DNA of 53,382 bases, filler included, from Bipalium vagum (taxonomy: Eukaryota): assembly GCA_037834085.1 (NCBI GenBank). It is 3 parts of 3 records of this genome, joined end to end, with 100 filler letters (N's around TTAATTAATTAA, not from the genome) between each part and the next. Parts side by side here need not be neighbours in the genome. Positions count along the whole stretch, not along the records: positions 21,011 to 37,115 come from JBBMKC010126937.1; 2 more parts are not named here. One strand, given 5' to 3'. The notes under the pieces are model-generated. The model did not search any database, had not been told where the DNA came from, and saw only the letters and a program-made list of their open reading frames with translations. Made by a program: the position numbers and the translations under genes. This document shows, in pieces, positions 1 to 53,382 of this stretch. Position 1 is the first letter of the stretch. Each line of letters starts with the position of its first letter.

Positions 1-1577
1 TGACTTAATGGAAGAACATTATTTAAATTAATAATTTTAAAAAAATAAATGATGAACAGAATCATGATAAGATTAGGAAAATTCTGTTGAACAAAAATTT
101 AAAAAATAATGAAAAAGCATAATCCGATACATTATTAAGGAGCAACAGAAATTTGCATATATAATTCGAATAAAATAATTAAAATTTTAAGTGAAAATAT
201 TTTTTAATATTTTTTTATTATTATTAATAGCTGAAATATATCGATTCAGACATATTTTAAAAATATTTTATTTTGACTTTATTATATTTCTATTCTTTGT
301 TTAAATACCATCTTAAATTTATATTGAAAATAATAATAAATTTTTAAAAATATTTTAACAAATAATTATTTTTTATAATTATAATAATAATTATCTAGTA
401 TATATTATAAAATGTTGTTAAATATTATGATAAAATATACGAGAAAAAATGTAGTGAATTTCTTTACTTTTTTTCAGTATTATAACTTAAACAAAAGACC
501 AATATGCAATATAACTTTGAAACTAGAAAAATAAACTGTTTAATCTATTTTTTGCATAAAATTTAAATTTTATTATATAGATAATTTGATTAGAATATTC
601 ACCCTTCCTGATAACAAGAGAACTTAATTAATTTTCAGTGCTCGACAAAACTTGAGAATTATCTCCATAGAGCAAGAATGAGACAATACATTGCTTGGTA
701 ATTGAGTTAATGGAGACCATGTCTCCCTTGGAAAAGACGGGCTTTTGTCTATGGTCAAATATACAATTTTGCAGTTTGAAAGATTAAAATTGATTAAGCT
801 TTCAAAAGTCCTCTTGAGTTTGCATATCTTAACATTATTATTTGTAAAATTCATTAAAAAAACACCTAAAAATTACATATATATATTTTTAACAATAATA
901 TATTTCAAATTTAAGAACCCTTTTGGGTGCAATTTTAATTTGGGAACAAAAATTAAATTTAGTGCCCTTGGGGTTTAATCAATATTATTAATAATTACTT
1001 TCCATAAAAATTGCTAAAATAAATAATATTTAATTACCAATGAAGAAAAGACATGCAAAAAAATGATTAATAATTATTTTAATGATTAAAACAATAAATT
1101 TCAGAGTGGAGAAGGAAAAAAATTGCAATCAACGATAAGGTTCTTAAAAGTTGGAGAAATTCACAAACAATACCAAAACTGAGAGATCGGATTTGGAAAG
1201 TTTTCAAATCTAAACAAGTGTGTTCGTAAAAATCAATTAATTATGATAAAATATATTTTTACAAAGCTACCCTAACATCACAAGTCGATTTAAATATTTC
1301 AACAAGAAAGAATAATGATATAAATAATGTTCTTTTTAAGAAAAATTAGCAAAAATAATTTTTCCGCCTGATAAAAGAAGATTTCCTCAAACTCCCACCA
1401 TGAGAAATGAAAGCGCAGAAAGAAAATATATTTGGAAGTGAATGGATAAACTTTATTTTATTTGATCTTAGAGTCAGTTGCTTTAATATTTATTTATAAT
1501 CGTGAACCAATAAGCAATTTGTTGAATATTTAGAATCATTAGCTAAAGATTAAGTTCTAAAGATTAAGGTTTTATTA

Positions 1578-1830
1578 TTAGGGTGAGTCATAAGTAATTT
1601 CGTTTTTTATAGGATAGTTAAAACGAAATTAGAGCAAGAACATGTTTTATTAATTCTCAATGTAAAGTCCATTACATTCAATGGTCTTAAGCCATCTGTT
1701 TGCCTGTGTTCCATTCTATGATGTTACCAATTCTTGTCTTTGGAGATGAAAAAGTCTCGACACCCGGTTTCACCTCGTCCATATAATTGAAGATATGTCC
1801 TTAATAAAATCATAAATGGATTCCTTTAAA
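1578..1830 (-). mobile_element. Mariner transposon remnant, 3' end with TIR
   Basis: Minus strand gives ...ANRWLKTIECNGLYIEN* (mariner C-terminal RW..CI...G.Y pattern), followed by a TIR-like TTAGGGTGAGTCATAAG next to TA at ~1578. Confidence 0.65.
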
Positions 1831-1989
1831 CTTTGTAGTACTGGAAATATATATATACAGTCTGATACATTAAATTGTCCAGTAAAAAACATTACAAGAT
1901 TTATATTATATGTATGTTAGAACTTTGAGTTTTATTTTTAATAAAAATAATGCAGAACTTATTCCACAATCCAATTTATTATATTTATA

Positions 1990-2640
1990 TACAGAAAACA
2001 ATATATTGTTAATATTTGGTATATCCTCCAGCTGTGTCGATTATTGCGGAAAGCCTTTGCTCCATAGAATCTTCAAGGCTGTACCGGTAATTCTCTTCTC
2101 CCATGATAGTGGTCCACAAATCCTGACACTTGCTGATGTAGTTGGATTTATGAGCATATGATTAAGCTGGTGTTTCATGCGCCCCCACACATTTTCGATG
2201 AGGTTTGCATCGGGACTGATTGCTGGCCTCGTCAGAAGAGGTAAGTTATGATCATCTAATCAATATCTTGTAAATTTGGTAGTATGGATTGGTCCATTGT
2301 CTTCCTGGTAGAATTCTATGTTGTTCATTTGATCGACGAAAGGAAGGAGCTTCTGTTATAATAGCTCAGTATATCCTTCAGAATTAAGCCACTGTTGAAT
2401 TCTAACCAAATTACTGTAACCATCTCTAGAAAAAGATCCCCACACCAATCAGTGACATTAACTTCTATTTGGAAGATGTTTTACAAACCGATCCTGTGGT
2501 CTAGTGCTTTTCCTACGCCATACGAACTGTTGTCTATTATTCATCTGAAACTTTGATTCATCACTGAAGATGATTGCTGACCAGATTTTTTGAGAATGTT
2601 GTTGTGCCAACAACATCATGTGGCAGATCATTATTGATAT
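1990..2640 (-). mobile_element. Degenerate Tc1 (DD34E) transposase fossil
   Basis: Minus-strand motifs WSAIIFSDESKF, VWGSFS, FYQEDNGPIH and SPDANLIENVWGRMK, broken by stops and frameshifts. Confidence 0.85.
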
Positions 2641-2859
2641 TTCGCTGGCAATATTTACTGACAGCAGACAGTGTCAAATAAAAAGTACTGGCTATCTGTT
2701 CATATGACCATTTGCGTGTTTGAGTAATGTATAAATCTGTTCTTTATTAAAAGGTATTAAATCGAAACCACGCATAATTTGAAGAATATGCTGGAAATTA
2801 AACTAATATGCTGAAAAAAACTTACCGCATACTTTTCGAGGTCTACTGACCCGTCTCTG

Positions 2860-3245
2860 GTTACATGTGAGTGATTTAAGCAGTTCAAATTATGATTTCA
2901 GTGTGAAAGACAATGAACCCCCAGATCGCACTTCTGCATTTGAAGACACAATTACAAGCTCTATTGGATAAAGATGCATATCAAACATAAAAAACTTGCT
3001 ATGCAACTAAATGTTACTCAGTTAACAGTTTTGATCGCTTAAATTCAATGACCATGAACAGAAGAATTAACACGAACAAAAATCTTTATTATATAAAAAA
3101 GTTACAGGATATGAGAAGGGATTTATTATGAGAATCTCAAAGGCCATAGATCATGAGTTGATCCAGGAAGAGATTCAAAGCAGACTGTAAAGAAAACAAT
3201 GATCTGCGTTTGGTGGAATCAAAAGAGAGTGGTATATATTATAAT
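2860..3245 (+). mobile_element. Degenerate mariner transposase fragment
   Basis: LQALLDKDAYQT-like helix-turn-helix segment and MICVWWNQKRVVYY (mariner MLCVWW..GV.YY motif). Confidence 0.7.
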
Positions 3246-4029
3246 CATAAAAATCTCCTAAGACTTTCAATTCTGCTCATTACTGTTATTAAAAATGATC
3301 ATAATCACTATAAATTCTTCATCAAATTTACTTTTTTGTGCAGCAGAATTCATTCACTTTACTGGTTCTCCTTTAATTTCTCATTTATACATGTTCTGAG
3401 GTTAGGCAGTGTCTTCCATATGTATATTTTCTTGTCTGAATTTAATTTTATTTAACAAAATAATCTTGATACTTTTTATAAAGCTTTGAAAGCAAATTAA
3501 TAAATTATTTATGATTTTTTGTTTTAAAAAGAAAATAATATTTTGATGAATTTCATTTAAAATTCGATTATACAACAGGATTAGAATAAAGACCTAAGAT
3601 AAAAAGATAAAATAAATTTTTGTATGGTTATTCAATTAAAATTTAAAATTGAAAGTCCTTTCATTTTATCCCATGTCTTTTCTAAATAGATCTCTATAAG
3701 TCTGTCTAACCTACAATTGACAAATCCGTTCATTAAGCAAGGGATCAAGACAAGTGTGGTTGAGGAATCTCAAGGGAATTAGAAAATTCATCATAACTAG
3801 CTTTAAAAGGGAAATATGTTTAATATGTTCGTTAACACTTCCAAATTCTGACATAAGATAATGATGGCATGCAGAAAAAACCCTTTACTTTTCTTTATAA
3901 AACTTTTTTCTAATTTGCTTATATAAATGTTAAGCAGTTTTAATACTTACTCCATTCCATAAAAACCCGATTAGTTAATACGAAGAATATTTATATTTTA
4001 TTTAAATTATAACAAGAATAAAACACATT

Positions 4030-4950
4030 ATTTACAAAGTTATTAATGACGAATGTTGAACATTAACCAGTGATCCTTTCTAACTAATAATATCTTGCAA
4101 TATCCCAGATTTACATTCAAAAAGAGATTTCAACGTTTCAGATCTAGTTGACCAAAATGTCTGTTGTAATGACAGCCACAATTCATCAAGATTTTTACAG
4201 TTATTTCTATGACATCGCTTATTGAGGGAAGTGAAGAAGCCAATATCGTTGATATTTAAATCTGGAGACTGCCGGCTAATTTATGACGGTAATACATGGA
4301 ACAATATTTTCTCCGAAGTCATTGAAATTTTCAACATTTTTCTTTCCCACGTGAGAGCGGGCACTATCCATTTGGATAGTAACATTCGGACACTACTGCA
4401 TTTTTTCAGAGATTGCTGGCATAATTTCAGTATTAATCAAATTTTAAAAATTATCGGCTGTCATTGTGCAATCAACTTTGTATTTATCACCTTTGTTATG
4501 ATTTTTGGAAGAACGCTGGGCCTCCACATCATTTTCGCTTCTCCAGATACCTATCAACCCATTAAAGCCATTTGCGGTGTCAGGTTTAGCAATAGGTGAC
4601 AGTATCATAATTCTTAGTAGATTACATTTACTAAGTAATGGCTGCACTTTCCTCGGACTGCTTTCATGATATCGTTCTCGACAGAATTGATACAATTCGA
4701 ACCACTTTTCATCTATGTCGACATAGGCATTCCATTTATTGCAGAGTTTTTTGTCTACACTCCTTTAGTCTCTTCATTTCCTGATTATCATTTAAGAGAG
4801 GACAGGTTTTTCGGGGACAAGTTTCATTCCTTCTGCCTTGATAATTCTGAAAACACTCGTTCGTCTCCTTAAACAGAAAAGCAATACTACTGGATCGCCG
4901 CTCGCGAATGGCTTCGACAACTCGCTGTCGTTTCTCAGCACAATCTTCTA
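4030..4950 (-). mobile_element. Degenerate DD39D-type (plant-mariner-like) transposase fossil
   Basis: Minus-strand motifs YVDIDEKWFE, IMILSPIAKP..GFNGLIGIW, AQRSSKNHNKG, IQMDSARSH and QSPDLNINDIGFFTSL match the DD39D pattern (HIDEKWF / VMFLAAVARP / GKIGIWP / AKRSSKNR / QQDNA / PNSPDLN.LDLGFF). Stops and frameshifts are present. Confidence 0.8.
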
Positions 4951-5367
4951 AATTCCTCTTTCAAAAAATGTTTTTCTTAAATCGAGGCCATAATCCTTAT
5001 TGACATGAAATGTCTCGAAAAAATGCTCAACTTTGTCATATTTGGGCTGAACCTTTCCCATTTGCATTAAGATCCTCTCATAATGGATAAGAAATAATTT
5101 TGATATTTTTTGATCTTTTGAAAGAGTCATCAATTCTAAAATCAATCTAATACAGATAAACAAATAACAATGATTACCTATTTTATGAAATAAAAAATCG
5201 GGTTTTTTATGGAATGGAGTTAGTATATAAATAAATATCTCTGTATAACCTAGACTCTGGTCTCTCTCGATTGTGTGCTTGAAAATGATTGCTAAATCCA
5301 GACCACAGTTAAACACAACAGATTTAATTGACAATAAATTTCATTATTTTACGTTTTCTCTGAAGAT

Positions 5368-6020
5368 GTTAGGTTGGCAAGAAAGTAATTCCTTTTTTTT
5401 TGAAGAAACAAAAAAATGAAATTTTCATTGTTATCAATGACCTGTTGCCATCTTCCAGGGTGCATAAAAAAATTTTAATAATATCAATGATGACAGTAAA
5501 ATATAAAATTTAAATCATGTTATTACAATATTGGAAAAGAAAAATGTGCACAAATGAAGCCACTAAGTTTATCGCTCATGATCAAAGTATAATCTCGGAT
5601 GTTTACTCATCACAACCAAAATGTCTTCATTTAATCAAACGAAAGAGAATTTTTCAACAAGCGGATAATGCTAATCCCGTACCTCACAAAAATCAAAGGA
5701 AACTCTCAGAAGTATTGATGGAACCGCATCCGCTTTACTCGTTAGATTTTGCAGCTTCAGACTTTCATCTGTTTCGTTCCATCGCAAATTTTCTTCGAGG
5801 GTGGGGTTTGAGAATAAAACAAATCTTCTGAACAAATTTGAGTTGTTCTTCTACTTCATATCTTCGGATTGGTACAAAAGTGGGATCCAAAAACCTGTCA
5901 AACGTTGGGCCTTTGTTTGTGAAAATGGTTGATATTATTTTACTTACTGAATTTTGCTTTTTGAAATAAAAATTTTTAAAAGAAATTTCTGATTCAAAAT
6001 GCTCATTTTTGTGGTACACC
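5368..6020 (+). mobile_element. Degenerate mariner element
   Basis: TIR-like TTAGGTTGGCAAGAAAG at ~5369; ORF 5517-5831 contains QQADNANPVPH and PHPLYSLDFAASDFHLFRSIANFLRG (YSPDLAPSDFHLF motif). Confidence 0.8.
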
Positions 6021-6949
6021 GTAATATTTTCACATTTTCAAAAGAGCAACAAATTAAGTTGAAAAAAATGAAATTCTAAAATTATATCTCAATTAACATA
6101 TTCCATATTTTAATATGATTAATTATTATTGATATAATCAAGCATCCTTCAGCTTTAGAAGTTATATGTAAAATGATACGAGTTAATAGGAGCTCATATT
6201 GATAAACATTTAGGCTAAATAAATGAATTTTACGATCGAAAAGAAATTAATTATAAAAATTTTCTTTTATACTTTAATCTTTCTCTTCAAAAAAATGGCA
6301 TACCTCTGCACCTCCCTGTCATCCAGAAAATCTTTTAACTGATCCCAATCAAACTTTGTATAGATGAAAAGCATATCAATCACAATTTTTATATGAAAAA
6401 TCTGAAAAGTCAAAACTAATAAATCTATTAAATACTTCTCGTTGTAATGGTGCGAGAATAAAATATATCATATAAAAATAAAATATAAATAAATAAATAA
6501 TATGTAAATATAAATTATATATGATATAATATTTTATTTCGATCTATTTTTATTGCCAAATTATTTTGTTCTCTATGAGACTCTATTTCAAAAGTAATAT
6601 CCTTTTTAATTAAAAATTTCTTTATATTATTTATTAATCATTGCTGACATCATTAATTAAAATGGGCTTTTAATCATCTGTAAAACTGATACAATATATT
6701 ATGAATTATAAAAATAATATTTATTTTCAGCAGAATAATTAATAATCGATATATTTTTTCCTTCCAACTCATTCAATCAAAAAATTAAAAATTAAAATGG
6801 AAATTTTCTAATTTTTTCTCTTTACTTTTTGCAAAATATGTATCATTTTAAAACAAGTTCTCAAATGAAATTGAAAAATTATTTTATTTCATATATACTT
6901 GTTTAAGTATGCCACATTCATATTCACATTGTACGTGAACTTTATGTAA

Positions 6950-7310
6950 TACTGGGTTATCTAAAACGTTTCCACCGATTTTGTGAATAGGTGCCAGAAA
7001 ATTGGTGCGGTTTATGGTGCAGATGCTGAATCTGATTGAACAGTCTGTGAATAGTTCCATCGATTTCGCTCTGGAAATTTCGATATCAAAGACGCACCTC
7101 GTTCTGGTCGGCTAACATGTCAAAAAGTCGATCAAATCATTCAGAAGGTGAAGGAAGACAAACATATTGGTAGCCGTTAAATCTCAGAATATCTCGGTAT
7201 CCATCATCAAATCGTTTTAAACCATTTAAAGAAATCTTGTTTTAAAGTGAAACTGCGTGTTTGAATTCCGCATGATTGAATACCGAAAAATTTAATAGAC
7301 CGAATTTCAA
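6950..7310 (+). mobile_element. Mariner 5'-half remnant
   Basis: FRSGNFDIKDAPRSGR and a decayed WVPHEL-type linker (V*IPHD). Confidence 0.75.
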
Positions 7311-7743
7311 TATACTATTATTTCAACTACTATTTCAATATACTATACTATATAAACTATTTCTTGACATTTTTACGATCTAGAAATACAAAGTTCTGCA
7401 CCTTCTAAATGATAAAACTTTTAGAAATAAAATATTTTTTTTTGTTTCCCAAAGGGCTTTGAATACTATACTACTACTTTATTAATAAATGTTTCTATTG
7501 AACCGATTTCAGTCTAAAACTTGAAGATGAGAACCTCTACTATTTTTATATCAACCTTATCCTTGGTCAAAGAATCACTAAAATGCTGCCTTATGATTAA
7601 AGTGCGTCATTTATTTCTTATCTCTGATTTGTAGGAGAAATATATAAATATTCCTCAATAATCATTGGGGGAAAATGGTTACGAATCCCATTCACAGGAA
7701 AAAGTGTACCAAAATTCTTCCTTTGTCCTCAGTTTTGAAATAA

Positions 7744-8808
7744 ATGAATCAAACTTTATGGTATCTTCAAATCTTGACAAATATATATCCTCCAGTTTTC
7801 TTATTGATTGGGGTTTCTGGAAATATTCTCTCAATGTTAATCTGGATTAGACGGATTCCGACAAGTCCCGGGTCTACATGTTTGTTTCTGGCTTTAATGT
7901 GTGGTACTGACACATTTGTCCTCATTCATGGCTGTATGAGACATTGGCTTAAAAGTCTGATCAGTGGCTATGATATCAGGATAGCTTTGAATTGTAAATT
8001 CCCCCTATTGATCTTTACCTTTTTCAGTGACCTATCCGTTTGGCTAATCGTTCTTCTTTGTATTGAACGTAGTGTTTGCGTATTTATACCTGTAAAGGCT
8101 AAACAGATCTGTCGTTTGAGAAATGGAAATTACGTTTTTCTCTTAACGGGATTTTGTCTTTTGACGATAAATTGTCATTTTGTCCTAACTGTCAAAGTCA
8201 GTAAAACTGGCGACTATTGTATTGCCTCTAATCAAATGGCAGAGACCTTTCATAAAGCCTGGCCCTATATTGATTTTGCATTTTATTCTTTAATTCCTTT
8301 GATATTTATTTTCGTTCTGAATTCTTTCATACTGGTCAAGTTGTATCGCACTCATTCGAGATTTAACAGATCGAAAAAGTCAAGCATCGGACGGATATTT
8401 TGGACCGTGCTTTTAATGGCAATTTGTCACTTTCTTTTCACAATGCCTATAGGGATTTATTTTCTTATTCAGGAAGAATATTGCTCAAATACCGAAAGAA
8501 TGTGCGATATCATTTCCAACTTCTTTACAATGTTACAGCAATTTAATCATTTGATGCACTTTTTTATTTATTCAACAACGTCCACTTTGTTCATATCGGA
8601 TCTCAAAAAAATGTTTCCGTGGCTTATCAAACTGAAGTATTTTCGTCAAAGAGTCAATACATCCCGATCAAGGTCCAAAGCCATAATGGATGAGTTCGAA
8701 TGCAAAATTAATCCAGACCCACAAAACGAAAAATCCAAATTGATACTTTCACCTCCATCCGATAGTCAGAACATGGTAGAAGTAAATATGCAATTGACAA
8801 GCTTATGA
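7744..8808 (+). CDS. Intronless rhodopsin-like (class A) GPCR, peptide-receptor-like (FMRFamide/srw-type group), 354 aa
   Basis: Seven hydrophobic segments; TM1 GVSGN, TM2 Asp (GTD), TM3 CIERSVCV (E/DRY equivalent), the ECL1/ECL2 Cys pair, TM5 YSLIP..N, TM6 FTMP and TM7 NHLMHFFIY followed by a helix-8 F. Clean ATG-to-TGA ORF in otherwise stop-rich DNA. Confidence 0.93.
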   Translation: MNQTLWYLQILTNIYPPVFLLIGVSGNILSMLIWIRRIPTSPGSTCLFLALMCGTDTFVLIHGCMRHWLKSLISGYDIRIALNCKFPLLIFTFFSDLSVWLIVLLCIERSVCVFIPVKAKQICRLRNGNYVFLLTGFCLLTINCHFVLTVKVSKTGDYCIASNQMAETFHKAWPYIDFAFYSLIPLIFIFVLNSFILVKLYRTHSRFNRSKKSSIGRIFWTVLLMAICHFLFTMPIGIYFLIQEEYCSNTERMCDIISNFFTMLQQFNHLMHFFIYSTTSTLFISDLKKMFPWLIKLKYFRQRVNTSRSRSKAIMDEFECKINPDPQNEKSKLILSPPSDSQNMVEVNMQLTSL

Positions 8809-9639
8809 GACTGAAGGAAGACTTGTCAATGGACTAAGTATTTGTTAAATATCTCCTTATATATATGATCCCAGTTGAAGTATCTTTTTAAAATACCGAT
8901 CAATAATAATGGTCCAATGATAACTTGACACTACGAGCTTGCTGAAGAATATTTCTTATTTTTATGTTTAAAATTATATTTCTTTAGAAGCTGATCACTT
9001 AAAAAATAAGATTAATTTCAGTGAGAGGGTTTGATAATCTTCTTTTTACTCTATGGATGATCGTTATTACCGCATTCTGTAGTAATATTTTTCGATAAAG
9101 AAGGAAAACTTCTTGCAAAAATAAGACCTCTGGCAATTTTTCGTGTTATTCTTGAGCATTTTAATATTTTATCAACATAGTAATGTTTATTACAATGCTG
9201 CCCATGTTCACAGATGAGAATTTGACTGAATAAAATGTTAATCTATTATATTTTTTTATTTATAGAATGAAATTTTTAATGCACTTATTGGTAAATATTT
9301 TCTTACAGTTTTCAAATTATTTATTTCGAAAAATATAACATTTATTGTCAATTGTATTATTGGTAGTTGCATTAATTCTCGCTGATTGTTTTAATTAACT
9401 AATTTATTAAATATTCCAGAGATAATTTAAATCGATTGGTAAGATTTTTTAAGTATTAATATTTAAATATTAAAATAATGGTATATTATCTAGTTAAGTT
9501 GTACAGCAAACGTAAACCGAAAATGATTGCCTCGTCAATTGAAATAAACAGATCACAAAATGACTAGACATATGTCAGAGGCTGCTCAGCAGGCAAAAGA
9601 AAATGTTATTTTTACATCTCATTATTACTTATTATTATT

Positions 9640-10050
9640 AATAATGAATTTTTCATGAAAATCCGAAATGAAAATAATCATCAGTAAAGCCTAGTCAATT
9701 CAAAAAGTCAGGACCAGAACGAGACTTACATGGATAAAAAGTGATAGCCATTTTAGGATAAAGGGGTATTATTTATTTTAAGCTGTTGAGCAAACGTAAA
9801 ACGGTTAAAGATGGGCTTAACCAATAACAATTTTAAAAAATGAAGTCAGGTATTGCAAAAATGGTCAGGCTATTCCAAAAGATATGAGATGGTTTCGATA
9901 CAGCATGTATCACCTTATATTTTATTTTCGTGAAGAATACGATAACAGAATTAAGATGAGAGATTTTACCTCACCAGACATCGCACCAGATGATTAATAC
10001 CTTTTTTGCTCAATGCAGCATGGCCTTTATGAACAGCACTTCACTCAAAA
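9640..10050 (+). mobile_element. Degenerate mariner fragment
   Basis: KGYYLF/GIIYF-like segment and SPDIAPDD*YLF..MQHGL (SPDLAPSDYHLF motif). Confidence 0.65.
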
Positions 10051-12319
10051 GTTCTTGGTCTATGATAAAACCTATCACAACTAAAAATTGATTTATGCAT
10101 GCATGATGGTGTGCAACAGTGGCTACATATGATTTGTCAAATGAACGCTCTACAAGCTCCTATTGTTCCAGAGCGGTCATAAATAGAGAGCTCGTAGACC
10201 CACATAGAGGAAAAGAAAAATTAACTAAAATTTGAGTTAGATAAAACCGATTTTTCAAAAAAGAAAATAATGTTTTGGATTTTTTGAAAAAAACTGGTTA
10301 AAGATTGAAGCTATTTTTGAAACTGATTATAAATTGAGATAAATTTTTTAGCAACTAATTATCTTACTTATGAAATTGATAAAGTCGTATGAACGGATAA
10401 AAAATAACATTATCTTAGTGAGTCTTGGACGTGCAGAGGGTGCAATTCGAGGAGACGTTGACTATTAATTGTTAAGACGTGAGAAAAATCCGACAATCTC
10501 ATGACTATTGCGTTGGTGTTTAATAATGTTGTTATCATTTGTTATTTGGTTTAACTGTAATAAAAAAATTGGTATTCAGATGAACGAAGTTGGTTAGTAT
10601 TGAAATATTAATAAATTAAATGAAATGATTTTTAAAATATTAAGATTTGGACGAATAGATTATATTAGTTCATGGAAAATGATGAACGCTTTTTGATAAA
10701 TACTCTTAAAATGTATTAATCAAAATATAATTTTTGGAATCCAGATACTTCTTCCAACGGAAAATAAGCATATTTGTTGCAACTGCATAAGATTCAAGAC
10801 TTGTAAAAGCAAAAAAAAATTTTAAAAATTTCCTTACGCTCATAAACCTTCAATTGATTGAAAAAGTAAACAATTTTTGTGTCAGTCCTGGTGAGTGTAT
10901 ATCAGTATAAATTTTTTTAGGTTATACGATTTTGCTTGAGTGAGGTATTTGATACAGTTTTTTATTAATATTATTACCAATATTACTTTCTTTTATTGTC
11001 TTTAAAAAAAATAATGGACTTAAGATAATTATTATTATTTTTCAATCTAAATTATACAAAACATTATGATTAATAAAGAGCTTTTATGTATTATATATTT
11101 ATATATATTATTATATTTCTTTCTTCCAAAATTTAATTGTTTTTCAACAAATGTCTTAATATTATTCAAAGAAGACAGTTATTTAAATATGTCGCTTGCT
11201 TTGTTATCTGTTTTTATATTCTAACATATGACGGTCGGTTAAAACTGCTCTTGTAGAAAAAATTTCACACTTGAATAGATCGTTAATTTCCTCTTTGTGT
11301 CCGCAAAATTCCATCAATCTCAATCAATGAAAGACAATAATCCCAAACACAATTACGACGGACAATTAGACCAGACAAATAAAGATAACGACATGAATAG
11401 GAAGTGAGGAATAATTGATGGATAGGCAGAACATCAAATTTTTAAGAGAACTTGATCTGGAAATCTTCAGGTGCATTTCACAGCAAGAAATGTTGAACCA
11501 GTCTCCCTTAGGGAAATCATAGATTGTTACACCTTATAAAAGCAAACTAAATAAAATGATGCTTAGATAAACGGAAGACAATTTCTTTGACAATACATGA
11601 ATTCTGTGGGCGCTCTGATTCTAACATTCCATGAAAAGATTCAGATGAGAGATTTGAGAAATTTTTCCATGTCAGATGAAAAAGCATTATAAAATTGATA
11701 TGAAACAGTCAATACAACATGAAAAGAAAATGTTCTCTGCAAATGAAAGAAACATCCTCGTTCTTTGAAAATATTCAATGCTTACTTGGGTATAATGAAG
11801 CTAAAGCCACCTTCAATTTAAAAAGGAAAAATAATTAATTAATTAATGGAATGAACATATTTTTCCACAGATCAGGAAGTTGCTACAGGTCTTATGTGAC
11901 ACTATGAAATTGAAAACAGAAATTATTAAAAGAAACAATGTCATTCCATGTTACTTACTGAATGTTACTTACCATCAATTTGCTCTTAATAATTTCTTGA
12001 TAAAACTCCACTTTATCTAAATGTTGTTTTAACTAGTTTATTTTTGTGTTTGTAGTTAAATAATTCTAGTACAAAAATTAAAACAAAGAATGTTTTGTAG
12101 AAAAAAAAATTTTAAAATAATTGTTAAAATATAATTTTTATATTCAAATTTTATTTAACAAAATTTTTCTTTCGTATTTTCCTCTTCTTCATATTCATTA
12201 TCACATATATCACATATCAAAAAGAAAGTTAATATCTCTGATTATTTTAACGCAAATCTAACAAACTTTGTTCTAAATATTAGTAAAATATTCAAATTTT
12301 AAATTTTATATGAAATCAA

Positions 12320-13375
12320 TAATATGCCGATTAATTAAGATACTAAAATTCAAGCTGTAATCCTAATGGCGAAATATGAGTAACTTATCATGGTAATTCA
12401 GAAAGACAAGTCATTACGTCATTATATCATAAATTCCACAAAGCGGCTTAGTTGAAGACAGTGTTCGTCCAGGAAGGCCTTCCAAAATAAGAGAAAATAA
12501 AATTAAATACGTTAAGGAAATTTTTTATATCAAACACATCGAATTATACTAGAAATCATTGTTTATAAATCATACATGATAAATAGTGTTCAACATTTAT
12601 ATGAGAAAGATATTGACTCTCGTGTGAAAATGTCGAAAAAGCTGATATCGATTCTTGAAGATCAACAAACAATGACAGCATATTTTTTCTGATGAACCAA
12701 CTTTTCTCATTTCCGGATTTGTGAATAAGCATAATTGCCAATGCTGGGCGCCAACAAATCCTTTCACAACCGTCGAAGTTGTTCATTTTTCAGGCAAAAT
12801 AAACGTATGGTGTGCAATGTCTAGTACGCAAATCATTGACCCATACATTTTGAAGATAAAACAATCAACAGCAAAAATTATATAAAAATGTTAAAGGATT
12901 ACTTTTATCTCAAAGACTTAATATATAAGATTATCTTGCACCAAGATGGAACTTCAGTACATTTTTTCAAAGATGTTCGCGTATGGTTAAATGAAAAATT
13001 GAAAGGACGGTGCATTGGCACTACGTTCTCCAGATTAACGCCATTGGACTTTTTTCTATGGAATACAACAAGGTAAGCATTTACAAGACAAAGGTTCATG
13101 ACATTGTCGATCTTTAGAACAGAATAAACCAAGAAACAAAGTCCAAAAAAAGAAATTCAAAAAACAGTTTCTGATGGTATTGTAAAATGACTAAACTTTT
13201 GTATTGACGTTAATAGTGAAACTTTAGAGCAGTATATGTATTTTTGTATGAAATTTGCATGTTATAAAACTTTGAAATGTGATCTTTCTTTTTTAAAAAA
13301 AATTTTATTTAATTAGCTTTAAAATAAGATTCATATTTTCTTTTCTTTTAGGTATATGATTTACCGGACACTGTG
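12320..13375 (+). mobile_element. Degenerate rosa/DD41D-family Tc1/mariner element
   Basis: VEDSVRPGRP, FSDEPTFLISGFVNKHNCQCW, VWCAMSS, LHQDGTSVHF..VRVWLNE and LTPLDFFLW; TIR-like TTACCGGACACTGTG-TA at the 3' end. Confidence 0.85.
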
Positions 13376-13725
13376 TAGATAGCCTGATGATATCCAAAGA
13401 AAATAAAGTTTTATTAATTTATAATTAACGAATGTATACTATTTGTGGAAATTTTTTTGGGACATTGTTTCATCACTTAAAGACTTGCAATATTTTCAAA
13501 ACATCCGCGCAAGAAATTTTAATATTTAAGCAAAATTTTATTGAGGTTCGTAATTTAATTTATATATTCATAATAAATTTTGCAAAAATGAATTTTTAAT
13601 AATTTCAAATCATTGTATAATTTTAAACCTAACAAAGAAAATTTCCAAGTCGTTTCTGTTAATTTTGAAGAACATTTGTGCCAGCATAAAATGAAAAAAT
13701 CATAAGAAATTGTGAATTCCAAATA

Positions 13726-14350
13726 CAGTGCAACTTCTATTTTGGATCACAAAATTTCAAAAGTGGTCCAAAAATAGAAGTTGGTCCAATATTAGAAGTT
13801 AAGACATAAAAAGGCTATAAAACATGTTTTATATGAACTTATATGGGCGTAATAATAGAAATTAAAAATAACAACAATAAGTCCAATAGATAATAATATA
13901 TTTCAACGTTTTTGAATTAAATAATAAGTAATTTTAGTTTTAATCCATGTTCTTTTCGTATATCCATTATGGACTTACTTTTAAAATCATAAAAGAGCTT
14001 TATATTTTGGGGCAGGTAATGCTTCGTGAATTCACCCATCTGATAAAAAATATTAAAAATGTCATTAATATCAGGTATCTTATCATCAGTCTCGCTATCT
14101 GAGCAAGACTCTACCACTATATCCTCTTGAATCTGTTCATATTCATTTTCGAATATTTCATCCGTAATTTCTTTTAAGTCCATCTCACTGTCAATTTCTT
14201 TTACAGATGAAAAAGCTTTTTCAAAACAATTTACGATTGTTGATGTTTTAATTGAATCCCATGCAATTACAGAAAACTATATGCAATCTAATATATTGAC
14301 ATTTTCATGCTTTCCGTGATATCATTCACTTCCTTTTCAATGCAATTTGC
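13726..14350 (-). mobile_element. pogo/Tigger-like element, 3' portion
   Basis: Minus-strand AWDSIKTSTIVNCFEKA followed by an acidic tail (ORF 13917-14183); terminus TA-CAGTGCAACTTCTA with repeated subterminal AATAGAAGTT motifs. Confidence 0.75.
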
Positions 14351-14429
14351 GGTAAGATTATTATTCTTGAAGGATTTTATCACACATATGATATTTTTTT
14401 ACTCATTCCTGATTTTGAAAATGTTATAT

Positions 14430-14740
14430 ACCAAAATATTATTAAAACAAATTATTAAATTTTTAAACAAATTTTTGGACCAAGAATTTTATTTGTTATA
14501 TGAAAATATCGAGAAATATGATAAGCACAAATTAGAATAGATATATTCATTTAAGAGTTAATAATTCATTCAATTTAAAGGATCCAGAAACAGGTGCTCA
14601 CGCTAATAGCATTGAACCAACCTGAATATATATCAAGTTTAATTTTTCATCCTCCGGAAAGATCAAGACCTACATAGCTAGTAAGTTTAGAATTTTTGAA
14701 AAAATTATATCCGCAAAGATTGTTTAATTTTTTTTGCTCT
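14430..14740 (+). mobile_element. Merlin (IS1016-like) transposase fragment
   Basis: From 14557 reads VNNSFNLKDPETGAHANSIEPT*, matching the Merlin motif VNHS.NFVDP.TGAHTN.IE..W. Confidence 0.75.
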
Positions 14741-17700
14741 CCCTCCTGTTTGACTGGCAGTGGCTATACCGACAACTGCAAGAGTAAATAAGCTCCGGCT
14801 CTTGGAACTGACAGTCCGTATAAACTATAAATAAAATCCTTGAACTGGAGAGGAAAAGAAGGACTGATATTCAAAACTATTTATGGAAACCTGTGCTGAT
14901 AGTAAAGACTGTTTTCTTTATCATAGTATCTTTGTGTAAAAGTACGGATTTTAGTAAAAGTAAAGACAAACTCAATAACCATTGTTCATATGGATTGTGC
15001 TCAGTCCTCGTCGAATTTCGACGGTTAGATATTCAAAATATATACCTTCAAAACTATTAAATCAAAACAGTTTTCTTCTATTCCAAGGGTATCATTCTAA
15101 AAAAAGTATTTCAGACGACCAGGTGAATAGTATGTTGGTATGCTGACTCGTTTATGAAAAAAATTAAAATTATTATTTCTTTAAAAGAATTAAATTTTAA
15201 AATTTTCCGTATATTTCTTCTTTTTGAAATTAAAATCTTCTGCTTGAATCGTTTCATTTATCCCTGAAGAATTTTCCCTAAGGACTTCCAAAGAATATGA
15301 TCCATAATGTACTGAAACCGTATGTGAATTAATGAAAGTGTGAACCTCAATAACGTAATTATTTGTGGAAAATATTTTATTTCACTTATATTTCATCCAA
15401 TAACAAAATAAAATTTAATCTTTTTTGTTATAATACAAAATTTTATTAGATTTAAGAATTGAGAAGAAAATGTGCTTTTGTCACAAAAATTCAAAAAGGG
15501 GAAAAAAGTAGTGAGAAAAAATTAATTGTATTCTTAAAAGCTTTGTTTAGAGCATTTTAATTTTTAAAAATTTAACAAAAATATTCATTTTTTCATACTT
15601 TTCCACAAAATGCTAATTACCAAAGGCGACATCTCCAAAATTAGATAAAAATAAATTAACAAAAAATCTTTTTTATTTTAATAAATCCAGAGGAACTTTT
15701 AATTTATTAAATTTCCATTCTGAATTTGGGGTTTTTGTAAAGAAAATATGATTTAATTAAAAATTATTTATTATTTTTAATTTTCCAAAATAAAAATAAT
15801 ATAATCGATATTAAACCACAATATTTGATTCTGGAGACCAATTACCGGGAAAATATTTATATATAAAATATAATTCAATAAATAATACTTTCGGTTAAAT
15901 TTCTCGATGAAAAAAATTTCTTTCCTGGTACTACATACATTTTTTCTGGGTCATAAATGGTGCTGATTTTAAAGCTGTATTTACTATTTTTGTGTCACGT
16001 CTACTTTTCTTGTTATATCTTTTTGTAGGAAACGTGAATTACAATTGTTACTATTATACCTTAACAAAGTAACCTTCGATCGTTAATCAACAACTTTTCA
16101 CTATACGATTTTGTGTTCGTTTTACTATCGTAGCGGCACAAATTTAAACCTTATGTGAATTAAAACTTTCACAATAATGCTCTATCCGCACCCTAAGTGA
16201 ATCAAAGCAATCACAAATAAACTTTATTAAAAAAAAATCAAACGTTGTACAACACAGTTCAGTTCAATATACAGGAGGATCAAATATCTGACAAGTCACT
16301 ATCACCAAATTAATCAGAGGTCCGCACTGTAAAAAATGATAAAAATGTCGAATCAAATAAAATCAAAATACACTAAATAAATGTTGATCTGGAACTTTAA
16401 TGAATTATTATTAAACAAAAAAACAAAAAATTAATAATACTCTCACTCGGAGTGACAATGGGTCCGGTTCGTCTACTAGGTCCTTTTCAGGTCGCCTAGG
16501 GATTCCCAAACTCGCTGGGATCCCTTGTATATTCCAACAGCGAGATCTTGATATATGGCTTTTCTTGGAATTATTTCTGATCTTCAATTAAAATAATTTA
16601 AGTTACTTTTTTAAAAATAAGAGTTTGATTTAATAATATTATTATAATTCTCACGATTTGTGCCTCGGCAAACCCAACACGATCACTGATTTCCATCTTA
16701 TCTCATAAGTTCAAATTAAACATATTAATATCGAGAATAATTTTTAAAATGTAAATATTTATTGATCACTAGCCAGCAGAAGTCTCCCATCATTCTCTCA
16801 TCGTAACATCCGAATATCTCTTTATTAATAAAAATTCTTATAATTATTAATATATTTCAAAATTTAAGATTTCTTTGATACCTCTTTTTTATCATAAACT
16901 CCTTTATTAATAATGAAATATAAACTGCAATTAATAATTAATATTAAATAATAAATTATTTGGATAATAAATTTTTCTTTGAAGATATCTCTTCGTATTC
17001 ACATAGTAATTTTCTGTTTCTTTTCAAAAACATCAGATTTCCTTATGGAATCCGTTTGCTTAGAGAATCCATTGAAACGGAATTCAATTGAAATTTAAAT
17101 GAATTTATTATGAATTTTTATATATTTGTATTATTTATTATAATATACAAAAATAACAAATCATATTCAAATTAGTTTTCGTAATTTTTAAAAAAATATT
17201 TTTGTTCGATTTTCTGAAATAATAGACCTGTGTAATTATTTCTATTCTTAATCAATAAATCTTTTCTGAAAAATAATATTTTTAAAAAAAATTCCTTTTT
17301 TTCAAGAAAATTTTAAAATCTTTGTAGAAATCGTGAAGATTAATTGTTTCTTTTCAGATAAAATTTTAAAATGCACGAAGATAGATTTGTGACTTTCAGA
17401 ACAAGAAAAAATATAATAAATCAAAAATATATCAAAAATTATTTATAATTAAGAGATTACAGTTTTAATATTATTAAAAACATTAAAATAAATAAAACAT
17501 TTTGAAAATAAAAAAAAATTATAAATTTAAAAATGAAAAATGTCTATCTGGTTTCGTGATAAATAATTTCAGAACAAAAGTTTAAAGTAATGTTTTATAT
17601 TAACTAAAAAGCAAGTCTGCACAATTCAAAAAGTATCATAAGAAAATTTTAAATATTTTTAAAAAATTATTTTTACCTATTTCTTAAAAAATTAAGTTTT

Positions 17701-19329
17701 AACAATAAAGTTTTTAAATGATGGAAATTTCACAGTTCTTAAAAGAATGAGACACAAAATTTATTAAACCATGCGTTTTATACGTCACTACAATTTTAAA
17801 GTGAATTTTACCGATTTAAAATGTAAATAATGTTCAAGTAACTTTTTTGCATTTGTATTTCTAACGACTATCTAAGATAGTTTTAATTCATCATTGTAAG
17901 CATTATCATCATGGCTCTTTCAAATGTAATAAGAATTTGGATTATGATTCTTTTCTCAAAGTCTGAGTCAAACTTCCTAATAAATTTTATGATTCAATCT
18001 TATAAATTCTGATACTTTCATTGTTTTCAAACTGTTATTGTAAAGATTTTTAAGAAAAAGATACCAATAATGTTTTAAAAATTATATGTAAGGGTTTTCG
18101 GAAAATGGAATTTATCTTAAATTTAATCTCTCAAAATTTGTTATCTTAGCTCGTGAAACGTATTCTTGAATAGTCTTACTTTAACTTAAATTGAACTCTG
18201 ACCACTATATAATTTCTTATTTTGTATAAAGTCCAGAACTTTATATGAAGAACACTAGCAAAAAATAAAGTCAATTCAGTATCAAAAATACAAAAGATTT
18301 GAAAGCCTTTGACTATTGTTACATCAAGGTAACTAAATGAAAAGAAATGCTGAATCCAAAGGTAAAAGAAGAGGAACATAAATTGAAATACTGAAACAGA
18401 AAACTGTTATTCAACCGTTTCAGTGTACTGACAACTCCTTTGCAAGCCAAAAAAAAATTTGCAAAAATGTTTAGATGTATTGCTAAAACTCATAAGTTTG
18501 ATAGGTCTAATATGTTTCAACTGGTAACGAGATCATTTACTTCAGATGGATCTTCGAAAAGTTTATAAAGCTTGTATAACAATTCGATATAATGAATTTC
18601 ATTATGATGTCCAAAATAAATAATAAATAGATTTCAATTTCTATGAATGAAGGATCTGGCTTAATTATTCGGTAATTAAAAATTAAAACGCTTTCGATTT
18701 GTAATTTTATTATTTTGTTATATAATTAGATAGCTCTGTCAGTGTCATTCTCAATACAATCCTCTAAAATATAAAATATTATATAATAATTTCTAGTAAT
18801 TATTTGGTGAAATAAAACTTTAATTTCACTAAAGAAATAATCTTAAAAATTAATTTAAATCTGAAACCGAATTTCATTATTTTCTTCTTTGATAAAAATT
18901 AATAATTTTTATTTATTTATTGATTTATTGCTCTAACGATCGTGGTTTTTCTGATTTAGATTATCGATTTGTGTGATGAGTTGTCTGGAACTGTTATTTC
19001 AGTTAGGAATTGTTGAGGTTCGCTGAAGTGAATGATAGTTAGACTTGTGGAATGTGTATGGACTTTAAAAAAATAAAGAATGACTCTGAAATCCATTATT
19101 ATTGTTTTAATTTTCGAACTAAATAGTATTTAGGACTAATGAAAAATTAAGAGTTTGCACAGATAAAATCACTCATTATTAAATAATATTGGTAATTATT
19201 ATTAATAAATAATTTTTTTAATGTAACTTGTGTAATTTCTTTATTGGAAATTATTTCCAATTTGTAATATTAATTGGTCTTACCTCAATAATAATAATGA
19301 AAATATTATGCATGTTTTAGAGATAAGAA

Positions 19330-20226
19330 TCTAGCAATCATACAAATTTTATTCTGAAAAATACAGACCATTATGTGTTCAACTGTCTGAATCCAACGAT
19401 GAGTAAGTTGTTCGATGCCACTCCGGTAATATGCTTTATCTTTGAAAAGGAAAAATTCACGAAATACATTTTCGTCCTCTAACGAAATGAGCCATTAATC
19501 GGTAAAGGTGGTAATCGCTGGGTGACAGATCTGGACTGAACGCAGGATGTGGTAAAATTTCAATTCCTTCTAATTGAGTATTTTTATTTTGCGTTACTCG
19601 CGCGGTATACGGACGAGCATTATGCTGTTGCAGAATCACCCGCTTTCTATTGACTAAAGCAAGATATTTTATGGCTAATTGTTGGTACATCCGATCGAGT
19701 TGAGCAGAATATAACTCAGAAGTAATGGTTTGGCCATTTGAAAGTACTTCAAAGTGTATAATCCTCTTAAAGTTACACCACACGCACAACATAATCTTTT
19801 TTCCGAAACTATCTTGTTTCGGAACAGTTTTGGGCTTCTGGTTTGGTTTATTTCATTGATTTCCTGTTCGGATTATAAAAATATATATATTTTTCGTCAC
19901 ACGTGACTATATGACGTATAAAGCTTTCATCATTTGGATTAACTAATAATTGACGACAGATCGGCAAACGGCGTTCAGCTTGACTTGGTGTCAAATCATG
20001 AGGTACTTCAGAAATGCACTTGTAAGATTATAAAATTTCGTTTTAGATTTTCTTAAGATTATAAAATCATTAAAATATTCGATGATAAACTGTAATTTTC
20101 TTCACCACTTGACTTATCTTCTTTTCTTTTTGATTGATGATTCCCAGAATTTAAACAAATAATATATTTAAAATTTGCTTTTAAAGTTTTTGTAGAAAGA
20201 ATGCACGGACTTATGAATCAACCCAA
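19330..20226 (-). mobile_element. Degenerate mariner element
   Basis: ORF 19457-19792 has MLCVWCN, LQQHNARPY and HPAFSPDLSPSDYHLYR; upstream VPHDLTP; TIR-like TTGGGTTGATTCATAAGTCCGTGC at ~20203-20226. Confidence 0.9.
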
Positions 20227-20234
20227 TAATAATA

Positions 20235-20480
20235 TTAGGTTTGTGAATTATTTTTTCAGAAATTTATTACCGAAAATATGCACATATTTATTGTGGAAAG
20301 TATTGTTCACCACTTGATACTACCTGCTGCTATCTTTCATTCAACATATGGATTCTGGTTGAAAAAAATCTTTAAATTTTGAGAAGATTCAAGATTTGAT
20401 CCAGTTCTTGGTTTCTTCTTACAAATGAAAATACTGGTTAGCCAGATTATGTAACATCGAACAAAACAGTTAGTAATTCG
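20235..20480 (-). mobile_element. Mariner 3'-end remnant
   Basis: Minus-strand FFSTRIHMLNER*QQVVSSGEQYF and a TIR-like TTAGGTT end. Confidence 0.6.
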
Positions 20481-20910
20481 TGTTGTGATCCATAGAAAAA
20501 GAGGTCCCAGCATCAATCAACTCAAATTCAAAGCCCACAAAGGAGCCGGAACCGCTACAGACAGAACAAGAGCTTATGAAGGATGATTCTCCAAAGCTCA
20601 TAATTGAAAATTAATAAACATTTTGATTTTGAAAATTTGCATGAAAAAGCCTTGTTAGAGTTACTTTCTTTTATATTTTGACTCTTTTTGTCATTTCATA
20701 TTTTAGTTTATATTTTATAAAAATTAATAAAATTTAAATTATATATTCGTTTTTAATTAATATAATTAAATGAATTAATAATAATATAAATTGTGGGTTG
20801 AAGTTAATTAAAACTTAACACACAAAATTGGTAAAAAATAATTATAATGAGTAATAATGAATAATAATAAATCAGAAAATAAAACTTACTAAAAATACAT
20901 TAGTATGAGA

Positions 20911-21010
20911 NNNNNNNNNNNNNNNNNNNNNNNNNNNNNNNNNNNNNNNNNNNNTTAATTAATTAANNNNNNNNNNNNNNNNNNNNNNNNNNNNNNNNNN
21001 NNNNNNNNNN
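20911..21010. other. 100-nt assembly spacer with six-frame-stop linker (N44-TTAATTAATTAA-N44)
   Basis: Directly visible; an identical construct occurs at 37116-37215. Confidence 0.97.
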
Positions 21011-22164
21011 ACAAATTTTCCTTTATTAATTCATACTGCAAAAATTAAGTTTCATAAACCGCCATTAATTTCTTTACAACCTAATAAATCGAATAGGATT
21101 TATATTGATACATTAACATTTTCGTTAGATTCTTTTGGTGCTTTTCTTCTAGAATTATTTAATTTTTCCAAATGAACGGGTATTGTATATTTCTTTTGGA
21201 TCTTTAATTTTTTGGAGTTTGAATATATTTCACTTTATGATTCTGGTTTACGTTGAATAAATTTGTTGTTCTCACACGTCGGTTTATTTCACTCGTGGGC
21301 TTACAGTAGAGCGTCACCATACTAAAGATTTGGGAGTCAGAATAAACCTAGTTAATTAATATTAAAATATACATATTTTCCTTCGACATTGTCAATTCTT
21401 AACAATTGACATCAGAATTGTTACATCTTTCATTTGACCTTAACCTAGATTTTTATCTTAACAGAAATCTCAAATAATCATTTAAGAGAGGAATGGGACA
21501 TCGAAAGAGAATTATTCGGTATAGACGAGAAGTTGGCGGTGTTATGATGAAGATGGCTTCTTAGTAATAAATCTCAAGTACTTTTAGACTATGAATGTTC
21601 CACGTATTTATGAAAACATTCTCCGAAGTTTGTTCAAAATCCATTTTTCTCTTCACCGATTAAATCCATAAATATTTGTAATGATTTTATTAAAAGTGTA
21701 GACCTAAGAGAAAACAATCATAAGAAAATACTTTCACCTGGTCCCAAGGATATTTTTATAACATTTGCATATTTCCCTTGAATGAAAGACCCGTTTCGTA
21801 CATCTCTTAGGCTACTAATGGTTGAAACTTTACCGAGGGAAAAAGGAAATTAATTAGAACAAGCAGATAAAATGAGATTTTTATTATTAATTTTCAAAAG
21901 GAATATCATATCTAAATCTTACAATGAAACACAATTTCGTAATTAATCGAAAAATAATCGATAGTGCACACGAAACCATATTCACATGGTCAAGGGAGAT
22001 TCAGACGTTCAAGGTTTCCAACAGCTGATAGTCCGTCATTTCGTCATCTTGAATTCAGAAGAGATCAGACCGTGTTCGATCATACAGCAACGAATTGAAA
22101 TGGCGGCTATACACGTTTAATTGTGTCATCTCAAAGGATAACGAGTGGCAGAACGCAATGAAAG

Positions 22165-22361
22165 CTACACAAGTTCAGAATTGGAAGTAAGCAGTTCCTG
22201 AAACTGAGAAATATATTTTTTGATTTTCAAGCAAGTCAATCTGGAATCTGGCGAGGGGCCCCAACACTGAGGTATTATAAAACAAAGCAGATCAATGATA
22301 CTCGCAGGGGAAACATTACAATCTGGATTCATTATTACTGATGATAATTGATCTGAGGTGC
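22165..22361 (-). CDS. Type I receptor exon 4 (kinase subdomain XI and stop)
   Basis: Acceptor ttctag|GC in phase 1; encodes [26 protein letters not shown] (compare ECW..NPAARLTALRIKKTL); TAG at 22165-22167. Confidence 0.88.
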
Positions 22362-25300
22362 CTAGAATATCAAATAAAATAATATTGATAAAAATAACAA
22401 TAATCATAAGAGTGACAATAGTTAATAGGCTGCATCAAAAGTTCCCGTTAATTCAAAATTCACACCAACCATAGTGCAATTATATATGAAAAATGGCATG
22501 GAATCAATTGATTATTTTTAAAAATAATAACCCTTATTATGTACAACTTGTTACCATAATGCGCCGTTTTTATTTTTTTTGTGTCATTCTTTAGACATTG
22601 AGGTAAAGAACTTCCTGCAAAATTTCTCTACTTCTTCAAGATTAACAAACTGATGTCCTCTCCAAAGTTGTTCTACCGAAATAAAAAGTGCATAACCTAA
22701 GGGTGCCAGGTCTGGACTATAAGGAGGATTAGGCAAGAATTCAATCCCATCGATTGTAGTTAATTTATCTTGCGTCAAAATAGACAGTGAGGTGGCACAT
22801 TGTCATGCTGATAAAGCAGTCACTTTATTGATTAAACATGAATATTTTCTTGTAAAACTGTCAAACTGTTCACAGTAAACCATTGAAAGCACGACCACGT
22901 GGAACAAACTCAAAATGAATTACACCTTCATAATTCCACCAAACACTGATGATATCCGTTTTCCAAAATCGATTTCTTTGGACAATTGTTGCAGGAGGTT
23001 GGTCATGTAATATTTAATATTCACCTTTCCCGTGATAAATATAAGACTGACAAAATTATATTTCAGAAATTGACCATTTGGTAAAGAGCCCGTGTCTCTG
23101 AAATTTAACATTGCAAAAAATTGATTGTAGGAAGATATACGAGACCACTCAAACCCTGTTCTATCATTATCTTGTTACATATTTAATTTGTTCGAAGTGA
23201 CTTCGGTTTTGTTAATAAAAATCAAGATAATAGTTGCATTAAGATTTCGTACACATCGATCTCTTGTTCTTATTTGAGAACGATGTCATGTAGATAAGGA
23301 TATATTCAGGTGAATAGATTTCGTTTTCGTTGAAAGTTTCAGGGATTGAATCTCTTAGTAAGAGTTCGATGAGGCGAGATCGGGCTGATATGGTAAATGT
23401 GATATCACATTTGATCCAACAACCAATATTTCGATCGAGCCACCAAACTTAAATTGGGTCTGGTGTGATCATGCTAAATACTTTTTTTAATCTTTCACCC
23501 AGTGGCAGTGTCTTCAACTTCACACAGTTATTTAACTTTCCCAAAGGGCATCAGTTTCTTTTAATTGACTTCAGCTTGTGTTTTGCTTTGAGGTAGTTCA
23601 TCTTTCCTGATACATAACCGCATTGATTTAGTGTTACCAAACCATTCCTGATCATCCAATATGATTTTTTCAAAAATGGCTCATTTTTCTCACATTTTAG
23701 ACACAAATCACAGATTCCAAATCGATAAACTATCCATTTTCTTTGTGAATTTCAAGATTTTTTAAATAAACAAAGTGCTTCAAATGAATTTGTGGACAGC
23801 TGAATAAGACAAATCCACTGATTTTCAAATTTGTTCCAAATGCCGTTTTTCTTTTACTACATTCTTCAGTTTATTATTATCAGCTTTAATTGATCTTCCA
23901 GAACATAGGTCAACTCGAAGGTCAACATTTCCCAAACGAAACCTAAAAAACAATGTTTGACACTGACATCCAGTTATCAAGCCTTTCCATGACACTTAAG
24001 CAGTATTTGTAGCTTATATATTAGGTGTAATAATAAATAATACAGATTTCAATCTGCGATTAATGTTTAAATCAATTATTAATATTGCATCACGTTTTCA
24101 AGAAGATCAATTAGAAATTTTTAAAAAAATCGGTCCAGCAGTGTCTGACTTGGCAAAAAATCAGGTGCTTATAATATATAATGAATGGCAACATGTCCTT
24201 CTCTTCTTAATAAACAGCGTCGAAAGTCGTTCTTATGGAAAGTCATAACGGGAGATGAGAGATTGATTCAATATGATAGCTCGAGACGTAAAAAGTCCTG
24301 GGTGTATCCTAGAGAACGGATTAACATCGGTCGGAAAGTCAAATCGTTTCCGAAAAAAAATAATGGTCTCCATTTAGTTTGATATTAAGGGTGTGATATA
24401 CTATAAGCTGTTGGGACATTTTCTGTCGATCGCTACAAAAACCAATTATTCCGATTGGGTCTACATTTTGAGTTAAAATGCCCATTTAGTGGGAAAGGAA
24501 ACCGACCTATGATATTTTTGCATGACAACGCTAGACCACATATAGCTTCAAAGACAAAGAACACCGCAATGCAGCTTGGCTGGGAAATCTTGGATCATCT
24601 AGCGTATTCACTAGACAGTTGCTCCAACTGTTTATTATTTGTGAGGTCAATGCAGCATGGCTTGTGTGATGCACACTTTCAATCAGTGGATGCCATACGA
24701 AAATGACTTAGGAATTTTAGGCTTCCAAACAACCAGAAGTTTTTCAACATGGAATTCATCAACTTCCTCGAAGATGGCTCATAGTTATCCATGACAAAGG
24801 GGATTATTTTGATTGGTAAATTTGTATCAGTTTTAATAAAATAAATTTTGAAGGTAGTCAAAAATTTGGATTATTTATGTGTACACCTAATAAAAAGTCG
24901 ATACTGCAATTTTTTATCTTGGATATCAAATTTGACCGAAAATATAATGACATAAATTTACCGATAAGTCAATATAGGAATATCGATTGTCGTAATAAAT
25001 ATTGAATTAATAATTTAAAACTAGTTTTATTGCTCTAAATTAAATCGATAACATTGGGATGTAAAAAAAATAAAACGAAATCGATTCCGAGAGGATTAAT
25101 AAATTATTTTTTATTAAAAATTTATTTGAATTAAAAATATTAATAAATGAATCTAAAAAAGTGGGTCCAGCGTGCAACAATTTTGTTTAATAATTGATTT
25201 GACACTCATTTCAGGACAAGCTAAGTTTCTGTAGGTCAAATATTTGACAAAAATTTCATTTGTGCATTGTATTAAAAAAAATATTATTTGAAGACAAACA

Positions 25301-28300
25301 AAATTTGAAAAATCTTTAAATAATTTTCAATTAATCAATATTTTTTTCAATAATTAACCAATCAAAAGTGAGCTTTCATTAGTTCAGCTTGTTTTACCAG
25401 ATTGATTTTGATATCGATTTTTTTTAGTTGTAATGATACCGTGAGATAAAACATCAACCTTTCTATTGAGAGGAAGCCAGAATCAAAATTCTACAATCAC
25501 TCTCAGCTCACATCGAATACCTAAGTGCTACATGACTGTGGTATTGATTGTAAATTATTGGATATGGTCTCTTACACTTTTCTTATTGTTGCAAATAAAA
25601 GCGAGGCAGTTTGTGAAGAGCACCCTTGATCAGCAAACGCTTACTTTGATAATTGATTGTTGGTCGCGTCGATTGATCTAACACGATTGAACGCATCTCT
25701 GACAGTTGAGGTTCATAGTAGTATTGTGATGAATCTGGCGTCTGTGACTGCCTTGATCTGATAAGCTCTGACTGATATGCTGGTTCGTACAGCCAAGTGA
25801 CGCACGATTCTGAGGAATTGGACATGGACGATGAGGAGCCGGAGGAGGAAGAAGTGGAGAAGGAAATGGTATTGTCATTGACAGACGGACACGGATTTGT
25901 GGGACGCTTCAATTTCGGCTCAAACCACACCAACAATTCCCACAAGATCAAACTCAGTGAATAAATGTCTGATTTCTTGTAGTCTTCCACTGTTTTTGAG
26001 TCTAGAGCAAAATTTGTGTTGCCTGGATCAATGTGCGCGAGTAGCTGAGAACAATGAACTTTCATCAACATTTCATTTACAATAACAATAAAACAATGAT
26101 AAAAATTAAAAAAAAAAGGAACAACACTGGGTAGAAGGGTGTCCCAATTCATAAAAATCGAACAATTAAAAGGTACAACAATGATCAATTTTTGAAATGT
26201 TTAATAACGTGATAAAAATGGATCCTTAACGACCAACACGAACGAGAACAACAAATGTGGAACCTCAATGACTCCAGCCAAATCAAACATTTAATCTAGC
26301 GATTTTATGGTGGTCAAGAGAAGGAATTATTCACTGTTCCTTCCTTTATTCTTGTGAAACTATCAAAGTAGAATGATGCTGCAAGGAGCTTCAAGTAATG
26401 AACCGAGGACTCTGATAAAAACAACCGTCATATGAACAAGCCTATTCCGGACAACATGAAACACAAATCATTGTGACAAAACTAAAGAATTTTGGGGTAC
26501 GAAGTTCTTATTTTCTGGACCTGGCACCTACCGATCTTAATCTTTTCACAAGCTTAGCCAACTTTAATGCAAAGTCAACGTAGCATCACCCAAGTCTGTC
26601 TCTTTGGCCTTTCAGAACTTTTTAGCCAATAAAAACAAAGGCTTCATAAAGGACATTTTTAATTTGCCCTTCTTTGCAGCGAGCAATCTTTTCCAAAGAG
26701 TGAACTAATTCATTGAAAAAATGTTTGTTGCTGTTCATGATGCAGTTCGACTTTCACATCTCCGGGTCGTCGTTCATTTCATTTGAAATCACATAATGCT
26801 TAGTGATCTTTTCGACACTTATAACCGCAATTGTAACAAGACTTCCAATCTTTCAAACTAAAATTTTGAACCCCTCCCTTAAAAGGTCCAAAACAACCAC
26901 TGTTTCCTTTTCCATAAAGAGCTCATGGATGTTTATTTAGTAAGAAGTAAATCGATAATACTAACAGAAACCCTCACTGCATGTGAGAAGAACAATTTTG
27001 ACGATTGAATTATTGCCAGTAATGGATACAAAATGGGCCAAAACGGACAACAGTGTCTCCCGAATAAATCTTAACTTGGAAATACAAATTTAATTGGAAC
27101 ATCAAGCAAAGGATCCTGGAAGTGCCAAAAACAATATAAGTGAAATCACGTACGATAAAAACATAATTCTCGCTCGAATCTCAAACATGATAATTATTTT
27201 TAATAATGTTAAATGGGACCTGTTTCTACTGATCATCAAGCAAAAAATGTTATCGATTTTTCCAATCAATTTTAAAATCATAAAGCAATGTTCAGAGTTC
27301 TTTTTGGATGTTACCTTTTATTATTTTATTTCATTAAAATTTTTTATTGATTCCGAAAAATAAATTAAAAATATCTTTTCACAAAAAATGTTTTTGAAAA
27401 ATTTAATGATTTTTTAATTGTAAACTCGATTTTTAACTCTTTTTGCTTTGTAAGGACTCCATTTGTAAAATAAAGACTTTCAAATATAAAATAATAAATA
27501 TAAAATTTACTTTTGAACCATCAGATAATCTCTTATAATTCTTATAATATATTATTATTATTATTATTATTATTTTATATTATAATTAATTTTAAATTAT
27601 TTTATTTAGAATTTTAAATTATTTTATTTAGAATTTTAAATTATTCAAATAATATTGTTCTCTATTGTTAACAATTAACTAAAGTACAGCAGGCAATTAG
27701 AACAAAGCGGCCAGAATTGATCAATGGGAAAGGCGTTGTATTTCACCATGACAACGCAAGACCACATGTGTCTTAATGACTCAAGAAAAAATTGAAGAAC
27801 CTTGATTAGGAAGTTTTGTTGTATCCTCCATATAGTCCTGATATTGCACTCATTTGTTTCGTTCACTGCAAAATGGTGCAAAAATTGACACAGAAAACCA
27901 CTTATCTCCGTTTTTAAGCGAAAAATCAGAGTTCTAAAATGACGGAATTATAGATTTAACAAGGAAATGACAAGATATTGTCGACCAAGATGGTGCATAT
28001 GTATTTTGATAAAGTTCTGACATTGTCTTAGTATTATCACGTTTTCATATTGATAAATCGACAACCCAATATATTGACAACAATCATTTGACCACATTTT
28101 GTTCAAAACCCGTTACTTTCCAAGAAATTAAACAAAGTTTTTTAATAAGCAAAGTTCGATCTCTGTATTCGATATAAATGTTTTCAGCTTCGAAAAACAA
28201 AAAGAACAAGGTTTTGGAAAAATTGAAAAGCATTTTGTTTGTTTTAATTAATAAAATGATATTAAAACAATTAACAACCGAACAACTTATTTTTCCGTTT

Positions 28301-31300
28301 TATTTTTTTGTATTAATATTATTCATTATTTTTCCAAAGTTCCGATTATTTTATTTTTTATTATTTTATTTCATATTAAAATATTGATTATTGAGATTCC
28401 AGATATATTTCAATAAACCGTCCTCCTTGTACCTTGCAAAAAAGTTTCGGTGAAGTAAAAATATTTCATTTTCAAAATATATTTTAAAATATAAAATGTA
28501 AAATGATGCGTAAAAATCACTCAAGAAATATTTTTTAAAAATTGACATTGTTATTGATTTATTAATTATTAAAAACTTAATTTTATTTAATAAAATAAAT
28601 AATCAGTAAATTAATTAATAAAAATAGATAATCTATTTCAGATAAAACAAATTTAAATATTCACTTTATTTATCACAAAAAATTTATTATTAATATTATT
28701 AATATCAATATTATTGTTAATAAAATTATTATTAATAATTAAAAATTCATTATAAAGCTTTATACGTGGTAGAGTTCAGACCTTTTAATTAAACGTATTC
28801 CCATAATCATTAATGTAATAATCAAATCCGTACGATAATGATTTCCGTTGAAGGCTCACTAATTTCAAAAGATATTAATAACATTTATAATTAATTATAA
28901 TTAATAATAATTAATGACAATTATTTTGCAAGACATAAAACTACAAATGGGAAATGTCACTTTGTCAAATGGTCTGAAACCTCAAATGATGATTGCAAAT
29001 GGCGAAATCAGTGACAAAAATTACTTCTGGCGCCACATAACGGCAGTCGGTGGGCAGTAGCACATTGGAGACATAGAAGTCGAAGTCGGAAACGTGCATC
29101 AGACCGTTGGGAATGGCGGCCTGAGTGTGGGCCTTGGAGTCGAGACCGGGCCTTTCACTTGATTTATCGTCATTGACAAGAGCCCATTCCAGGTCGCCAA
29201 TGCAGCAGCTGTAGTCATCCTTAACGTAAACATTGGTCGACTTGAGATTTCGGTGAGCAATGGCCGGCTTGCCTTTGGTGGCAGCGATTTCTGGGAAAAA
29301 ATCACCATTATTGACACACAGTGGAACGAGCAGTTCACGGAAAAACCAAACACAAAAAACGGGGCTCTCCTTTTCGAAAAAGTGACAACTATGGAAAGGA
29401 AAAGATCGCGCCAAAAATATGTTCTAAAGGTGAAAATAGTGCCAATGTCACCAAGTCATTTTTCCTTCGAGAATGTGTAACATTTAAAGTGTTGCACAGG
29501 GGTTTAACCGATGAACACTTTAGAAGTTTATATGAAAACGACCCAAATCTGGAGAACGAAGATTTTCTTCCTACACCTTCATTAGGACAAATACAAGACT
29601 TAAGGTGGTTAAATGTTCGAAGCTACGCTGAGAGCTGAACAGGCAGTGTCAGCACGACATGGACAAAATATAAACTTTATTTATTTATTTTATTTGTTTT
29701 CGGCCCAAATATCATTCCAGTAGATTCATTCAAAGCCAGATTTCCTTGAGCCAACGAAGAAAAGTCTGACAATTATTTGAGCTCATAATTTCTCGGAAAT
29801 AATTATCAGTTTTTCCGTTCCACAGTTCGTATTTCTTCACAAATCAATTACACATACATTCCTTTAGAGAAATTCGAAAACCATTTCTGCGAATGCTTTT
29901 CAAAGGTCCACCATGGAGCCTTTGGGGAGGCCGGGCAAATCAAGCCTGTCAACGCTCTTTCCAGGGAAAAATAAAATAAAATAATCAATACAAAAAACAA
30001 TTTTCGAAAGAAAATAAACGTATCAAGATTTAATGTTTACGTTCAGAGAGGCTCAAATTTGAGGAAGTTGTCAATTAATTTTCCGACATTCTTTTATTTA
30101 TTAATAAAGATAAATAATTATTCATTTAAAAAGTTTGATTAATTCAAACAAATAAAAATTAAAATAATTTAATAATTATCTAAAATTGACCAATTATAAA
30201 AATTGATCATATTTAAATTAAAAATAATAATATTATAAATAATAATAATGTTATTAATAATAATATTGATATTAATAATAATGATAATGAAAATAATTAT
30301 AATAGTAATAATTTTAAATAGAGTGGATAAACTATTAAAAAAGACTATTAGTATTAATTAATAATAATGATGATAATAATAAAATAATGCTATTAATAAT
30401 ATTATTATTATTACTAATAATAATAAATTTAGATAATAAGGATAAATTAATAAAAAGATTAATAATAATAATAATTATTATTATTATTATAATTATAATA
30501 AATTAAAATAATATGATAAACTATTATAAAAGATTATTCCTTAAAAAGAGGTTTAAATAAAAAAAAGTTAAATAAAAAGAGAGAAAATAATTCTTTTGAA
30601 CATTGATTATAGCAAAAATATCCGTATACACTGAAAAAAAGGAAAAAATAAAAAAATTCCAAATTTTCTGCAGAATTATTTGAGAGAAAAATATGAAACG
30701 ATGTTTTTCAGAGATCTTCGGTGGAGATAAAAATTGCGAGGGTGGCTCGAAAATATTTTTCAAATGTAAAATGAAAAAAGAAGACAAATGTCACAGAGGA
30801 AAAAAGTATTAAACCTTTCCGAGCGAAAAATACGATTTTTGGAAAAATCAATAAAAAATATTATGTATCAAGATTTATTGGAAAAGATCATTATCAATCA
30901 GAAAAAGATTACCAAATGTAAATCAAATCGAACAGACCAAACGAAGGGGGGAACATTTCAACGTCAATTTTGGAAAGGAAGAGTGCAATGAAGTCATTGA
31001 TTATTTTGAAGAACAGTCTTTAATTTTTAATCAATATTTATCATTCAAATAATATTTCAACCGTTGCAACAGTGCTTCAATTTTTAATATTGTTTTATTA
31101 ATTAAATGCTAAGGAAAACTGTTTGTTTTAATTAGAGCATGGTTTCTTTCGTTCTCAATTCTTTTTTAGCAGAAATAACATTTATAATTGTTAATTATAA
31201 TTGTGAAGGGTCATTAAATTATAACGATTGATCAAAACTTTCAATATAAATTAAAAATAGTAATATTAATAATTAATAATAGTAATAGCTAATTATAACA

Positions 31301-34270
31301 ATTAATANNNNNNNNNNNNNNNNNNNNNNNNNNNNNNNNNNNNNNNNNNNNNNNNNNNNNNNNNNNNNNNNNNNNNNNNNNNNNNNNNNNNNNNNNNNNN
31401 NNNNNNNNNNNNNNNNNNNNNNNNNNNNNNNNNNNNNNNNNNNNNNNNNNNNNNTTAAAATAATGGACATAATTAGTGAAAATAATAATTTTACACATTG
31501 AAAACCAACGGGAGAATTTGATTCCAATGTTTTCCAAAAGTTAGAATTGATTTTTTGGTAAAGTGTTTGTCCAGGCCGTCAATCATTGTAAAAAGGCAAC
31601 TTAAAAGAGATTTCTTCAGTAAAACATTTCTTGAAGGACAGAAATTAATCGAAAAGCGTGGTTTCGTTGGCAAAAACAGATATCAATCATCTTTCACAAT
31701 ACGGAGAGACGTCCGAGGACAAGCAGTCCCCATTGTAAGGGGACAATAAAAGCTCAACAAAACGATCACTCCGAGTGGTAGCTGCAGCCCAATTTCCTCA
31801 GCTACGGACAGCGTTAACCGTCAGCGACCAGTGCCACAAATTGCAATTAATTACATTTTTTTGTTGAAAAAAAATAATATTTTTTCAATGTTCAAAATTT
31901 GAGTCATGATTAAATAATTTTTCAGAGAATTAATTATTAATTGATTTTTAATTAGCCAATTAAAAATATTCTCTGAGAAAGTTTTATTAAGTTATAAAAT
32001 ATATTTAAAGAGTTCAGAAGTAATAATAATAATAAAATAAAATAACTAAAATTAATAATTTCTATCATCATCACAATATTATTATTATTATTTATTATCA
32101 TTATTATTACTATTATTCTTAATAATATTTTATTATTTTAATAATAATATTTTTATGGTCTTCCTTAAATATTATCATTTCAATAATATAAACTATTTCC
32201 AATTGAACATATCGAAGATAGGCATCCAAAAAGTTAAAGTCTAACTAAATAATTAATGAAAGCGACTTTCAACAGTACTTGAAAAGCCAACCCTTAATTA
32301 TAATCGTCATAATATTATTTTAATAATATTTGAAAACATTAGAAACGTTTTTCGTCGTTTTTTGTCATTTTTTGCATTATTAATTACGGAAAATAATAAT
32401 TGTCAAAATTTTAATAAAAATAAATCGAATAAAATTAAAAATCAATAATATTATTTTTTAATTATTGATTAAATAAAAAAATGTTATAAAAAGTTAAAAA
32501 TAAGTTCTCATTTAATTAAAAATATTGTGATTATTTAACATTTTAATCTCATCAAATGGCATTGAATATTTTAGAAATAAAATCGATATTATTTATTAAA
32601 TAATTTAAAATAAAAATATATCAATAAAATTGATTTATTAATTTAGGAAATCATTATATGGTTTAAGTGGACTCTTAGACGTCGGACACAAGATTCTGTG
32701 AGCTTATTTCTGATGAAGGTTTCTGGTTGTTATGGGAAAATGTAGAAGATCTCCATTGAAATTGGAATGGCTTTAATTGTCAGCATAGTCAGAGAACGAA
32801 TCAAGGGTCAACATTGTCAGCTGACTTAGCTCAAGTGATGGACCCTTTATTCGTGATGTTTTTCAGTGACAATTTTGGCAGCTTACAGAAATGGTCCATA
32901 CACGGTTAACATAAGTAATAAAGAAAAAGAATAGGAATTGGTGCACCCCGGAAAAACAGTATCCAACCAATACCTGTGTGAAGATAGCAAAGACCGGCTA
33001 CCAGCGAAAAAGCCATTCGTGTCAGGGTTTCCAGTCGACAATTTCCGACAGTTTCAGTTCCCGGCTGTTTGGATTCGGGGTTGGCAGTCAGGTCCCAGTG
33101 AGAGGTGGCCATCAGTCGTGCCAAAGTTCCCCAATGGAAATAGGGGTAAATCAAAATCGGTCTCAGTCCACACCCGATAACCAATTCCTGATTGAACTGC
33201 TCCATGAGCAACTCAGAGAAATTGGACATGGATATTTTATCGGAGCCCAGCATTCCTACGACAGCGTTGTGACGCAACGGACTGAAAAAGTATAGTCGAA
33301 TCGTGCGCAACCACAACATATCATCGAGTATTTTGACATTGTTTGAAACGAGACACTTCACAGTCACCGTTTCGCCGAGCCACTCGCCGGCCCAGACCTT
33401 GGAAAAGCGACCTTTGCCCAGAAAGCTTCGAAACAGGATCTGGTGGCCAATGGTCCGTTGGATCAACTTCTGCTGCGACAAGCATGTTAACTGAATCGAT
33501 GTGCTGTTGGTCAACATTGACGAGGCTGTCATGACGGAACCGGAAGCGGTTTTGTGGTTATTCAACAATGCAGTTTCGCCACGATCTTCTGGTTTGTCGT
33601 TTTCAGCCCGGAAGCGAAGGTTGGCAATATTGTTGGGTGTCAGGTCTGCTTGTCGTAGAATCTGCTTCTTAATACTGATGTGCCGTAATATTTTTTTGCG
33701 ACAATAAAATGCCAGTACGCTTATAAGAAAAAGACACACGAATAACACAGTCAGGGTCACAGATAAGAACATTATGTTGATATTGACTTGATATTGATTG
33801 TAATTGCTATGGACCGTCTCTTTTGGTGGAGAATAGATCAATAATGCCTGATTCTTTGCGTCTTCATCACTTTTGTGATGATGAAAGGTCGGTGACAATT
33901 CTGAGTTGCAAAAACTGGTCTTATTGCAACAGTTAATAGCAACCGGAAACGTCAGATTGGCATAATGACCCTTGCAGTTCAAAAAGCTCTTCGATGTAGT
34001 TGACAGGCAACCGAATTTGTTGACAATTTTAGCACTCACTGGATTGGTAGTGACATCGATTTGAATGATTTTTGCTGAGTAACAGTGCCCTTTGTCGATT
34101 ATCACACAAGAAGAATTCGAAGTGGCAGGTTTTGTTGATCGGCATTTATCGTGATCGTTACATTTACAATGGAACAGTGGATTGCTCAGATCGAACAGCA
34201 AATAAATAATGGAAACAAAAAAATAGACAGTACAATAAAATTTATTGCAAAATATAGCTAAAATTTTCAT
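22165..34270 (-). CDS. TGF-beta-family type I receptor (BMPR1/Tkv/ALK3-6-like ectodomain) with predicted pseudokinase domain; 4 exons join(34270-32974, 29290-29025, 26044-25645, 22361-22165), 719 aa
   Basis: All three introns are GT-AG and phase-consistent (1,0,1). Exon lengths 1297+266+400+197 = 2160 nt. Signal peptide, 10-Cys ectodomain ending [11 protein letters not shown] helix, LIQRTI, and kinase subdomains I-XI in order ([33 protein letters not shown]...[10 protein letters not shown]). Confidence 0.93.
22425..23170 (-). mobile_element. Degenerate mariner in receptor intron 3
   Basis: [15 protein letters not shown] (ORF 22584-22778), ITGKVN/SVWWN-like segments and a TIR-like end at ~22425. 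Confidence 0.8.
23250..23990 (-). mobile_element. Degenerate mariner in receptor intron 3
   Basis: Minus-strand [12 protein letters not shown] and N-terminal fragments resembling VDLRVDL/LEDQLK. Confidence 0.6.
24021..24890 (+). mobile_element. Internally deleted mariner with both TIRs and TA target duplication
   Basis: Left TA-TTAGGTGTAATAATAAATAATACAGATT and right (reverse complement) TTAGGTGTACACATAAATAATCCAAATT-TA; internal [25 protein letters not shown] and [12 protein letters not shown]. Confidence 0.9.
25645..26044 (-). CDS. Type I receptor exon 3 (subdomains IX-X with Ser-rich insert)
   Basis: Acceptor tctcag|CTA, donor CAA A|gtaagc; encodes [17 protein letters not shown]...[15 protein letters not shown]. 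Confidence 0.9.
26200..26720 (+). mobile_element. Degenerate mariner fragment in receptor intron 2
   Basis: DKKWIL-like motif, WWSREGIIH and [17 protein letters not shown]. Confidence 0.7.
27665..28072 (+). mobile_element. Mariner 3' half in receptor intron 2
   Basis: [44 protein letters not shown] and a TIR-like CGACAACCCAA-TA end. Confidence 0.85.
29025..29290 (-). CDS. Type I receptor exon 2 (catalytic loop to APE)
   Basis: Acceptor tttttcccag|AA completes the E of LHTE; donor GAA|gtaatt; encodes [19 protein letters not shown]...CCIGDLEWA...RYVAPE. Confidence 0.92.
31308..31454. other. 147-nt N gap inside receptor intron 1
   Basis: Directly visible run of N with no linker. Confidence 0.97.
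32974..34270 (-). CDS. Type I receptor exon 1 (signal peptide, ectodomain, TM, juxtamembrane, kinase N-lobe)
   Basis: First ATG of the long ORF at 34270; donor CAC ACA G|gtattg after GLCYLHT. Confidence 0.92.
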
Positions 34271-35874
34271 TCTCGTCAATCGAAATTAATCACACCATGG
34301 TTTCCGTAAACTGAACCAATACCACAAAAGTTCTGGTCAAGATCTTTATTGAACTAATTTTTATTTAAATATATTTAAGATACAAAATACGAAAATTGTG
34401 CAGATTTTTATTAATAGTTTTAATTATTTAAACAAATGATGAAAAAGTAAAATCGTTGGTGAAATTAAACGAATTTTATTTCCATTTCAAATAAGCAAGG
34501 TTAAATAAAAGACTAATAAAATTAAGGATCAATATTTATTTTACATTCCTAGAGAATTATTTATTAAATCAAATTCCTTATAAATGTTCTTATGAAGTTA
34601 GAAACAACAATATTACATAATCATAAAATAATGACACAAATCTCAATGTGACTCTACAACTTCTTTTTCTTTTCCCAAATCTGCTGAAATTTAGCGAGAT
34701 TACATCGTTTTTTTTTTATGGTCATACTCCATTTATTACATGTTTCTTATTGAAAACGAAAAATTGTGCAGGGTCTTTTCTGTATTTCGAGTTTTTAATA
34801 TGAAGGTACGTTACTTCGATTCTATCATACAAAAAATTTAATGTTAATTTTCCCTATTTTCCAGGTTCTTTTCTATTTGATTATAATACCATGAAGAGGC
34901 ATGTCGTATGATGGAAAACAGTGACCTGAATCTCGTTCTTTGGATTTCTCGTAAAAATCTCTAACTAAATCTTAATGGAATTTTGATGAATATATCCGCC
35001 TTAGTCTTGTTCTGTTAGAACCTGTCGTGCAATATTGTAAAGATACATAAATATTTTATTCGGTAAATTAACTAAAAAAGTTTCGTGAAAAAATCAATGA
35101 TAGAATTTTTGAGCATCTGCACCTAATTTTACATATTTTATTAAAGATTTAATTATTTCGAAGACGAAACACATTCATTTTTTGAACCTGTTTGATTTTT
35201 CTTACAGAGAATTAAGAAATTATATTTTATTATTTAGAAAGAATCAATTTTGTTCTCAGCATTGTAATTTTATATATAAATCTCCTGACATGGAATCTTT
35301 TGATTGTATAATGACTTAGGCTACGTAATGGGAACTGAGCTACTGATAACGTACAACAGAGACTACTTGTAAGTCTCTAATTCTGTGTGTTACTCAAGTC
35401 TGATTGACGATATTAAATGCTTCTAATATAAATTGGCATTTTCCCGTTCGATAACGGTGTAGAATAAATTTTATGCTTAGGCTTTAACAGATGAGTTTCA
35501 AAGCACATCACCTTCCATTAAACCAATAAATTTATAAAACAAATAAACCGATCGTGATCATTAATTTATTATTATTTTGCAATATTATTGATTAATTTGT
35601 GACAATCAAACCGACAAAGAATTGTTGTACATTGTATTTCGTGGAGAAAATATAATGTAATAATAAAAAAAAGTTGCACTCCGTCTTTTAATATTGATTT
35701 TTAAATAATTACAGCACCACATAAGGTCTATAAGAATCAGTTTTATTGATTAAATTCCGTTTTATAATTCGATATTGATAGAAATTTTAAAGTAATAATT
35801 CAGAAAAAAATATCTTCATTTCTTAAAAAGAAATATTTTTTCTTCGTCATTGTGAGATAATTTAAAAATAAGTC

Positions 35875-35926
35875 GTGGATTGTAGCTCAGCGGTCAGAGC
35901 AATTCATGTGCATGTGAAAAGTCTGT
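35875..35926 (+). pseudogene. tRNA-like 5' fragment (Ala-TGC-like); tRNA pseudogene or SINE head
   Basis: TAGCTCAGCGGTCAGAGC forms a perfect D-arm/box A, followed by a TTCAT-GTGCAT-GTGAA anticodon-like arm; no T-arm or box B follows. Confidence 0.55.
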
Positions 35927-37115
35927 TTGAATATATTATTTAAATACGATGTCTGCTCTTGAGGATGTCTTAATTGATGAATGTTTGGACAAGTTAAATC
36001 AATTTCATTGCGAAAAATTTATTATTACTAAAATTAAATTATATAATCCACACTCAAAAATTTTTTAAAAAGCTGTTGCAATTGTTGAACACATTGATGT
36101 GTTGATTACACCACCAAAACACAGGGAACCGAATTTTTATCCGAGAGCCCTTGAAATTAAGTTACCAAAGGTTGTTCCATCTTATCTTAAGTAAACCATC
36201 TTCTCCGAGTTATAACTTAAATTTAAGTTGTAAATAAAAACATCATTGTTCTTCGTTTAAAATTTGTTTACAGTGTGTGATTTAATTTTTCGATTCAGTG
36301 TTTCATAATCGATTTCTTGTTAAATATGAAAATTTTTAATTTACAACGCTTTATTTAAGTTACGACACATTATACATATCATAAAATTATTTTTCTTCTT
36401 CAATTTGAATTCCAATAACTTCACATCTTTGATTGTTTTACTGTCTTTAATTTTGTTTTTTTACGAATTCATCAGACCCAGAGTGGAATTAGTATACCAT
36501 TAGTGAGGATATCAGAGTATTCTGTCAATGGAGATCAATCAAATAGTTTCTGATTGCGTTTCAACTGGAATTCAACCAATCTTCTAGACTAGCATGAAAA
36601 TATCAACAGGTTAGTTCATTAAGCATTGTTCTTGATGATTCCACTACATGGCATCACATTAAGTGGTTAAAAGACTTCTTTAGAATTTGACTCAGCACCC
36701 TGATCAGGCATCAGAAGGTATTTATCTGCCAATACACTGTGTCTTCCAAGTGATTACATAATCCAATTGACAGAGGGGATTCCTGGAAGAATACATGGAA
36801 CTGATTGTTCCCGCGGCTTCACTCAGATTGCTTCAAGCAGCCTCCATTTTCTTACAATAAAATACAATCACTGATCTTCAATCCATTGTATGATGGAATT
36901 CATGGAAGTGTTCAATATTTAGGGTATCAAATTTAATTTGACTCCAAAATCTTAGGTGGTGCAAATCAAAACAATCAGTAAAGCAACACGTGTATTTATA
37001 CCACACTAAAATACAATACAATACACTAAAATTCAAAAAGATAATGCACAGGCTTGGGATCACAATAAACTGTCTGAAATGTTCCACAAATCTTACACTA
37101 TCTGATCACAACACA

Positions 37116-37215
37116 NNNNNNNNNNNNNNNNNNNNNNNNNNNNNNNNNNNNNNNNNNNNTTAATTAATTAANNNNNNNNNNNNNNNNNNNNNNNNNNNNN
37201 NNNNNNNNNNNNNNN
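37116..37215. other. 100-nt assembly spacer with six-frame-stop linker (N44-TTAATTAATTAA-N44)
   Basis: Directly visible; same construct as 20911-21010. Confidence 0.97.
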
Positions 37216-38599
37216 AACTTTTATCGGGGAAAAATTATCTATTTCTTTTGATATATCATGAGAAGTGCTAGCCTTGTAATGTTTGCTAAAAAATTCATAC
37301 AAGATTGTACAAAAATTGTTCAAAATGTTTAAAAATGTTCTCTTATTGTGGTGATGCAAGACTTTTTACCATCACTGTATAATAAAAATTAATTTAATTA
37401 AATTTTTTAAAAATGTGATTTTTGTTATATATTATGTAATAAAAAACTGGGGATCTACTATAGTATAGCCTTTTTCTGTAATGCAATAAGAGAAACGTAG
37501 TTCTGAAACTGTAAAAAATGATTGAAGAAAATAATTCTTCTAGATCAAGATTGCAGGAAAATAAAAAAATGGAAGCATTAACTATAGTAAAAAAAAACTA
37601 TAAATAATATTGTAGTTCAAAATTAATTGATTTTATTTTTTAAATGATCGATAATTTTATTGATTGCTAAATTTTAAAAGCTTATTTACACTTCAATAAG
37701 TCTACTATTTTACTCACGCTACCAGCAACAATCAAATCTATTTTCTTCATTTCGTTCTAGCTGAAATCAAATTTTCAAAGAATATTCAGTGTAAGATTCA
37801 AGATATTTGAGATATTTTAATCAAAATACAATACACAATATTCTTGAAACTCATAAATTTCTTTTAATATCTTTTAAAGTATTTTTTTAATTTTAAAAAT
37901 GTCATAACTGATTTAAATAAACAACTAAATAACCTTTGGCATTTAAATCAAATTTCAATTATATTATTATTATTTATTTATTATTATTATTCATGATACG
38001 ACTATTAAAATTTGTTATTTTTAAGATATTTCATAATTTTTAAATTTTACTTAAAGTTCACATTATCTGTGATTTCACAAATAATGGGATATTGGTTTAT
38101 TTAGTAATTAATAATTTAATTTAACTTTTATTTTTAATATTTTTACAATCTATTTATATTATAATACATATTTATTAAAAATCGATAATTATTAAATTTA
38201 GTGCAACTCCAACATAATTCAATTTCTTATATATTTATGATAAAAAAATATACTGTAAATCACAAAAAATTGTTTTTAGCGCAAAAACATAGTCAAAGTC
38301 ATTTTCATTGTCTATTTGTCTTTTAGATTATCTTGTTTGATTCTTCGTATTTTTTATTTTCTACAATTATTGATTTTAATAATTTCCACAATACCATTGA
38401 ACGATTATAAATCTTGAAAACATAACTTTCGAAATAATGTTGAGTAACATGAAATCTCGGTTTTATCATGACTATGAAAATGATGTTTGAAATGAATAAA
38501 AATTTTAGATAATTTAATTATTCGGTGTTGATTTGAAATACAGTGAGTTCTGTGTAATTTGGCTATTTTATTTCAGCGAAATCTTTATTTTTATATGTA

Positions 38600-39430
38600 A
38601 CTGTAATTTTGTAATTGTTAATATAATGGTGTCAAAAAAGAAATTCAAATGTATTTTTTTATGAATTCTACCTGAGAAATAATGAACCCCGGTAATACAC
38701 ATACCACTAATAATGTGTACATATTATTTAAAGCACCGTTTGTAGAGAGGGTTAGAAAATCTTTTTCGGAACTCTAGGAAAAAAACTGCACTTGAAAAGG
38801 CAACTGCTGAAGATGATGGTTCTCACACTTTTTTAGAGCTCAAAGTAATCCAGAGAACTATTGGCAACCATCAGAAATATCAAGACGCTCGGAAAATATG
38901 CATTCCATTAGTTTAACCATAAACAGTTGCTACAAAGATTTACAGGTTTCACATTTTGAGATATAAAATAGCAGGCTTTCTGGGAATTGTAACATGCGTA
39001 CAAAGATTGATCGAGATAAGAATACATAATATATATTGAAATATTCTTAACATGTTCAAAGACTTTAAATCACGGTATGGTTTTATGTCATAAAACAAAT
39101 TATATGCGAAAATTTGAAGACAAAAAATTGATCATGCTTTAATTAATAGACATTGGATATTTCATGGAAATAACAATTCCAAGTAAAGCATTGGAAAAAC
39201 AATCGTGAAAAAATTAAAGAACTTGATATAAAGAAATCTTACAACGTCCGTCCAACATATGAATCTGATCTATCGATAACAGATTGCTACATCTTTTAAA
39301 CACCACACACATAACATATGTCTTTAGTAATCTATGCGAATATAAGAGATCTTTTTCAATTTTCATAGAATAATTGCAGATCAAAAATTCTTCAAAAATA
39401 GTATTTTTCGTCGAAAATACCCTCTCCAGT
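38600..39430 (+). mobile_element. Highly degenerate mariner element
   Basis: Mariner-like N-terminus (..FFYEF..), LKELDI and PTYESDLSITDCYIF (YSPDLSPTDYHLF remnant). Confidence 0.6.
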
Positions 39431-39762
39431 AAAATTTTACTTAATTTGAATAATAATAATAATACAGGGTAATATTAAAGTAATACTAAAATCTAAAAAT
39501 AAGGCTAAAATGATACAGATTAATTGGAAATTAAATTTTTATTAAAGCTAACCTGTAACTTATACATGACAATCTTGAAATTCTACAAGCAATGCAACAT
39601 TTACTCATTAAAATTTAATTTTGTTCAACATTTGTGCATTTAATTCAATAAAGTTTTAAATTTTATTTACACCTTGTAAATGATGATCTAATTTTGATTT
39701 CATCAATAACATGAATTAATATTTGAGTTATTCGTGTTTGCCTTCAATATTTTCAATATATA

Positions 39763-39956
39763 CAAGGTTCGGTCAATAATTAATGCACAATAATCCAAAA
39801 TAAATCAAACGATGTAATTTATCAGTTTAATATTTTCTTATAAATTAATCTATGCTCTTTCATAATCTATAATCATAATTAATCCATTTATTTGAATTTT
39901 GTAGATATGGAGTCAGATTTATTAAATATTGTGCATTACTTATTGACCGAACCTTG
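39763..39956. mobile_element. 194-bp Tc1/mariner-type MITE with ~30-bp TIRs and TA duplication
   Basis: Left TA-CAAGGTTCGGTCAATAATTAATGCACAATA; right reverse complement CAAGGTTCGGTCAATAAGTAATGCACAATA (one mismatch), followed by TA; AT-rich non-coding interior. Confidence 0.9.
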
Positions 39957-39988
39957 TATTATATGTAAAAATTGTTTTTACGATTATA

Positions 39989-40070
39989 AAGTGCAACTTC
40001 TATTATAGAAATGATCCATTTCAGAAATTGTTCCAAAATAGAAGTTACCACATAGATAATAGAAATTACC
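39989..40070. repeat. Second copy of the pogo/Tigger-like terminus seen at 13726
   Basis: Shares GTGCAACTTCTATT...CCAAAATAGAAGTT with 13726-13800. Confidence 0.6.
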
Positions 40071-41329
40071 ACATCAAGTCAACAAAATAAATCGAATTTT
40101 TATTAAATTTATTGAAAGATCGACTTTTGGCAAAAGTTTATTTAAATAGAAAATGATTTCTATGAGAATTCAAATTTATCACAACTTCCAAAATATTTCA
40201 ATTTTAAATTTTCCTCATTCCAAAAAATTTTGCAAGTTTAATATAATAATATTATTAGTGTGAGAAAACAATTATGAATCAATGTAATAATAAAAATGAA
40301 ATCGAATGTTAAATAAATTTTTAAATAAAGAATTGATATTATTATGAATGATAAAAAAATTAATAGTGCTCATATTATTATTTTAAAGTTCTAATCTGGT
40401 CGTAATAAAATTAAATTATACATACCATATTTGTCTTCTAATAAAGCTAAGTCTGCATCAATATATATAATATTCCTAATTATTATTATTTATTATTTAT
40501 TTATTATTATGACTTCTTAAGATACTTTTAAAATTCCAATAAACCAATTACTGGTTAATTTCTACTTAATAAATATAAATATTGATTAATTATCTTATAG
40601 TGTTATTTTTTTACATTGAGAAAGTAAAATATTAAGAATAAAATATAATAAAAATAATTTAATTTGCCAAAAATATTTAACTGATACTGATCAAATATTT
40701 TTTAATTTAATTTCTGTTTTGAAAGACAAAAATTAAATAAAAGATTTTTTAATTTCAATCTTTATTTTATAATTTCCAGTTTTAAAGACAAGTAAGCTAT
40801 GAACAGTGACGGATTTGATTTATTATTATTCTGGAATTATACTGTTTTTAAAATTATTGATTTTATTATAATTAATGATTATCGATTATATTTAATGTGT
40901 TCACTGCACCACGAAGTTATATGCCAGAAAATGCGTTTTGCAAAGACGACAGATTACAAGATCATCAAGAAATAATTTTCAATAAGGATGATAATTATCT
41001 ATGACAATTTTACCATGAAGTTTTATGTGTTATACTTCTCTTGATTTGTTAGGTTGGTTTTAAAATAAATTAGTTTGTTTCATAAGTAATTTTCTGTAAT
41101 CTCTTCTGTATATTTGTTGTTTTTCGAATGAAAAAATTAATTTACCAAATTTTAAATACTATGCATCATATTATTATAACCACCACATTTTTTCATGTTT
41201 TTTCAATTTATATTAACTATATATAAGTAATTTATCTATTTTTGTGAAAAATTTTCTTGTCGATCATAAGTTTAGCGTAAAAAATAAATAAAATTAAAAC
41301 TTTAAATAGCTGTAATTAAAAATTAGCAA

Positions 41330-41680
41330 TATTTTCAACTAATAGGACGTATGGCCTCCTTTCGCATCATTCACTTACTGCAAACGCTTGGACATAATGT
41401 CAATAGATCTGTGGATCATCTCATAAAATTTTAATTGTGAAACCAGATACTGTGGATGAGATCCTTCTTCGTTCTGAGTCATCTCGCGCAGATTACTCTT
41501 CATAATTCTCAAGATATTTTCAATTGGGTTCCCTGGCCAGGGCAGGACATTGACTTGTTGGAAGAAAAAAAATTCTACACAATTAACTCGTTTATGAACA
41601 ACATTGTTGTACATAATCCATTTCTCATCACCAGTTATCAGTCGACCGAAAAAGCCTCATATTTGTACCACACCCAATAG
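41330..41680 (-). mobile_element. Tc1 (DD34E) 3' remnant
   Basis: VNVLPWPG-NPIENILRIMK (SPDL deleted) and terminal AKGGHTSY*. Confidence 0.75.
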
Positions 41681-44600
41681 AATAAATTTAATTTCTTAAC
41701 AGTTCCCTACTTTAACAATAAATAAGATTGTGATGATCTACAATTTTTTTCTTTATTTTGAGATCTTGATGTCATTTCAGTAATATGTTTTTTAATTAAC
41801 ATTTATTCATGTTCCAAACGAATATTTTCCAATTTTAGTCTGTAACACATGATCAATATTTTGAGGTTCGAACCTTCTCTTTTCATTTTTACTTCTTTCA
41901 TTCAAACAATAGAAAAATAAAGAGCTGGCTATTTTAATATTATTTTTTTATTTTAATTATTAAAAGTAATTTAAAGTTAATTAATTACATTTTAAAATTA
42001 GAATTAAAAATAATGGTTTAAGAGCAACTGATTATTATTTTTTATTTTTTCTAAAAATTTTAAAAATTGAATATTTTTGGAAATATTTATTTAAACTAAG
42101 TACACGTCATGATTGACAGCTTAACTGTCCAATTAGAGACGTCAAATTACAATAAAAATTAATATATAAGCCAGCGTAAAATCATTATTTTTCACCCAGA
42201 AAATTGCCAAGAATAAAACGATGTTTTGTTTTGGTAATTTTAATTGGCCTGGCTAGGGTTTCCCTAGCACAGCATTGTGAGTGATTGTTTAGTGATTGGG
42301 GGTTTGAGTGATTGAGGGTTTGTTTGAGTGTCTGACTGCTTGTGTATCAGATTGTTTGCTTGTTAAGCGTTTGTTGTTTCTTACCCTCAATTCAATTAAT
42401 AATGTTTATAGGTCGTTTTGTAGTTTTGTTTTACGAGCTTGAGTACCCCATAGCAACCTCAGGTATGTTAGATACTCTATGGAGAAAGAGTTGCGCCAAC
42501 AAATAAAAACATGTCCGGTATCCAGAAGATTAATCATCTTTCAATATCTAATTCTCCTTTCGAATGTATGTTTGAAGAATTTTAATTATTAAATAGCATC
42601 AGATCACTTTTAAAAAATTAAACAATGTTTAATATATAAACTTAAGGTTACCTCGTTTAATGTGTTTTAATCCTTAATTTTATATTAATTTTTTGCCTTT
42701 TTATCATTAAATTTTATGCAATGATTTAAGAATATTTCATACATACACTAAATTATGTAGATAACATGAACAGGAAATTGAAATTACATTTACAAGAACC
42801 GATATTGATAAAGAATTCATAAAATCAATAATTTCTTAAAATACTTTAAAAATCGATAATCGATAAATTTTAAAACTATCAAGACATTGTAAAAAAGATA
42901 TTTTCATTTTATTCAATCATTAGGTTTTATTCAAATGAAATTATGGATTTTTTATATCAAATTTCAAATTAAAATTTTTCAATAAGTTTTAAATAAAATA
43001 TTTGTAAATACAGGGTGGTCATCCGAAAACCGGGAAATTTTTTAAAAAATTATATTTATAACAAATATACATGAATTTCATAAATTTTCAAAATGTATAT
43101 CAAATTAAAGAGGGATTTTCAAAATTTAATAACAATTTAAAAGCATACATTAATTTAAAAAAAAATGCTGTCTGCGTCTGCACATAATTTAAAAACAAAT
43201 TAGGATATGCATATTGTATGAATTCAACCCAAACCGAAATGCATCCCAAGTAAACCTAAATATTAATGCTGCAAGGGTGATGATAGTGTAAGTGAACGAA
43301 CAACACAGATGTGATTCAATATGTTTCGTGACATACCTTAGTATCATAAGCAAAGACCGAAAAACGGTTTCTCTCCCAAATAAAGACCAATTGAAGTCAG
43401 CTGTTGAAGAAGGTACTCAGATAATAGTGAAAAAATGGTTAAGATGATAATATTTCCAAATTCAACATTTCCAATCATCTCAAAGCTCTTCGAAAGGATT
43501 AAAAAATTATTTATTTAATATTGAAAATCCGCAATTTCATACTGGACAACCTAATATTATTCTATATGTATATAAATATAAATTTTTTAATATTAAAAAT
43601 ATTGAGATAATTTCATTCATTATCGTATTATAATATTATATATTATATATATTATTAGAAATATTTACTGAAACTTCCTAACCAATGCTCAGTATTAAAA
43701 TATCATAATGTGACCCAACACCCTATAAAAGATTAAATAGGAAATATTTACTCATATCCTAGCAAAACCTCATGACCTTATAATCCCGAACTGAAAACAT
43801 CATGACATGCACCTTAAACACATTTGCCTTTCAATATATGATGTATAAAGAGATCGCTCCAAACAACGAGTACAGCCTGTGGTGTTGTCCTATCCAAGTA
43901 GGTTAAACCGACACCTTAAAAATCGTCAAATCCGGCGAAACTTGCCGAACAACTACACCGTATATAGAAAATATTTATATGAGGTATCAAGAATTTCTTT
44001 GTTTGCACCAGCATACAAAATAACTATTTAGAAAGTTTCTGTTTCATAGTTAAGATTTAGTATGTGAATCTATTTCTCATTAAAATGTTTAAAAAGTACT
44101 GTTTTATGACTAATATTGACAACTACTTTTTATATTTTCTTGTTGAAATAATAAATCTTATTATTGTATATTATTTCATTTTCCTACAAGTTTACCATAG
44201 AATCTAATCATATTAAAAGATATCGAGTCAGATTAGCTGTGCTTGTTTAATTTTAAAACAAATAAATATGAAATATTAATAAAGCAGTTTTTAACTGTAA
44301 TATCACATACTAGTACGTTAAACCATACTATTTTGTACATAAACCAACGCTACTTCAATATTTTTAATACAAAAATTGTCCAAGATTAATTGTAATTTCT
44401 TTAATTGGTAATTTTATTTTCTGACTGATCAGAATATTGACTAACATACTTGAAGAGAAGTAATTTATTAATGTTTGATTGCGTTTGTTGAGGTGTTGAG
44501 TACCAGAAATGTACCCTATGATTTGTAACTTTTAATTAATTAATGAATGATCCTAATTTTTTGTTTTTAACAAACTCTATAGACATAAGTCAACAGTAAC

Positions 44601-45399
44601 CTCAAGGTTAAGATAAAGTATGATAGTAGCTTCACAAATATATGCATAACATTTTAAATGAATTTTTTGTTTTCTTAAATGCGTACTTATTTCTTTGGTT
44701 TACCAAAGAAAACATTTCGAAATGACGTGATTGTGAGACGAATCCGCACTAAAGTCTGAATAATAACTATAAAAATCATGTTTTGAACCAATACATTTGT
44801 AGAAACACCACCACGATGATCCACCAATGGATGATGATGAAGCAAGTGACTTCAAGCTCGCTGCTGGATCAGAGCTCACTCTTCAAATCATCATTGAAAG
44901 AGAAGGAAGAGTCTTGTTTTGCATTAATGTCTAATTATTAATTTTATCATGCTACTTATCCCTTTCTTATTAATTTATTTATTTTCTATTATTGTGAGAT
45001 TTTTATTATTTTTAATTACAATTTTTATTGCGTGACTTTTTCTTTGTAAGTATATACCTTTTTATTACTTTTTTTGTTTATTTATTATTGGTTTGTTAAT
45101 ACAATATTTTCTTTCAAGTCTTTTATTTTATTATTTTATTTATAATTACTAAATTTCTTTCCTTTTTATTGCAGTATTTTTTTAAATCCCATCTTAATTT
45201 ATGGTTTATCGTGATTACATACATTTATCGAACACAGATGGACTTATATCCAGTAAATTCACCAGATATTGATTACCAATTTACAACTTTAAAGTTTTAA
45301 AAATTCAAAAATGTAACAATTTTTTAGTTCCGCTATTTTATACAACATTACATTATCCCTTGCATACTTTTAATTAAAAAAGACCATCATCTCATTCCG

Positions 45400-45730
45400 T
45401 ATTGCCCATACTGATGATTCCATCTGTGTTTAAGGATCTCATAGCATTCATCACATCCACTTTTCATCACCAGTTACAATTCGATGTAAAAAAGAGTGAT
45501 TTTCTGTTAAAACAGTTAACGAAAGCTTTTATGCTTTTCTTACTGACCATTTCAGTCTATTCATGTTGTAATCATTCTCATTAGTTTTCGGAGCACTTCT
45601 AACGCATTCAAAACCTTACAAACAAAATCTTATCAACATTCAAATTTTGAATCAAATCTTTACTCAGCTGATGTTGACTTCAATGATTAATGCCTCTACC
45701 TCTCTATCCTTCAACATCTAAGTTATTTTT
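45400..45730 (-). mobile_element. Mariner fragment downstream of the GALNT exons
   Basis: Minus-strand LHRIVTGDEKWM motif at ~45455-45490. Confidence 0.7.
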
Positions 45731-45959
45731 CATATATAAATTATTTACTGCATGCTGGCTTAGATAGACAATATTCGTAGCCAACACCCTGCTCTTTGTT
45801 AATCAATCATTTTGTGCTACGTTTCCCCTAAATGATGCTTTGTTAGTATTTTGAAATTTGCGTTTATTATTTTAAAATAAAAATTTTTAAAATGATAAAA
45901 CTACTAATTTTATACTTAAGTTGTACAGTAAAGAAATAAAAACAAAAACAAAAAATAAC

Positions 45960-46442
45960 CTCATAAAAAAATTTCTTATCCATCGCGAAAAGACCGCCAG
46001 AAATTGTTGGAGTATGAAGTGGCTGTGATCGATCATTTTTTCTTCGAAGATCTTCTCTAACTGGCACAGGATTCCACTTAAAGCTCATTTTCCAATTAAA
46101 TCCGCCCCAAGTCATGTCTGACACTATATTTTTAGATAAAACACAATTGTCCCTATCTAATGTAACCACCTGTGCTATATTCGAAGTTTTCATCGCTTAT
46201 TATGTCGATAATTGGAGCGATTACAGTTTTACGGTCCTTTTTTATTTCAAACAATAGCGGCTCAAGCCATCCGATTGTGACTTCACAATGCGCATCGAGA
46301 AATAAAACTGTCTCTCCAGTTGACTTTGCTACACCGTGAAGTCGCGCTCGAATAAGACCGGTTCTGGATGGCATTTTAAACAGACGTACTGTAGTTCCAG
46401 TTATATTCCCAACATATTTCTTCAGCGGGTCTTTCAAATGGT
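45960..46442 (-). CDS. GALNT: Polypeptide N-acetylgalactosaminyltransferase (GALNT1/13-like), two internal exons join(46442-46170, 46123-45960); partial
   Basis: [18 protein letters not shown] (DxH metal-binding motif), [23 protein letters not shown] and [12 protein letters not shown]; splice sites tctcag|AC, ACAG|gtggtt..tatag|TG and GAG|gttatt keep the frame. Confidence 0.92.
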
Positions 46443-49400
46443 CTGAGACATGGTCAATTGAAAATGTCGATTTAATCGAAATCTCATTAAGTATTTAATT
46501 TTGTTTAAGTAAATATTTTATAAAATAAAAATTCTTTTTAATCAATATTTATTTTGTGATGCGCTAAATAAGTGAGAATAAAAAAGAAATAACTGTGAAA
46601 ACTTCAATGTATTTTAACAAGTTAGATAATGCGTGTCAGTATATTAGAAATCAATTCATCAATAACACCAATTACTTGTCATTATTATTTCTCAATATAT
46701 CCAATACTGTTGTTGACACACTTATTCAACCATTTAACCAGTTTATCAAAAACCGCACTGAAGAAATCATGTATCTATGTATTTTATATCGTTAAACATA
46801 TCAAATTAACTGTTTATATTTCTTGGATGTTATTTTGAAATTATTAACTTTGTATAAATCGGACGAAGCGAGATCAAAAGATCGAACCCACAATAATCAA
46901 TTGTGCAACGCGATGCTGCAGTTTGGAGAATTAAGGCCTTTTATTTTGAAGATATCTTAACTTAGAATTTCCAGATTTTCCTCGTTTTTTCTAACCTTAT
47001 TTGATCCATTCATAATGCTCGATATTTATATTTTTAAAAATCTCTCAGCATTACTCATAAATGGGACACTGACGTAATCCCAAAATACTGGATATCGAAA
47101 TCTGACATGATTTTCCAGCTATCAGTAGTAAGATAGAAAATTTCCACTAGAAAATTTCCACTCCGTATAATTCTTTTCAGATTAAAGTCTAACTAAATAT
47201 GGCTTTGTCCACATTATCACATTAATTTCATAATCTTATTGATCTATTCACAATAATACTCGCTATTTATCTTCACACATCTATTAGCATACATTGTAAG
47301 TGTAAATCTGCAATCTGTAAATTAAAATTTATTTAATCAACAGTTATTGTATTATTTTGTTGAACTTATCTCCACGATGATTGAAATATTCAAAATTTAC
47401 TAAATTAGAAAGTGATTAAAATCATTAAGAAATTATGGATATATCTGGGACACAATTTTCTAAAAATAAGAATATAATAGATTCTCAGATTGCTTTGATT
47501 ACATTTAACCTGGTGGATAGTCAGATTTTTTATTTTCTTGCTATTTTCAAAAACGTCTTCGATTTCACAAGAACGTCCTAATTTTTCCTCATCCAAAACA
47601 TGTGCTCTCTCAGATCTATTAAATGGATTTGTTGGAAAATTATATCCTGATTTTCATCTATATTTTTCAAATAGAAATCCTTCTCAAAATCAAAAATTTA
47701 ATAACGTTTCGATATTCAACTGCATCAAATATTGAAATTTCAGGTCAATGTTATAGAAACAATTGATCAATTAAAACAAATGATATTTTATTTATCTACA
47801 TTGTGTTATGCATAAATATAAAGAACTCCTTAAATTTAGGTTGCTTTTTTATTTTTTCTCACTACTTATTGGTGATACCAAAGTATGTGAAAAAAATTAT
47901 TTAGTATCATTTCATTTATTAATTATTTTATTATAAACTAGTTAAAGTTTTATTTTTAATAATTATTATTATAATCATTAAAAGTAATAATAATAATTAA
48001 TTAATTAATTTCTAATTAATTGAAAAACAAGAGGAAAAACTCTGACCTCCATCAGTGGCATAATGTAAGGCAATCTGAAAGAGATTTCGATTCAGGAGTG
48101 GCTGCTCAAGACAAAATGAATTACAAATCGCAGGACCTCTGAGTACTCATCCATATTTAGACTCACAGAGGTACCTAAGACAGAAATAAGTGAGACCTAA
48201 ATAAAAGAACTAGATCAACTGCAACTATTGAGAATTAACGTTAGAGTTGAAATAGTATTAAAGTTGAACAGAACTATTGAGATATAGGGTTATAACCAGC
48301 TTGATTATTGGTATTTTTATGTTCAATTACAATTTAGTTGGAGAAAAAATTCAAGAACAAAATTCGATCAATTTTAAGAACTTAATCACGGAAGTACTTT
48401 TGATAGGCAAAACTTAAGACTCTTGTTTAATATTTTATAAAGCTCAGAAATGGAACAAAATTCATGTCAAAACGACAGGAATTGAAAAGGTAAAGACAGG
48501 AATATTAGTTTCCAGCAATTAAAACCGAAAATAATCCATTTTAGACGGAGTTTTAAAGATATCAAGAATAAACTGAAAATGATTGTTACAAAATGTTTCA
48601 CGTTAAATCTTTACTAGATTTGTAGTAAAAATTGGTTTTCAAGTGAAATATACTATAATTTAAAACTTTTTTAACAATATGTAGACATTTCTGAGACAAT
48701 GAAACCCAATTTATCAACCAAATCAATTTCATTTTATTTGATGGTAACCTATATTTATAAAACTGTCGAGACTCAAGAAATATTAACAATTTTGATGAGA
48801 CAATTTTTATTCTGATCTTGATGTGATTACAATTTTATTTTAATAAAAAATAAGAAATCCTAAAAGAATAAAATTAAAGCCCTAACAATTATTAATATTA
48901 TTATAATTGTTGTTATTATTATTATTATTATTATTATTGGTAATAAATTATATTACGAAAATAAAAATATATAAGAAAAAAAAATTATATAAAAAATAAA
49001 ATTAGAAGTAAAAAGGTTTCTAAAAAAGAAATCTAACAAAAAATATAATACAAATATAAATAAAGAAATAATTTATAAAAAATTAAAATAGAAAAAAAAA
49101 GCATAGAAATAAAAAGGACATTAAAAATTATAATATATAAGGTTAATCAAAAAACGAACACATTACAAAAAAATTTTAAACATAACAAAATCACGTACCT
49201 TCCACCTGATAGACAAAGTTCAAAAAATTCCGTGCATAAATAGTAATTAAATTCCAAACATACAAACAAAATAAATAAACGAAGACGTGATTGTAACCAA
49301 AAACAAAAGCGCAAATTTGACAAAGGTGTCATCATAGACGCAGGATCAACATCTACCAATTTAAAGCTTTTTGATACAGTAATTTTTAATTATTATTATT

Positions 49401-50929
49401 TTATAAATTGTTGTCATTTTTCTATTTATCATAAAATCTGGTAAACTGTTACAGCTTGCACAGATTCCCTAAAATCACATTTAAATTCACATCTTCTGGT
49501 AATCACTATTAAGTAGGATTACCCTTGCTTTTGTTTTCACATTTTCTCTATTTCTCTTTTTGTTCGTAATTTGTACAGCAGTTGGGGCTGATGGATTGCC
49601 TCAGGGCTTTTCCACAGCTTACAGGATAACTGTGATAAGATTTTGGAATTCTCATTTGAAATTTTATTGTAAAACTACATTTTTACAAATAAAAATATTT
49701 GTTATTAATCGATTTGTTTTCATTTTGTCCTATTTTATTCACAGATCCGAACTACACTCCATAAAGCCTTCTGATAGTAGTATACGTTTTGTTGAGTGAC
49801 CTAAAATCCCAATATCGATAATTTTAACTTAAAATCAGTCACTTTTAGGAACTTAAAACCATAAAATGAATTTTTCAAATGCCTTCCTTGAAATCAAACT
49901 TTTAAATATATAATAAAAATAACTTTTCATTTCCTCTTGAAGAATAATATAAATAATAATAATAAATAAATAAATTTCTCTTTGTGATTTTCCGTATTAA
50001 GAACAATAATTTTCTTGTGATTTCTGTAATGTATTTTATAAGAAAAAGTTATCAAATATCTTTTTATTTAAAGGATTATTTAAAATTTTAATTCAAAAGC
50101 AATCTTATACAACGCAAAAAGATGTTTCTTGAAGTTAAGTTTCTCCGCAACAAGAACTTAAAAATGAAAAATATCTTCATATTATTGGATTATTCTTTTA
50201 GTTTAATTTTTCATACCTTTTAATTTTCGACTTGATTATAGATCATACTTTAAAATGTTATTGGTTGTTTTGTAAATAAGCAAATTTATTTTATAATTTT
50301 TCTTTTTGAATTTATATTAATAATTTTAATGTTTTTTACAATTTTTTAAAAATTATCATATGTATTTTTCCATTTGATTTTATTATGTATTTATATTTAT
50401 ATATTCATTTTTATATATTTTTGCTATTTAAAAGTATTAGAAATTAAAGATTAATTTTTTAAGAATTAAATATAAATTAAAAATATAAATTAAAATATTT
50501 TATTTGTTTAAAATGTATTAAACTTTTTGAAATTATTTTTTATGATTATCAAATAAAATAAGAAACCACTGTCTAATATGCAAAAATCAAGTATTTGTTG
50601 AAAGACATTCATCTTTTCATTAATTTTATTACTAACTTGAAATTTAAATTTTCAAGTGAAATACTAAAGTTTTTATTTTATATCAATAAAATATATTGAT
50701 GTTAAAATTTTTATACGATAATAAAATTGTGATATCTTTAATTTTAATTATTATTGTCAACTTATTTTATCATAAAATTATTAATTATTTACTTTTTATT
50801 GCATTTACTTTTTTCCTTGTTGACAAATTGCGTTTATTTGAAAACCCTTTATGTGTTCTACAAAACCTCAGTAATTTTTTACGTCGATAAGTTAAGTTTT
50901 ATTTAAGTGTCAGAGCTTTCAAGAAAGGT

Positions 50930-51200
50930 AATTCGATGAAAAGCAACATTTCAGACATCTACTTTTATTCTCTTTTAATCAAAGTCCTAAAGTTGAAAAG
51001 ATCAAAGATTATCTGTCCTGTTTTACATAAAAAAGTTCAATTGCCCAGAGCACTGCAAAGAATTGGTTCAACAAGTTTCAAAATTAACACATTTAACTTT
51101 AAACATTCCAATTCGGCAATCCAAGTTCAATGAGGACAAGTTGATTGTTCTATTGAATGAAAAAGGGTGTTTGTGAACAGGAATGCAGATAATTGAACAA
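50930..51200 (+). mobile_element. Mariner 5' remnant
   Basis: KQHFRHLLLFSFNQ and SIAQSTAKNWFNKFQN (mariner HTH region). Confidence 0.7.
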
Positions 51201-52067
51201 GACAATTTTTCGATACTCTAAGTAAGTTATATATCTTTTAAAAAACGAAAAAGATAGTAAAATTATCTCCAAAATATCTCAATATTTAGCACCAACCGAT
51301 TGCCATGTTATGTTTGTTATTCAACTAATAAGAGGAAAGTACTTTTAAAAATGAGAAATATTCCACTACGAATTCTGGAGTAATGATATAGACAATTAGA
51401 AAGAAAATATGAATGTATGCAGTATACAGATATGGGCATGCATGTGGTGCTTATTATTTTTAATATTATTTATAGTTATCATAAAGAAATGACAAAAAGC
51501 AATTATAGAAGATAATTAATTTCACTAAAATATTACTAAAACAAAATCCATTGATATATTCGCAATGATAAAATTAATCATTTTATTCATCATTTTTAAT
51601 ATTTACTTAAGAAGAAATACTCAAAATCAATTCAATTCACTTGTAATCTGAATAATGGTCCCCGGTGTCGGAACCATTAGCAGGCATTGATTACATGATT
51701 GGCAAGAACCTAGGATAACCTATACAAAATATAGTGTTACTTAAAAACTTCATGGTATTGCGGGACTCTTATTAGAGTCTACAGTCAATTACGTTTTTAT
51801 TCCGCCCTCCCCATCCCCACCCCTAAATGGAATTGAGTTAAGAAATCCAGAGAGAACTGATTCAAGACACTCACTGAGAAAAAATATCAAAATTATAGAT
51901 CAACAAAATAAGCTGGAAGATAATTAATATGTTCGTTTTTTATCAAGATAAAATTATTAACAAATACATTGCCTAATAAATTTTGTCTTTTGTCATTTTC
52001 AAAATTAAAAATATCGTGTTTAGTAGTGTTGGGTAGCTTACTAAAACAAATTGATAAAATAAGTATT

Positions 52068-52960
52068 ACTAGGTGTAGCGTTTAATTTTACGATTATTTT
52101 GAGAAATTAAAACACATTTATTTTGAAAACCTAGTATTACATTTTAATTACCAATACCCCATCGCTAGATGCTAAACTTGTCTAAATTTTTGTTAACTTG
52201 GAAAAAAAATTTTCTTTGAACGGAGTATTAAGTTCAACCAATTTTATGTCTTCAAAATTATGGTAGCATTTATCACGTAGTCCATTTGCTGTCGATCTAA
52301 ACAAGTAATTAGATGGAACCTGATCTTGAGAGTACGGTGGATGAGGTAAACATGCTTTCCAATAAATTCCAACGCTTCTTTGATAGATTTGGCCACATGA
52401 GGTCGAGCATTGTCATGCAACAAAATCACTTTGTCGTGTCTATCAATCCATTCTGATCGTCTTTCTTCAGTCCCGGGAGTTTACTGTTTTCAAGGTAAAT
52501 ACATTTTTCCTTTCCTTGTAATTATACGAGCCAAAAATGAATTTATTATAGTTTTTTCAATAAGATTTTGCAAATTTTTTTCACTCTCACATTCAATTCG
52601 TGTTGAATCCATTATCCTTAGATTTTAATCTTTCTCATTTTACGTAGTTGATTGCTTATAGCATTTTGAGAAACGTTTATCTGTTTGAGTAATTGTTTTT
52701 GTGTTTGAATATTATCCTCTGTTAAGATGGTTACAATTTTGCGTCTTCAAAATTGCTTCTGACGATCTTTATCTTTTAAGTCAAAATCGCCTTTCCTAAA
52801 TCAATTGAACTATTGTTTAAAGGTGCCTTAAGAAGGAGTAATTTCAACTAATATATTTCTAAAATTAGACCATGATTTTCATCGACAATGTCTTTAAATT
52901 GAATAAAATAAGTATAGGTGTACAAAATGTTCTTTTGTTGGCTCATATATTGCCATGTTT
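52068..52960 (-). mobile_element. Degenerate mariner element
   Basis: [18 protein letters not shown].. C-terminus, N-terminal MAIYEPTKEHF and FRKGDFDLKD; TIR-like CTAGGTGTAGCG at ~52068. Confidence 0.8.
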
Positions 52961-53303
52961 AATTGTTAAAAATATGAAATTCTCAGTTTAATAATTTAAG
53001 TTTGTTGTTAATATAAAAATTTTAAGTATTAATTAAAGTTAAAAAAATAAATTAAATTAAATCGATAAAACAATCTGATTTTTTAATATAAAGCAAAGGA
53101 ATCTACAGAATAAACTGCTACACCTAATATATTTACTTTAAGAAAATTAACGATTATTAGTCTTCGGAACAATAAATAATATTAATCATTAGTGTCTTCA
53201 ATAATATTACACTTCAACATTATAATTTGGTAATAAAAATTAAAATTAAAAGGAATTTAATAAAATAAAATAAATATTGATAAACATTAAAACCTTAAAA
53301 ATA

Positions 53304-53332
53304 TAATAATAATAATAATATTAATACTAATC

Positions 53333-53382
<50 letters not shown>
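53304..53382. repeat. (AAT)n microsatellite running to the window end
   Basis: Directly visible; perfect from ~53334. Confidence 0.95.

Follow-up and report, generated by a model that had tools for sequence, protein, structure and literature searches.

A TGF-beta-family receptor gene of Bipalium vagum with a pseudokinase sequence in the flatworm Smp_124450/EmTRL clade

HER3 (ErbB3) has an intact ligand-binding ectodomain, carries Asn in place of the catalytic Asp, has no alphaC Glu and acts via heteromeric partners. With a residue pattern similar to that described below, it binds ATP and retains weak activity. Within the TGF-beta family, BAMBI has a type-I-like ectodomain, is non-catalytic and modulates receptor complexes. 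In zebrafish, a kinase-dead Bmpr1 still supports BMP2/7 signalling (PMC8054026), a precedent that was correctly cited in a sequence-only reading of the DNA reported here. In flatworms, EmTRL of Echinococcus multilocularis (EmuJ_000906600, UniProt A0A068YGF3) was described as a 'TGF-beta receptor-like protein' by Kaethner et al. in 2023, who considered it probably kinase-inactive and a possible pseudokinase or BAMBI-like modulator (PMC10073696). The sequence-only reading knew of no described full-length pseudokinase type I receptor, which was not quite right as EmTRL belongs to the same clade as the present gene. Kaethner et al. put the Smp_124450/EmTRL group in type II for want of a GS box (PMC10073696). 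In annotations and in the literature, the Smp_124450-type receptors figure as active kinases and drug targets (PMC3820750, PMC12688102, PMC3117856).

Gene structure and receptor architecture

The gene was found on the minus strand at 34270-22165 of the window (the whole stretch of Bipalium vagum DNA that was analysed, 53,382 nucleotides with filler included), and all features given below are on this strand. The splice model, read from the sequence and checked by script, has four exons with 719 codons plus the stop (2160 nt in total). Exon 1 (32974..34270) starts with the ATG at 34270, encodes the N-terminal hydrophobic segment, ectodomain, transmembrane segment, juxtamembrane region and kinase N-lobe through alphaE, and ends in phase 1 with the residues CYLHT. 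Exon 2 (29025..29290) carries the catalytic loop, the D-L-E motif and a long activation segment up to RYVAPE. Exon 3 (25645..26044) covers the alphaF-alphaH region with a 12-residue stretch, a Ser-rich insert, AYQSE and a final RPTINYQ, while exon 4 (22165..22361) encodes the C-terminal helix and the stop codon TAG at 22167-22165. Intron 1 (29291..32973) is in phase 1 and contains an assembly gap at 31308-31454, intron 2 (26045..29024) is in phase 0 immediately 3' of APE, and intron 3 (22362..25644) is in phase 1, splits a Ser codon between A and GC and holds mariner remnants. All three introns were GT..AG, the junction codons were GAA (E) and AGC (S) and there were no internal stops by script check. 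The intact 719-codon spliced frame claimed earlier was verified in its exons, GT-AG introns, junction codons and stop. The assembly gap in intron 1 hides no exon, because the end of exon 1 (YLHT) and the start of exon 2 (E and the 14 residues after it) are contiguous in canonical receptors, and S. mansoni and T. szidati have the same intron without an intervening exon. The open frame does not arise by chance: 717 open codons had a P of about 10^-16.7, none of the shuffles of exon 1 was stop-free (0/20000) and the longest open stretch within any intron was 107 codons. The GC content was 0.38-0.53 in the exons compared to 0.26-0.32 in the introns.

An N-terminal hydrophobic stretch at aa 11-29 (34184..34240) with a Kyte-Doolittle 19-aa mean of 1.73 is a plausible signal peptide. 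The Cys-rich ectodomain (33905..34168) has ten Cys at aa 35, 37, 43, 55, 63, 88, 99, 114, 115 and 121 and terminates in a CC-x5-CN box; the ten Cys and the box Asn all aligned to invariant or ≥90% conserved columns. A single transmembrane segment at aa 168-186 (Kyte-Doolittle 2.74; aa 167-189 for the interval 33704..33772) is placed between the ectodomain and the kinase, as type I receptors require. Both the 10-Cys ectodomain and the transmembrane segment first read from the sequence were recovered. Pfam Activin_recp was not detected in the ectodomain, and Foldseek gave no match for an AF2 model of the ectodomain with a low pLDDT of 59. The GS region (33440..33556) is degenerate, with a T/S-rich stretch of 11 residues and a retained L-I-Q-R-T-I-G-H-Q helix motif. 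In canonical controls SGSG(S/A)G-(L/V/M)P was found 2-4 residues before (L/I)VQRTI, whereas the SGSGSG-LP loop was absent in the window gene and in all clade members, where the Q-R-T-I helix motif alone was left.

Searches with phmmer showed that the best matches of every exon were type I receptors (ACVR1, TGFBR1, BMPR1B and ACVRL1). Exon 1 had an E-value of 4e-12 against type I (ACVR1/TGFBR1) and 0.2 against type II, and exon 2 had 3e-8 and 5e-4, respectively. The S. mansoni clade member P0159, inferred from its annotation to be Smp_124450 itself, reached 160-173 bits with type I receptors as compared to 71-92 bits with type II receptors. An AF2 model of the exon-1 kinase part (pLDDT 72) matched ALK1, ALK5 and ALK2 with a probability of 1.00 and an rmsd of 1.7-3.8 A, and the top 50 fold matches of this part were all ALK1/2/5. 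In addition, the type-I-specific motifs Q-R-T-I-x-x-Q-I before beta1 and G-T-x-G-K-P-A-x-A-H-R were kept. A type II origin, following the published classification of the group, would make the comparison with type I pseudokinases misplaced. It draws on the absent SGSGSG loop and on a published tree in which EmTRL, Smp_124450 and SMESG000074605 formed an outgroup that the authors treated as type II (PMC10073696), but the roughly twofold bit score of the S. mansoni member to type I, the far better type I E-values of the window exons, the two retained motifs and the ALK1/2/5 folds make it very unlikely, and the published 'type II' label of the Smp_124450/EmTRL group appears to be wrong. The term 'BMP-type-I-like' used in the sequence-only reading stood for its type-I-like part given the exon matches and the fold; the gene is not a canonical BMP type I receptor as the SGSGSG loop is absent and the L45 loop has an insert.

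Catalytic positions and clade membership

The glycine-rich loop of the kinase-like domain reads GKGRFS (33401..33418) with Ser for the third Gly. The beta3 Lys is kept (AAG, 33356..33358) with Thr two residues upstream in place of the Ala, and the alphaC Glu position was Thr (ACG, 33302..33304) by codon check. The catalytic loop reads H-R-N-L-K-S-T-N (29232..29255) with Asp replaced by Asn (AAT at 29247-29249), and D-L-E stands for D-L-G (29187..29195) with Gly replaced by Glu (GAA at 29187-29189). The earlier codon readings of HRN, DLE, the alphaC Thr, GKGRFS and the beta3 Lys were all found in place. Alignment by phmmer with the solved ACVR1 and TGFBR1 kinases matched these positions to D, E, G, K and G of the canonical motifs. 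A pseudokinase is defined by sequence as lacking at least one of the VAIK Lys, HRD Asp and DFG Asp, and here the HRD Asp is absent, with AAT (Asn) aligned to the HRD Asp of ACVR1. The type I catalytic set is incomplete by Glu to Thr, Asp to Asn, Gly to Glu and third Gly to Ser, while the beta3 Lys, catalytic-loop Asn, Mg-binding (DFG) Asp and APE were retained. The window gene has 124 residues from alphaC to the catalytic loop, as against 140-153 in trematodes and 87-107 in canonical receptors. The L45 loop is longer than the canonical loop and departs from the R-Smad docking length, and the AF2 model has an extra helix between beta4 and beta5. When single exons were searched with Pfam, no family reached threshold.

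The window gene is a member of the conserved flatworm receptor family Smp_124450/EmTRL, in which the loss of some of the catalytic machinery is old. In the tree, exon 1 together with P0001, a fragment of an orthologue at 65% identity, was sister to 11 trematode members with an SH-aLRT of 99, a placement which joins two long branches and for this reason rests partly on shared motifs; the support of the trematode clade was 100. Rather than a lone decayed BMPR1, the gene is a sister of the digenean (trematode) clade, to which the S. mansoni 'putative activin receptor' belongs. The replacement of the third Gly by Ser, the loss of the alphaC Glu (to Thr in 18 rows and to Val in Heterobilharzia A) and the replacement of the V-A-x-K Ala were each present in 19/19 clade rows and in 0/21 canonical rows. 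A background set of canonical relatives kept the alphaC Glu in 130/130 and the third Gly in 128/130. The window gene, S. mansoni and T. szidati B have the phase 1 intron between LH(S/T) and E and the phase 0 intron after APE at identical positions. The third intron, which interrupts a Ser codon in phase 1 both here and in S. mansoni, is probably shared as well.

The third-Gly and alphaC changes are old because they are common to all 19 clade rows, and the four catalytic hits that had been counted as independent are not all so. On the aligned sequences, only HRN and DLE are lineage-level changes within the window gene, and both recur elsewhere in the clade. HRN was carried by Fasciola, Calicophoron, the B paralogues of Trichobilharzia and Heterobilharzia and the window gene, and D-x-E by Heterobilharzia B (D-I-E) and the window gene, giving at least three origins for HRD to HRN and two for D-x-G to D-x-E. 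The beta3 Lys was replaced by Arg in Heterobilharzia B and EmTRL. Sequencing or assembly errors in an ordinary clade member could be suspected for HRN and DLE as each is a single G to A change from the canonical codon and the same gene contains an assembly gap. This explanation is the least credible of all, since both sites are 2 kb away from the gap within clean and GC-rich exon sequence, the same two states occur independently in assemblies of other species and the clade-wide changes are independent of this assembly.

A still working atypical kinase, in which Asn replaces the catalytic base and slow phosphotransfer would sustain catalytic signalling with HER3-like residual activity, would fit the retained K, N, D and APE and the confidently kinase-like fold of the N-lobe. 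It would also fit the trematode members, most of which retain HRD and D-I-G and are recognised by Pfam Pkinase. Against it, five ATP-site or catalytic positions (third Gly, AxK Ala, alphaC Glu, HRD Asp and DFG Gly) changed together, the GS activation loop is gone, and the clade shows repeated losses of the catalytic Asp and also Lys to Arg changes, as expected once catalysis is unselected. Overall, a working kinase is unlikely, though it is the strongest of the competing explanations. The ATP binding assumed earlier is also less safe, as no clade member retains the C-spine Ala of V-A-x-K, which is Thr in the window gene.

Selective constraint and proposed function

Comparison of S. mansoni with S. 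haematobium showed a dN/dS of 0.17 overall, with 0.12 for the ectodomain and 0.18-0.20 for the kinase lobes. Structural kinase positions were invariant in the clade alignment. Between the window gene and P0001, an own-lineage comparison that lies outside the HRN/DLE exon, identity was 74% in the kinase part and 51% in the juxtamembrane region (p = 0.0014). Judged from its sequences, the clade is under purifying selection. The orthologue comparison proposed with the sequence-only reading was borne out for the alphaC loss, which is clade-wide, and for a dN/dS below 1 (Schistosoma); HRN and DLE recur in some clade members only.

These results bear on whether the gene is a recently inactivated or unexpressed paralogue heading to a pseudogene, with the catalytic changes as decay. 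EmTRL is weakly expressed in Echinococcus larvae (PMC10073696), and the long branch and the absence of any Pfam family at threshold on single exons would agree with decay. However, the gene has 719 open codons and intact GT-AG introns in a genome with few open stretches longer than about 100 codons. No structural kinase position varies, conservation against P0001 is higher in the kinase part than in the linker, and the clade persisted across Digenea and beyond at this low dN/dS. Decay is improbable, slightly more so than residual catalysis.

The preferred reading, to which we give a probability of about 0.65, is that the gene encodes an intact, selected, single-pass receptor of a flatworm-specific, type-I-derived clade that works without catalysis and pairs with active receptors. 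In the clade ancestor, the GS phosphorylation loop, the alphaC Glu, the third Gly of the glycine-rich loop and the V-A-x-K C-spine Ala would already have been replaced, and the window lineage would have further lost the catalytic Asp (HRD to HRN) and the DFG Gly (DLG to DLE). Because of these ancestral and lineage losses of catalytic residues, the protein is most likely unable to phosphorylate Smads and is probably a non-catalytic receptor. We infer that the conserved ectodomain may bind a TGF-beta/BMP/activin-type ligand and that the conserved pseudokinase fold may serve as a scaffold, an allosteric partner or a signal-damping decoy in pairs with catalytically active receptors of type I or type II.

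A broader proposal, which we hold only tentatively, extends the loss of catalysis to the whole Smp_124450/EmTRL clade as ancient type-I-derived non-catalytic receptors, including the schistosome and liver-fluke genes annotated as active. Phosphotransfer would have been given up with the alphaC Glu, C-spine Ala and GS loop, the receptor would have been kept as an obligate ligand-binding or scaffolding partner of active receptors, and the later HRN, D-x-E and Lys to Arg losses would be neutral and recurrent. Such retention over hundreds of millions of years would be a natural counterpart of the kinase-dispensable zebrafish Bmpr1. If the preferred reading is correct, a TGF-beta-family receptor that acts in signalling or its modulation independently of kinase activity is conserved in parasitic and other flatworms. 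Members from schistosomes and Fasciola were listed as active and as possible drug targets because the Lys/Asp/Asp criterion alone was applied, and the clade-wide alphaC Glu loss and ATP-site changes suggest that ATP-competitive inhibitors may be a poor choice. The nearly intact Schistosoma members, the intermediate window gene and the almost fully degenerate Echinococcus EmTRL form a natural series, with which the type I receptor functions that depend on catalysis could readily be told from those that do not, the question opened by zebrafish Bmpr1.

Comparison with known systems

Canonical type I receptors (ACVR1/ALK2, TGFBR1/ALK5, BMPR1A/B and ACVRL1) share with the window gene the 10-Cys pattern, the Cys box, Q-R-T-I and G-T-x-G-K-P-A-I-A-H-R. 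The window gene differs from them in having no SGSGSG loop, alphaC Glu, HRD Asp, DFG Gly or third Gly of the glycine-rich loop and in having the L45 insert. HER3 is likewise a full-length receptor with the HRD Asp replaced by Asn, no alphaC Glu and a kinase fold, but it belongs to an unrelated receptor tyrosine kinase family and keeps the DFG Gly and the glycine-rich loop. BAMBI has a short intracellular tail without any kinase domain, whereas the window gene has a full kinase-like domain across exons 1-4, and since this complete, conserved domain is kept, the intracellular part is presumably functional.

The S. mansoni Smp_124450-type receptor (P0159) and its digenean orthologues (Clonorchis, Opisthorchis, Paragonimus, Fasciola, Calicophoron, Dicrocoelium, Trichobilharzia and Heterobilharzia) have the same architecture as the window gene, the same third Gly to Ser change and the same loss of alphaC Glu, AxK Ala and GS loop. 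Inserts between alphaC and the catalytic loop and intron positions are also shared. They are only 34-40% identical to the window gene, are 880-1100 aa long with much longer inserts, and most of them keep HRD and D-I-G. EmTRL resembles the window gene in the C-x-C-N-D-x-x-x-C start of the ectodomain, the Cys box, the transmembrane segment, the lost alphaC Glu, the absent GS loop and the N-lobe signature M-L-W-x-R...L-R-H...A-A-D. It was published as type-II-derived, whereas the evidence here points to type I. EmTRL is much more degenerate, with 1/6 invariant kinase residues left, Arg for the beta3 Lys, the glycine-rich loop gone and no SMART kinase domain, while the window gene keeps the Lys, Asn, Asp, APE and a recognisable kinase fold. 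The window gene is a further member of a barely studied known group, and is a real and interesting pseudokinase receptor rather than the first of its kind.

Gene structure and intron content

The part at positions 21011-37115 was AT-rich (about 26-32% GC outside exons) and carried one gene of four exons on the minus strand, for which the junctions were read and then checked by script. Exon 1 (34270-32974) ended in ...CYLHT, exon 2 (29290-29025) opened with a split Glu, exon 3 was at 26044-25645 and exon 4 at 22361-22165 with a TAG stop at 22167-22165. All introns were GT..AG, the split codons were GAA (Glu) and AGC (Ser) and the coding sequence of 2160 nt gave 719 codons and a stop without any internal stop, so the intact spliced frame described in the sequence-only reading held. 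At the composition of this gene, 717 open codons have a probability of about 10^-16.7. Among 20000 shuffles of exon 1 there was none free of stops, the longest open stretches in the introns were at most 107 codons and the exon GC content (38-53%) was above that of the surroundings. This ORF is not a product of chance.

The Ns at 31308-31454 fall within intron 1. The end of exon 1 and the start of exon 2 form a contiguous stretch in canonical receptors, and Schistosoma mansoni and Trichobilharzia szidati have a phase 1 intron between LH(S/T) and E at the same place with no exon in between. The gap thus alters the length of the intron only, and the frame and the protein are unaffected. An assembly artefact was also considered for this gene and was rejected. 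Two poly(A)-signal-like hexamers were present 3' of the stop on the minus strand, ATTAAA at 22121 (44 nt) and AATAAA at 21885 (280 nt), which may be chance matches given the AT-rich sequence.

Intron 3 contained an internally deleted mariner (24019-24892), of which the 31-nt inverted repeats (24019-24049 and 24862-24892, 84% complementary) flank what is left of a decayed Mos1-type transposase; an ORF at 24455-24706 on the plus strand matched the Mos1 transposase with an E value of 9e-11. A second and separate mariner/SETMAR-type remnant was found in the same intron close to exon 4 (22584-22778, minus strand), with a PPYSPDLAP motif and E values of 2e-7 against SETMAR and 4e-5 against Mos1. The short mariner ORFs were not recognised by Pfam and were matched by phmmer against Mos1. 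A long, degenerate (TAA)n / ATAATAATT microsatellite in intron 1 spanned about 360 bp (30152-30513), and AT-rich tandem arrays were also present at 27525-27645 and 32075-32156. No RNA family was found in the part with Rfam.

Protein features and catalytic residues

The protein showed a hydrophobic N-terminal stretch (aa 11-29), followed by ten Cys that run from aa 35 to aa 121 and close in CC-x5-CN, and a strong single transmembrane segment (aa 168-186). In the alignment with 27 relatives, all ten Cys were in invariant or at least 90% conserved columns. The AF2 model of the ectodomain had a pLDDT of 59 and no Foldseek match at E ≤ 0.001. Searches, folds and trees for this gene were run exon by exon, on exons that were never joined. 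Pfam showed no hit above threshold for the raw ORFs and the exact exons (best PK_Tyr_Ser-Thr, E 0.035, exon 1), which is explained by divergence and by a domain that is divided among exons, not by absence of a kinase fold.

Read on the minus strand, the codons were AAT (Asn) at 29247-29249 in HRN, GAA (Glu) at 29187-29189 in DLE, ACG (Thr) at 33302-33304 at the alphaC position and AAG (Lys) at 33356-33358 for the beta3 Lys. Alignment of exons 1 and 2 with ACVR1 and TGFBR1 (phmmer, all PDB chains) placed the changed residues opposite the canonical Asp, Gly and Glu and the beta3 Lys opposite Lys. The four codons lay where the sequence-only reading put them, and its observation was confirmed. In addition, a Ser aligned opposite the third G-loop Gly.

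Comparison of 19 rows of the clade, the flatworm Smp_124450/EmTRL receptors, with 21 canonical rows showed that the third G-loop Gly was Ser in 19/19 clade rows and Gly in all 21 canonical ones. The alphaC Glu, kept in 21/21 canonical rows, was Thr in 18 and Val in one of the 19 clade rows, and the Ala of V-A-x-K, the catalytic-spine residue above the adenine ring, was Thr, Leu, Val or Ile in 19/19 against Ala in 21/21. From the 143 other relatives in the search, 130/130 kept the alphaC Glu and 128/130 the third Gly; the HRD Asp was kept in 41/42 and the D-x-G Gly in 29/31. Structural positions of the kinase did not vary within the clade, namely the alphaC Trp/Arg, L-R-H, the Asp that follows beta4, G-x-L and the L-H before the catalytic loop. 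Judged from these alignments, most of the dead-kinase signature is old and common to the clade.

The change of HRD to HRN was present in Fasciola, Calicophoron, Trichobilharzia B, Heterobilharzia B and the window gene, with at least 2-3 changes in trematodes and one in the window lineage, and D-x-G to D-x-E arose independently in Heterobilharzia B and the window gene. The loss of the alphaC Glu was clade-wide; HRN and D-x-E recurred in some members only. Together with the further loss in EmTRL (EmuJ_000906600), the TGF-beta receptor-like protein of Echinococcus multilocularis, this recurrence makes the window gene an intermediate step in a series of degeneration across the clade and not an isolated oddity.

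The Heterobilharzia americana B protein (P0166) had HRN and D-I-E, a beta3 Lys changed to Arg and a ruined G-loop (GIKRDS). It converges with the window gene as a second, independently degenerated member, and a less degenerate A paralogue (P0163) was present in the same genome. Both A paralogues (P0158 and P0163, HRD) and B paralogues (P0165, P0035 and P0166, HRN) were found in Trichobilharzia and Heterobilharzia. For five Schistosoma species only the A type was retrieved, the B type being either lost or missed by the search. Outside the clade, degenerate motifs were observed in three type-I-receptor-like proteins: P0131 (508 aa) with A-H-N-N-L-S-S-K-N and D-F-S, P0040 (461 aa) with S-H-G-D-F-H-S-K-N and P0013 (499 aa) with D-F-S. 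In type-I-like receptors, catalytic residues may thus have been lost naturally well beyond this clade. Finally, all digenean members had a C-lobe insert before the last helix in which S-S-S-G-A-S-S-L was strictly conserved and the rest variable; this motif could be a phospho-acceptor cluster. A Ser-rich SSSSGSSSS was present in exon 3 of the window gene at about 25838-25864, a position that differs from the digenean one.

Relatives and probable type I origin

Exhaustive HMMER search with exon 1 showed that the closest relative was a 220-aa fragment (P0001, UniParc UPI00060C4A01, 65% identity). Further relatives (34-40% identity) were proteins of 880-1100 aa from the digeneans Clonorchis, Opisthorchis, Paragonimus, Fasciola, Calicophoron, Dicrocoelium, Schistosoma, Trichobilharzia and Heterobilharzia; they carried the annotation receptor Ser/Thr kinase, 'TGF-beta receptor type-1', 'BMPR1A' or 'putative activin receptor'. 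The word-indexed protein search gave no match with exon 1, as these relatives lie outside its length band, and no match with exon 2, hence no orthologue covering HRN/DLE. The trematode proteins grouped as a single clade (SH-aLRT 100), which a long stem set apart from canonical type I receptors, and in the exon-1-region tree exon 1 and P0001 were sister to it (SH-aLRT 99). Since two long branches join at that point, characters independent of the tree were also relied on, namely the derived residues and the introns, of which two and probably three match those of S. mansoni and T. szidati in position and phase. The source species is accordingly placed among flatworms outside the digeneans that were sampled. 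A canonical BMPR1 orthologue was rejected because the window gene has no GS loop and falls in a separate clade.

EmTRL, Smp_124450 and the planarian SMESG000074605 have been grouped and called type II for lack of a GS box (PMC10073696). The SGSGSG-(L/V)P loop was indeed absent from the window gene and every clade member, and present in canonical controls. However, the S. mansoni member matched type I receptors at 160-173 bits and type II receptors at 71-92 bits. For the window gene, exon 1 gave E values of 4e-12 (type I) and 0.2 (type II) and exon 2 gave 3e-8 and 5e-4, and the type-I-specific motifs Q-R-T-I-x-x-Q-I and G-T-x-G-K-P-A-x-A-H-R were retained. The AF2 model of the kinase part of exon 1 (pLDDT 72; beta1-beta3 85-93) had the topology beta1-3, alphaC, beta4, insert helix, beta5, alphaD and alphaE, and its top 50 fold matches were all ALK1/ALK5/ALK2 (probability 1.00, rmsd 1.7-3.8 A). 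Clade members had 124-153 residues between alphaC and the catalytic loop, compared to 87-107 in canonical receptors. A type II origin was rejected, as bit scores and motifs favour type I, and the clade is best described as type-I-derived with loss of the GS loop and an insert at the Smad-docking L45 loop.

The S. mansoni 'putative activin receptor' (P0159) is probably Smp_124450, by annotation only. Models differed in an insert between P0159 (locus L002) and P0164 of S. haematobium (L003), and between P0003 and P0154. Two models, those of S. mansoni (952 aa) and Clonorchis (966 aa), had no activation-segment insert of ~85 aa with L-L-(D/E)-W-W-P-(V/I)-G-G at its end, which was present in the models of their sister species; the exons were probably skipped in older annotations.

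Constraint, proposed role and known receptors

Between S. mansoni and S. haematobium, dN/dS was 0.17 over 764 codons (dS 0.29); the ectodomain had 0.12, the juxtamembrane region 0.23 and the kinase lobes 0.18-0.20. The pair T. szidati B and S. mansoni gave an omega of 0.23 at a saturated dS of 1.9, which was not relied on. The dN/dS below 1 expected of a maintained receptor was thus found within the clade, while the sole comparison for the window lineage was the protein fragment P0001. With P0001, the kinase part was 74% and the juxtamembrane region 51% identical (Fisher p = 0.0014), and the clade-specific insert was well conserved. Overall, the clade dN/dS, the identity of the kinase part versus the juxtamembrane region and the intact frame and splice sites argue for a functional gene in which the pseudokinase domain itself would be constrained, although expression is not proven thereby.

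The receptor architecture is intact, the ectodomain Cys framework and a kinase-like fold are conserved, and the partner in the Lys-Glu salt bridge, the catalytic base and the DFG Gly are gone, with ATP-pocket residues altered and the GS activation loop and canonical L45 loop lost. In the proposed mechanism, such a protein would not phosphorylate R-Smads canonically and would be kept for a role without catalysis: it may capture ligand, or join active type I/type II receptors and act there as a scaffold, an allosteric partner or a decoy that damps signalling. The binding of ATP suggested by the sequence-only reading is held here with less confidence, because the V-A-x-K Ala is Thr and both the G-loop and alphaC have changed. 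A BAMBI-like receptor was rejected as the kinase domain is present. HER3 is the textbook analogue in another receptor family. In zebrafish, kinase-dead Bmpr1 rescues BMP2/7 signalling and the Acvr1 kinase is essential (PMC8054026), so a non-catalytic role exists within this receptor family.

The schistosome member has been listed as 'ActRI/BMPRIa' (PMC3820750), and it passes in a S. mansoni kinome survey which judged activity by the Lys/Asp/Asp criterion only (PMC3117856). Schistosome and Fasciola members were presented as outliers of the kinome that may serve as drug targets (PMC12688102). In the searchable literature, no statement was found that the alphaC Glu and the C-spine Ala are missing from the whole clade, that HRN recurs in it or that the Smp_124450/EmTRL group derives from type I, and no follow-up of EmTRL was found. 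The window gene adds to a known but barely studied group, of which the clade-wide pattern is more interesting. EmTRL is the closest entity described so far; it was mentioned a single time, as a receptor-like protein that is probably inactive and is expressed at a low level in larvae (PMC10073696), and it carries the clade signatures in its published alignment. It is further degraded than the window gene: Arg stands at beta3 and Leu at alphaC, the G-loop is missing and 1/6 invariant residues is left, so that the window gene is the less degenerate of the two.
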